Position numbers and translations under genes: made by a program | In this document: positions 1 to 64,000 of the stretch, one piece after another | Layout of the letters: every line of letters starts with the position of its first letter | How positions within the stretch are numbered: the stretch's first letter is position 1 | From: Perkinsus chesapeaki ATCC PRA-425 | Lineage: Eukaryota > Protista > Perkinsozoa | Assembly: GCA_013115145.1 (NCBI GenBank) | Contig: JAAPAO010000089.1 | Location: forward strand, 1-64,000 | Direction of reading: 5' to 3' | Length of the DNA stretch: 64,000 nucleotides | Notes under the pieces: generated by a model | Told to the model about the DNA's origin: nothing | The model's database searches: none | What the model saw: the letters and a program-made list of their open reading frames with translations, nothing else

Positions 1-104
1 CCGATACTAAACCACCACTACCACCTCCCAGGGTATATTGAAGTGGCCGATACTAAACCACCACTACCACCTCTCAGGGTATATTGAAGTGACCGATACT
101 AAAC
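1..104. repeat. 46-bp tandem repeat, ~2.2 copies visible (may continue left of the window)
   Basis: Unit ccgatactaaaccaccactaccacctc(c/t)cagggtatattgaagtg(g/a) starts at 1 and 47, with a partial copy at 93. Confidence 0.9.
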
Positions 105-120
105 ATCGGAATAGGGGTTC

Positions 121-180
121 AAAAGGTATTATACCTTTTTATTATACTCCCGGAGTATAATACTCCGGGAGTATTACTCC
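121..180. repeat. Chain of overlapping short palindromes with 1-nt centres
   Basis: aaaaggtat-t-atacctttt (121-139), tattatactcc-c-ggagtataata (140-162), ggagtat-a-atactcc (152-166), aatactcc-g-ggagtatt (159-175), ggagta-t-tactcc (168-180). Confidence 0.9.
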
Positions 181-545
181 CCAACTGAGTGTCACTTGTG
201 ACCACAGAAACTTATGCAAACACTACGACCGGTTGGACCGATTCTGATCGAGCATCACTAAGCTCACAACCGGGCTGACTTGGAACACACAGACCCGGTC
301 AAATCTGGAAAAGGCGAAAAGACAGATGAGCGGTCACGGAATGTGGCCGTCACCTCAGAAGACTCACTCGGTGACGTGACTTGGACATTCACTGTTCGAA
401 TCGAACAGTTCGATGCCCGACTGAAAGCATTCTCGTTTCTCAAGCGTATTTTTGGATGCCCATCCAAGCGAGAAGCCAGTCTGCGAGATTCGCAGATTCC
501 TCTCATGGTGAGTCGTCCAATATTAGCCGTGAGTGGTGCGGTGAA

Positions 546-1292
546 ATGCTGACCGGCTCATTCCCTTATCCAGAACCTCGACCACAACGCATCGACAAAC
601 AGGAAAGCTTCCGCCTTTGTATGTCGCTTATCAGGGTTATTATTGGAATATACATTCTACTAAGCATCTTGCTGGTATGTTCTATTCCATACATAATAGA
701 AGCTTGTGCTGCGAGGTGGGAAGTCCAACTTGTTAACTTCGACATCAGTCCACCTCCGATTTGGATAAATGACCCGCCATTTGGTTTCCACCATCTTCCT
801 CCGGGAACAGATCGCTATGCCAATATCTCCCTTTCATTGTTAATTGCTAACAACCCTTGGTGGTTGATGGTGGATATTCCTAGGATTAGAGTCTCTCCTG
901 GGTTGATGGGCAGTTTTGATCTATTTCCAGACGATGGAGAATTGGACCAAAACGGACGACTCCATTTTAATCAGCGGGTTCCGTGGATGCACTTGGAAGG
1001 GAGTACAGGTCTTTGTCTACCTTCTTTTCTCAGAGCAAACCAGAATCTCACCATTATGTTGGCCCTTGGTACGGTCTTTTCTGTGCTTGGCCATAAGAGT
1101 AGCGATTATAATGTAGAAACCACAGTTATTCATCGATCTCGTAATGATCCCAACAAGGCGGGCGTCAGCCCAAATTGTATAAGCCTCAAGATGACCCTTG
1201 GAGCAGACGATATTGGTCGAGCTGTCATTTATGAACGTGGCGAGTTTGACCAGAAAGGTCCAATAGCACTATATTCTCTACGCATAAAGTAA
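546..1292 (+). CDS. Single-exon hypothetical protein with an N-terminal transmembrane anchor (~248 aa)
   Basis: Long open frame 381-1292 with first ATG at 546. Hydrophobic segment LIRVIIGIYILLSILLVCSIPYII is followed by a beta-rich region loosely like LEA_2 (not confirmed). Confidence 0.55.
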   Translation: MLTGSFPYPEPRPQRIDKQESFRLCMSLIRVIIGIYILLSILLVCSIPYIIEACAARWEVQLVNFDISPPPIWINDPPFGFHHLPPGTDRYANISLSLLIANNPWWLMVDIPRIRVSPGLMGSFDLFPDDGELDQNGRLHFNQRVPWMHLEGSTGLCLPSFLRANQNLTIMLALGTVFSVLGHKSSDYNVETTVIHRSRNDPNKAGVSPNCISLKMTLGADDIGRAVIYERGEFDQKGPIALYSLRIK

Positions 1293-2519
1293 AGGCCGAA
1301 GCTGGTTATCTACTGGTGATTGTGATACGATGCTCAAAATCATTAGAGCACTCATACAAGTATATCTGCACACGTCCTCTCTTGGTGCACGTTATTAACC
1401 GCTTGTAGGAGAGAACAAGACATGTGTGGCCGTCGGAAGATGTGCCAATTTTTGATTTGCGCAACTACTCAGCATCGGGCGATGAGTGCTCTTGACACGG
1501 CTCTCCCGATTCAAGATACACGATTACATCATGCCCAGCTGTTGTACAGTGTACACTTAGGTACAAATACTTATGGATAGACTATTTGATATTATCGATA
1601 GACTATTATGGATAGCCGAGCTCTTTCACAGAACCATCTTCATTGTTGCGTTGATTGGATAACAACAGACTACCAGGCCATAATCTCTACATACTACTAC
1701 GTAGTACGTAGTACGTACGGAGTACGGTGTGGGACTATAACTAGTATCTTGTATCTTTCATGCCATTATATGTCCACCACGCGGGACAGAAAGCTTGTCT
1801 AGCCGCTTGTCGACAGTATTGGTGAGGTCTTCAACCTCCTCAACACTGATAGCTGCGGCAGGCTGCCGCCGGCAGCAGTCTTAACTGCATTCCACAGGGA
1901 CTCCAGGTCGTCGCACTGCCGGATGACTCGAAATGTCTGGCATGACAGTCTCATGATGAGACCGTCATTTACGGCATATTTTAGGAAAATATTAGTGAGG
2001 TAGGCTGCTCCGGGGAGTCGGAGCATCCTGCGCCTGACGAAATATCAATCTCACTGATCTCCGAACTCAACTGTACATTTGATAGTATACGAGAGTGGCG
2101 CGGAACGGGTTGATAAAACTTGTCGGATGAATTATAAATTATAGTGGAGACTTGCCAAGAGGCTCCGTTAGCGAGGAGCCACGAGGTCCACATGGACTCA
2201 CGAGTCCAATAGTGAACCATCGCTCCTTGAGCGCAATGCGACGGTGAAGTAGTACGTGCGATACGACAAAAAACAGTAACCTTACGGAACAACATTGCTC
2301 ACGTCATGGACGATCTATGCTGCCTCGGTCGATGTGCCTCTCGGAGTTTCCTGAAAATGTATGATGCTCGCGACACAAAGACCGCTTCACCTGAGTACAT
2401 CACACCGAGGCGGCTCCAGTCTGGCGGCGGCGGCGAAACAAGCCAACAAGCTTATACTTGAATTAAAATATGAATGCTAACAGTGTACTATTAAAATTTA
2501 TGGCAGTATGAACGCAATG

Positions 2520-4240
2520 ACATCAAAGATGGGAGACAGCGGGATGGAAAGCCAGCACATGTCTTATCAACAACACATCAGCTGCAATTGCTCCTCGAGC
2601 TTCCTTCTCATCGTCATCTGCCCTTAATACCAACCAATTAATCCCTCCAATGCCCTACTAGCTCCGTAATATCCGCATCAAGACTGCCGCCTTCATCATC
2701 ATCACGAACCCCACCAGAGACCCCTTCTGCGACAGGCACTGCCGATCCAACCTACATAGGCGATAATTGTGGCTTTTTCAGTTCAGCTATGCAAAACCCA
2801 CGGAGAACAGCAACGCTGTCGACATGTCACTTGTTCAACGATTTCTCTCGACAAGAATCCCATAAAAGAAGGTAGAATGCAGGAGGAACTCGAATTCCCA
2901 GAACAGTTCTGGGAATTCGAGTTCCTACCTTAGTTACTAACGATTTCTCATGGACTACCTTGACCCCGGACCCATCAGAGATACTCTGTGATGACGGTGA
3001 CGCCAGGTTGGTCATCGACTTTATACTGCTCGGCATGCCTTCACATTTGGGTCCCTATTAACCTACTTAACAATAAGCCTATCCATAACCTACTTCAATC
3101 GAACATGCGCCACTGATTTCTTGCGTCGCACGGATTCTCTCCCTCATGCTCCTCAACGCCTTCTCAAGGCCAGTGACATCTCCGCGCTGAATTCCCTGAA
3201 ACCATCAAATATCAACGGCGACTACAAATCGCCTACTTCTGAAGCCTCGTCCAGACCAACTTTCAACGGAGATAATTCTATGGCGCGTGACTTTACCTGC
3301 AATGACTCCCGCCAAATCAAATGCAAACTTGAACCTCAGCAGATTCTCTAATCATCCTGGCATCCTGACTTTTGCTCAGTAACAACTGCTCCACCATGTG
3401 CCCGACCAATCGCAGAACCTGGCCATCATCCATGCTGGAATATTTCTTGGCCTTCCCGATCATGCTCTCAACTTTTACAAGAAGGCGTAATGGCCTAGTG
3501 GAATTTAAGTCAACATTTGGTGTCGGCGAATTGGGTATTTTGGTTTCCAATCCTGAAGCGGTTTTCGGGTTTTCAATATCCGTATTCAGGTTTCCGGGTT
3601 TCATTCTATCCCTAGGTCCTTGGCAAGGCCTCCTTGCCCACCCTTTCCTCTTGCTTCTGTAATATCCTCCCCAAATCCATCGCCCGAACTTCTTCTTCAC
3701 AACACAGTTCCTTTCCTCCAGTCATCCATCCCATACCCGAACCCATCTGTACATCTAAAAACCCTCTCCCTCACCCCAAGCCCCATCCTTACTCCTCTCA
3801 ACACTTTCAAGACGCTTGGCTACAACTCGAACCTGTGCCTTCCGTACATCCTCCCGACCGCCACGATTTCTCTGACCTCTCTCCTCAGCTCTCGCTTCAT
3901 CTCTGCGATTTCAGCCAGCATACTCGATGTCGAATCAGCAAGGTGATCTCCTCCAAATCTTCGCTCCTTCGCAGCTTCCACATTAAATCCGTCGACTGCG
4001 CATGACGGAATACTCGTCAGCGTCCCAGTTGAGAATCTACAAGCGTCGGATTCAGCACGACCACGAATATCCACACCTGTGAGATCGCGCTCTACTTGAT
4101 GTCGGTGATAATGATTTAACCTACCAAACCCTTCATTACCGTCTACTCGGCGTTACGCTGACCTTTAATGGTAGTGAGCGCCGTGATCTTTCCCGCGCGG
4201 CTGAACGAGACCTGATCAAAATCCAATACCTGCCTATGGT
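2520..4240 (-). CDS. Multi-exon hypothetical protein (boundaries approximate)
   Basis: Co-oriented coding-like segments (3820-4074 MLAEIAEMKRELRREVREIV; 3317-3700 LRLLVKVESMIGKAKKYSSMDDGQVLRLVGHMVEQLL; RSRSAARERSRRSLPLKVSV near 4150-4210) separated by GT-AG-like gaps. No family recognised. Confidence 0.35.
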
Positions 4241-4379
4241 CCCATGGACCGGATAAAATATTTTTCCCAAAATTTCCGGAAATTAAAATTGCAACAAAGA
4301 CCATCAGACGCTATAATAACGCTTATAATACAAGACTCGATATCGAAAGTCTAGCAGTAAAATTCGGCACTTTTCTTTG

Positions 4380-6208
4380 AGGTCGCCGCTAAGATATCAA
4401 CAACAAGCGTCCAGAGCGGCATTCTACCCAGTAGTACCTAGCAGGCTTGTTGCCATAATAGATAGTTCTCGTTCCACAGTGAGCTCGAGCTCGACTTCGG
4501 CCATCCACATTAGCCTCCCGAGATCGTACAGTACTGAGACTCGGCGCTTATCAGCGGGATGGACAGTTGGAGGTAGGGGACCTCTGCGTGCTACGTCTTC
4601 CCCAATCCTTGTGCTGCCTCGCCTCATCAGTACTCCTAAAAAGACTTTAACGTAGCTTCACTCCAACTATGTGTACTCCTTTGGAAGAAGTTTCCAAGAA
4701 AGCGAATGGTAACTCGTAGTTCTGAGAATTATCCTCCGAACTCCACAAGTAACGTTCGAAAAATTTTGCAAACGCTGCAAAGTCAAATTTTTTCCAGGTC
4801 CGAAAGACTCCACCACTGGAAAGTGAATCGCAGTAAAAAAGAAAGACGCCCTTTCCCGAGGACAAATACTCTGTTCAGAACCTCTAACTAGAGAACGATT
4901 TGCTGAACCTCCAATGGCGCAGGTACTGAATAATACCTTCTGATGGACAGGAAGAGCGTATACGAGTGATCGTCTTACATATCGGCCATGAAAATTTTTT
5001 GAGAAAATTCTACGAAATTCCCGTCGATCTTTGCACCCCCAAAAAGGGAATTTATCAACGTCAATCAGGCAAGCAAATTGTGGAACATTTTCCTTCTATC
5101 CCAGCTCTACGAGTTTCCCCCAGGAACGCGGTAGGGCCATTTTAAAAATCGTAACAACTTCGATCTGGCGGCGCCCCGTATCCACCGAGCCTCCAAGAAT
5201 ATCGAATAGTCCACGGAGTGCACCACCATCCCATATCACCTCGAACCATTCCCTTTCCCATCCGCAGTGCAGCAAGCAACGCCATCCGCTGACCAAGCGG
5301 AGCCTCCCAAGCACAACCGTATCATACATTCCGCACCTTACTCTCTCGGCACAGACTCCTCCGGAGGAAAATATCCTCCCTCTGGGATGGAGTATCAGTC
5401 GTCAAGGAAGCTCTTATAATACTGAAAGCAAAAAGAGTTATACCACCGAGAGGATATATTCCTCAAGATGCATCCAATAATCGCTCCCTACAGTGTGGGA
5501 TGATACCGGTGGCATGTATGTCGGTTTTCTCAGCCAAGCTTTGATTCCGCCATTCAATCGACGTATGCCCTGTCGTGTCGAAATCTCCCAGGAGAATGCT
5601 GTGAATTTGTTTTTCGTCGGTAGGCGGGCAGATGCATATATTTCAACACTTGTATTCGCGAAGCGACGTCTCATTGTTTGCGCAGATTTCTGATCTATAC
5701 GCAGTTCTCTGAAGAGATTCAACCACCGAGCCTAATAAGACATCCCGATCTGGACCTCAGACGCTCGCTTTCAGAATGCAAATTATTCGCCCTTTCCAGC
5801 TTCTCTCTTATCGTTAGCACTATACATGGCAGGAATTAGTATCGAACTGCACTATAGAATCAATCTGAGTACCCTTCCATAAAAATTCCTCCTATCCAAC
5901 TCTAGAAAACCAAACCTGGTATCCTTACCTTTCCCGAAGCAATAACGGGCACCGTTGAGGCTCCGATGTAATCACCGCCGATCCCCCCTCCTGCACTAGC
6001 ACACCGATCAATAACGTTAATCCGAGTCTACCATCTCGATGGGAATATCTGCCGTCCGCCCAGTGGCGATGGGATAATAGTAGCTGGGCAAGGAGGACAC
6101 ATCACTGAAGGAATATTCAGACGAAGATGCCATTACCAATTGGAAGTCTCTTTTGGGACAGTATTTACCACTTCCAACGCAAGCGCGAATTTGTAGAAGA
6201 ACGCTCAT
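4380..6208 (-). CDS. Multi-exon hypothetical protein (may join the downstream gene)
   Basis: Series of minus-strand ORF pieces at 4424-4627, 4647-4865, 5096-5329, 5438-5722 and 6017-6208 with protein-like composition. No family recognised. Confidence 0.3.
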
Positions 6209-6891
6209 GACTCCGTGCAGAATGGAAAAAGCCGAATACTCTACTCACCAGACGTACAACTGTGTCCATTAGGAGTAACCAGCTCTCACGCTGGTAGCAA
6301 AAAAAGACTCCCCTGACAGTCTTCTACGGTACAAGGCTTTCGCGAATCAGGGTAGACTACCACACCGGAATGACCGGGAAAGCCCCCAACCGACGCCAGA
6401 ACTGTCGCTTTAGCCTTTGTTAACGTCACTTAGTTTGAGCTTCTCGAGTCCAATAACCGTACAATGCCTCAACAATTGTTCCCTTGACCATTTCCCATTG
6501 TCCTTGATAATTGGTAGAGGTCAATAACGCTCATCATGCCTAATCAGGTCGCACCGTTAGAATCAACTTTGATTTTTCAAGCTCCAACTGCCCATGACCG
6601 ACTCACTTTAAGAGACTCTTAATGTTGAAGACCTATGACAAATGAGGGTGCTCGGTGGTGATACTATACTCATCATACTTGCCTATAATAGTACAAACTA
6701 CTGTAGATATAATAATATACAAATGATCGTGCACAATATAAATAAGATGCAATCTGCAACTTTGCAGATGTTATATAGTATATTATGGCTCCGAACTCAC
6801 CATCACCAAAACGAACAAGTCAAGCGCCGTTTCTCGAGCTGAGAGTATTACTTCTGGTGTCGGGACAAGATTCCCTTACACTCGGCAACCT

Positions 6892-7100
6892 TCGGGTTTC
6901 CCTTAAGCTCTCTCGAGCATCTCAACTTCAGAGATGTAAAGAGTCCTTCATCCGTAACACCTGATGTGGTACGTTGTCTGTTCAAACTAAGCCTCGTCAT
7001 TCACCGTTACATATCCTTCTGCGAGGGAAAAGTTATCGATTACCAGGGCGGGCGCGATATTATCGCACTCGTTGACAAAATTCAGCAACTCCAAAACTGA
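6892..7100 (+). CDS. Possible thioredoxin/PDI-fold C-terminal fragment
   Basis: Open frame reads FGFPL...YISFCEGKVIDYQGGRDIIALVDKIQQLQN*, resembling the GFPT...GK..dY.G.R end of PDI-type domains. No CxxC found upstream. Confidence 0.25.
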
Positions 7101-7750
7101 GTACTGCTGCTCACCTATTGGTGATTTGGTCGGGTTGACTTCAACCAGTGTTGGTATATGCCCAGCGGCATCGGCATAGTGTCGAGGGAATAGAAGTTTT
7201 TGGGGGAAATTTTACAAAATTTCCGTGGTTTTTTTCACATTGCGAATACCTGAAAAGGTGTAATTTTTATATCTATTCGGGCAGGGGATTCCCCGGCTCA
7301 CCTGAGGGAGGTGACCGACAGACATCTCAGGAGATTTTTGCGCTGTAATACAGCAACATCTCGATTAATTGAAAATATACTAGAATTATGATAATTTGAT
7401 TATCTAATTTATTTTTATTAAAAATTATTATACACCTTTTGGCTTGCCTATTAACACTGCAGCAGCCTTGCTGAGTTGTATTAAATGGCCGCCAACTATC
7501 CTGGTAGCAACTTTTCCGGGCCTCCGCACTCGGCAGGAGGGAGCTCGCAAGGTGGTATCCCATACCGATCCCTCGACCAAAATACGTTTTATTAGGTCAA
7601 CAGGATCCCTTCGCCGCTGCCGCCGCCATCGCCGCAAAAACTGCTGCATCGTTGACGAGTCAGCTCAGCCAGAAGGCCGAGCAAGCCGGTGCGTTCAATT
7701 CGGTAAGGTCCCCTTAGTGCACGCTGGTTTGATAGATCTGTTTCAGGGTT

Positions 7751-10358
7751 ATGGCCAACATGGGGATGAACGAAGGGTAAGCCAGGAAAGAAATGCCTCG
7801 AGTGAATCTGTGCTTGTCTTCTGAAGCCGGGGAAATATTTGACGAAACTTCCTGAAAAGATTCGTGGTCCCGTAACCTCCCCATCAGTCGCCGTACCTCT
7901 TAAAAAGCCTAGTAAATACCTGTCCCTCCGTGAACTGGCGGCATGCTCGAAAGATCTTGAGCTCTGTGTTCTCAGCAACTTTTCGTCGGTGGCATACCTG
8001 ATGGTATGACCGATGATCAGTTCCATCAATATTTTGCCCAATTCGGCAACGTCGACAGGGCCATTATTATGACCGACAAGATGACCGGTCGCTGCCGAGG
8101 TTTCGGATTTGTAACGTATTCCAACAACGCTGAGGTGGAGGTAATAAGAACGATGACGGCGGGTCGAGGGTTAGTGGTTGATTGGCTCTAACTCAGAACT
8201 GCTTGGCGAACGCACCTCATCATCTAAATGGCAAACGAGTGGATGTTAATCGATCCCAGGACCCTCATAAGACAGAAGGAGGTACTTAGGAGGGGAAGGT
8301 TTAAAATGTATGTGGTAGGGAGCATTATCATCTGGAGATATAATATATAAAGTAGGCATAATATAGATGTAGGATATATAAATGTAATGAGGAAGTGGAA
8401 TAAAAATAGTATATAAATGCACACTGCTCTATTGCATGCATCAAATATATAGAAGGCCGCCGCGTGCCTCGTTTTTCCGAGGCCTGGATAGCCTTACTCC
8501 AACATTACATCGACCTTATAGGACTCCGCTAGGGCCCTAGTCTCTCGTTCTCGTGGCTGTCGTATGGCCAGGCGACTCTATAGCTCCATAACGGGCCAAT
8601 TAGAGTTTATAAGGTCGAATGGAAAAATATAGGGCCGCCCAGGTCTATAAGTAAACGAGGCACGTGGCCCTTGCATAATAGTACATACAATGTCTGCATA
8701 CTATATCTCAGAATAGCATAGTTACCTTTTCTGTGGCCATTTTCATCTCATAAACCGACTTGAACATTGTTAAAGCGGTAAAATGCAGAGGAATGCACTA
8801 GTTCGGTGTGTATATTAATGCATAGTGGAAGAGATATTTCTATATCTAATAAAATATATATAGGATCCTCTCTTATGGTTAAATATATGTGAACTCGTTT
8901 TGTCAGGTTGGGGCGACAGGAGCGGCGGTCCGGCACGGTACTACTGGGCGGCTTTGTAAGCTTTTATTTTTCCTTGCTAGTCGCGGAGGAGATGACCCGA
9001 TGAAGGTCTTCTGTGGCGGTCTCCCACAGGACTGTGATTCAGGTAATCTGACGGCCGGGAAAGTATCCCCCAATCCTTTTCTCTTTAGAGCGACTTCGTG
9101 AGCATTTCTCACAGTACGGTAATATTGTCGACTGCATTGCCATGTAAGGCTCCCTATCAAAGTGGTGGCGCAAGTGATGCTTAGGCGAGACCGGGACACT
9201 GGTCGCTCGAAGGGTTACGGCTTCGTAACGTTCGATTCGGAAGACGCTGTGAATGCTGCCATCAACGGCAATAACATGCTCGATGGACGATGGGTAAAAA
9301 CACTTTGAAAGCACTGACTTAGACTGGGCATAGGGAGTATTTATTTTGGTCGAGAGGCCACAGCTATATTGAACCCTATTAGTAAGAGTATAGCTCCCGC
9401 CCCGCACAGGCTTCAGCGGCCCCGATGCTGCTGGGTACCAATACGTCGCATGTGTCTGTCAAGTAGTGACACTGGAAAATGCAACACTCTTTCTTCGACT
9501 CCGGCATCGGCCGCTATATCTACACATTATAATGATAAGTCCGTTTAATCCAGCAGCTTATCGTACGTTGGTCATAGCGGAGCTCGGGTAAGACTGAGTC
9601 ACCCTGGCTAATTCCCGCCAACCTTTTTGACCGGAAAAATTCTTCCATGATGAAAAGCGCTCGAAAATCTTCAGCGGAGTTTCGTAAGCCATCGCCTCGT
9701 ATGCAAGTCTGATTGGAAATATCTTTCGAAAGCAAGAAGAAGAAGCATTGAATGTATTCCTCTTGGGCCGGCGGCATTCGTCTGTTGTTCAGGTAGAAGT
9801 GCGGAATTCTCAAAGGCAGGGATCTGATGCTGGCAGTAGAGGAAAAGGCAGAGGCGGTTGGAATGTAATCAGACATATCGATCGCGTCACGGCGTCACAA
9901 AAATATCCTCAGTCACCAGAATCGGGAATGCAAGGCTACGGAGATGCCTACAGTGCCTGGGCCGGAATGACAGCGGCTCAGCAAGCGTAATGATTAATCA
10001 AGTGGAGTGTTACGGATTTCCGTCCAGGGCGTACTACCCCTATGCAGCGTACTATGCCGCGGCAGCACAGCAAGGCGCTCAGGGAGGAGCTGCTGGCCAG
10101 ATGACCGACCCGTACGCCTGGCCAGGCAATCGAGCTTGCTCACTTTATCTCAGTTACGCTGCCTACTATGCGGCTTATGCAGCAGCCGCCAATCAACAGC
10201 AACAACAACAACAGCAACCGGCGGCAGTGGGGGCGGCTCAGCCAGAATCGTACCCACCAGCGGCACCAGGTATGGACTGGATGTCTGAATTGTGCAATCT
10301 GTCCCCATCAGGTGCTGGCCCGGCTAGTGGTGACACAAACCGCGCTAATCCGTATTGA
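7751..10358 (+). CDS. Two-RRM RNA-binding protein (hnRNP A/Musashi/DAZAP1-like) with Ala/Tyr/Gln-rich low-complexity tail; start uncertain
   Basis: RRM1 exon 7976-8140 QLFVGGIPDGMTDDQFHQYFAQFG...RCRGFGFVTY. RRM2 exons ~8990-9293 KVFCGGLPQD/RLREHFSQYGNIVDC/RDTGRSKGYGFVTF...DGRW, continuing VEVR at ~9794. Tail YAAYYAAYAAAANQQQQQQQQ; stop TGA at 10356-10358. Confidence 0.85.
9641..9720 (+). ncRNA. Candidate intronic box C/D snoRNA
   Basis: Box C ATGATGA (9647-9653), box D CTGA (9709-9712), closing stem ttcca/tggaa, ~76 nt, inside an intron of the RRM gene. Target not identified. Confidence 0.45.
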
Positions 10359-10776
10359 TTTCCAGTACTATAGACGACGCCCTCGTGTGTGAGGGGGGTT
10401 TTGGTAGGAGTTTGATGAGTGTGTTTGACTGGAAGCCGTTTCGAGTTGACGCAGTTCATCAAACGTATAGACCACCATTACAGATCATCAACACTGTGTT
10501 GTGTTACAACAGTTACAAGATACGTCAATTTTTGGGCGCGCGACGCAACGTCATTGGTAGGGTGCTCCAATGTTCCCCACCTGAAATATATCATTCAATT
10601 TTTGAATAGCTTTCTAGTCCCCTTAGTCGGTCGGTATTGATTTTTTTGAGTTCATCACCTCTAATGCCGACGACCGCATAATACACTAATTATAAGGTCG
10701 ATTTTTATTTGATTTCTAAATGCTCACAACTCGACTTCTTACACAGTTTAATCTTCCTTGAAGCTCACCGCTTATC

Positions 10777-11574
10777 ATGGCAGTTCCTCCAGCAAGCAGT
10801 CCGCCTCCTCCCGACATAGAAGAATGTAGCGCCTGAGATGCCCCTGATGAGCCGGTCGTGTCACACGCTGTTGCGGAGCAGCAAGAGTCTGTCCGCAAGC
10901 CCATCCTGGTGTCGGTCGCCACCCTACTGGTGTCAATTCCCGCCCTGGTTGGTGCCTGATGCTGGCCGGTGCTCGTCTTTGGGCTGCTCGGATTGGCGAG
11001 CACTGCCGGTCTCAACGGTTTCTCCCACACTATCACTTTTGGTCTTAATCTTGCTATTTTTACTAATCTATGTCAGTTCGTTTATGTTGGCACGAAGAGC
11101 AAACGTCGCCACGTTACATGTCACTTTGCAAAGTGGGGTCCCTTCTACTGTGTCGTCTTGGCCACCGTAGGCGTCATGGCTGATTTGACCCGCCATGTCC
11201 TCTTGGACTCTGATAATTGGTTCATGACCGACCCTAGCACAGGGAAGGTCGTCAAGTTCCACTTCGACGATTGCTCTTACCAAATCGATGCAGTTCGTGG
11301 TCTCTCTGATAGCTGCCCCGATATCGGCGTTGGTCCCTTGCTAGTAACCGAGGAGAACGCCTTGGGAGTTGATGCGCCTATGTACAACCCAGACGGTTCT
11401 TATTCTGTATACGGCATTTGGCTTACGTTGGTTGCTACATGGCTTGGCTTCGCTCTCATGTTCATCGGTATAGCTTGGTACACAGACTTGCCTCGGAAGC
11501 TCCTTCGTCAATTCCGAGAAGTCTTTCCTCCGACAGTTCGTGATGCTGAGAGACCTCTCCTACGGAATGAGTAA
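10777..11574 (+). CDS. Multi-pass membrane selenoprotein with two Sec (U20, U61), 265 aa; probably the protist membrane selenoprotein (MSP) family
   Basis: ATG 10777 is in frame with ORF 10969-11574. The only interruptions are TGA 10834-10836 (EECSA-U-DAP, CxxU) and TGA 10957-10959 (IPALVGA-U-CWPVLVFG). Several TM segments (GPFYCVVLATVGVMADLTRHVLLD). SECIS 68 nt downstream. Family assignment is from memory and needs a profile search. Confidence 0.88.
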
Positions 11575-11641
11575 CTCGTTCCCTATTTGCCTTCACTTAT
11601 AGTTTCTGTGTCTCTTCTTTACGATGTGGGAAACCGTTTGC

Positions 11642-11703
11642 TGTAGCGAATGAACCCGAGGTTGTAAACTGCCTTTGGGCACCTGTCTCGGGTGACTGCT
11701 ATA
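11642..11703 (+). promoter_or_regulatory. Type II SECIS element in the 3' UTR
   Basis: Helix I tgtagc/gctata; core ATGA (11650-11653) opposite GA (11694-11695); helix II acccgag/ctcgggt extended by G-U pairs to ~11 bp; unpaired AAA (11666-11668); apical mini-stem tgcc-tttg-ggca. Confidence 0.88.
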
Positions 11704-12309
11704 ACTCAGAGTTTTTAATTTAGTAGATGCATTACTTTTGCTATCGAGAGTGTTGTGTTGTACAGTAGTACCTATGCTTTGGACGAGTTGGTCAAGCTGG
11801 GCATTGTACGACTAGTACCAGTGGAAGGGTATTAAGGGATAAAAGGTTGATCAAAAAAGGAATAATCGATGATATTTTGAGCATATGCAAGACGACGTAA
11901 CACTATGTCACTCAAAACTGAATGATTAATAACACAATGCAAAATGATTGATCATAATACTACTTGCCATTCACTAATACAGTGGACGCTGTTTGGCAGC
12001 AGCAACACACCGATAACAGGATACTGACCTTAACGGCCACCTCGACCAAATAAACGAACGGAAACGAATCGTATGATACGACAATAACAACGGCGGCTGT
12101 GAGACTCGAGCTCTGGACGAACCCTTAACTGTATCAGTGGACACACTATAAGACTATAAAAAATCCGCAGGTGAAGATGAGACAGAAAACGGTGCTATCA
12201 CAAAGCGGGCCAGAACCCGCTAGTAAAATGTGACGCACCGTGACAGCTGGAACAGTAGCTGGCTCTCGTCCACGGGCATGTATACTGAAGAAGCTTGAGA
12301 TAAATAAAA

Positions 12310-12873
12310 CTAATGTGCTACAGCGTAATCGACAGAAGACCGGCTGTCCTTTGGCTTGATAATAGGCGACGGAGCACTCACAGTAGTATCACTCTGGAGA
12401 GCTCTCATTGGGCACTTGCCACCTTCACCAGGACGGGCTTCAGTATAGGGCCCATAGACGCCCATAAATGCACAAAGGCCATGGATGTAGGGCCTAACGA
12501 ATTGGACCGGCATGTTGAAATCTTCGCACGCCTTGATCTGCATCAGCAACCACCGGTTGCGTTGGTGCCAGGTGAAGCCGTCACCACGGAAGCCGGCTTC
12601 ATTCGGAGCGTTAACTCTGAGAGGACAGTGCTGAGCTTTCTTGTGGGAGGCGTTGACTCTGCGGAGTGAAGGACCAACTTTGTCCACTCCAACTGAATGG
12701 AAGAACCAGCGGCAGAAGAGCTCATGGTGGGGCAGCGTCTTGTCGTCGTACAGCACACCTAGGATCGGGTCACGAAATGACATGTCATAGAAATGCTTGA
12801 CCAGAGCCAGGACGGTCTCTTTGCCACCGGCAATCTCAACGAGGTTGCTGGGGAAGAGCTGCATGCGCCGCAA
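12310..12873 (-). CDS. Truncated (2/2) hemoglobin, group II-like; probable short upstream exon not resolved
   Basis: LVEIAGGKETVLALVKHFYD (B10 Tyr)...DPILGVLY...VNASHKK (candidate F8 His)...QRNRWLLMQ (G8 Trp). The ORF begins right after a tttttatccag splice acceptor. Confidence 0.7.
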   Translation of the reverse strand: MRRMQLFPSNLVEIAGGKETVLALVKHFYDMSFRDPILGVLYDDKTLPHHELFCRWFFHSVGVDKVGPSLRRVNASHKKAQHCPLRVNAPNEAGFRGDGFTWHQRNRWLLMQIKACEDFNMPVQFVRPYIHGLCAFMGVYGPYTEARPGEGGKCPMRALQSDTTVSAPSPIIKPKDSRSSVDYAVAH

Positions 12874-12919
12874 CTGGATAAAAATAAACTAAAAGAACTC
12901 TGGTCCATGATATCTGACA

Positions 12920-15900
12920 TTAGCCCACACTGAACAGCGACAGACGAAAGATTGAAAGACTGTAGGAGGGTAATAACGCAGGGAAAAACCAAGTCCACCA
13001 CCATGAAAAATTATCGAGAGGTTCCTCTGAATTTAAAACTCCAAAGTCGTATGTCGCAACAATGGGAATAAAATTTCCTACGTACGGACGAACGCTGACA
13101 TTTTTTTTGAATATTAAATTTGAGGAGTGGAGGGTACTAAGGCTCTGCGGCAACCAGTTCATGAGAATCTCTGCACGCAAGTGTCTTGCACGCATGCGCA
13201 TGGATACCCTCGAAGACCTCGTCCTTGTTGCTGAGAAAGTATACGACAGTTCCAACTGAACATTCGTAGCGCCTAGACTGCGTCTACAGATCGGACCCTT
13301 ATGTAGCAAACTGTGCACCCGAAAAAGGATTTTTGCCACTATCGCTGATCAACTCGAATTACGGTCACCATCACACTCCAACAATTGAAGTACCCAAAGG
13401 CAAACAATATTTACCAAATCCAACGCGACATCGATGCTTCATAAACTTCACGAGGGGCTCTTGAGTTAAACATGCGGTGCATTGGGTGATGCCTTCGGCG
13501 GAGATATGTGGCATTCTGAAGGGAATCGTAGAAATCGAGATCTCCGTTCACCAACCTTCGCCGCCTGAGAGCTCCGCTTCGGCGACCAGTGTGAACTCCG
13601 CTGGTTCTGCGATAGGGGGCTCCAAAGAGGATGCGCTCTGGTTTCTGTCAAATAGCATTCGATCCCCTTTCGGAGATTTGAGCGAAGGAGGAATCACGCC
13701 AGCTAAATGAGCATTTTCCAATAACGCGGTCGCGCTCGACCTACGCCTCTTATTGGCCGATGGTGGCCGATAAACCGGCGCTGGTGGGCGGAGCATGTTC
13801 TTCGACTTGATTGCTAGAGCGCGCTCCAGCGACTGAACCTGAAAGATGCTAGGTCGCGCCAAACCTGTACTGGAGAGAGCCGGACGTTCTTGACGTGCTG
13901 GTCAAGTGTCGTTGCACGTTTTGGGCTTTTATCACTGGAGACGTCGGCGTGGTGCTCGTTGGAAGGAGTGGGCTAATCAAAGCAACTTTTCGGAGGTCAT
14001 CGCTTCGGATCGCAGTACTTCAGGGGCGATTGCCAACAGCTTCTCCTTCTCCGCATTGAGAGCCTCAATGGTGGCTTCCGCCTTTCGGCAGAGATCGTCA
14101 CAGCATCGCTCAGCATGCACCTACGCGGATATAGCCAACAGTCTCGCAATAAAATGCCTACACTTGTTGAGCTTTGAGCTGACGCTCGGACTAATTCCAC
14201 AAGCCTCTGAGTTTCCTCTCGCGCTTGCATGAGGACTGGTGTAATGTGCTTCTTCCATTGCATTCTTGCCTCTAAGGTCGCCGCGCTAACCTGTGAGCTG
14301 AAACATACCGCACGTGCCCCGCATCAATCGCCGACGGTCAGCTCGTCCGTGACTTGTTCCCATACTGCAGCCCTCGTCAGGACCTCCTCCGATTTCAACG
14401 TGAAGTCGTCGCAAGCTGAAATAAGTCTGAAGGAGGAAAACACTCCACCGGTTTGAAGAATCCCTTTCACAGTGGAATCCTCTTACTTTCCTACGGCAAG
14501 AGTCTTGTCTTCAATCGGCCCCAGAACTTGAGTCCGAATATCATCAAAGATGGCAGAGAGGTTACGACGAAGCTAAACCGAACATTGTACATTTCTCCCC
14601 GAAGATACGGGGAATCTCGGAACATCCACAGTTGCCCTGCTCTTATAAGGACGAGCTGCGACACTTCGAGTTCTCACATCCTCTTCGAGAGTCAGTTTCC
14701 ACGATTTCAAAGATGCTGCCGCTTCCTCCCTTTCTGCGTTCAATTTCCTCTCAAACTTCTCGCGCTTTGCTTTCACAGCTGCGTTTTCCTGGGATAAATG
14801 AAGGTATCCCGATAGCGGGACGACATCAACAATTGCAGGTAAAGTGCGTGGGGGTATCCTGGTGTTCTCACAGGCTCATTTTCCTTCATTTTCTCGACCT
14901 CTTCCTCAGGTTTATGCTTTCCTACTTCTTTCTCAAGACGGGCCTGGTACAAGGGGGTGATGTGAGCTACCAAGCGGGAGAGAACTTACCTGCAGCATTC
15001 GAGCTCGGTACTGTAAAGTCGCCAAGGCATTGCGGCATGAGATGCCCACAGTCAAACCATTGATGTCATCGACGTAACCAACCACTGACCGGAGAATGCC
15101 TTTTAATGGCTGCTTCCTGTAGCCTCCGCCCTATAAGAAAGGCGAGCTCCTCACAGTGGTATGAGCATAAAGAGGTGTCCCACTTCCCAATAGCTGTACA
15201 TCTTTTCCTGAGCCTTGAACAGCTTCAAGTCGTACTCGAACAACGCTCGCTTATTTTCGAATTCTCTTTCGCGCCGCATTTTTCGTTCCTCTAGCTTCTG
15301 CTCCATCTGTCATGGAGGTGGTTTACTGTCTATTCGTTGCGGAAGTCAAACCTCTGACGTTTCTGCCACGCTTGACTTTTGTAAATCCTCATGAGCCGCT
15401 TTGACGTTCAGCATGAGAGAGTTAAGCTCAGCAATGGCTACTGTCAGCAGAGGTTGATATGCATCAATGGCCGCGTTACGCTTGTCTCGCCGAAGCTTCT
15501 CGAGCCTGTGGATGCGACGCGTCTCGCTCTCTGGCGTCACAGTAATACACTACGTAGGTGCGCATAGAAATGAAACTTCGCGGCTAATATTTCCCGACCC
15601 TGCTGCTTGGAAATGCAGCTTTCATCGGCGTTCTCGAAGACTTTGCAAAAGGTGAGATGAAAGTGATGGTGATTCACCATGGGAAGCCCTCACCTATCGA
15701 CTCGCTTATGTTCAAGGTCATGCCGGAGCTTAGCAGCGTCCGCTTCCAGTTTCAATAGTTTCTCATTATCTTGATTTTTAAAGAATGCGATCCGCTGTCC
15801 TCTTTCTATCTTGTTCATGCCTTGGATGAGCTCGTCCTCCGATTGCAATCCCTCTTCTGCTTCCTAAGCGGACCTCTAAAGGCGAACTCTGCCGACTCCG

Positions 15901-15920
15901 CGTCAAACAGGTTGTTATGG
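12920..15920 (-). CDS. Multi-exon coiled-coil protein (boundaries approximate)
   Basis: Exon pieces rich in E/K/R heptads (RRIHRLEKLRRDKRNAAIDAY; KAKREKFERKLNAEREEAAASLKSW) plus Pro/Ser-rich segment 13548-13862. Confidence 0.4.
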
Positions 15921-15955
15921 ATGGGCAAAGTGAAAAAAACGACATATACATTATC

Positions 15956-16029
15956 GGTCGTTTAGCTCAGTCGGTTAGAGCATCGTGCTAATAACGCGAG
16001 GGTCGCAGGTTCGAGCCCTGCATCGACCA
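15956..16029 (+). tRNA. trnI-AAT: tRNA-Ile (AAT)
   Basis: GGTCGTT...TAGCTCAGTCGGTTAGAGC, anticodon arm tcgtg-ctAATaa-cgcga, T-loop GGTTCGAGCCC, ends ATCGACCA; 74 nt. Confidence 0.97.
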
Positions 16030-16073
16030 TTTAACTTATTCCAGACGGACTTACAAATTACTACATTCCGTAT

Positions 16074-19000
16074 TCAATTAGCTTCACTTGAATAGGCCAC
16101 AAGGATAACGAATTCAACATGAAAATGCTTGGTAATCTCGCCTCCTACCAAGTTGATGTCCTTTGGGTTGCTCATTTCATCATCTATCCTTTCATGTATA
16201 TGTTGAAGTAATTTCCCTAGAGCTTCACAGTCCGCTTCCGCTTGCCTCTGATCATCGTGTGGCGACTGAAACATGCGAAGATTCTCGCCAGTCTACTCTC
16301 AAATATTGTTCCTAATGGGAACAGATGCACCCTACGTAACGAACCACTCTTGGAGTTCAATAACGGAAATATAGCTCCAAACAGCATCACAGTTCGATAT
16401 CTATAGCAGGCACACTCCTCACCTTTCTAGCCCTCTGCATGGCCAGCCTGCTCATATCGATTGCGGACAGCACGTCGCAGTACACAAATCCAGCGGAACT
16501 GTACCGCACAGAAGCATCCAATTGGGCCAATCGAAGTGAAAGCTCCCTGGCTTCGTTCAGGATAGCCCCTTCGTTCCGCAGTTGGACCTATACTGTAGTA
16601 TGAAATGCTCCGAGTCGGACGTCGAAGATGGTTGCCAAGGGCAACTTGCCGTAGCACGGCTGCTGTTCACCTTCCGATCTTCAATTCCGCGCAGCAGTGG
16701 AACTTTTTCTTCAAGAATTCTGAGCCGCAGCTCAATGTCTTTCATTTCTTGTAGCTACAGATCAGCGAACTCAGTCAAGACTGGGATCACGATTTACCTG
16801 GCTAGTCCTCTCTGTGACCACCGCTTTCGCCCTTTGCAATGCGCGTTCTTCAAGGCTTTGCTCAAATCTGCCTTTCACTTCTAGGGCAGCATCTGACAGC
16901 CAAGAATAGCGACACTGTTGTATTCTTTACGGTCTCTCTCACCTAGCTTGGTTATTCTATCGACCGGCACTTTCTCGACCCCACCGAATTTTCTAGCTAG
17001 CCTCGACAACTTCTCATGCTTCAGCTTCATCAGGCAACTGATCGAAAAGGGCCGTCCGGACTCTGTGCCACTTAAGGTTTGGCCGTATCAGACCGCTGGT
17101 GGGTTGCCGTAATCGTGAAGTAACCTTTGCACGCGTCACGGGGCTGAAATCACAGCCTTTTGTCTTGAATCGGAAATTTTCACCAAACTATAAAGAATCA
17201 AGACGAGGGTACTAGAGATCGTGTCTGCTGACAGGAGCAAGGACGAGGGACTCTCACTTCTGGGTTCGGTTGTGCAATGAGGTCTCCAACTTGGAGAGAA
17301 TAGTTTCGGCTTCGGCCTTTCTCTCGACGATTGATGCATGCATCGATCGCTCGACTTCCACAAGCTCCGGGTACTTCTGAACTGAGCGAAGATCGGAAGG
17401 GGGCTCTATCAGAATGACAATCACTGAAGTCCGGCCGGGCGATCTCTTCCAGTATCGACTTGTCGGAATCGCTAGGGAAATCGGCGAGGCAAGAATCTGA
17501 CGGGGACACCAGCTACGCCGTAGTCGGCTGAGGCTGCCATACCGTCACTCTCCTCGGAACTGCTTGTTTCCAACTTTGCTTCAAGCAGGTCAGCAGCGGC
17601 TCGCAAGCGATTCATTCGAGACTTTGCGAAGTCCCTGTTGAACAAGTTCTGGACCTGAATCAAGCAGCTGGTGAGACGAGTACAATGTGATCTGGATTAC
17701 ATCTGCAATGGTCACTTCTTCTTCGAGGAATACTGGTGGAGGCGGCAAAGGGATACCTGAAACCCTAGGCTGCCTCTCGAGCGTATGCACTTTAGTGACC
17801 GCTTCTCTCCGCTCCGACCTCAGACAGCACCTCTTTGGTACTATGCGGCTCATCGATCTCACCCGTGGTCACGGGCGAACCTACAAAAAACTATATCATG
17901 CTCATGAGGCAGATCGCACCCTGCTCGTCCTCTGCTGCGTAAGTGGCTTTCTCTATGTCTTCCTGCGCATCTTCCATCCCTGACTTCGCAGTAACGAAGC
18001 GCGGCCTTCCTCTCACATCTTTCTCTTTCCCCTTGCACATCTTCGCTCTCAGAGCTGCTACTCGAGAGATCCTTCTCCCCACGATCAACCTCGGTCTCAA
18101 TCGCAGCCTCTACGCCAGCTGTTGGAGCGGAAGCTTCATCCCTCAGAGTCTCGCCGGAGGTAGGCACGATTCCAGCCTCTATGGTATCTCCGAAGCTGGG
18201 GCTCTTAGCTGATTGGGGGCACTCACTAACAATGTTTCAGTGCTGTTCTTACGCCCCGTTAATTCAACAGGAGCAGCGCCGTCCTCCGCCAGCTCAGCCA
18301 TAACGTCTTCGACGGATTCCTCGGCTGATGAGCTTGAACTCGAAGAGCCTACTAAACTATGAGCTGGGTTTGTCGGCCCTTAACCGCTCACCTTCGCTGC
18401 TAATACTATCCGACCCGCTCGTAGAGGCGGCGCCGGTCGTCTTGGGGGAAGGTCCAGAAAGAATGGTCTTGTCATCGGCCGGAAGCAGCTTCACTCCTGA
18501 ACCGAACGCCGGCCGAGATTGTCGAGGTGACGTAGAAGTAATGGTCTCTGCAGGCTCACCGATATCGCTTGATGTGGCATACTTGTAATATGCTGTATTA
18601 TGCTTGAATATGAAGCACACATCATCGCCCTTCAAACCCACAATAACCACGTCGAAGAACTTCCCTTGGTTGCCTGAAAAGCGATCCTTTTGGCCTCCCC
18701 AAGGTATACATTTGCTTTTATATGTAAAAAGCTCCCTGCATCCCGTCGCTCTGGAGATCTGATCTTCGCTCAAGTATTCAAGCCGCACAGGCAGAAAATG
18801 ATAAAATTTGCCCGTGAACAGATTGAAGGATCTCACTTGAATACCATCTACATTCCTCGCCCACAGCACACCACTGGGGGAACCTTTCCTCAGCCTCGCC
18901 CTCACCAGTGCCTTCCGCTAAAGCAGCCTTCAGTAGTGCCTAACCAAGCAAATCGGGGAACCCTCCAGGCGTGACACGCTCACCATGTTTGTGTCGCCCC

Positions 19001-19295
19001 GGTCTGAATCCGTGTCACGATGACCGATCCCAACGGCCGAGCAAATGTGATCGAGTGTGGCAGCGAGATCTGCGACCTTCGTGGCCATGGTGGATCCATC
19101 TGGGCCCTCTGTGAAGCAACAACGCTGAATCCTGCTGAGCCAGTGGGTTATACCGTCGTTCACAGATACTCCATGGAGAGCACTTTCAATGGCCCTCTTC
19201 TCAGTCTCACAGGAATGGATAATTCTTAGAAGGGCTGCCCGGAGCGATGCGCTTAACTTATGTTGCTGCTGTTCCCTGCGCTCTATCTCGTACAT
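16074..19295 (-). CDS. Multi-exon hypothetical protein region (possibly the 3' part of the SH3-repeat gene)
   Basis: Consecutive minus-strand coding-like pieces (18930-19295, 18357-18905, 17859-18167, 17472-17663, 16557-16745, 16074-16274). No family recognised. Confidence 0.35.
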
Positions 19296-19433
19296 GGGGT
19301 CGTGCTTTAGTATGGCGTCTGGGACCTACGCCTATATACCGTAATACGTATACGTAATACGCTAAAGGGCCTTCTGAATTATGTAGACTAGCATCGACAT
19401 GTGTGAATCTATTAATTGAGTAAATCAGCATGC

Positions 19434-20900
19434 TCAGCAACTCCAGTCACGAGTGAGTCCACGAGCCACTGGAGCACACTGGAGATAACTTGGCTCGTTG
19501 CCTCCAGCAAGGGGACCGTTAATGATAGCGTTGCCAGTAAGAAAGGAGGAAAGATATAGCGCTGATGAGCGTGCCGAAAAGAAGTGTGTTGCCGAAAGTG
19601 CGCAACAACTTCGGTTAGATCTCGTTACCCAATCGGCACTATGCGTCCAACTGCCGTCCTTCTCCTGATAGGCCTCTCTCATTTTTACGAACGTCCAGCC
19701 AGACTGGTGTCTCTCCAGCACTTCAACAACTTGCCCATCATCAACATCGAAATTTTCTCCACTATACCTTCCCACTGTGTGGACCTGATTCCAGCCTGTG
19801 CCGCGACGAGCAGGTTTTGCCTTAGCCAGCGTTACAAGTTCCGTCTCCACAAGTATCGAATCGGGTAGCCAGCATCTCCTTAAAGGAACTTCTAATGTAA
19901 AGTCGGTTATCTTGACAAACGTCCAACCACTAGGATGCCTCTCAACGAGCTGCACCAAATCTCCAACCACTACCTGATTAGACCGCACGGAAGATCTAAG
20001 CCGACAAAGTTCATTTGCCTATTGCTCCAAAATGATTCGTTTTTTGGCGAGGCATGATCACTACTGTAGACCACTAGTGGGGCCCTGGTCCATGGTTGGT
20101 CCAGCCGACCAGCCAGGCAGTCGCCGGCTGCTTGTCGCAGACCGCCACCCAGCCACCGACGATTCTACTATAGGACTACGGATTCTACTGTAGATTCCTA
20201 ATAGTATGGCGAGCCTGATGGCCGGCAACACTGATGGCATCCGAAGCATTCGCAGAAGCTCAGTAAAGAACACTCCATAACTCATGTCCTCACTTCTATC
20301 TCGACGAGTGTGCCATCTGGCTGTTCAGCATTGTACGCTCGATAGGCATGGTTCACTATACATGTCCGTAGCAGTGGAGCGACCACATTACTAGGAAGCC
20401 AACCTGCGTTATAGGTGTCCAACAAACTTTACGAGTGCAGAACTTCGCTCACCCTTTTGCCTACGGCTCTTTCGAGCGAACGTCCAACCACTCACATGCT
20501 GCTCTAGTACGATGAGTAGGTCACCTACGGTAGGGTTGTGTTTAGCTTGCATTGAAGACAGGAGCTTCGGAATATGAATCGCACCTTTGCTCACGGAGAG
20601 CTGGGAGCTATCGGTTGATGCAGCGCGGAAACCGTGGCGACATTGGAATGCTTTCAATGGCTCGCTTGCTGTCGAAGGTGGCAACCAATCCGGTGTGAAT
20701 TCGTAACTGCGGTTTGGGTTAATAGAGTACGAGTCTTAGAACCTTATGACGAGTATAAGTACGTGGATCACATCACCATGGTGGGTTCTGGTAGCGAGCA
20801 TCGATAACCTATCGACGATAGATCCCTTGCCACCCTTACGTTCGGATTCTAACAGGCTCGGCGCAAGCGTACTGACTGATCCATAAATGATCGTCTTCCA
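19434..20900 (-). CDS. SH3-repeat-containing protein, at least 3 SH3-like repeats, multi-exon
   Basis: GDLVQLVERHPSGWTFVK, GQVVEVLERHQSGWTFVK and GDLLIVLEQHVSGWTFAR with downstream WLP motifs match the SH3 GD.i.V...GW core. Confidence 0.6.
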
Positions 20901-21355
20901 CGGCTTGTATTCTAGCCTTAGTGGTCTGGTTCGAAGCGAAGTCCCACACGTAGCCTAGCAAAACATAGGTCTCTCCATGTTGCAACGATGTACAGATTGA
21001 AGCGAGATGCAAAACCGTTAAGGAGAGCTAATGATATAGATTACAGACCATGCGTAACTTGGCCAGGGAGGAAAGCTATATGGCATATCGCCGAGAAACT
21101 AACATTCTACATATTGTTACCTTCAACACCAACTGAAAGGACTTCCCGTGACGGCATGGCCAAGAGGATTTCTTCCGCACGGAATCTGATGGTGAGTCGC
21201 ATAGCGATATTGGCGAGGATGTATGACTAAGTTCGAATTACACGTACGCAAAAACGGACGTACACTGTGGAGGGCCGACATGGCTTGAATGCGATCATGA
21301 CCGGGGAAAGTGACACTCTAGCCAGAGATGATTCTATCAACAAACGTTAACCGGT

Positions 21356-22050
21356 CTACGCTATTTTGCCCAGGGACTGTCCTATGGTCTCCAAAGCATC
21401 TACGTCTGCAGACGAAAGTTCCGGCCGGGCACCAGCGGAGTCGAATAAATCGTTCTCTGTAGCTCCTTCATCTGAAAGCATCACTTGCAGCCAATAAGGC
21501 ATTTCGAGTGCAGTAATGCTGCTCAGGGTCCGTGGTGGAGGCATCAGCAAGTGTAGTGGAGCCGTTACTTACAGTCAGCCTGGTGGTCCGATGCACCGTC
21601 GACTGTGTACTTCAGAACTGCATCTTTGCTGGTTTTAGAAAAGGAACATCCCATAGGTCATACAAGGTGATAATACTAGTGACAACAAGCTCAGCGTATT
21701 TTGAGAGTGTTTCTCATCTGAATGCTTTTGACACGTTTATGGCGATACCTCACACTGTGAATGCGCGCAAGCAACAGACCATCGGTCCCATTGAACACAA
21801 AGCACCGTACAGTGCGCACAAAAATGAAAATTCCAGTTCACATGACAGTGGATCGAATGGACTTGATCATTCGACAGCTCTGATAGTGTTGACCGTGTGG
21901 ATCATATCCTTCTCGCAGGTACTCCCGCAATTAACTCAAACCTTTACTTCAGCGCATAACGTAACCGCTTTGATTCATCCGTCTCCGCTAGACATGCTCG
22001 AATACAGAGCATACGCTGTTGATTTGGTAACCTGACCAGGATTTTTGGCT
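21356..22050 (-). repeat. Member of a degenerate dispersed duplication family
   Basis: DSAGARPELSSADVDALETIGQSL matches STAGARPELSSENADALRIIGQ* at ~34260-34370. DNA 21805-21898 matches 32105-32195 closely and 35550-35572 partly. Confidence 0.75.
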
Positions 22051-23254
22051 AAGGCTTGTCCCAATAGGGCTTGGGTAGCGCAATGAGGCGGAGGCAATAG
22101 ATTACAGCAGAGAAGCTCTCTCATCTTACCCCCAGATGGCCCAAAGTTGCTACTGCCGAGGCTTTCTATCAAGACAAGGGAAAGTGACACGAGTCACACA
22201 AGCAATGCGAAACTAAAATGCAAAGCCTTCGCAGCAGAGGTGCACAGGTGGGTTACTTTGCCTCATCGTAAGCTTCCTCCAAGTATCGATCATCTCCATA
22301 TTTTGGTCCCTGCCATGGACTCTATGGCAACATGCCCTTCAGTCGTCCTTTCCACTGGCCAGTCGAGGCTGACAACAGAACACGGCAGAGTCAGCAGCTG
22401 GTTTTCCGCGATAACAGACCGAACATTACAACTCCCGAACAACACCAGGACGAAGCTGAGTCACCCATAACATAATAGATACCTCTGGCCGTACAGCGAC
22501 GGGAGACTTTGAGGATATACGAGGTCCCAATATTGAATCACTGCGAACGACTTCAGATCCAATGGAGATGGTCCATGGCATCCGTTGTAAGATGATCGTA
22601 CTGTGATTTGATAGCCATGTCAGTTGCTCATTCTTGAAGGGAGTCCCGTTCAAGATGGCCGCCTTAACTCGAGCCACGATCGCCGAGAGAAGCACCAACC
22701 GGGTGTTAGATGATCGTGAGAGTCCAAATGATCTTGGGGCAGCCCTAGCTCGTACAAGTTAACAGTTTATGTAGGGTAATACTCAGTAGGTGCATGATCG
22801 GATTCGATCGCCAAGGAAAGATTTGGAAGGAGCTAGGAAAATAAGCGGCAAAAGATGTAAGTTATAGCATACACACCAAACCGCTTTAGTTCTCAATGTG
22901 CCGCAGACCCGCAGCGTTCCAGACACTGCATCTGAGCTGTAAATAACACCATCGTTTGACACACTGAGTACGATTAACAAGAGATATCCGAAAGTCGCGG
23001 ATCATGGTATCACGCAATAACATTTTTCAATATCCCTGTACACTTAACGCAATGGCAAGCTTTTGCGAACAATAAGTCGTAAAAGCCCTCAGGCTGTTTG
23101 AAGATGGACTACAAGCTTTGAAACAGCCCTCCGGTTGACATACACAAAATTCTCACACCAAGACCTTCCCAATACAATACTTACCTACATTAATAGACGC
23201 TGAGAATAAACTTATTGGTGCATGAACTTGTCATTGCTACATGAAGCTTGACTT

Positions 23255-26200
23255 TCACGCCTTGAAAGGGTAAAAGTTTTCTAGGGAGTTGAGGATTCTC
23301 TCTGTCATACGAGCATTCTGATCTTCTGGGAAGACATCGCCGACTGTGTCATACCTCATCACGACCATCCTTTGACTTCTGTTATGACAGTTCAGCCGGG
23401 AACGTGCCGAAACTCTCCTGTTGTTCCCATTGGTGCCTGCTCTGGAGGGTGTGGGGTGGAGCCGTAGGCCGGACACTGATAGTGCACCGGGAGTAGTTGG
23501 CTGGCACGAAACCGTGCCAAGCTACACCAGTACACATCAGTGACCGTGGCAGCCTGCAGCACATCATGCAGTGCGAAGAGACTGACCTGTGAACAACAGG
23601 GTCCGATCGCACGGCTGAACGTGCCGCAGGCCTCCGCCAGGGCGGGCTGGGACGGGATTGTGAAGTTGCTAAAACTGGCGTTGAGCAGGCGTCTTGGGAA
23701 CCTGCCTGGGATGGATCCGCTAGCCTAGCTCTGTCCCTTCGTTGTGTGCTGAATAGTGCGCGCGCCACAAATCTCAACACCTCTCCATGCGCAGTCTCTT
23801 TGGAAACAACACTAGTGGTCGGGGACCACTCTTAGTTACAGTCAGCGGATCGTCACACGCCATCCCCTCCATCCAGTTTCCCAGATTATCGGCTATCGTT
23901 GGAAGAGTAGAATTCTGAGTCAGAATTTCTGACCTTCGTCAACCCATTACAGCCCCTTCGAGCCGTGAACCAAGACAGACGTTGACATGCGGTTGATAGG
24001 TTCCTTTGAGCGTGTTTAGAGCAAGAACACCGTCGATAGAGACGAACTCATTCACTTCTCCAGCGCATAGCAAACCTTGTGCCATCATTGCGCCATCTTC
24101 TCTACCCCAGGCGAATATGGGTATGGATGAGCCATACTTCCGTCTCGCCAGTTGGATAACTTCTCTTGCAAAAGCGAAACCATCAATAGAAGGATCACCA
24201 TTGCAGCAACTTCCTGCGTTCCACGAGCCGTGAAAGTCATCATCTTTACTTGCCAGCGCAGAAGGTGAAATAAGGACATTTTTGTAGCGATCGGCGAGCG
24301 AATAAAGTGGACCCAAGTGGTGCAGCCAAGTGGTGCAACCAGAAGAGTTCTGGTTGAAGCTATGGAAGTCGATAATAACCATCAGAGGGCTGCTTATTTT
24401 AGCCCCAGAAGCACCATCGTATGTAAACTGAACCCCGTCGTGATCGACAGGTGCTCGGTCACGAGGGAAAAAGAAGGCGCTAAGCGCAGTGTAAGTGATG
24501 CCGACACTCACGTCTCCTTCATACCTCTGAAGTCCACCAAGAACCTTTATTTCTAGCAAAGCATGACCACTGCAGGTATGTGCAATAAGAGTAAGATTTC
24601 TCTCGGGGAAACTCTCGCTCTGGTTGCACTTCAGGTAATCAACCCACGATTGGATGTTCTCTCTTATCGTGGGCAGGGGAGGGGTACTCCGAGGAATCCA
24701 GCTGGGCTTGCCGTAATAGAACCCGTTGAAGAAACTTAACCTGGTTAGGCGTAGCTTGTTCAATGCGTATCAGACTGATACTATCAGTCTGGAGTCCCAA
24801 AGTCTGTAGAGCGCAGAGCCCATGACATCGCCTCACACGGTCCAAATGGAGGTGATTTGTAGGGAACTAGACCTAGTATTCCCCCGACAGAAACATCAGC
24901 CTTTGCGAGCCCAGTGCATATCATCGCTTCGACCATCATAGCGCCATTACCATACCCAATTGCGTAAACAGGTAAGGAGTAGTTGTCAAGCTGCTGTCTG
25001 GTTGTGGCGACGATATTAGATACAAGAGAGAAGTCATCCACGGAAGGCTCCTGAATGCAGCACTCTCCTGCATTCTAGGCCGCCACACCATTAGCATTAA
25101 TCACAGCGCACGGAGTGATGAACGTGAAGCGGAACTCCTCAGCGTGGACCATGAGGGCTGCACCGCGCGTATTGTGTGAATCTTCACATTTTTCACCGAT
25201 ATTATGAAAGTTTAAGACCATTGCTTCAGGACGAACGCCAGGATCATGGGTATGATATGACCGTTCTGTGTTGGTGGTTGCTGGCCAATCGGTCTCAGTG
25301 AAGAAAAATCCAATGGCATACCTTGCCACGTCTCCTTTCCATACGGATTCTCCAAGGGTCATGGCATTAGCGGTGTTGAAAATAATTTCTTGAACTTTCA
25401 CCCACTCCTTCTGGCAGACCATTCGAGCTATTGACATGCCTTGGCTGTAGCGGACAGAAGGAGATTTGGTGACAGAAGGAGATTTGGCACAGCCCAGCCT
25501 TGCAACCCAAGCGCCGACATCCTTCTCTCGATCTGGCATTACAGACGAGAAGCTGTCCTCATAGAAAGTTCCAGGATAACCATCGTCACCACGCATGAGA
25601 GCAAGCCGATATGCCGCAGCATTGTCCTTCTGAAAAAACTCTGTTGCAGTTCAAGAGACCTTCGTCGCCGCCAGGTCCCATCACGACACTGCTTCCTACT
25701 GTGACAGCACCTTTGATATTATTCTCGCAGAATAGCTTGTGTGCGAGCATGCCACGGTGGCATTGCCACCAGCACCAAAGCCAACCGCATAGACTGGCGA
25801 GTCGGGCAGATAGCGATCTTTAAGAGCCTCCAGTGGAGCAAGAACAGAATCCTCGTCGTCTTGTGACTTATCGTTCTTACAGCAGGCCCCAGCAACCCAT
25901 GTTGGTCGACCATCCGTATCTGGCCTTCCGCATGGGGTCACCAAAAGAAAGTTAGATATGTTGACAACACCAAGAACTCCACTTTCATGGTGTCGTGTTC
26001 GGCAGTGCTCTCCTGTAGCATGAAGATTCAGTACAATAGCACTGGCATTCTGGAAGGGTTCTGTTACGAAGTATTCTCTGTCACTTCCTCCTGGCCCATC
26101 CTTGAAGGGAACATAGATCGAGAATGGTATCCCTGAGCCTATGCCGGTCGCAGTGATAGGGACCAACGCGGATCCAGTTGCAGTGATGGCGGGACCAATG

Positions 26201-26403
26201 GCTCCAGCTAAACCAAAGAATGCCCCGAACAGAGCAGAAAATGAGCCAAATAGGCCTCCAAGTGCACCTCCAAGGCCCCCTACTCCAGTGCCCGCGTTGC
26301 TGTTAGGAGATTTGCCACTGCGCTTGCCTTCAACCACTATCATTGAAGAGGAGGATACCAACCACACCCACAGAATCCACTTGAAGCGTGGTTGAGTACA
26401 CAC
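23255..26403 (-). pseudogene. Secreted protein with three tandem LpqC/PHB-depolymerase-like alpha/beta-hydrolase domains, all lacking the nucleophile Ser; two apparent lesions
   Basis: Signal peptide, Gly/Ala-rich stretch, then domains with WVAGACC/GFGAGG, *NAGECC/GYGNGA and WNAGSCC/GREDGA. In-frame TAG at 25075-25077 sits where Trp is expected. A palindromic insertion at ~24767-24791 shifts the frame. Confidence 0.7.
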
Positions 26404-27110
26404 GAGACTAACAGAAGCTGAGAAGCTAAATAATACTTAATGAATATATGGCTCCACCTCGGTGTGAACTAAGGTCCATCCCTGTAAAATTCAAAGTGTA
26501 GATTTCACATGAGATGCGGCACAACAGATGTGCCTCCACTCGATGATTTTTAACTAGAGAGACAAGATCCTTGGTGAGAGTTCTACGGTGGTACGACGCT
26601 TCGTGTTGTCAGATTCAATGCCCCTCCTCAGTGTGCCAAACCTTCTTCAAGAGCTACTTTTGAGAGCAGTACCACTGGGCACGTGTGCTCCAAGGCTGAC
26701 TCTGAACGGAATCATTCGCGTGCAGGCCTCGTCCAATGAACTGAGTATCAAGAAAAGAGTGTCACGGCTCTACGATCGCCCTCTAGCTGCACACTCGTTT
26801 AGCTGCTTTGCATGCATGCTGGCACGTGTGGTCTCATACTGGACTCCGCTTCTGGGAGGCACGCTCCTTCTTAGGTGACGTGCGATCCTCAATATCACTG
26901 ATGTTTCAACAGCGACGCATATTATGCGTCTCTGAGGCGATCTCCATTCACAGCGAGCTATGAGGCTACGTCCTTATAAGAAGTTCTCATTGAGAACCCC
27001 CGGAGCGTGCTCGCCTTCCCTGTCTGCTTCCATGTGTTCATTTGACATAGACGCTCGTTCTACCGGTTTTCTGTCGCGCTCTATTACAGTGTATACACTA
27101 CCCTGACTTA

Positions 27111-29293
27111 ATGTTGGCTCGTACTCTTGTATGGGTTGCGCTCGTCGCTCCCAGCAGAGGTGAAGAAGGAACCTTCGACCAAATTGTTGACCATTTTGAT
27201 GGTGAGTTCCTTGATATCAGTGATTCACTGCTCTTCCCACTCTCAGATTCCGCCACCCCTCCGAAAACTTTCCAGCAGCATTACAACTATTTTGAGGGAT
27301 TATTTCGTCCTTCTGGCCCTCCTGAGGTGACACTATCGCCATTCACTTCCTATTCAGTTCCTTGTTATGTAAGTAGGCCGTTATTATTGAAATACTAGGG
27401 GAAGCCCCTAATCTGCTAAAAGCTGGCCCTTATGGTGATACCGTGGGAGTAGCTAGACGGCTCGGGGCGATAGTGGTTCAACTTGAACATAGGTAAAGAT
27501 AGATGCGGTCCTGTTATTTCCACCAGCTTTTCCCCCAGGCTAATAAGCTAGCCCTATCTCGTAGCTTTTAGGTTCTTTGGTCCGGACCTTCCAGCACCGC
27601 TAACTTCTGATGTAGCCGTGTTGCGCCGGCTTTTGAACATTGTCATCTCAGATCATAGCTGACATTGTCTACTTTCGCGACTATCTCCTCAAGAATAAGC
27701 TCACCCATCTGAAGAACCCTCAATTCCTTCTCATGGGCAACAGTTGGCCAGGGGTAGGTTACTCGATCTGCCAGGTTATGTTTTAGTGCTTAGAGCCTAG
27801 CAGCGTGGACTCGCGTGAAGCACCCTGAAGAATTCGCCGGTGCTGTTGCTGGAGCACCGGCGCTTCGGTTCTATGTCGATTATCCGGGGTGCTTAGATAC
27901 ATCCGCTGAGTATAGCATTTCTCGTCAGATACTTCGATACCGTAGCCGAAGCCTTATCCAGAGAATCCGTCGGAGGGAGCTGCGAATGTGCTTGCTTCGT
28001 AGGCTCACTTTTGGAATGCACGCTAGGTCGCCCACGTTATCCTCAGTTTGGTGAGGCGTCCAAGATTATGGAAGATTTCATAGAAGACGAAGACCAGAAA
28101 GAGATACTTGCTGAAGAGTTTGATACTGAGCCAGAGTTCTTCAACGACTATCATGGTCTCGCTTTGCTGTATGTCTGGACTCCAGGCTCTTGAGGTTTCT
28201 GGTTGGTATTCTTTCCATCCAACCCTCTCCGCATTGTATCATGTCAAGTTGCCACGCATTTTTCTAGTGATTACTTCATTCTTAGTGCTATCTCTTCTCC
28301 ATTGAGTGAAGGGGTGAAACAGAATAGTGACCGGCAGATCCAGAAGATATGCCGCAGTGTCGAAGACTTACTTAAAAGAGTCAAGGCTGGTGCTGACTCG
28401 GACGAAGAAGATGATTCTGATGCTATTGATGAGGATCTGGTCGAGTAGGTCTGATATCTAGTATGGTATGGCTGATGCTCGATTTCAGTGGGTATTACCT
28501 TCAAGAGTTAGCCAAGCACCTGATCGGATCAAGGAGTGTGAAAACATACACAGAAGTCGTAGAGTTGTAGAATCCATAAGTGAGTCAGGAGCACCATCGT
28601 ATGGATCAGGTATATCAGTAAGCCCGAAACAAAGCCCTGGCTGCTGCTAAAATGTACTGAGCTTGGACTTTTCCCTTCGTGCAATGAAGGGTCGGCTTGC
28701 CCCCTCATAAATACCGAAGACTTTGTCGATGCCCAACTGAAGCTATGCGAAGACGTGTTTGGTATCCCTGCTCCGGAGGTTAGTTAACGGCACATCCAAA
28801 AACTTGAGTTATCGGCGTGGTTACCTTTCGCACAGTTCTCTCTTATTTTTGCATTTATCAGATTCATACCAGGATCGCGGCTAATCAAGAGAAATATGGC
28901 AAACTTGAGATCACTAAGAGCGACGGCAAAACCGATCTCACTAATATCATTGTCATTCGTGGCGAGCTCGACCCTGTCCGAGATGCTGGTCAGCCGCTCA
29001 ATCCACCGAGCGACCTGATCGAAATAACGGTAGCCAAGAATTGAATAGTCCTTCAATTCGAGGACTCCCATGTAGGTCAAAGATGCCAGCCACGGTACTT
29101 GGGCCATCAAGCCAGAAAGTCAGAGCCAACAGATAAGGTACCACTGCACGCCGTATTTGATTGTTGTGATCGAAAGGGGCTATCATCTCGCGCTTCTCAG
29201 GGCCTTGTACGATACAATAGCTCAGCAGGCTGTGAAATTTCTGAACCGAGTCGAGTGAAGCTACCCTGCGAAGTCGATGGACCATTTCATTGA
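27111..29293 (+). CDS. Peptidase family S28 (prolylcarboxypeptidase-like serine peptidase), secreted, multi-exon
   Basis: Signal peptide, TFDQIVDHF, TFQQHY, LEHR..FFG, nucleophile GNSWPG, AWTRVKHPEEFAGAVA, LCEDVFG, NIIVIRGELDP (Asp), DASHG (His). End approximate. Confidence 0.85.
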
Positions 29294-32200
29294 AATCGCT
29301 TTACGCCTTTGGCTCAGCCAATCAGGCATTTTTCTCATTAAAAAGATATCGCATTGGAACGTCTTACGTTCAGACTGCTAGGAGGCGCCTAGTAAGAGTT
29401 CCGTAAGCCTAGAGTTGTCAATATCGAGTTTGGTAATGGTGGTATACGAGTCGTAAAAACTGTGCTTATTTACAACTCAGTTCATTCCCACATCATAGGC
29501 GAACTAACTCGAGCATCAAGCTGCGAAGTCATACTGTCGGCCCGACAGTGTTGAACACTTGTTGGAATAACATCTCTTATCTTTTTGAGGTTAATGCATG
29601 GCTCTGTTCAAAACAGTCATCCTCTTTATCCTTCAGGGGCCTTCGGGTCCTTGAACAGCCTAATTATTACTCTTCCGTCGGCCTTTCGCCTCTGTATTCA
29701 CTGCCTCCGAACCACTACTCCCACGGTGCGCCGACCCGTTCAGCGCATTCGATCTTCGCCGCCGGAGCAGCGCGGAGGCCCTTCGCGCTGCTCGGTGGTG
29801 GTCGTCCTCAGTGATGTAGTGCTCCATACTCAAGTATCGTGCTTGGATTGAGACCGCGTCTTCGTTAGCATCGCCCCTGGACGCCCCTGGACGCTCTTTG
29901 TTGAATGGCCGACTCTCACTTGCGCCTTGTATGGTAGATGTTCCGAAAGCGTGCGTTTGTCCTACACGAACGCTACCTACGTTACATGATTGGGGAACAT
30001 CTTACCCAAGTACCCGGTCAGCTCCCCAACATCCCACTCTATGTCAGCCGCTGGTGGTGGTTTCATTTTGAGGTCCTCCAATTGTTCGCGTTAGGCTACC
30101 GCCCCTTCAGCTTCGACCGCCAGAACGTGAACCGTCTCTATTTCTTTGAAGGATCCTCGGCTCTGCGCGGTTCCCAGGCCCCCTTCTTCAACGCTTTGAC
30201 CAGCTTTGTTCCACCCCATAATTGTCCAACCTGTTGGTGGGTAGTAGGCTAGGAGTCCGTATCCTCTACACAACCACCGGTATCTCGCCCCCTACTTCCT
30301 CTAGCGTTGACCAGCTCGGCGATCTTCTGCGCCGCTACTCGGAGATCTGCAGATGTTGGGGCCACGTCTGTCTGCCAAATGCTCTCCTTTGTCAGTAAGT
30401 TAGTCAATGCAGTAGCGGCGCTACTGTAGCGCGGAAAGCCGAGCATCGACGCTATAGGTTTTCCCGGGGGAACTCCGCGCACGAAATCGACCAGCTATGC
30501 ACATGGTCAACATATGCGCTGGTGAGAACATGAGCCCATCTTACGCTGCTTTTCTCGGACGGCCATTAGCCGTCGGCTAATACTTGGACAGGTGAGCACG
30601 TCCTCACACTGCCCATCACATATATCTCCACTACATCCTTTCTCCCAGGTACAATACAAATAACTGAATTCTCACCCCTCTCGGTACGAAGAAGTGGAGA
30701 GACCCTGTGTTTGTGACCTATTCCATGAATTCATGATGGCAATGCGGGTTCCTGCATATCCTTACCTTTACTATTGGACTGCGCGGCATATTGCGGACCG
30801 TCCCAGGTAACAACCAACTCTTCGTGACAATGGTTGGATTGTGGGTGCTGTTTAGAATCTAAACAGATTTAGCTCATCTAAACTACAAAGTCTTCAAAGG
30901 ATGGTTCAACAACAAGAACGACCTGTCCTATGTGAGCTTGGGAGCTCAGTTCCAGCACGCGTTCCGTGTCGACGGCACTCAAGATGAGCATAAAACATTT
31001 GCTAGTGTCTGGTTAGCTAGAAAAAGGACAAGCTCAATGAGCAGTGATGACATCACTCCCAATCCCCTACCCTAATATTAAGCATCTGTCGCATGACCGC
31101 TTTGCTTTAGTGCGCTTCGCACTAAGGGCCGTCTGTCTCACGACTGTCAGTGTTTTGTTCTAGCGTACGCTCAGTAACCTATGATAGACAATCGTATACT
31201 TCTCACTGTTATCTGTCGTGCAACAGGTACTTACACTCCTAGTGAAAAGCATCCCTCTGTCGGAGCGTGGGCAGCAAGTTGCTGCCAGCAACGCCATCTG
31301 CTGCACCCCACGTCTTACTCACCGAGTTATGCAGGTTTATACGCCTGTATGCACGCATGCACTATATAAGTTATATAATATAACCCACTGTGAGTTACTC
31401 ACACATATCCTATCTATCGCACAATTGTCGTACCACGGTATTACTAGCTTTCTTTACTCGTGATATTCTACTCATTGCTCACTCTGTTTACTGCTCTATC
31501 TCTCTTCCGATATACGTTATCATCGTGGTGTTTATAACACTTCACACACCATCTCTAACGCGTGGTCCTGTTCCATTCCAGCGAAGACATTGAACATATT
31601 GCACGTGTTTTGCAGGTGAAGCTCTGACTACAACGGAAATCAACAGGGAGACGCCTCATGGAAGCACGGGAATCAACTTGTCATGCACCTTTCATGCATC
31701 GTAGTCTATGAGACTCCTACTAATATCACCCCACTTTCATACCCTCGTCCTCCTGACCTCGACACCGACAATCATCCTGCCCAACAGAAGATCCCTAGAT
31801 ACTGGATCACTTTCTGGGTGTGCAGAAGCTTCTATGAGGGCCATAGAACTGCAGCGCTCTCTGGTTACTATAAATGTACTAAATTCAATGTAGCCCTCAT
31901 CTCTATAGGAAGGGTGCATGTTGTAGTGGATTCCGCAACGAACCATATGTCTGTCCCGGGGACAGTGTCCCCTGGTCTAAAAAGGACGCACTCATTTGTT
32001 CCCTTTTAAAGAAAGGGAGTGGACCTCTCCCGTGACCTTGCGCTAGTGTGACTTGTCCTCCGGTGATGGTTTGCACAATGAGCTACATTCAACACAAATC
32101 TTCGCACAGTGCGCACAAAAATGAAAATTCCAGTCCACATAATAGTGGATCGAATGGACTAGATCATTCGACAGATCTGATAGTGTTGACAGTATCATAG

Positions 32201-32700
32201 GGCCAAACGTAAGCGCTTAGAGTCGTCAGTCTCTGCTAGGCATGTTCGAATGCAGAGGATGCACTGCTGGTCATACCCGATCAGCAACACGGGACATCCA
32301 GGCGCACGGAAAGAGACGTCCCTATCCGAAGTCGCGCGGATAACGAGTCGGTTGCTCAGTCAAGATGGACAAGTGTTGCCTCGTGGAAGAGCGACTCAGG
32401 AACTCCTCAATAAGACGCTCTTATAACGACAGGCATATGTTGAGAGTGTGTTACCGGGAAGCCGCCGCCCTCCGAGTGGCTCCCTGATATGCGGTACATG
32501 CTCCATACTATGTCCCACTGAAGACGGATGCCATCTGCCCTGCAGCAGACGAGTCATTGCAGTGACGGCAGTTTACCGGGTATGATTGGGAGAGAGATTG
32601 AAGCTTAGATCGAGGCAAAGTTCTCGGTGCTCCCGCGAGTCTCCCAATGAGTGTTCAGTGAAGGTGCGGTACCCTTTGCGCTGGCCTTGCGCGTCTTCAT

Positions 32701-33175
32701 CTTACTGTCTATCACCCGGAGGAGGTAACACGGTATAACAACTCTTATCAAATACGACTGCATCCCAAAAACGCGTACATATCTGGAGTATATGGACATT
32801 CAGAGTTAGTTCACTGAGACGGGTCATCACGGCGGTCCCATTTCCGGCATCGAACAGATGACCGACGTGATTCACGCGTGGCTCCTCTGGCCTGTGACGG
32901 CCCTATGCTTAGCTAATCAATGTTCATAGAGCCATTCGAGCAGTCAGACTACTCGGAAGACTGTCAGGCTGCTTAGAAGACTCTTATAATATATCACCGG
33001 GTGATGATCACCCCTACTAGGGGTCCCCTAGAGTGATCATGTGTCACGTTCAGTTCCCTTGTGACCACCATTTTAAATGCGCTTCATCAACTGGGCTTTA
33101 ATTCTGGCAATCGTATCTCTGGTGGAAGTTAAGCCTGTTAACGCCTGTGACCCTGAGAAGTACTGGACTTGTCCC
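32701..33175. repeat. Degenerate direct duplication, copy A (copy B at ~36868-37272)
   Basis: tagagtgatcatgtgtcacgttcagttcccttgtgaccaccattttaaatgcg...ccctgagaagtactggacttg is nearly identical in both copies. Upstream homology runs through ttcacgcgtggctcct...gtgacggccctatgct. Confidence 0.9.
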
Positions 33176-34229
33176 CCAGGAATGGTTTGCATACTCGGCG
33201 TATGTGGCAAAGCCTAACTGCATGCAGAGCATGCACCATTATAATAGAGAAGCTGCACTCCTATTTTTACCCGGCGGGGATTTTGAAACTGGAATGAACC
33301 CTTTTGTTGAACCTCAGTGAATATCTTGAAAGATACTTACACCTTGTATCGCAGGAGACGCTTATCGATAACATTTCTTCTCCACGTATGCTCTCTACGA
33401 CGATTTGAAACTTTGTTGCTCGGTGCCGGCTAACGGGAGGAGTATTAATGCTTTCATTTCTTGTTGACCGCTTTATTGAATAAGGTTTATTCATTGTTCT
33501 GCAAGATCCTTCAGTTGCGTTCGCCAATAGTGAGCTTCAGGAAGTGACATTTCATATCGACCTATAAAAGACTTGCCTATCAAGGCAGTATCAGACAGGA
33601 AGGGTGTTCAGAAAGGTGTCAGCTATGATGGTAGAGCGGTCCAACTTACCATTGAAGCATTCGTTGAAAGTTAGGCACCACTTCTTGTCAACAAACTGTT
33701 AAGAATGGCTTCTTAGGGCTGTGTCCCAATGTGTCGTATGGGATGAACAGAGTCCACTGAGAGATCGTAGCAAAAGGAGCACTGTTCCTCTGCATTATTG
33801 CCAGGCCGTACCAGTGGGCCCAATAGCGCTATTCAACCAGAACTGATTGGATAAACATGTGAGCCAACAACTTGAGTATCCAAAATTTGATTCAATCATT
33901 GAACACCCATCGGAACGCGCTCAAGTAGTACCTCTTGAATGTGGACCACATCCAGGCATTGGATCAGAGTGGGCTGGTAGCTAGGCATTGCTTTATATGC
34001 AGCAGACAAGTGACTGGCTGTGGTTCTATCAATATTGAGGGCTAAATAACAACTTGAGTCGAGCAATAAAGCCTGGCTCATTTGCGCGCGCCGAGATCCG
34101 CGTGGCACAAATTGCGTCGACAATTACTCTACTTGAGTTCCGTTCTTCCAGTCAATCAGCCTTGGTGCCACCAAGTTGGTGGATCAGTGACAGGAATTTC
34201 CTGTCAGGACAACCGTTCCTCTAGCCTCA

Positions 34230-34830
34230 AATGACTCCATCAACCAGCCCACTCTATCTTGGTCAGGGACTGTCGGACAGTCACTGCCCTATGATTCTCA
34301 AAGCATCTGCATTTTCAGAGGAAAGCTCCGGCCGTGCACCAGCAGTTGAATAAATCATCATCTATGGCGCCCTCATCTCAGAGCCTTATTTGCGGCCAAT
34401 AGATGGGAAGTTTCCTCAGAAAACCATAGGAGGGCGTTGTGAAATTTATAGTGCAGTCATGTTCTTCAGGGGCCGTTGAAGAGGCTTCAACGAATGTGAT
34501 AAGGGAGCGAGATTCTTTTCTCGCAGTCAGCTGGATGCTCAGGCTTTGAGCGGCCGAGGCGCCATCGTGACTGTGAACCACTGGACCACATCCTCGGTCG
34601 TTGCCGAGAAGGAGCACCCCATAGGGCACATAAGGAGACAATCATAGTAACAAAACTGCTGCTATGACAAGCGTATTTGAGAGTATTGCTTATCTCGATA
34701 CTCTACACGTATTTATCGTGGTGCCTTACACTGCGAATGCACACAGACAATGGATGAATAGCTCCATTCAACACACATTCCCCCACAGTGCACACAAACA
34801 GGAAAACGTCAGAGAGGCTTCACATGGGAC
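34230..34830 (-). pseudogene. Disrupted paralog of the 21356-21900 segment
   Basis: Same peptide motifs with in-frame stops (GARPELSSENADALRIIGQ*LSDSP). DNA similarity continues through the cagtgcacacaaa block. Confidence 0.6.
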
Positions 34831-36867
34831 GCCTCCAGTGATCCTTATCGGTCATTCTGTATCCCAGCTGAAGGATAAGGCTCTACTGTGGATACGGATC
34901 GGTAAATATTACGATCAGTACTGCCGATGATAATTTTGAGAGAAGGAAAGTGAGCCTCACAAGCTAAGGTGTGACATGTGTTTCTGAGGTCTCCGTGGAG
35001 TTTTCCCGTAGACATAGGTCTCTCAGCTACCCTGTACTGGTTGCCCGACCCGCGGCACCTTAGAAAGCCACCGTTCCCTATGTGAAACGGCTTTGACCGA
35101 CGGTCGGTCACCGACCTCTAGGGACGATGTAACTGCTTATTGTCGGCGACAATAAGCACAATAAGCGACAATTTGTCGCTGTCGGTAGTGATTCGCCACT
35201 AACGGACTTGCCGCCATTTTGAGAGACCACGCGGCCGACTTGCACAAGCTGCTACCGCTTTCGCCTCGTGATAGCAACTTTTATGTCGTAAACCCCATTT
35301 CAGTTCCCTCCTTGTTCTTTTCCTATCAACCTTGATGCGCTTCGTCAGCTGGACGATGATAATTGCTATGGTTTACTGGACTGAGACCAGGCCTGTGTAT
35401 GGCTGTGATCCGTCAAATCCCAAGAGCTGCCCTCCTCGATCGTGGTGCCAATGCTCGGACGGTACTTGTAACTGCAATAGAATTTGAGGGCTAGTCGCGA
35501 GGTTTTTTTTTCGAGAAGGCGGTGGATCGAACCGACTTGCTCACTTGACACATCTGATAGTGTTGACCGTGTCTATCACATTCTCGTCGCAAACATTATG
35601 TCCGACCTTTTTTCTGCGTCAAACACGACCACTTTAACTTGTCAGTCTCCGCTAATCAATTGTTGAGCTTAGTAGTAACAACAAACTCACTCTTGATCAT
35701 GTATCAATCGATTGTATTGACCAGGTTGGTCAAGCCGCTTGACTCAACAGTCTTACCGTGACGCACTCTGATTGCCAGAGCATTCCCTCAGCGTTCACAA
35801 GGCACTCGTAATGCTCGAAGAGATAGGGGAAAGTAGATCGCACTTTCACCCCAGATCCCCAATTTACAGCTGCCAATTTGGGGCGTCTAGAGATGCCAAC
35901 GTCTTGCAAGGCCTTGCCGCTGGCAACTTTCCGGCCCCTTCCGTCGTTCATCATTCTCAGCATGATGAACGACGGACACTCCGCTACATATACTGGACGA
36001 CATACATTAGCGGCAGACGGCTGCAAATGTATCGTATGGTTCAGTCATATCAAAGATCCGTAAGTTAAATGGTTACAACTACGGGCTATTGTATGGAATT
36101 CATATATGCCATTCTCTGTAGCACATAACATGCCTGGCTACTCACCGCCAATGGGAGCAGGTCGAGTACTTCAGAGCCTGAGGATAAGTACCGCTGGACT
36201 TGTTCAGTCACTACAGTCACTTGTAGCTCAGTCGAGGCCTCGGAACGAGACTATAGAATAAGCCACCGGCGCACTCATCTCGCAGTATCGTTCCTGACCG
36301 AGCGATAGTTGAGTCAATTACGTCGATAACTCCCTGTAATTTCTGAACAGGTACTGAGTTTCCCAACCTCACTCCTCCAGGAGAAGAAATACCCGGACTA
36401 CTAACCGGACAGGTTTGGCCGTTGCTGTTGGCCTTTGCTCGGTGAGAAGCTCGCGAATCGCGATCAGCATTACATAGAGTCATCAATTCAGTTACGTAAT
36501 GTAAGCCTGCCAAGGTGGGCGTTACAATATACAGTAGGCTGAACTTGATCGCTGTGAATATTATTCATTGACTAATAAGTCATCTTTTTGAGTGTTACGG
36601 TAAGATTGGACCTTCAGGAGGTACGGTTCTTACCTCTTGCCACTCGCTCCCTCAAATGCGTGACTTGCTCCATCTGACTTGCTCTGTGAAAGAGGATAAC
36701 ATCAGCCCTGCAGCTGACGGTTGTTGCAAAAACGTCAGTCTCACGATGATGGCTGAAAGTGAGACTAGAACTGATATTGGCACAAGCGCAGGATGCTTTC
36801 ACGAGTCCTCAGTGGAGGTGCGTTACGTGTAACGTGGAGGGCCTCCACGCCGGCCTGAGATTTTATC

Positions 36868-37272
36868 TCACTGTCTATCAGCCGGGGCGAGATAACGCGG
36901 TGTAACAACTTTTCTTAAACATGGCTGCATTCCAAAGACGCATAGATTTGCAGATATATAAACATTCGGCGTTAGTTTCCTGAGACGGCTCATCATAGAT
37001 CTCCCATTTCCGGCATTAAATAGATAACCAACGTGTTTCACGCGTGGCTCCTCCGGCCTGTGACGGCCCTATGCTCAGCTAATCGCTATGCTCAGCTGTT
37101 CCTAGAGCCCTTCTAGTATATTTACCCATAGAGTGATCATGTGTCACGTTCAGTTCCCTTGTGACCACCATTTTAAATGCGTTTCGTCAACTGAACTTTA
37201 ATTCTGGCAATCGTATCTCTGGTGGAAGTTAAACCTGTTAATGCCTGTGACCCTGAGAAGTACTGGACTTGC
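36868..37272. repeat. Degenerate direct duplication, copy B
   Basis: Matches 32701-33175 but lacks the palindrome-rich middle segment present in copy A. Confidence 0.9.
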
Positions 37273-40200
37273 GGTCCGGGAGAGGTTTGCATCATGGGAA
37301 CCTGCGCGAAGACTCTAACTTCCGAGGATGTGCCAAGAGGAGCCGCTATTTGATGGTTATCTGGCCGAGGTGTCCGTGAAATATTCGGACCCATTTGTTG
37401 ATGTCAGTGAATGCCCTCGAATATACGCAGTTGTTGCGAATCGAATATCTCTGGGCACTCATCGATAACATTTTTCTTTTATATAACCCTTTAGACGACG
37501 CAGAACATCTCTGCTCACTCACGGCTAGTGGGAGCAGATTAAACGCTTTTGTCTTTTGTTGCCAACTATAGTCAACTTGTCAACTATAGTCAACTACTTC
37601 CCAAGATCGCTCCAGTTGCGTTGTTAATAGCGACTCATAGAAAGGGACCTTTCGTACAGACCTACGAAAGATCTGCCTAGCACGGCAGTCTCAGAGAGCC
37701 AGAGTGGACGGAAATGCATCAACTACCCTGGCATCGTTGAAACACTTGTTAGCAGCTGGACAAGTAGGCACACGTATACACTGGACACAACACGGATAAT
37801 AGGAACGATCCACGCGGAGATTGTTGGTGGCGTTACAGCCGCATATACCATCCGACTTGGGATGAATTATCAGCGAGTTGGCTCGCGTCATCACTCCAGC
37901 AACGAGAATCAGATTCTTCATCCCGTGGAGCTGTTACATCCGCAGTGAATGACGAATGCCCTAGTGACGAGCTAAACATCAGCTACTCTACGAACCGTTT
38001 CTCTTGAATAATGGTGTAACATTAGCGGCAGGTAGGGTAACCAACCAGCTGAGGGTGCTGCGAGCGTTAGTCAATAGTGTAGTACGGTGAGACAACGCAG
38101 GGTCGCCCAAGCGATCATGTAATTTCTCCGACCTCAGCCTCAGTCTAACTTACGCTGTGGGAAAGTTCTTACCACTACGGCAAGAAAGTCACTTCTAAGT
38201 TTACAGCTTCAAGCTGCATGCGATTTGTACCTCTCCTATGTTCGTACGACTGCAATCCCGCATATGGACTAACATAATATATTCCTCCGAGAACTTCTCC
38301 AGGAGAAGCGTCATTCGAATTAATGAGAGTGCGGGCGGTGATACGGGTAACCAAAGCTACTCGCACAAAATGGGACGCTGAATGACGCCTCCTCTTCCTG
38401 AGCGATGCATAGATGGTGTTCCGCAAGTCTCTGGTCTGGCGGGGCTGTGCCAGCCTCACCGCTCAGATAAACTAATATTCTCAGCCTGACAATTTCGATT
38501 CGAGATGCTTTCCAGGATGGCGAGTGACATTCGTGAAGATTCGCTCTATAATGACATCGTATTAGACTTCGGTTCCTCGCGACCAAGACTTTGCATGCGC
38601 GCCATCAATCGGGTTCCAATTTCGGTAATCATATCTGTGATTGAAGATAAATCTGTAAACGCCTCTGGCTGCGTCAGTTGCCTCTGGCTCGGTGCGTTTT
38701 GCACCGAGCTATACAGCGCTTTACTGGTATGCCAGCAGCATCAGACGACCAGGAAATATTGAAAGGCGCCTGCCTTCTACAGAGCACCATAAGAGCTACC
38801 AAACTCAATACTGGAGCACCGACGAACAGCTATTAGACACAACATGGATAATAACAATCATTTAAGCAGTAGTTGTGGCACGCATCTACATCGGCGCTTG
38901 GGGCCTATCAGCGGCGAACCTGAGGCAAATCGCCATTGCAGCTCCCGGTGTTCCTCGGCCTACTCCACAGAATCCATATGGTCGAAGGGTTCGGCGCTCC
39001 AGTTCCTGCAACGAAAAGAATTAGAGACTCCACCAGGCTCAATGCCTACTGAGAATCATGAGTTTGATAAATGTCAAGTTTGATGAAATATCTGGCGAAC
39101 TCGAGGAGGGACACCTACGCCACAAACACAACGAATCCAGGGACTCGTCCGTCGTCATTCTACCTGGAGGTCTCCCGGGTTCGTCCCCTCTGTGCTGCGC
39201 ACGTAAATATTATGGTTCTCTCTGAGAACATATCAGTTAAGTGTGCCGCAAAGATCGACAGGACGCGCGCATAGCTGCGTTTGGCACAGTGAGATTCACC
39301 GTTGCAGATCGGTCACAATTAATAGCCGCAAGGCTGTTCACAGGCTTCCAACTTACATTGCCGTAACCAGCATGACAGCTTCGGAAAGAGGAGAGTGCAC
39401 GTCATGACCGCTTCGCTCTGAGGAGGGAAGTGCTTAATGCTGGGAGCAACGAAAACGTTGCGGCGCATCCACAAGTGAGCGATTTAACAGCCCACCTTCA
39501 ACTTCGAGGAATCTATTGGCGCTAGTGAGGGTGGACATGTGACGAGCGAGGACGTGGCTCCTCGGATGGACAACTTTGAATTCTTCTAAGATGTTGCGGA
39601 CATCATCGGGAAAAAGATACGTTTCACCTAAGCACATCCTAGGCTGTAACAGAGAGGGCACACAACAAACTGGCTGGATCAGGACTTAGTCTCGCCAACG
39701 ATTCTATTGCTGAGTTCTACAGGAAATTTTCGCGATCGTTTCTACTTCGGGAGTTCCTTCTTTAAGACGTCTGAAGCACTCGGCACGCCACGAGAAACAC
39801 CTACTGGCTTTCGCAGCGTTGCCAGTAATTTGAGAAGGCAACGCCCGATGGATGGCCGAACAGAAGTCCTCCTCGCTGATGGCATTGTTCTCGGCTACTC
39901 GCAAGGCAACCATCATGACGCAGAACTCTCGCAGCTCCAACTGAGAGTAAAGTAGGATAACAATAACTCTAGCAATGCTGCAAATATACGCTGAAAAAGT
40001 CGATATGAGTAGTGCTAAAGTATGCATGAAGTTAGAAGCGGTGAAGGCCGAAGGATTGGCGAGAAGAAACACGAGGTTCGCTGCGGAAACCTAAAATATC
40101 AAACCAAAGCGCACCTGCTCATCAGATGCTTCAATCCATAACATTAGAATACTAGCAGCTTGTCCCGTCACACCAGCAGCGGCCAGCGACGACCTGAGCG

Positions 40201-41158
40201 ACCAACTGCCTGCAACCCGGCTTACCGGTGAAGTCCCAAATTGGGTAGTTGAGAGTCTCGACGTGTTGCTCACCTTATATTATCGCTCTTGGCCTGCCCA
40301 TCTTTCCCAGCAAACAATCGCTTCCAAATTTTAGAGTAAAGTGACTTGGTGTGCGGCGAAGCTTTTTCGTACACAGACTCCAACTTTCGGCGGAGTCGAT
40401 TCCTAATAAAGCAGGCAACTTCCTTTAAAATCGATGCCGAACAATGAAATACGACTCACCGTTCAGCTTCAGGAGCACTCGTAAGCCGATAATGAATGCT
40501 GAGAAGCTTCACATTACGCAGGAGATTAAGGCACCTAACAAAACCACAGGGCTCTCCCAGCTCCCTTCTAGCGCTTCGATCTGCCCTGTTGCAGGTTGTG
40601 GAACGTCAGAAAAGAAATCAAGGAAATTTCGGTTCTCGTATTTCTGTTGTTTGCGTGTCTGTTATTTGGGAGCAAGGAGTGAGTGCAAGAGGTAAGCCTC
40701 CATGATTCGCGCCACCGCTTCGCAACTTACAATTCGCATTGCTGAGCTTCAAGTAGCTTTTTCACTTCCATAATAACACGCATTCGCTTCATCTGGCAAA
40801 CGCTGGTACAAAGAACAAGTCTCTCCAAGGCCCCGGGGAACAGATTGAAGACAATAATAAGCACAGGTAGACTTCCTACAGGCAATAGGAACCTGAAGCA
40901 TGCTGTGCGATGGGAGCCAGTCCCAGCGAGTCGAAGCACCGAAGTGAAGAATAACGGTTACTGTAGTAGTATTATAGTATATGTATTATAGTATCTAGTA
41001 TATTTAATTAGCAGTACTACTAACCCGAACTAGGAACTGTTCTGTAGTTCCAGTTACCGGACACTGCAGCACGTTATTATATTAACCACACTGAGCTAGA
41101 CGACACCAGTAATGACAGTAGGCCTACCAGTATCGACGCCACCGTTTGGCAGTGAATG

Positions 41159-43690
41159 CTAGAAGCCTGAAGACGAGGCAGCCACTGTAGAGGGCTGTGG
41201 CAAAGCATATAACTTGCAGGGTCTTAACGGCGAGGGTGGGACCTGCGCCACAAGTGAGAGGAAGTATGGTAATCAATTCCCATATCCCAACTGCACTCAC
41301 CGTGCTTTTGAAAAAAGAATATGTTCTCGTGCATTGTGGGAACTTTAGTGCCTCTGAGAAGACCCATAAACCTGAACTAACAAACTTGACCCAAAGCGGG
41401 CAGTATCGAGGCTACCATCCGTTAGGTCTGAAATGCGCGCCTTCAGACGAGTACGGTGCCTTAGCGTGCAGCTGCTCGAGGGTCGAAGGAGTCATTTTCG
41501 AATCCTTCGTCACAGCTTCGAACATCTCTTCTGAACATTAGAGTCAGTTCCATAGCATAGAATGGTGACCCACCGTATGATGGTCTCAGAGAAGCCACAG
41601 CCCTGGAGAGACTCCATTTAACCAATAACAGCAGAAGGAGCAAGATCCACGGGAACTAACGAAGATACAAAGAGTGATGTCTCAAATACTGAAGAAACGA
41701 GTTCCGTCGATCGGGATACATGATCGCTATAGGACGTTCATGGCAACCTGTGGAGCTCTCGCCTCGTCCCAAATACCATGCAAAAAAGCGGCTGTCACCC
41801 GCGACATGCCGACTCAATCCTGACGGTGGATCGAATGATACTGCAGTCACCCTAATTATTCGGTTACGCAGCTCATTTCGGTTATCAGGGAGGCGAAGGA
41901 AAGAATTGTATTTAATAAAATATTCAGTGATACGTGTACTATAACCATCATCACGGAAGTGTGTTCGAACAGTGAGACCACCACCAACAATAATGGTAAC
42001 CTACAATGCACATCAACGAGATGCCCTTCATCCCTCTCATCGTTGTCAGTAAATGCATCGGGATAAAAAGAGTGCCTGTTGCGATTGCTCCATAATTGAC
42101 ATGAGCTTTGCTTTACCAAGAAATAAAAGGGTTCCCGGATTGAGTTGCATCTGTTTAGTGCAGCTGTTGGCGAGACAATGCTCCATGTAGCTGCGGGGAG
42201 GAGTAAGAGCGTTCGTTTATGCCACGGCCTCACATTAGGAAGTCGAATCTCTCTTGACGGTTGGTGACGACTCTTGTGCTTGTTACTGGGGAGAAGAGCT
42301 CCGATCGAAAATACAGATAGCTGACGGCGGAGAATGTTGTGAAGGCGAACAGCGTCGATCGACTCACTCTATCATTCGACTTTGCTCTGCACGTGAGATG
42401 GGAATCAACCAAGAGGATCCTGAAAAAGCTTTGTTGCGATATCACAGGCAGTCGTATGAATGGACCAATAAAATAGCAGACACTTTGGCCGAGTGGTTAA
42501 GGCGGCGGCCTGCTAAGCCGTTGGGCTCTGCCCGCGTGGGTTCGAATCCCACAGGTGTCGTATTATGCGAGATCACCCTAACTTATGTCGACGACATGAT
42601 GTCGTATGATAGTCGTATTGGTAAGAAAGTTCAGTGGTAACTCCTTCTACCGCGAGGTATCCAGCTATACTAGCGACGTGACACCCGGTTCGGCCAGACA
42701 GCTTCAACTCACTAGGAGATGTGCTGAAATACTCCTTCACAACAGCTGCGAAGTCGCTCTGTTCAGCTCTGTCCCAAGTTCGAGCTGAGGCGACATCGCG
42801 ATTACCCTCGATATCAAAAAATAAGCTTTCTCACCATGGCGAAGTACGCTGAGGCTGAAGGCTAAGCAAACGAAGATGAAACCGATCATCAAATAGAAAA
42901 TAAGAAAGTGTACGGTCTCGAAAAGTAACTGAACACCAGCGAGGCAGAATACTGGACAACCACAAAGACGGCCTCCTACGGATAAATGGGATAGGCAGTG
43001 TGGCCCGTGATGCTCTTCAAGATCGTCTGCTACTAATGTCGCATACGCATGCGCACCATATTTGACCCAGAGATGATCACCGAACACCTACAGCGGGCTC
43101 AAATGCTCAAACCAATTAGATGGCCCTCACATGATCATTAATCGGGCCCAACGCTTGCAGGCGGTTCTCGACAAACCCAAACAGCAATGCAACAAATCCA
43201 AGAGTGGCAAACTCGCTGTTGACCTGAGCGTATAATAATAAGATGGCTGCCCCTTCCGCGATGTCGAAGGCTACCGAGTTGATAATACTAACGAGGATAT
43301 GATTAGATCGCTTCTCCGCGAGCTTAATTAGCAACCTGAGAAGTCTTTTTCGAAACAATGATTTCGTGGCTATTTACTCTTTCACGGCATCGAAGAGTAT
43401 CGTTAATAAGATAATAACAATAATAACGCATATCTCCACGTATCTTTCCTTTCGTTTAAGCTCGGTCCAAGCTTCCATCTCATCAGGACAGCAGGTCTGA
43501 GCGGCTTCATATTCGCAGTTACGCGGGAAATGCCCACCTTCTCTGATTTCTCCAAGTCCCAGAAATCATAGTGGCATTCGTGGACGCTTCTATCAGGGTG
43601 TCCACAAGGGGTGCTGCTCCCCACCACGCCATGGCTCGCCCCATCAGCCGCAAGACTGATAGTCAGCAGCACACAGGCCAAGCGAAACAT
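41159..43690 (-). CDS. Mlo-like multi-pass membrane protein with a possible degenerate C-terminal EF-hand (3' end approximate)
   Basis: Spliced ILVSIINS/VNSEFATLGFVALLFGF resembles the Mlo ELMLLGFISLLL motif. Also LLFETVHFLIF, YLYFRSELFSP and RFDF motifs. DLTDGSLDTARF near 41390-41430 is EF-hand-like. Confidence 0.55.
42479..42560 (+). tRNA. trnS-GCT: tRNA-Ser (GCT)
   Basis: GACACTT...GGCCGAGTGGTTAAGGC, anticodon gcggc-ctGCTaa-gccgt, long variable arm, GGTTCGAATCC, ends AGGTGTCG; 82 nt. Confidence 0.97.
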
Positions 43691-44063
43691 TTAATATCTA
43701 TTAAAATGTTCGGGCTCTTCAACGGTTCAATCAGAGCGTCAGTACGACAGTCAAATACAAACTCAGCCGAGGAAGTCCTGAAATTGCTTCCGGGGAACAA
43801 CTTCGGCGCGAGCATCCCTGACAGGAATACTTCCACAAAATTCGCAGATTGCTTTCGAGGTAGATTGGTTTAGTTTGATCAATGATTTCTGGAACCGATT
43901 GAACTGTTTGATCACTTTAGGAAATCAGTTACTCGCAAAAGGCAGAATTCAATACTAAGATTCCGTATCATCCACATTATCTCCATTAACCAAGATCTCC
44001 CGCAGACTCCCGAGTCAATTGACAATATAATGAAACAGGACCATCTCAGAAACTTTCACATTT

Positions 44064-44591
44064 TCATGGATTGATCTTCCCACCCGGCCAGAAGCCTCTT
44101 GCATTGTTAATCACTGGTGTTTGGCGGGACACGTACGGCTTCAACTGAAAAGAGAACATCCCGACTCCCAGACAACTCAGCGGCTCACCGGGCAGTCTGT
44201 CAAGTCCGGCACTTTGAACTGTGGCACAAACCTCGGATCGATCAGAAAGAAACCTGATAAAACGCGCATCGAGCTAAGATACCGAACAAATTAGCTCACC
44301 CTTTTTTGTGTGCGTTCCAAGGCCGATGCTCCCGAAACCTTTACGGAGACTCGGCGCTCGCTTGGCTGTCAACGGGCCTCGACCCTAACAAAACCCCGAT
44401 AAGAAGAAATGAAAAAAAGAACTACGGAAAGAAGCGACCTAATAGAATGAGATTGGCGACGTTAGAAGAGCTACCGGGCGAGCCCGAGAGGACTGGGATG
44501 CCCCGAATCGTCTCGGACTCCCGAAGATCCGCGAACTCACCTTGTAAGGCCCAAGCTTGGACAAGAGAACACCGGACCGGCGGATTAGCAT
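44064..44591 (-). CDS. MRPL41: Mitochondrial ribosomal protein mL41 (MRPL41/yeast MRPL27), 93 aa, 4 exons
   Basis: Exons 44591-44541, 44384-44300, 44253-44189 and 44144-44064 splice in phase to MLIRRSGVLLSKLGPYKGRGPLTAKRAPSLRKGFGSIGLGTHTKKGFFLIDPRFVPQFKVPDLTDCPLKPYVSRQTP...; motifs KG.G...G.HT..G, VPDL, LKPYVS. Confidence 0.9.
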
Positions 44592-44704
44592 TGATATTAA
44601 ACTAGAGCGTCACCAAGCGTCACTGCGCCACAAAACTCAACGCCAAATGTTCACAGGAGCACTCATAACCATCAATGTAATTAATTCAATAACATCCATT
44701 TCCG

Positions 44705-47700
44705 CTATGCTCCGACCATCAGGGAGGAGTTGGAGGCGATAGCAGCCGGAAGAATTCGGAAAAAGTATCTAATCGGGACAACTCACTTCTATCGACTCGC
44801 CCACCGAACGCCAACGCACTGCACATAGGCTCGTCCATAATAGAGAATAACACTACGCACAATTGCACGTTCGTTATTGAAATACCATAGGGTGCTTCCC
44901 TCCCAATGGGAACGGGAACTCTCCCGCCAGTTCTCTTCGTTCTTGAGATGCTAATATGCAAATGTTACTGAGAGCCTGGCCATGGCATGGCCAGTCGCAC
45001 GGCCGCCATGCGACTGGGCACAGAGTCCCTAGGATCCTGACTTTTTTGGGAGACCAGGAACGGAGTGATACCAATCTCTGTAAAACACACCCCTTCCACC
45101 GCTTCAGTCAAGGAGGTGTATTTCAACGTTTTTGTTTATAAACCTATCTACTTATACTTTTCTTGCACTTCTACACATTAAGCACTTTCCGGCACTTAGC
45201 ACCAAAACAACACACCTCCTCTTCGACACAAAAACTGTCTCCAAGAGCCCCTTTCCTTACTCCACTTCTAATTGCCCATCCTCTTCAAGATCCGTACAGT
45301 GTACAGCATTCTTAATCCTGTCTTCACCAAACGCAGCCCTCAGCGTGTCTACCGTCAACATGCAACCCATCACCGCGGTTTCGGTTCACCTGGTCGAAGT
45401 GCCTTTGCTATCTCAGGATCGTGAGGGCCAACAAATTTCCTGAATGCTCCGACCGCCGAATCCTGGCGGACCTACAGCGAATCTTTCTCAGCGTCACTCG
45501 CCCCTTAATTCCAACTTCGATTGCCAACGAAGGGCCGCCGCTGAGCTCCGTCACCTGTCCTGTGTATTCTGGAAGAACCCCACTGTAAACCTGACAAAGG
45601 ACGCCTAATGAGACGCTGAAAAAGACAATCGAGCGGACTATGGAGCAGGAGGGAAAGAGGAGAGCCATTAACTTAGCTTCGCACTTTCAAGCTGAGAAGG
45701 AACAAGTGGGGGGAGTGGTTACCTCCAAGAACTCCTCACATGATCGTTTGTCCAGGAAGCACCATCGCATGGCAGATATCTCAAACCTAAAAACTATCTC
45801 GGTGGGACTCGAACCCACAGTCTTTGGTTCCGAAGACCAACGCCTTATCCATTAGGCCACGAGACCACGCAAAACCATCCTTACAAACGTTACACGCCCA
45901 CTCACCCGCTATCTAATATCCTCTGAACAACTTCGCCGACCTTTGCCGTATTAGCAATCTGACCAAAACCACATTCAAACCCCTCACACGCCCATAGCGA
46001 ACCTACATGAGGCCGAACGACGCAGCACGTGCAGTTGTTGAATATTGCCGTCTCTTCCGCGCGGGAGTCCCGTCCTGAATCGGACGCTTTTATAAACAAA
46101 ATTGTCAAACCTTACCAAAGAAGAAGTCGATTTCTCGAGAGGCATTCTCATTGGAGTCGCTGCCGTGAACTGCGTTGCGAGTGGCATCCGTACCGTATCT
46201 GCACCAAAATCAACGTGGAGAGTTCCGTTTGCCACAGAAAAGATATATTCGCTATCACTAAAGGCTATTATTAATTCTACTTTTGGAATATCTCGGTATG
46301 CAAGCCGTGAGATGGTAAATGGTGAGCTGAACTAAGCTAGACTAAGCTCGTTCTGAAGTTCCAAGGAGAGTTCTTATTCCCTTCAATTCCCTTCTCACTC
46401 CCTTCACACAAAGAACTTCGTTCGCTAATTATGACACTGGTTTCCGAATATCTTATTCACCTCCCTTATTCTCACCAATAACGCAATCTCTTCAGGTTAT
46501 ACTCACAGTAATAAGGAGGCTTGGAGCCAAGACTGTCGGGAAGAACAACATAACCACAGCAATGATAACGTTATAACGATATCATTATACGAGTCCCACC
46601 GAGACGAGGTTTCCGGCCGTAAGGCTCCGCGATACTACTTCACATTAACAAAGAAATTCGCGCAAAGCAGTTTACCTCGGACGTAGTTGCCCTTCAACCA
46701 GTCTTCTCCATTTATTAACAGCATCGTCACCCCAAAGCTCTATGGCCACCACCGCATCAGATGTTACGAACCTGACAGCACCAGCTGGCCTACCGAATAG
46801 CTTCAAGCGAAACGAACCGAAGAATTGAGTTGAAATCTCTTACGTATGTTGGAGCCATACTTTTCGTACAAACTATACACACCAATTGATACTCTTGCCG
46901 CAACTGTATTCATTGCAGTATAATTTATATTATCACTCTCACACAGCTCTCTACACTCTTATTCTACTACTACCCCACCATTTCTAGGATCTATTCGTAA
47001 AGAGAGAGATTATCATTTCTCAGTGTCAATTTACCCTATTATTTCTCAGTATCAATTTATCTTATTATTTCCCAGTGTCAATTTATCTTATTATTTCTCA
47101 GTGTCAATTTATTCTATTATTTCTCAGTGTCAATTTATCTTATTATTTCTCAGTGCCAATTTACCCTATTATTTCTCAGTGTCAATTTATTCTATTATTT
47201 CTCAGTATCAATTTATCTTATTATTTCCTAGTATCAATTTTTATGATCATTTGAATCATTCATTCGCACATCGACCCACTATTATACATAAAGATTAATA
47301 CTCTATCAAAGCATCAAAGAAGCTCTTTCCCTTATGGTCCCTATAAAACTCCTGTGCTGCCTGCTTGTCCAACTTGCACATCCTCAAATTCTTAATAACA
47401 AACCTGAGCCACCACACATCCGCACTTCCCAACTATCCACTCTATCACCCTGCTTTGACTATCTCTCCAAGTATATCCCCAATGTGATTGTATGCATCAG
47501 GCTTTATCATGCCCAATGTGCGGCCCTTCATAGTCTCCAATTTCGAACGGGTAAACTGAGTAAATGAGTCAAATAGAATCTCTAAAAACAAATTCCAAAC
47601 ACACTTGTCTTTTAGTATAAATTGCAAAACACACTTTGCTTTTAGTATAAATTCCACACACACTTGTCTTTTAGTATAAATTGCAAACACACTTGTCTTT

Positions 47701-50175
47701 TAGTATAAATTGCAAACACACTTGTCTTTTAGTATAAATTGCAAACACACTTGTCTTTTAGTATAAATTTGCAAACACACTTGTCTTTTAGTATAAATTG
47801 CAAACACACTTGTCTTTTNNNNNNNNNNNNNNNNNNNNNNNNNNNNNNNNNNNNNNNNNNNNNNNNNNNNNNNNNNNNNNNNNNNNNNNNNNNNNNNNNN
47901 NNNNNNNNNNNNNCTTTTAGTATAAATTGCAAATACACTTGTCTTTTAGTATAAATTGCAAATACACTTGTCTTTTAGTATAAATTGCAAATACACTTGT
48001 CTTTTAGTATAAATTGAAAACACACTTGTGTTTTAGTGTAACGCGCAACCAGGTTGCCACAGACGAATCTGAGATGTTCCCGATAGGGTAACATATCTCC
48101 GCATCGGGGACACATTCGATTCCCAAGCAGCACATTTGTGTAAGGCTCGATCACTCCCTGCACATTCATGAAGGATACTTCAAATTCTTCAAGAACGTTG
48201 ATAGCTTCTCAACGGGATGAGATTGTCCAAGTTTACCATCGGCAATAAGCTCGCGGAGTATCATTTTACCACGAACAACGTAGCCGAAATTGATTAAGCC
48301 CAAAAAACGCTGCCACTTATAACTGTTGTTCAGACGAGGTTTTCCGTTCTCCCTACCAGTATTGAGTAGCTTCCTTACGTCACTGATGCGGACAGACATG
48401 CTTCAAAAGACATAACCGAAGCTCCACATTATAACTTCAAACACACGAAATTGACAAATACTGTATATTAGTTGTACGTGTGTACAAAATAAATGATGAC
48501 TTATCTATGACATCGATTCGAGCCACTACTACCAAGTTCACTCATTCCCTCATAAGCATAAATACAATGTATACATACATTAGCATTTACATTAACACTA
48601 ACATTACATGTTAGCATTATACAATGTATAAATGATATATATATAAACTTTAAATACGTAAAAGCATAAACAAATCTATGACTAATCTATGGTGGCATCA
48701 GTCCATCAAGCCACCACACCCAAGTTCGCTCAACCCTTCCCCAATTACTACCTCATCAGCATACTCTACTATCTTAAGCTGCCTCGAAAACACCGTTATC
48801 ATCGATCCGATATACAAGTCCTTAGCCGCCACTCCAGGATACTCACAACGCTTTAGAAAGGCTAAAATGAGAAATCCTATTCACCAACAACTACCAGGTC
48901 ACCACCTACGTCGACGGTTTTTAATATCGTACATCTCCAGAGTGCCGTCCCGCAAGAAATATCTGATCAACATCTGTACCAAGACCAGTAACCGCAGATG
49001 ACTATTGTAGGGTTGAATGAAAGCCAAGATATTATCGAATGGAGTTGTGGAGCCAGCGGTGCGCACCCTCACTTCAAACGCGCGAACAAACAAGTCATTC
49101 AGCTCCATCTGGGGAGGTCATGGCTGGTACATAATATAGCACCTCTATAGTATTATAGAATATCCTCTATATAATATATAGCCAACATATCATTCAAGAG
49201 TCGTTCCATGGAGATATTGCGAGAAAATATTTTTTTGCCAAAAAATGGCGGGCCTGGGAATCGAACCTGCGACCCCGCATGGAATTTGATAATGATATGT
49301 AAACACGCTGAGCTCCGCATAACCTTCGCGAATGGCGTATAAAACATGTAATATTGTTCGACGAAGATGGATCTTTGTCCATAGGAATGAAGGATTCCAC
49401 AGATCCTGGGCCCCTCGGTGATGCGCGGTTGACCTAGTACGGAGAGCTGAAACATCGCACACAAGCGGGACAGTTGTAACACAACTTATGTGAGGTGATA
49501 TTTCGAACGAAAAGAATAATAACAGTGGTCGATGCAGGGCTCGAACCTGCGACCCTCGCGTTATTAGCACGATGCTCTAACCGACTGAGCTAAACGACCT
49601 CTTATTCATACACTAATGTCGCAATCTACAATCCTTCCTACCAATAACCCGACAGGCATTGCCCTAGGACCATGTCTGACACCTGACACGCTCGGCCACA
49701 CTGTCTCCGTCAGTGTATAATACACTAAACCTAATTGGTCTCTAATAGTTCAAACGTTACCCAAACAACATATACACAGTATCATTTAATACTCACATTC
49801 TTACGTACATAATTTGCTTCATCATAACTTATATACTTTCACGCTTCTTCACGAATTACCCTTTTATCACCTATACTCGTATAGTTGCCAGTTCAGGCTT
49901 TACGTCAGCATTAGTTCTTCGCTGCTACTACTACGGAAATCATAGTATGAATGCTATAGGCTATCACATATATCACAAGCCAGCATTATACACCACAACA
50001 ATGTGTCATTTCTCCACGTTATGAAAAGGACATTATATTCTCTTTCGCGTTTTCCACGATCCGCCTCCCCCTCCCTTTACTACGTCAGCTGATAACGCCG
50101 AAACAGCTCCGCAGTCTGATCGAACCATTCCACAAAGAAGGTGTATCGATCTTCATTAGCGTTGGTCCTCACCAT
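44705..50175 (-). CDS. NME7: Nucleoside diphosphate kinase 7 (DM10 plus two NDK domains), ~14 exons
   Basis: Exon 50175-50084 DRYTFFVEWFDQTAELFRRYQL; 48962-48910 YFLRDGTLEMYDIKNRR; DLYIGSMITVFSRQLKIVEYAD; RTLGMIKPDA; YGTDATRNAVHGSD; NCTCCVVRPH; GFEISAM; FRKFVGPHDPEIAKALRP; FGEDRIKNAVHCTDLEEDGQLEVE/YFF; stop TAG 44705-44707. Confidence 0.95.
45794..45866 (-). tRNA. trnR-TCG: tRNA-Arg (TCG), intronic in NME7
   Basis: GGTCTCGTGGCCTAATGGATAAGGCG, anticodon ttggt-ctTCGga-accaa, GGTTCGAGTCCCAC; 73 nt followed by TTTTT. The first acceptor pair appears mismatched (G1-A72). Confidence 0.92.
47016..47240. repeat. 26-bp minisatellite (~8.5 copies) in an NME7 intron
   Basis: Unit tttctcagt(g/a)tcaattta(ccc/tct/ttc)tatta, copies starting at 47016, 47042 and onward. 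Confidence 0.92.
47591..48040. repeat. 29-bp minisatellite spanning an assembly gap (N run 47819-47912) in an NME7 intron
   Basis: Unit cacacttgtcttttagtataaattgcaaa; gcaaac recurs at 47683, 47712 and 47741. Confidence 0.95.
48030..48399 (-). mobile_element. Possible frameshifted mobile-element fragment with a C2HC zinc-finger-like motif, inside an NME7 intron
   Basis: Overlapping ORF pieces 48166-48399 and 47975-48169 with CPRCGDMLPYREHLRFVC, resembling the CxxC-x7-H-x4-C motif of non-LTR element C-termini. Abuts the 29-bp array. Confidence 0.3.
49246..49320 (-). pseudogene. tRNA-like degenerate fragment
   Basis: Minus strand ...gcggagctcagcg...ggggtcgcaggttcgattcccaggcccgcca-TTTTTT has a box B and terminator, but the T-stem does not pair and no acceptor partner is seen. 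Confidence 0.45.
49526..49599 (-). tRNA. trnI-AAT: tRNA-Ile (AAT), in intron 1 of NME7; identical to the copy at 15956-16029
   Basis: Exact reverse complement of the 74-nt sequence at 15956. Confidence 0.97.
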
Positions 50176-50266
50176 TATAAAATTATACTATCCACAAAAA
50201 TCGCCCAGTAAATAAACTCAACCTCCAGACTCCTCAGAAAACCCAAATTAAATCTATTATGCACAA

Positions 50267-53200
50267 TCAGCTCGCCCTTAGCCCAGCTATCTGCGGAGGC
50301 ACCTCATGAAAGGCTCCCTTATTCAGCTCCTCCACTTCAGTTTCCTCTTCCTCACCAGTCGTCTTTTGCACTAGCCAAATCACCGCACTGGCATCTCGAC
50401 CGTACCCAGTAGTAGCCTGAGAACTTTCGGCTTAACTCATTAGCATTTAGAATGCCCTCCTTGCCTCTCATTCGTCGTACGAGCGTTCGATTATCAGTTG
50501 ATCTATCAAACTCATACCATTAGAAAGCCCTCGTTTTATTCTCTCCGGTGGAGTACGTAGAAGATATTGAATAAACATTATCAAGTAAAAATATATAACT
50601 CCTCAGTAGTACAGCACGTTGCGTATTACTAAATAATCAAACTAAAGTTAGCAGTAGTGCACACGGTGTTCATTTACCACTAAAGTCTTTTCTGCAAAGA
50701 GGAACTAATGCGACATTACAAAGCCCAGGGCGAAAGCTTTCTTATGGCGCCCACCGTATTCCAGCGAGTGGACCCCTCCCATGCAGCAGCGCCATGTATG
50801 ATATAATAATGTATTGTCCTATAATAACCCTCCAAATCCTCCCGAGCTACTACCAGAACCCTTCCATTGGAGTTTGCTGAGACACTCGATAAAGCGCAGA
50901 GATGTCCAACAGGCGACCGTCCCGTTTGCTTCCCCGAACAGAGATCGATTACGTAAAGGCGTCGATCTAAGCCCGGCACGAACAGCAAAGGGGCTTCTGA
51001 ATCTGAAAAGTCAAAGTGATGCTACCGAGTACTAGACAACCAACCAAATACGATGTGAGAAAGAGGGTGATCAGTGCCTTCTGATATATATAACGGATAT
51101 CCAGACATAGCACGAATATTACTACCCGTATTCGAGTTGATTAGCTCTACTACTAACTGAAATAATAATATGCTGTGACTAATAATCTGTGAACCGTCTC
51201 CACCACTACCGGCTTAGCTGCAGCAGTGATGATATTTTAATCTTAATATGAATTATTAATCGATTAGTTATGTGCATTTTCAATTACTTTCACTATCTTT
51301 GTCTAATTGTCAAGTCCGCAAAGTTAACTCCAAATCAAAAAATTGCTGCATTAGAGGCGGAGCGATGCAAAACCCACCTGTAGTGACACACGGTCTGCAA
51401 AAGTGTTTAATTTTATCTCCCTCTTCCTTATTTGAAGGCGCCTTAGTTGAAGTTGACTGAGGTGATCCCTGCACTGACTGAGCTCGGCTGCTGGGAGCAC
51501 TCTAAGAAATCAAAGTCGAATCCAGCGTTCGGGTAGTATCTTACGAAGCTGTAAAAACCCCGCATCAACCTCACGAAATCGATGAGATTTTCACCATTTC
51601 CCATGTCGCCTCGAAACTGAACGTTTCAGGCTTCCGCTTATTACGCAATACGCTCTCGAGAATGTGTGGGTGCTGTGTAAATATTAGTTACTAAATAACC
51701 AGTAGAACGATTATCCCACTCGCATGAGACTGACCCCCCTTTAAAGCCTATATTACCTCACTCATCCCTCTGCAGTTGTTGCCTGGTTGCTCGAAACCGT
51801 GAAGCCACCTACAGTGAATAATACTACAGGCGATATAATGGGGAGTATGTATCTCACACTTGACGATAACAAATGATATTCATATACAATTACAACTAAA
51901 TATTGATAAAGAGATTTATAACGACTAGTTTACAAGGTAAATTTTAAATTATAAATCTATCGACAAGTACTGGGAATAAAAGTAGGAGCTGAAGTAGGGA
52001 CAGCACCCAAGCACCCCTGTAGTAGCAAACCATAGCTACCAATTGAGTGATATGCAATGATATTAACAACGTTAGGAATCGATTGTTCCAACTGGCTTGC
52101 GAAGGCACCTAATAATACCACTTCTACTACCGTCATGTGAGCTAACACAGCAAAGTAAATCCCTCATTAAGAAACCTACAAAGTAACTCGTTGTAATGTG
52201 AGTTTCTTACCTCATAGTTTGATGAGACCTCAAATCCCAAACTCGTGCCAATCCGTCCGAATACAACCCGGCAACATAAACAGGCGTAGATCTGCCCACC
52301 ACTACCCACTCGACCGCTAAGCACCGACGCTACTTGTCACGGATGTCTCGACTTTGCATTGTCGCGCCCATGCATTCAGTTCCACTCGCACCCGCACCGA
52401 GCGTCCGCAAACAGTCGCCAGACCACGAGGACCAGAGACGGATCATTCCATCGAGGCCAGCGGTGAACTGATGAGGAAAAGTCGGTATGAAATGGAAGGG
52501 AAAGTCTTACTATAACAGAGTCGTCCTGAGCGTATCCCACCGAAGAGAGCGGGCCATGGGACGCCACCGTGTCGATATGTGGCTTGTTCTGTGAGGATGT
52601 GTAGTGGCTCGAAAGGGATGCAACTAAAATGCACCGACCAGGGATCGAACTTGAGGTCTCGAATTGAGATTTACACAGAGCGGAGGTAAGATCAATGACA
52701 CCGCAGGCCGCTAAGACCAACTGGGAAAGCCGGGGACGCTCTGAAACCGTATGGCTTCAGAGGAAGGCGCTCCTCGCTAATCAAAAAGAGCTTCCAATGC
52801 GGAGGAGAAAGAACAGAGATTTTTATAGGAAATATTCCTAGACCAGAGGGAAACGTCCATTTAAATTCCTATGGAGGACATCTGACATTCTTTTATAGCT
52901 CACTGATCACCGTGAAGGTGAAGATTACTTGCCCAACTGAGTGAAAACGATTATCATTCGAGATTCATCCTAATTTTTCGAACCCATTAAATTTCATGCA
53001 TTCCCTAAGTTGCCCATATCCATTCCCATAGCTCACATTGCCTAATATCCCACAGGTGAAGTACACCTTGACTGTCACCACTGGCAAGCGAGCAACAGTT
53101 CGGTGAGTTACCCATCGATACGCAATAAGCTGGATCTTCGCACTTTGCCCTGCCGATCGGGCCTTCAGCACCTATAAGCGTTATAGTCCAAGAGCATTTC

Positions 53201-53990
53201 ATACGAGGAGGCGATGTCGGCCTACTCGTTGAACGATTACCGTAAGGATGCTGGAGATTGAGGAAGTGAGTAAAATATTACTCTATATAGATAGGTTTGA
53301 CTACCTTGATATTTGAAGGTTATAATACTGAATGGATAGTAATAGAGATATAATGCTCCGACGGTGAGTATGCAAAAATAAAAGCAAATAGTTTCTAAAG
53401 GATCTTACTGGCCAACTGCACTGATGCTTCCCGTGTCAGATCTTGTCGCATCGACTGTATCAAATTTGTTGGAATGAATATTATTCATTCTTGGTTGTTA
53501 TAATTATTTCTTGAGCCAATCATATTATAATTCTTTGCTGGTCCTTCCATTGGATGATTAAGCGTACTATTTTTTTCATTATCCACCGGCATCAGAGTCT
53601 TACTTGCTCGGATATCCCAGAGAAGTACCGCTCCTCCTTCACATGAAGTCACCACCCAATTGCCACTACCATGCCAAGTACAGTCGGTTAGGGGGTGAAT
53701 ATGGCCACCAGATAGGGTTACTATCAGTCTAAAGGTTGAAGCGTGCAAGATACAGAGTAGGTTAACAAAGGTGCGCTTTGTCGTAGTACCTTCCGACATT
53801 CAAGTCCCATATTTTAGCTGAACTATCCGCACTTGCCGTAGCCAGTTTATCATCATTGCTGAAGGTCCCTCGCACCACACAGGCTTCGTGGCCGGTCAGC
53901 CTGCAAGCGGCCGCCAATTTTACTGTCATCAACCCGAGGAAAAGATCCAACGATTATGCTTCGAGCGAGTTCGAGGCATCTCGGAATTAG
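50267..53990 (-). CDS. WD40-repeat protein, multi-exon (start approximate)
   Basis: GHEACVVRGTFSNDDKLATASADSSAKIWDL; GHIHPLTDCTWHGSGNWVVTSCEGGAVLLWDIR; LASGDSQGVLHLWDIR; GHLCALSSVSAN; last exon GYGRDASAVIW...GLRAS* with TGA at 50267-50269. Confidence 0.8.
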
Positions 53991-54178
53991 TTACGAACGA
54001 TTATGCTCATTTCGTGCTTGTCGACGAGTTGCGTCTTACTCGACTAGGGGGAAGTCTCTGCGAGATGTGGTGAATGGGGTCTCATAGTACATAGGGAATT
54101 CAGCCTTTGGGTATCTTAGGTTGGAGCCTGCATCAATAACTATTAAAATATTCCCTCGGCTTCAGTTCTGTTATCATC

Positions 54179-56426
54179 ATGTCTCAAGCGACAGCAGCAA
54201 ACCGAAAGCACACAGACTTTGCTCGATTGTAAGTGGTCAGTCAACCGACCTCTGGAGGATCTTCCTCAGAATGCGAGCTGGGTATCAAGTCGACGCGGAT
54301 CCAGATTCGAAGAACGTCACGCAAGATTTCTCTGTTGTATTCTACGCCCCAGAAAGCTGTAAGTCCGCAACGGTCCTCTGTAAACTAAACGACACCTCAC
54401 TGGTCATTCTATCAGGAAAGCTGTTAAGGAAAATCTATGCGAAAAAGTGCCTGAATTTCTGCAGCCAAAGAAGGGGAAATTTCAGAAATTCTTGAGCATT
54501 TTTACCATATAGAGCCGGTGTGTTGCATGACCTAACCTTCTTGTTCAGCTCCCTATAAGGGTGGTATATATCGAATACACGTTGAGCTTCCCGAGCAGTA
54601 TCCCTATCAGAGTCCAAGCATTGGATTCAGGAACAGGTGAGGCAAATCTTATAGGCTTCCATTATCGTGATGACGGGAAAGTGCGGTAGGAGTAATTCCC
54701 GAGATTACTTGAGTCCCGATGTGGGCAGTGCATCGAGGCTTCCTCGGTTAATCCAACAAGTTCTCTCAACACACATAACGTGTAACACGTCGCTTTCGGC
54801 CAAAGTTGAGCGAAATTTTCACTGCTGTGGGGTTTAGTTTACCAGGCCTTGCTGTATTAAAACAGCAGTCAGTAGCTTACTTTTAATAAATGGACGATAT
54901 CTATCGAAAATTCGAAGGGAATTTGCACGACTGTAAATGGGCATATTTTGAATCAAAGTATATGTCTGTAACGGAGCATAGATAAAGCACTACTCGACGG
55001 GCGCAATTGCGGACTCTCTCCTTTACAGGGGCAAATGTTACTACAGGTGGAACAATCCAATCGACCTTCAACAGAAACCCCAGGAACAGTGTGTTAATTG
55101 AAAACTCTGCGGTGTGACGCTATGGCATTTCTGTTGTTAGGATATTTCATCCTAACATCGATGAGCGAAGTGGTTCTGTGTGCTTGGATGTCATCAACCA
55201 GACTTGGACGCCACTGTACTCGTTAGTCAATATCTTTGACGTCTTCCTTCCCCAGTTATTAGCGTAAGTTGAGGCTTTCGGAATCTTGCGAGGACAAGCA
55301 TTTTAGCAGCTGCGGCCTCGGTTGGTTGGGATTCGGATTGTTATTGCCTTATAATTGTTTCGATGAATATCTCATAATAACCTATCAGACATATCGTAAT
55401 TGTTGAATAGTCTATTCCGTGGGGAATATGACTATCTCTTCTTCCTGTATTCCCTGCGCATTGCGGCAATGCCCATTCTGGCAGATACGTCAAATGCTAG
55501 GCAATGTCATCGTTCAACATATGACGTATCGTTGTCCAAAACTGACCTCTATCTTGTGCAAGCTCAAGGTCTCTGATAGATACCCGAACCCATCGGATCC
55601 GTTGAATCCTGATGCAGCCGCATTGATGCTGCGAGATAAGACTGCGTACAGCGATAAATGCCAAGGTAGAAAGATTCTTTCAAGGTTGATTCACTGTCAG
55701 TACGATTTTCTCACGCGCCAGAAAATACCAATGCTGGGAGATTTGAAAATCTTTTGTATAATTTTTTCTATAAAATTTTTTATAATTTTCTAATTCTTTT
55801 TGTTTTAAAGTTTTCCTATATTTTTTGCGAACCGGCGACTGTTGCATTCCGACATGGTGTTGATTATTCTGTAGTGACTCTTTTTCAGAGTACGTACGTT
55901 TGTACGCCTCGTCCTCCTCGATCCTCGGCCGGAAGAGCAGCGATGATGAAGTCGATGAAGCCTGCTCCCCTCAAGCTAGTCCGTTGCAGCAACCAAGGCG
56001 AATGGTGAGACGACTCACTTGTTTATGGGAATAGACTTGCACGTCAATATTCGGTCGAAGGAGAAGAAGCGGCATATTCCCACAAGGTCGCCCAAAAGAA
56101 GAGTGTGGTCTCAGGCGGCTGGTTCGTGCTGCAGTACGATTTCGTCCTCAACGACATTCTGTCAGAGCCCAACAGCGCTCACTCCAGTCGTTCGAGGCAG
56201 ACCAATAGGCGGCAGCTCAGACGTTGCCAGTCGGTTCCTCGTGACGTCTGAGCCGTGCAGCCGCGGATTAGGTTCTCCTCGAGGGCTGGAGGCCAGTATG
56301 ATGCTGGCAGAAGTTAGCCTAGAGTCTGCGCAGGACGAATCGATGAGCGACGGTAGCGACGCTGTAACGGTGAGCGAGCTGTCTCAGTTGGACTGTGTGG
56401 GAGAGCTGGATTTGGAAGGCTTATAG
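54179..56426 (+). CDS. UBE2H: Ubiquitin-conjugating enzyme E2 H (UBC8-type), multi-exon
   Basis: [17 protein letters not shown]/...[82 protein letters not shown], plus acidic tail ending [17 protein letters not shown]. Confidence 0.92.
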
Positions 56427-56759
56427 CCATCGCTCTGTGAGGGGCTAGTGTCAGGTGAAGGGGACAGTTTTTGTGTCAGGTATACTTGCTCAAAGCATAG
56501 GACCATTTCATCATAGTATGTTCTTTGAATTTAAGCGATGGCAAGATATTGTTATCGTCTCATTTGGAGATTGCATTCTTCGACCTCAGTAAGATATTTC
56601 TTGCGATTTGTTCGGGTGCCATTGCATTGGTTTCCTCCGACCAACCCGTACTCTTTCTGCGCTTATCAAAACGACCTTTTCCCAGCTTTTTCTTGTGGAG
56701 CTCGGTCCGATCGCTGAGACCTAGATTATAATAATTTGATTTCTTATCAGGTACGCTGC

Positions 56760-57990
56760 CCGCGAGGGGGAGTCTTTTCTGAGAATTCTGTATCCTTCAA
56801 CTTTACATTTCTGTTGCATGTTTGTTGCTGCTGCTGTTTGCTGTTGTTGATGATGATGATCTCCGCTAAGCCTCAGGCCTCAGCAGCACTAGGAAGTAGT
56901 TTACTCGATCCACTCGCCGCCACCGCCCATCTGTAGAATTAGCTGCTCTTTATTTACCCTCTGGTGGTGTGCCTTTAAGAACCTTGCGCTTGTAGTTGCC
57001 AATAGCGTTACGAAAATGCTAGTTGGAGCAAGATGAGCAAGATTTTTACAATCTCCGTCCGTCCAGGTATATCTTTTCTGCATTGAATGTTCTGATTGGA
57101 TGAGCTTGACGAAGAAAGATTCTCGGTGTAGAAGGCCGAATCTGCTTGTCCTCCGTTATTCACATTTTCTGCTTGTTTGCTCAATGCGCAATTTATCAGT
57201 GCGTTAATCTCGATTGAACTTTTATTTTGCCTGTGAGTCAGTTGGCTGCTCTTTGAAGGTTGCGATCTGTCAAGGTAAGTCTCCTATCTTGGCTCTCTTC
57301 CGCAGACGGGGGATAAATTGTCCGCAGTTTCCGATCTAGAAAACGAGGGTTCCAGCTCACTGACTTTTGGTGTGTGTGATTTGAGTTCGTAGGCGTTGGA
57401 CGATAGGCGCTTTCACACACACGCTTTTGGTGGCGAGTAGTATATTTATAAACTTTGAACCAAGATGCTGCCAAGGATGGCACACTAAGCTTCACTCGAT
57501 CAGACTTCCGTTATGAATTTCTCATCCTTATGATTTCGTCTGACAATGAGTAAACTAGAGGACTGCGCCGATCGGAGTGCATCGCCCTCAACTTAACAGC
57601 GCAGGTCTTGGCTCCTCCCTCCGGGAATGATGCACCCAGGATCTCCAGATTTTTGAACTTCAGCGTCAGGCACATTTTCGGTGGCTGCTGGAGTGTGTTT
57701 CATTAGTGGTGCTCTGGTATATAGTATTCGCTGTTTTACAATACCATTTAGATTGCAATATTTTTCTAGTTGATAACGACTTTCGGAGTTTTTGTCGCTG
57801 TGCCGTCAGGCTTGGACGTCTCAGCCGTAGGTGGTCTAAGAGATTGTTGTCAGGCGATGATGATGGCGCTGATTGTTACCAAAGTGTCGCTGTGATGATG
57901 CATGACTTGTTGTAGATGTTATTACTTGTTATTGAAGTGTCAGCGGTGGCCTAGATTACTGCTGCTGTTGCTGGTCCTGAGCACCAAGCA
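56760..57990 (-). CDS. Multi-exon hypothetical protein (boundaries uncertain)
   Basis: Coding-like pieces (RRPSLTAQRQKLRKSLSTRKILQS; KLSVPSLAASWFKVYK; CKNLAHLAP; Q/H-rich tract). No family recognised. Confidence 0.3.
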
Positions 57991-58093
57991 TGCAGTACTC
58001 TGATACTAGTATCGATTCACGTAGGGTACGACAAGCGCACAGTCGTCGGCGTTGCGTTGGCCAGTTGGGGGGAAGAAAAAGTTCTGATAGTTG

Positions 58094-60565
58094 ATGAACC
58101 GTTGCTTGCCATATGACAATCTGTGGCTTAATTTCGTGGCGACTGCGAGAAAAAACCCCGACAAGACCGCCTTGCGGTGCAACTCAACCCTCGTGACGTA
58201 CGACCAGCTTCGACACCTTGCCGAAAGCCGCGCCTCTTCCCTTGGAGAGCTGGCCGCCTTATCGCCTGGGTCAAGAGTCCTCTTGTTGTTAAGTCGAGAC
58301 GCCGAGTTTATAGCGATGACCTTGGCTGTGTGGAAGCTAGACTGCACTATGATACCTTTGGACTCGGAACTGACGCCTGGGGAACGGGCAGAGCAAGTGA
58401 TCGAAGAGTCACAGTGTGACTTGGTTGTGACGAACCGCGAGAATGCCGCTGCTCTCACGGGGAAAAGAAGCAAAGTCGTCGCGGTGGAGGATCTTGTGTG
58501 GTCAGAGGTTGACAAGAAAGATACAAATGAGGTCAAGAGACGGTCAGCTCCTGCGTACATTATGTTCACAAGCGGCTCCTCCGGCCGTCCCAAAGGCGTA
58601 GTGGTCCCCCACTGTAACGTTGTGAACGTTCTCGAACATTTCTGTGCAGAAGTTGATCTCTCTTGGTCCAAGTGGTTGGCGGTGACGACCTTTCAATTCG
58701 ACATCTCCGTCCTCGAGTACATGCTTCCTTTGGTCATCGGCAAGGAGTGTCTAGTGGCCGACAGCAGGACCTGCCGGAACGGCTCCGAGCTGCTGAGATT
58801 GTTGCTGCAAGAAAAGGTTGATATTATGCAAGCCACGCCGACAACGTGGCAGCTGCTGGTCACCGCGGGGCTCCTCGACAAGGCGGCTGAGCTGCGCCCC
58901 AGATTGAGGGTGCTCTGTGGCGGCGAGCCGTTCCCGTCGAAGCTCCGCTGCTTGTGTGAAGTCAGTAAGATGGTTCTTAATTGCTACGGACCGACCGAAA
59001 CCACTATATGGTCGGCCACTTACCGTGTGACAGCCGAGGGCGACGGCGCGGTGCCTATAGGGAAGCCCATCAGGGACACCGTCTTCGAGATCACCGATTC
59101 AGGCGAGCTGCTTATCGGTGGCGCTGGTGTGGCCTCAGGCTACTTTAAGGCCGATTTGGCCGCGCCTTGCCAAACAGGGGGCTTCACTGTGGAAGGCTGG
59201 TACGCTACCGGAGACCGTGTTGCTGTTGATGCTGACGGAAACTATCTGTTCCGTGGCAGAATGAGCGACACTCAGGTGAAGGTGCGAGGGTATCGTATCG
59301 AGCTCGGTGAGATCGAAGTGGCCCTTGGCAAACTACTCGGTGACCAAATTCAGTGCGCAGTCGTCCCACACAATGACCACCTCGCCGCCTTTGCTGTCGG
59401 CACTGCCGAGGCTTCTCTGAATGTCCCCAGTCTTAAACGACAGCTCGGCAGAGTGCTACCGCCGTACATGATCCCAACGTGGTTCAGAGCCATACCGTTC
59501 CTTCCGGTAACTCTTAATGGCAAGCTCGACAGGAAGGCTTTGTCCGCCTATCCCGTCCTAGTGGATACCAAGAAGCCTACGGTGTCTGTCGGCTGTGTGC
59601 GAGATCGAATTAAGGAGTGCTTGAGACTCGTTCTGGGCTCCGATGTGGTAGAAGATGCACCGCTCGCCGAGCAGGGCGTCACTTCCCTATTGGCCGTGGT
59701 TCTAGTTGAGGCTCTATCCGAAACCTTGGGGGTCTCGGTTGACGTCGAGCATGTGTTCGCCCATGCTCGAGCCGAGTCTTTCATTTCCTTCGTGGAAGAC
59801 CTGGGGGTCATACAACCTCACAGCACCGATGGTACAAAAACCAAGGCCGGGAAGAAGTCCAAGAAGCTCGACCCGTTCATGGCCGCCTGCCAGGACGGCA
59901 CAGTGCTTCAGGCCTACAGCGCTGCCGACATAAAGAAGAAGTGTAACTCCGTGACGGACCGGTTTGGCTCCTCGCCCTTCCACTATGCTGCCGGCGCTGG
60001 CCACTTGGATGTGTGCAAAGCTCTGTTGGCGATGGGGGCTGATGCTTCCTATGGTGACAACAAAAGCGGCCGTAATGCCCTGCATTGGGCGGCTAGAAAT
60101 GGCAGAGACGGTATGGTCGATTGGCTTCTGGATGCCTGTCACCTTCCCGTTGACAGCGACACCAAGGACGGCACCACACCGTTGCAGCTCGCGTGTTGGG
60201 GTGGCTTCCCGACTGTGTGCGATGTTCTGGTGCGTAGAGGGGCAGACGTGCACCATGTGAACCGCTGGGGCTGTATCGTCACTCACTTTGCAGCCTTGTC
60301 CGGGAAGCTGGAGACCATGAAGTGGTGCCATAGTGTGCTGAGCCCGGCTGAGCTGGTTCTTGGCAATGACCAAGGCCACACGGCGCTTCATAAGGCTGCC
60401 TATGGCGGCCACAGAGACATCTGCGAATGGCTTATCACTTTGGACTGCTTCAAGGAACTGCTCGACACACCGGATGTGCGGGGACAAACACCAGCGGTCC
60501 TTGCTCGGAAGGGCGGCCACGAAGAGCTTGGAGCATGGTTCGATGAATGCACACAGTTGCCGTGA
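58094..60565 (+). CDS. Intronless NRPS-like protein: adenylation domain, carrier (T/PCP) domain, ~6 ankyrin repeats
   Basis: A-domain motifs YIMFTSGSSGRPKGV, FDISV, NCYGPTETTI, YATGD, QVKVRGYRIELGEIE, NGKLDR. Carrier motif GVTSLLAV (Ser codon 59684-59686). Ankyrin repeats SPFHYAAGAGHLDVCKALL, NALHWAARNG, TPLQLACWGG, TALHKAAYGGH. No C, TE or R domain. Confidence 0.93.
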   Translation: MNRCLPYDNLWLNFVATARKNPDKTALRCNSTLVTYDQLRHLAESRASSLGELAALSPGSRVLLLLSRDAEFIAMTLAVWKLDCTMIPLDSELTPGERAEQVIEESQCDLVVTNRENAAALTGKRSKVVAVEDLVWSEVDKKDTNEVKRRSAPAYIMFTSGSSGRPKGVVVPHCNVVNVLEHFCAEVDLSWSKWLAVTTFQFDISVLEYMLPLVIGKECLVADSRTCRNGSELLRLLLQEKVDIMQATPTTWQLLVTAGLLDKAAELRPRLRVLCGGEPFPSKLRCLCEVSKMVLNCYGPTETTIWSATYRVTAEGDGAVPIGKPIRDTVFEITDSGELLIGGAGVASGYFKADLAAPCQTGGFTVEGWYATGDRVAVDADGNYLFRGRMSDTQVKVRGYRIELGEIEVALGKLLGDQIQCAVVPHNDHLAAFAVGTAEASLNVPSLKRQLGRVLPPYMIPTWFRAIPFLPVTLNGKLDRKALSAYPVLVDTKKPTVSVGCVRDRIKECLRLVLGSDVVEDAPLAEQGVTSLLAVVLVEALSETLGVSVDVEHVFAHARAESFISFVEDLGVIQPHSTDGTKTKAGKKSKKLDPFMAACQDGTVLQAYSAADIKKKCNSVTDRFGSSPFHYAAGAGHLDVCKALLAMGADASYGDNKSGRNALHWAARNGRDGMVDWLLDACHLPVDSDTKDGTTPLQLACWGGFPTVCDVLVRRGADVHHVNRWGCIVTHFAALSGKLETMKWCHSVLSPAELVLGNDQGHTALHKAAYGGHRDICEWLITLDCFKELLDTPDVRGQTPAVLARKGGHEELGAWFDECTQLP

Positions 60566-60900
60566 ACACCACCGAGTCTGTACTGGTTTCTACGTCTTTA
60601 TTCCGTTGGTCGTGTTGCGCTAGTGTTGCTAATGCGCTATCCTGTTCTACCTCTGCTCAGCTCCTCGACTTACTAATAGAATCGCCGCAGAGGGATGCAA
60701 AAGATGTCGGAATTTGTAGAAAGTTTTATCAAAAAAATTCGTAATGCGCTGACGCCGCTGTCTGCGTTCTCCACAATAGCCTTTTGTTCCCATGATAAAC
60801 TGTTATCTCCAGCGCCTTGCCTATTGTTGGTTCAAGAGCTCAGTTAGAGGCACTAAAATTAGAGACGGGTTGGTATAGGTTCAGTGGTATTACCCTAGCA

Positions 60901-63900
60901 ATGGCTTCGGACTTATATGCTTCATGTGGCTATTGTGGGGGTAGAGAGCAACAGCCACACTCCTTTACATGCAGTAGATGTCTAGATGTTAAGTACTGTA
61001 CCAAAGAACACCAGTCCTTGCACTGGAAGGAGGTAGGAGTCACATAAGGCTTATAGATTGGGAAACACAGTCCAAGAGGTTAGCTTGAAGCTTAGATTCC
61101 AAAGTTTCCTCGAAAACATCTGAGAGCCAAGCCCCGGTTTGAGCACTAGTTGGTGATGCAGTACCCTCCTGCTGCTTTGGTTCAACTACTAACGGTTAGT
61201 GACTAACCTTTCTATAGGCTCATTGCGAAGAGTGTCGCGGGAGAGGTGGGAAGGCTCCGACTTTGGCAGAACAAGTAGCGAGCTTACGATTGGCAATGCA
61301 GGTGAGAAAGCTCGAATGAAAATACTAGGAAGCTTAACGGCGGAGCGATGCAATATCTGAGCTGCGTCAGGCTCATGCGGAGAAGACAAGAAGGGTGTCG
61401 GAGGAGATTCTGAAGGCGGGAGCTGAGCGAGAACGGTAACGTTGCATGGTGCCATTTTTGGCAGTTGCTCATTTCGAGATGCCACTATTCGGTCCTAAGA
61501 GGTTAGACTTTTCATCAGAATCACCTTCTTAGTCGGTAACAGAGTTTCATTATCCCTCGGCGGTTTTTAAAGGGATGTTCGAACGTGCCTTAGCATGCCT
61601 GATCGGACTTGCTTGATACGTATGTGTGAAACATTCTTATAAGCAAACTAACTGATAACTTTCAAGTTGTGTATTGAAAACGCCAGGAATTTCGCTAACG
61701 TTGCAAAGAAACGCACGCGAGGTCTCGCTTCCACAAGATGCCTGTGTTCTCTAGTTTCGGACAAGGGACATCCGGTAGCTCTCGATAGACATGTTCACGC
61801 GGCAGTGAAATGAACTCCTGGTTGGCAATGTCAGCTTGACATACTGTATATAATAAACGGACTGTTGGCTTTTTCATTGAGGAATATTGTACTAGAATAT
61901 CAAGTTAATGTTATTATTAATAACTCAGAATATGGAAGGAAGTGTCTGCGGCGGGCGACGCGGTGAGAAGGATCGCCGAGGAAAAGCAACGAGCTGAGCG
62001 AGAGGTGGCAGCCTGACAGCTTTCGTTCCCTCGTAGCTGCTAAAAGGTGTTGAAGGCTCAAAGCGATTTGAAGGCAAAGTCAAAGGAGATTGAGATGTGC
62101 CTTACCATGATGGGAGGCCAATACGCTGCTGGTAATATCTCTCCCACTTGCATTGCGTTTTTGCTTTGGCTGCTTCCGAATATGGTACTTGGAGGGCCAC
62201 TGCTCGTCGTTTACAGCCTCTGGAGCCGTTTTCATGAAGGAATTGTGGTAGACTTCCAATTATTCTATTGTTAACTACGAGTCGCCGAGTGTCCTAAAGA
62301 GCGGTTGTTCGCATATCGTCACAAATCTTGTTCATTTTCACTCTGTTTCACTTTCTTCCATCAGGCTACGAAGAGTCCCCGGAATGGGGTCCTCCTCCAG
62401 CCTTGACAGCGGCTCAGCTATCCTTCATAGTGCAGAAATTGAGTCGACAAGGATGGGCTTTCATTGACGATTTTATCGACAGTGCCGCAGTGAACAAGAT
62501 GCGAACCTACTGGCTTGAGCGATACACAAGCGGTATGCCCATACACAGTGAGATTAGCAGTAGCCATTCTGGCTTTGAACAAGACGCAGTTTGAAGCGGC
62601 AAAGTGAAAGAGCATCAGTTGTTTTATTGATAGAAAAACAATCGAACAGTACATTGGAAATATGAGCGAAGAAATAAACAATATGACAATAGGGACTAGG
62701 GCGGCCCCGCCAAGCACCTACCGAGTGGCGAAAATTAGAGTGGGTGTGTCTAGCCGGTTTCCTGTATGCATTCAATGCGCTATTGTTTTTCACGCCTAGA
62801 AACCCACGCGTAAGTTTTTGGAAAATTGTTTTCTCGTGTTTTGCGCGGGAAATGTGGAGTCCGCATCCCATTGTGGACATATAGCAGGCAGTGCTATGAA
62901 CGTTAGTTTTCCGGGCTGGCTTCAATTTATCACGAGTCGCTCATTCAGGAGACGGCAACTTTGACCGAGGCCGTATGGGTGGCGGTCGTTCAGGAAGCAA
63001 CCTGAAGTACCTATCCGACAGCGAGGGGTTCCGGTGTGTCGCGGTCTAGATACGTGAATGAGGAATCTCGAGGGGACTTTGTGCGCTGGCTGTCCCCACA
63101 GGACGAGGATTGCCCCATGAGCTATAAGTGGCTGAGAGCAGGTAGCTTTTCCTGCGTATCCAATCACTCAGCGCTTTTTTGGCAAGAAGTCTTCCTTCAA
63201 TGGGCAAACTCATGGTTAATATTTATAGCTTATTCATTAACTGAAAACGACTTCTGGAAGGGAAGATGATGAGAAGTGATGTCTGGAGAACAGCGAAAAT
63301 TGTAGTGCGACAATAGTCATCTTCCTGCCTTTCTTCATATGCTTGTGAGTATAAATGTTGTTATATTGTTATATCGTATACCTTTTTCATTGTCCCTACA
63401 TGTTACATTTGCCACTAGATATCAAAGGGATCTCTTCGAGCTCTGTCAGCAGTAGACCTCCCATTGTTCAACTCGGGACTTGATGATGGTAAACTCATAA
63501 TAACAAATAGAAAATAGTAGTAGTGGCTCTCACTTATTATTTACGTAGTATAGCAAACTAACTAGCGTAACAGCTTTGCGTTACAGACAGATTTAAGGAT
63601 ATACAAGATAGCAAGATAAAACATGATACTTATTTTATCGATTAATAAAATGCTATCACAAGCTCCACTGTCTTTGTACCAGGAATGGATCGGCTTGTAT
63701 GTGATGTGGCGGAACGTTGCCAGGACATTCTTAAAAACGCCAAAACTGTGGTTGCGCAGAGCTCGATGGTCGCTATATACCCCAGTGAGATTCTTGCGCG
63801 CCAGCAAATACATATTGCCCTGTCTCAGAGTCCTCCGGCTGTGGTATTGAGTCACGGTACATAAGGCATATCGACAATCCTATCGATGACGGACGGATAC

Positions 63901-64000
63901 TTACTGTGATGGTCTACCTCAATCCGCCAGAGTGGTCTCCCAGTGTTCACGGTGGAGTAATAATCATACCATACTTCTCTCAAATCTCGCCAAATCCTCG
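60901..64000 (+). CDS. MYND zinc finger plus EGLN/PHD-type 2OG-Fe(II) prolyl hydroxylase, truncated by the window end
   Basis: Exon 60901-61032 CGYCGG...CSRCLDVKYCTKEHQSLHWKE, then AHCEEC. Later LSRQGWAFIDDF, RGDFVRWL, and YIRHIDNPIDDGRILTVMVYLNPPEWSPSVHGG (HxD motif, ~63850-63956), closely parallel to the PHD2 YVRHVDNP..DGR..T..YYLN motif. Confidence 0.85.

What the first reader, a model, noticed from the sequence alone, without database searches (positions are those of the whole stretch)
58094..60565. Stand-alone A-T-ankyrin NRPS-like protein with a glycine-type specificity code, intronless in an intron-rich genome
Seen: complete A domain, carrier domain with Ser, and ~6 ankyrin repeats. 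There is no condensation, thioesterase or reductase domain and no intron over 2.47 kb, whereas most neighbouring genes are heavily interrupted. Reading the ten GrsA-equivalent pocket positions by eye gives D-I-L-Q-L-G-C-I-W-K, a 9/10 match to the established Gly code DILQLG(L/M)IWK. Established: A-T proteins need a release or transfer partner (as in Ebony, CAR, Lys2). Inference: ankyrins replace the catalytic release domain and recruit an acceptor, so this could be an undescribed aminoacyl-transfer system (for example protein or lipid glycylation, or a trans-acting NRPS/PKS loading module), with the A domain probably acquired from bacteria.
Basis: partly seen in the sequence, partly recalled or inferred. 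Interest (0 to 1): 0.82.

Follow-up and report, generated by a model that had tools for sequence, protein, structure and literature searches.

The report
Glycine-loading enzyme with ankyrin docking tail
This is a real, intact Perkinsus gene for an enzyme that probably activates glycine, hangs it on its own carrier arm and uses a very conserved ankyrin tail to dock onto an unknown partner; related proteins occur in dinoflagellates and diplonemids, and nobody has tested what they do.

Summary
It encodes a complete adenylation (A) domain with all ten core motifs, a carrier (T) domain with Ser531, a disordered basic linker, and six ankyrin (ANK) repeats plus a cap. No C, TE or R domain is present. 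The pocket code DILQLGCIWK was confirmed by alignment; it differs at one of ten positions from DILQLGLIWK, read from the aligned chain of PDB 5u89.

It is not a Perkinsus oddity. P. olseni has a syntenic, single-exon orthologue with dN/dS about 0.09. The same A-T-ANK layout, a glycine-type code and the carrier Ser occur in three dinoflagellates, two diplonemids, three euglenozoan-like genome assemblies and several metagenome contigs. Beedessee 2019 lists "A-PP-Ank-Ank" for Symbiodiniaceae in a supplementary table, without study.

The A domain groups with bacterial glycine-type A domains. The family's own tree follows host phylogeny, so any bacterial acquisition is old, not recent.

The ANK domain is the most conserved part: 20 of 30 canonical binding-surface positions are invariant. 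This supports a conserved docking partner. One relative carries a C-terminal GGACT/AIG2-like domain.

Function is untested, and no RNA run covered the gene. This scan had noted the same stretch once before (s1-241986). Verdict: a new variant of a known kind, of moderate interest.

The parts
58094..60565 (+). Complete single-exon CDS of the A-T-ANK protein (823 aa plus stop)
   Evidence: It aligns colinearly with the P. olseni orthologue P0002, which is also single-exon (L001:1257-3731).
58094..59563 (+). Adenylation domain (residues 1-490) with core motifs A1-A10. Examples: A3 at 58556-58597, A5 at 58979-58999, A8 at 59255-59317, A10 at 59516-59533.
   Evidence: Pfam PF00501 8e-60. TIGR01733 278 bits. 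PDB best matches are LgrA module 2, 5u89 and 4zxh. Motif coordinates. AlphaFold2 pLDDT is about 90.
58700..59011 (+). Substrate-pocket residues D203, I204, L207, Q246, L274, G276, C297, I305, W306. With K477 at 59522-59524 they give the code DILQLGCIWK.
   Evidence: About 100 of about 150 nearest bacterial A domains carry DILQLG[MLV][IV]WK.
59591..59806 (+). Carrier (T/PCP) domain, residues 500-571. The phosphopantetheine-site Ser531 is at 59684-59686, in the motif QGVTSLL.
   Evidence: PF00550 36.9 bits against a cut-off of 20.8. Ser531 is invariant in 11 family members. It lies at the N-end of helix 531-545.
59807..59878 (+). Disordered Lys-rich linker (residues 572-595) between T and ANK
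   Evidence: pLDDT below 50 for residues 572-590. Relatives also have a basic linker here.
59879..60556 (+). Ankyrin domain: N-cap plus six repeats (residues 596-821). Invariant groove residues include K657, R660, R668, K691, D692, T694, W702, W725, C727, L735, Q760, H762, Y770, R796, Q798 and K806.
   Evidence: Pfam Ank_2 2e-42. pLDDT 90-98. 61 of 215 positions are invariant against 24 of 490 in the A domain. Surface positions are enriched for invariance.
60877..62000 (+). Downstream neighbour: a zf-MYND gene. It is trans-spliced at the AG at 60875-60876. Exons are 60877-61030, 61216-61298, 61368-61434 and 61928 onwards.
   Evidence: The RNA contig carries a spliced-leader-like 5' end and three GT..AG joints. 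The translation shows a MYND zinc finger. P. olseni has a zf-MYND gene in the same position.
57101..57943 (+). Upstream spliced + strand transcript (exons 57101-57272 and 57852-57943, 579-nt intron) with no ORF. It is either the 5' UTR of this gene or the 3' end of the upstream gene.
   Evidence: All three frames contain stop codons.

Best explanation
The gene encodes a free-standing, trans-acting glycine-loading module.

Shown from sequence:
- An intact NRPS-type A domain carries the glycine-type pocket.
- It is followed by a carrier domain with the conserved Ser, a flexible basic linker, and a six-repeat ankyrin solenoid whose concave-face residues are almost invariant across phyla.

Inferred:
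- The A domain makes glycyl-AMP and loads glycine as a thioester on the phosphopantetheine arm of its own carrier domain.
- The protein has no catalytic off-loading domain. The ankyrin groove therefore docks it onto a conserved partner protein, which removes the glycyl group in trans.
- The partner is most likely another thiotemplate enzyme (a condensation- or ketosynthase-type enzyme) or an acyltransferase. The ankyrin domain would then serve as a docking domain.

The family is old in Perkinsozoa plus dinoflagellates and also occurs in diplonemids. Its A-T part descends from bacterial glycine-activating NRPS modules.
For: - All core motifs, D203 and K477 are present.
- Code DILQLGCIWK against DILQLGLIWK read from the aligned 5u89 chain and DILQLGVVWK from 4zxh. 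That these chains are the glycine-activating DhbF A1 and AB3403 is from memory.
- About 100 of about 150 nearest bacterial A domains have the same code type.
- Every family member found keeps a glycine-type code, the carrier Ser and the A10 Lys.
- Purifying selection against P. olseni: dN/dS about 0.09 overall and 0.066 in ANK.
- ANK is the most conserved domain. Its canonical binding positions are invariant at 20/30 against 41/185 elsewhere (P=2.6e-6).
- No other domain is present, and the T-ANK linker is disordered.
- Dinoflagellates also fuse lone C, KS and AT domains to ankyrin repeats (Beedessee 2019 supplement; PMC7159223). This suggests ANK is a general docking device for trans-acting domains.
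- Earlier notes of this scan report C-domain and KS-containing synthetases in the same genome. I did not check these.
Against: - No biochemical data exist.
- No RNA run covering the gene was listed, so expression is not shown.
- Pocket position 322 is Cys in Perkinsus and Ala in some dinoflagellates, not Leu/Met/Val. The pocket could therefore be slightly larger than in proven glycine domains.
- Williams 2021 (PMC8283056) warns that code-based predictions in dinoflagellates can be wrong.
- No partner gene lies next to it in the window or in the three euglenozoan-like loci.
- AlphaFold2 pTM of 0.61 gives no fixed domain arrangement.
- The TIGR01733 score (278) is below its curated cut-off of 317.
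Confidence: 0.55

Rival explanations
1. Glycyl transfer goes to a non-thiotemplate acceptor. The ANK groove binds a protein, or holds the enzyme at a membrane, and the glycyl thioester is passed to a protein side chain, a lipid or a small amine. This is Dlt/Alm-like or Ebony-like logic without a dedicated transferase domain in cis.
For: - DltA-type models score well (NF003417, 196 bits).
- There is no C/TE/R domain.
- The invariant groove fits a single conserved protein ligand.
- The family occurs in organisms with no known glycine-containing polyketides, namely Perkinsus and diplonemids.
- Precedents known from memory: AlmE/F/G glycine addition to lipid A, DltABCD, and Ebony.
Against: - DltA scores are far below the curated cut-offs (196 against 476).
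- The A domain groups with modular NRPS glycine domains.
- No transferase partner has been identified.
- Ankyrin repeats have no catalytic activity.
Confidence: 0.2
2. The partner is a GGACT/AIG2-like gamma-glutamyl(amine) cyclotransferase. The carrier-bound glycine would take part in gamma-glutamyl protect/deprotect chemistry, as with BtrG in the butirosin carrier-protein pathway.
For: One family member (contig JACLAD010000019.1, L010:4736-8104) carries a GGACT domain in the same ORF after the ANK repeats. The hit is PF06094 at 3.7e-17, with YGTLKK and GEVY motifs. That protein has the same code DILQLGCIWK as Perkinsus.
Against: - Only one such fusion was found.
- No GGACT was detected in the window or in loci L001-L004.
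- That member differs at four otherwise invariant groove positions.
- A lone glycyl thioester cannot be cyclised.
Confidence: 0.1
3. ANK serves only for localisation or regulation. Glycyl-AMP or glycyl-S-T would then be consumed by free nucleophiles or hydrolysed, or the loaded state acts as a glycine sensor.
For: - ANK domains often localise proteins.
- The basic linker could be a targeting signal.
- No partner gene is linked in any locus examined.
Against: The carrier Ser is strictly conserved along with the full A10 and hinge motifs. This argues that thioester loading matters. The pattern of groove invariance is typical of specific ligand binding.
Confidence: 0.1
4. The gene is an artefact: a recent bacterial transfer, a contaminant, a chimeric contig or a decaying pseudo-enzyme.
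For: - The gene is intronless in an intron-rich genome.
- GC3 is 0.654, against 0.43-0.61 for other long ORFs in the window.
- The closest A-domain scores come from bacteria.
Against: - The eukaryote-type ANK fusion is shared with P. olseni together with the same downstream zf-MYND neighbour.
- DNA contigs span both flanks.
- dN/dS is about 0.09.
- The family tree is congruent with host phylogeny.
- No A-T-ANK was found among the bacterial-genome matches to two conserved ANK peptide patterns.
Confidence: 0.03

Closest known systems
Bacterial glycine-activating NRPS modules: DhbF module 1 (PDB 5u89), AB3403 (4zxh/4zxi), LgrA module 2 (6mfz)
   Same: The A-T core is the same, with 35-39% identity to many bacterial modules and all core motifs present. 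The pocket code is the same type: DILQLG.IWK.
   Different: The bacterial proteins have C and/or TE domains and sit in assembly lines. This protein has neither, and carries a eukaryotic ankyrin solenoid instead. Pocket position 322 is Cys.
Dinoflagellate 'A-PP-Ank' gene models and other repeat-fused single PKS/NRPS domains (Beedessee et al. 2019, PMC6361889, Suppl. Table S4; freestanding glycine-predicted A domains)
   Same: The domain order is the same. The Perkinsus protein is orthologous to A-T-ANK proteins of Gymnodinium, Polykrikos and Prorocentrum.
   Different: Those entries were only tabulated. No family definition, ANK analysis or function was given. I did not fetch the Symbiodiniaceae sequences, so direct orthology to them is untested.
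Ebony (beta-alanyl-amine synthase), Lys2, CAR and ATRR: stand-alone A-T-X NRPS-like enzymes
   Same: A single A-T unit works outside an assembly line and is released by what follows the carrier domain.
   Different: In those enzymes X is catalytic (an amine-selecting, reductase or thioesterase domain). Here X is a non-catalytic repeat domain.
AASDH/ACSF4 (animal A-T fused to a PQQ-like beta-propeller repeat domain)
   Same: An A-T didomain is followed by a protein-interaction repeat domain, and the acceptor is unknown or debated (from memory).
   Different: The repeat fold differs (propeller against ankyrin), as does the predicted substrate. No homology beyond the A-T part was tested here.
DltA/DltC and AlmE/AlmF/AlmG aminoacyl-carrier systems
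   Same: An adenylating enzyme loads a small amino acid (D-Ala or Gly) on a carrier for transfer to a non-peptide acceptor.
   Different: In those systems the carrier is a separate protein and a membrane transferase is required. DltA models score below their cut-offs here.

Membership tests
NRPS amino-acid adenylation domain (ANL superfamily) | Core motifs A1-A10, including the P-loop-like A3, the hinge Asp in A8 and the catalytic Lys in A10 | tested here: met
   All ten motifs were located. PF00501 scores 203 bits against a cut-off of 29.9.
NRPS amino-acid adenylation domain (ANL superfamily) | Asp235- and Lys517-equivalents that bind the alpha-amino and carboxylate groups | tested here: met
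   D203 and K477 were identified by alignment.
NRPS amino-acid adenylation domain (ANL superfamily) | TIGR01733 score above NCBI's curated cut-off | tested here: not met
   278 bits against a cut-off of 317.4. This is a near miss of one curated threshold. The match covers profile positions 1-401 of 409.
Glycine-specific A domains | Stachelhaus code DILQLG(L/M/V)(I/V)WK | tested here: inconclusive
   9 of 10 positions match; position 322 is Cys. Family members P0384 and P0387 and loci L011/L012/L014 have the exact DILQLGLIWK.
Glycine-specific A domains | Glycine-dependent ATP-PPi exchange | not testable with these tools
   This needs a biochemical assay.
Carrier (T/PCP) domain | PP-binding fold with a Ser at the N-end of helix II | tested here: met
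   PF00550 scores 36.9 against a cut-off of 20.8. Ser531 is invariant and starts helix 531-545.
Carrier (T/PCP) domain | Phosphopantetheinylation by a PPTase | not testable with these tools
   No PPTase search of the genome was possible.
Ankyrin-repeat domain | Tandem 33-residue helix-turn-helix repeats | tested here: met
   Ank_2 at 2e-42. Six repeats plus a cap, pLDDT 90-98.
Canonical NRPS module (C-A-T) or A-T-TE/A-T-R NRPS-like enzyme | A condensation, thioesterase or reductase domain in cis | tested here: not met
   Pfam and NCBIfam find none. All 823 residues are accounted for by A, T, linker and ANK.
DltA-type D-alanine-carrier ligase | Score above the curated equivalog cut-off; a separate small carrier protein | tested here: not met
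   NF003417 scores 196 against 476, and TIGR01734 scores 194 against 560. The carrier is fused.
Protist A-T-ANK family (defined here) | A with a glycine-type code, T with Ser, and a C-terminal six-repeat ANK with the invariant groove residues | tested here: met
   Alignments A1 and A2, codes and tree.

The most novel reading that the evidence does not exclude
A-T-ANK proteins, together with a GGACT-like enzyme that is fused in one lineage, are the core of an undescribed pathway. The pathway would be widely conserved in dinozoans, diplonemids and other marine protists. In it, carrier-tethered glycine is delivered to an ankyrin-recruited acceptor. The outcome would be a non-ribosomal glycylation of a protein or lipid, or a common unknown metabolite, rather than a lineage-specific toxin.
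Probability: 0.15. Interest if true: 0.85.

Novelty: new variant of a known kind. Interest (0 to 1): 0.55.

Why it matters
Stand-alone A-T enzymes are normally understood through the catalytic domain that follows the carrier. Here that place is taken by a protein-binding solenoid that is better conserved than the enzyme itself, across very distant marine protists.

If the ankyrin groove's ligand were found, it would show how single-domain 'exploded' synthetases of dinoflagellates and their relatives assemble. That is a long-standing gap in understanding dinoflagellate toxin and metabolite biosynthesis.

Perkinsus can be cultured and transfected (from memory), unlike most dinoflagellates. It would therefore be a practical system for such a test. 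Perkinsus is also a shellfish parasite, so a conserved non-host enzyme is of some applied interest.

Tried and rejected
- The exhaustive representative search with the whole protein returned only giant multi-module NRPSs, because their domain scores add up. It was useless for finding the architecture.
- RNA evidence: no listed run holds the gene. Two tiny RNA libraries covered only the flanks. Expression and the 5' end remain unshown.
- Retrogene idea: no relic spliced-leader sequence occurs anywhere in the window at up to 3 mismatches. This is a weak test.
- Upstream non-coding DNA is not conserved with P. olseni.
- Neighbouring ORF pieces gave only a WD40 hit and no biosynthetic partner.
- A bacterial-genome scan for two conserved ANK peptide patterns of the family (HKAAYGGH and QLA[AC]WG..) found only ANK-only proteins of 30-35% identity, none with an A domain beside them. 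The scan was driven by those two ANK motifs alone.
- The AlphaFold DB cluster search gave only NRPS A-T folds.
- ESM Atlas searches with the ANK part, or with the ANK+GGACT part, gave generic ankyrin clusters.
- Papers: no hits for the assembly or contig accessions, nor for 'ankyrin repeat fused'. No paper characterises an A-T-ANK protein.
- The methyltransferase-like motif in the L010 insert gave no Pfam hit, so I make no claim about it.
Full report

Yes. The + strand carries one ORF, 58091-60565. Its first ATG is at 58094, directly after an in-frame TAG at 58088. The product is 823 aa.

Pfam finds AMP-binding (residues 16-351, 8e-60), PP-binding (504-566, 5e-9) and several ankyrin models (596-~810, Ank_2 2e-42). 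It finds no other family. NCBIfam's best model is the amino-acid adenylation domain TIGR01733, at 278 bits against a curated cut-off of 317. AusA, DltA, EntF and similar models follow, all far below their cut-offs.

I located all ten A-domain core motifs, and the carrier motif QGVTSLL with Ser531.

An AlphaFold2 model built on a 14-sequence family alignment has mean pLDDT 84:
- The A domain is confident.
- The carrier domain is a four-helix bundle at moderate confidence, with Ser531 at the N-end of helix 531-545.
- Two linkers are disordered (489-499 and 572-590).
- The ankyrin solenoid is very confident (pLDDT 90-98), with an N-cap and six repeats.
- pTM is 0.61, so the relative position of the domains is not fixed.

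No cryptic domain is hidden anywhere.

**2. The specificity code**

I aligned the pocket segment to solved structures. For 5u89 the aligned pocket residues read DILQLGLIWK, and for 4zxh they read DILQLGVVWK. The tool names these chains only as an 'amino acid adenylation domain protein' and ABBFA_003403. That they are DhbF A1-PCP-C and AB3403, both glycine-activating, is from memory. The window protein reads DILQLGCIWK.

A script mapped the ten positions on a MAFFT alignment of 164 A domains and gave the same code. About 100 of the roughly 150 nearest bacterial A domains carry DILQLG[MLV][IV]WK.

The one deviating position (322) is Cys here. It is Ala, Val or Leu in relatives. Glycine is the best prediction, but it remains a prediction. 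Williams et al. 2021 (PMC8283056) explicitly caution that such predictions have failed in dinoflagellates.

**3. Is the gene genuine, and whose is it?**

- The nearest protein is a 'hypothetical protein' of Perkinsus olseni: 824 aa, 67% identity, same architecture.
- Its gene is also a single exon (L001:1257-3731) and is followed by a zf-MYND gene.
- In the window, an RNA contig shows that the downstream gene starts at 60877 with a spliced-leader-like 5' end. It has three GT..AG introns within 1.1 kb, and its translation carries a MYND zinc finger. Gene order is therefore conserved between the two Perkinsus species.
- DNA contigs from two studies cover 56500-62000 without a single difference, one of them as a 13.9-kb piece. 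These may derive from the source strain, so synteny is the independent argument against a chimera or contaminant.
- Codon-level comparison with P. olseni gives dN/dS about 0.09 overall. It is 0.12 for the A core, 0.15 for T and 0.066 for ANK. dS is saturated, so these values are rough.
- No listed RNA run holds the gene itself, so transcription is not shown.
- Earlier notes of this scan name the genome Perkinsus chesapeaki. I did not verify that.

**4. The intron contrast**

The contrast is real. The gene is 2.47 kb without interruption, while no other ORF in the 64-kb window exceeds 305 codons. The neighbour has introns of 185, 69 and 493 nt. The gene's GC3 (0.654) is above that of the other long ORFs (0.43-0.61), and the P. 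olseni copy is similar at 0.683.

This is not evidence of recent transfer, as section 6 shows. A retrogene origin is possible, but no relic spliced leader was found in the window.

**5. It is a family**

A search restricted to the ANK part, but allowing full-length candidates, recovered more A-(T)-ANK proteins. Their sources are as follows:
- Dinoflagellates: Gymnodinium smaydae, Polykrikos kofoidii and Prorocentrum cordatum.
- Diplonemids: Artemidia motanka and Flectonema neradi.
- Three large ENA genome contigs whose genes are dense, co-directional and intronless, as in Euglenozoa.
- One run-derived (Logan) contig of unknown origin.

A metagenome scan added five more loci. The ESM Atlas holds two clusters of 66 and 60 members, automatically named 'Ligase/ankyrin repeat fused protein'. 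The few labelled members are chlorophytes.

Every member that could be read keeps a glycine-type code: DILQLGLIWK, DILQIGA[IV]WK, DIVQLGLIWK or DILQLGCIWK. Each also keeps the carrier Ser and the A10 Lys.

In the literature, Beedessee et al. 2019 state that monofunctional PKS/NRPS domains of Symbiodiniaceae are often fused to HEAT, ankyrin or PPR repeats, and that freestanding A domains are predicted to use Gly, Trp or Phe. Their Supplementary Table S4 lists 'A-PP-Ank-Ank' (962 aa) and 'A-Ank' models. The other tables list C-Ank5, Ank-KS and Ank-AT. Trans-AT proteins with ankyrin repeats are also reported in Gambierdiscus and other dinoflagellates. I found no paper that defines or tests the A-T-ANK family.

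**6. Origin**

I built a tree of 70 A domains: 11 family members, 45 bacterial glycine-type and 14 other. In it the family can be one side of a branch, with weak support (49) and long branches. It lies next to the bacterial DILQLG-type domains, and the non-glycine domains nest deeper among bacteria. A bacterial ancestry of the A-T part is thus plausible.

A careful tree of the family alone splits diplonemid/euglenozoan-like sequences from Perkinsus plus (JACLAD01, (P0381, dinoflagellates)), with support 83/83. This follows host relationships. The fusion therefore predates the Perkinsozoa-dinoflagellate split. A scan of 185,579 bacterial and archaeal genomes for two conserved ANK peptide patterns of the family returned only ANK-only matches, with no A domain attached.

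**7. What the ankyrin domain tells us**

It is the best-conserved part: 61 of 215 positions are invariant across 11 sequences, against 24 of 490 in the A domain.

I placed the six repeats in the standard register. I then took the five positions per repeat that form the target-binding face in designed ankyrin proteins (positions 2, 3, 5, 13 and 14; knowledge of DARPin design is from memory). Of these, 20 of 30 are invariant, against 41 of 185 elsewhere (hypergeometric P=2.6e-6). In ordinary ankyrin families these are the variable positions. This pattern is what one expects if the groove binds the same ligand in perkinsids, dinoflagellates and diplonemids.

Similar ANK domains (32-47% identity) also occur in other contexts. 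They are found alone, or fused to C2H2 fingers in oomycetes and Effrenium, and to J or OST-HTH domains in diatoms. None of the listed hits was fused to an acyltransferase.

**8. A lead: a GGACT fusion**

One relative, on contig JACLAD010000019.1 (assembly GCA_014466315.1), comes from an unidentified intron-bearing eukaryote. It has the same code as Perkinsus. After the ankyrin repeats, in the same ORF, it has a GGACT/AIG2-like gamma-glutamyl(amine) cyclotransferase domain (PF06094, 3.7e-17) with the YGTLKK and GEVY motifs. It differs at four otherwise invariant groove positions.

Enzymes of this fold remove gamma-glutamyl groups in carrier-protein and thiol-conjugate pathways; BtrG and GliK are examples from memory. 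The fusion hints at a functional link. However, it is a single case, and no GGACT was detected in the window or in loci L001-L004.

**9. Mechanism**

Shown: an intact A domain with a glycine-type pocket, a carrier with its Ser, no off-loading domain in cis, and a constrained ankyrin groove.

Inferred: glycine is adenylated and loaded in cis, and the ankyrin groove docks the loaded module on a conserved partner that takes the glycyl group. I rate this at 0.55. A thiotemplate partner is the most likely sub-case, because dinoflagellates fuse lone C, KS and AT domains to ankyrin repeats. Earlier, unchecked notes of this scan also report several A-TM-T-C synthetases and an NRPS-PKS in this genome.

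Rivals are:
- Transfer to a protein or lipid (0.2).
- A GGACT-linked pathway (0.1).
- ANK acting only in localisation or regulation (0.1).
- An artefact or recent transfer (0.03).

**10. Verdict**

The protein belongs to an unstudied but widespread protist family. Its architecture has been tabulated before in dinoflagellates. It is a new variant of the known A-T 'NRPS-like' kind, not a categorically new system.

New here are the definition of the family across phyla, the uniform glycine-type code, the invariant ankyrin groove and the GGACT-fused relative.

Noticed in passing
L010:3938-8104 (= L030:9347-13369), contig JACLAD010000019.1: This family member has a C-terminal GGACT/AIG2-like domain. 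It also has an insert between motifs A2 and A3 that contains a VPDVGGGTG (SAM-methyltransferase-like) motif. The A domain is split over two ORFs, by an intron or a frame break. The organism was not identified.
   Followed up: partly
window:60877-62000 (+): The downstream zf-MYND gene is trans-spliced. The RNA contig starts with a 23-nt spliced-leader-like sequence (core CCGTAGCCATTTTGGCTCA) joined after the AG at 60875-60876. Three introns of 185, 69 and 493 nt follow. P. olseni has the same neighbour.
   Followed up: partly
window:57101-57943 (+): A spliced + strand transcript (579-nt GT..AG intron) has stop codons in all frames. It ends 150 nt before the A-T-ANK start codon. It could be the 5' UTR, the 3' end of the upstream gene, or a non-coding RNA. 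A further 209 nt of the RNA contig map outside 56500-62000.
   Followed up: partly
window:57990-58094 (+): A 34-codon upstream ORF has its TGA stop overlapping the main ATG (TGATG). It is relevant only if the mature 5' UTR includes it.
   Followed up: no
window:58006-58671 (-) and 59714-60520 (-): Long antisense ORFs of 221 and 268 aa lie inside the gene. They are most simply explained as a by-product of the high GC3 of the sense frame. There is no evidence that they are genes.
   Followed up: no
window:59247-59280: In one DNA run the contigs break here, at a 34-nt piece of about 2.7-fold depth (180 against 66). This is probably a short repeated k-mer. A 13.9-kb contig of another run spans it.
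   Followed up: no
P0131, P0138, P0143, P0154 (proteins): The same ankyrin subtype (32-40% identity, sharing the TxDGTTP and NGHSALHKAA repeat signatures) is fused to a C2H2 zinc finger in oomycetes and the dinoflagellate Effrenium. In diatoms it is fused to J or OST-HTH domains.
   Followed up: no
window:53485-53799 (-): This ORF piece has a weak WD40 match (E=1e-4). It is the only Pfam hit among ten ORF pieces scanned, nine of them upstream of the gene and one downstream (62328-62591).
   Followed up: no
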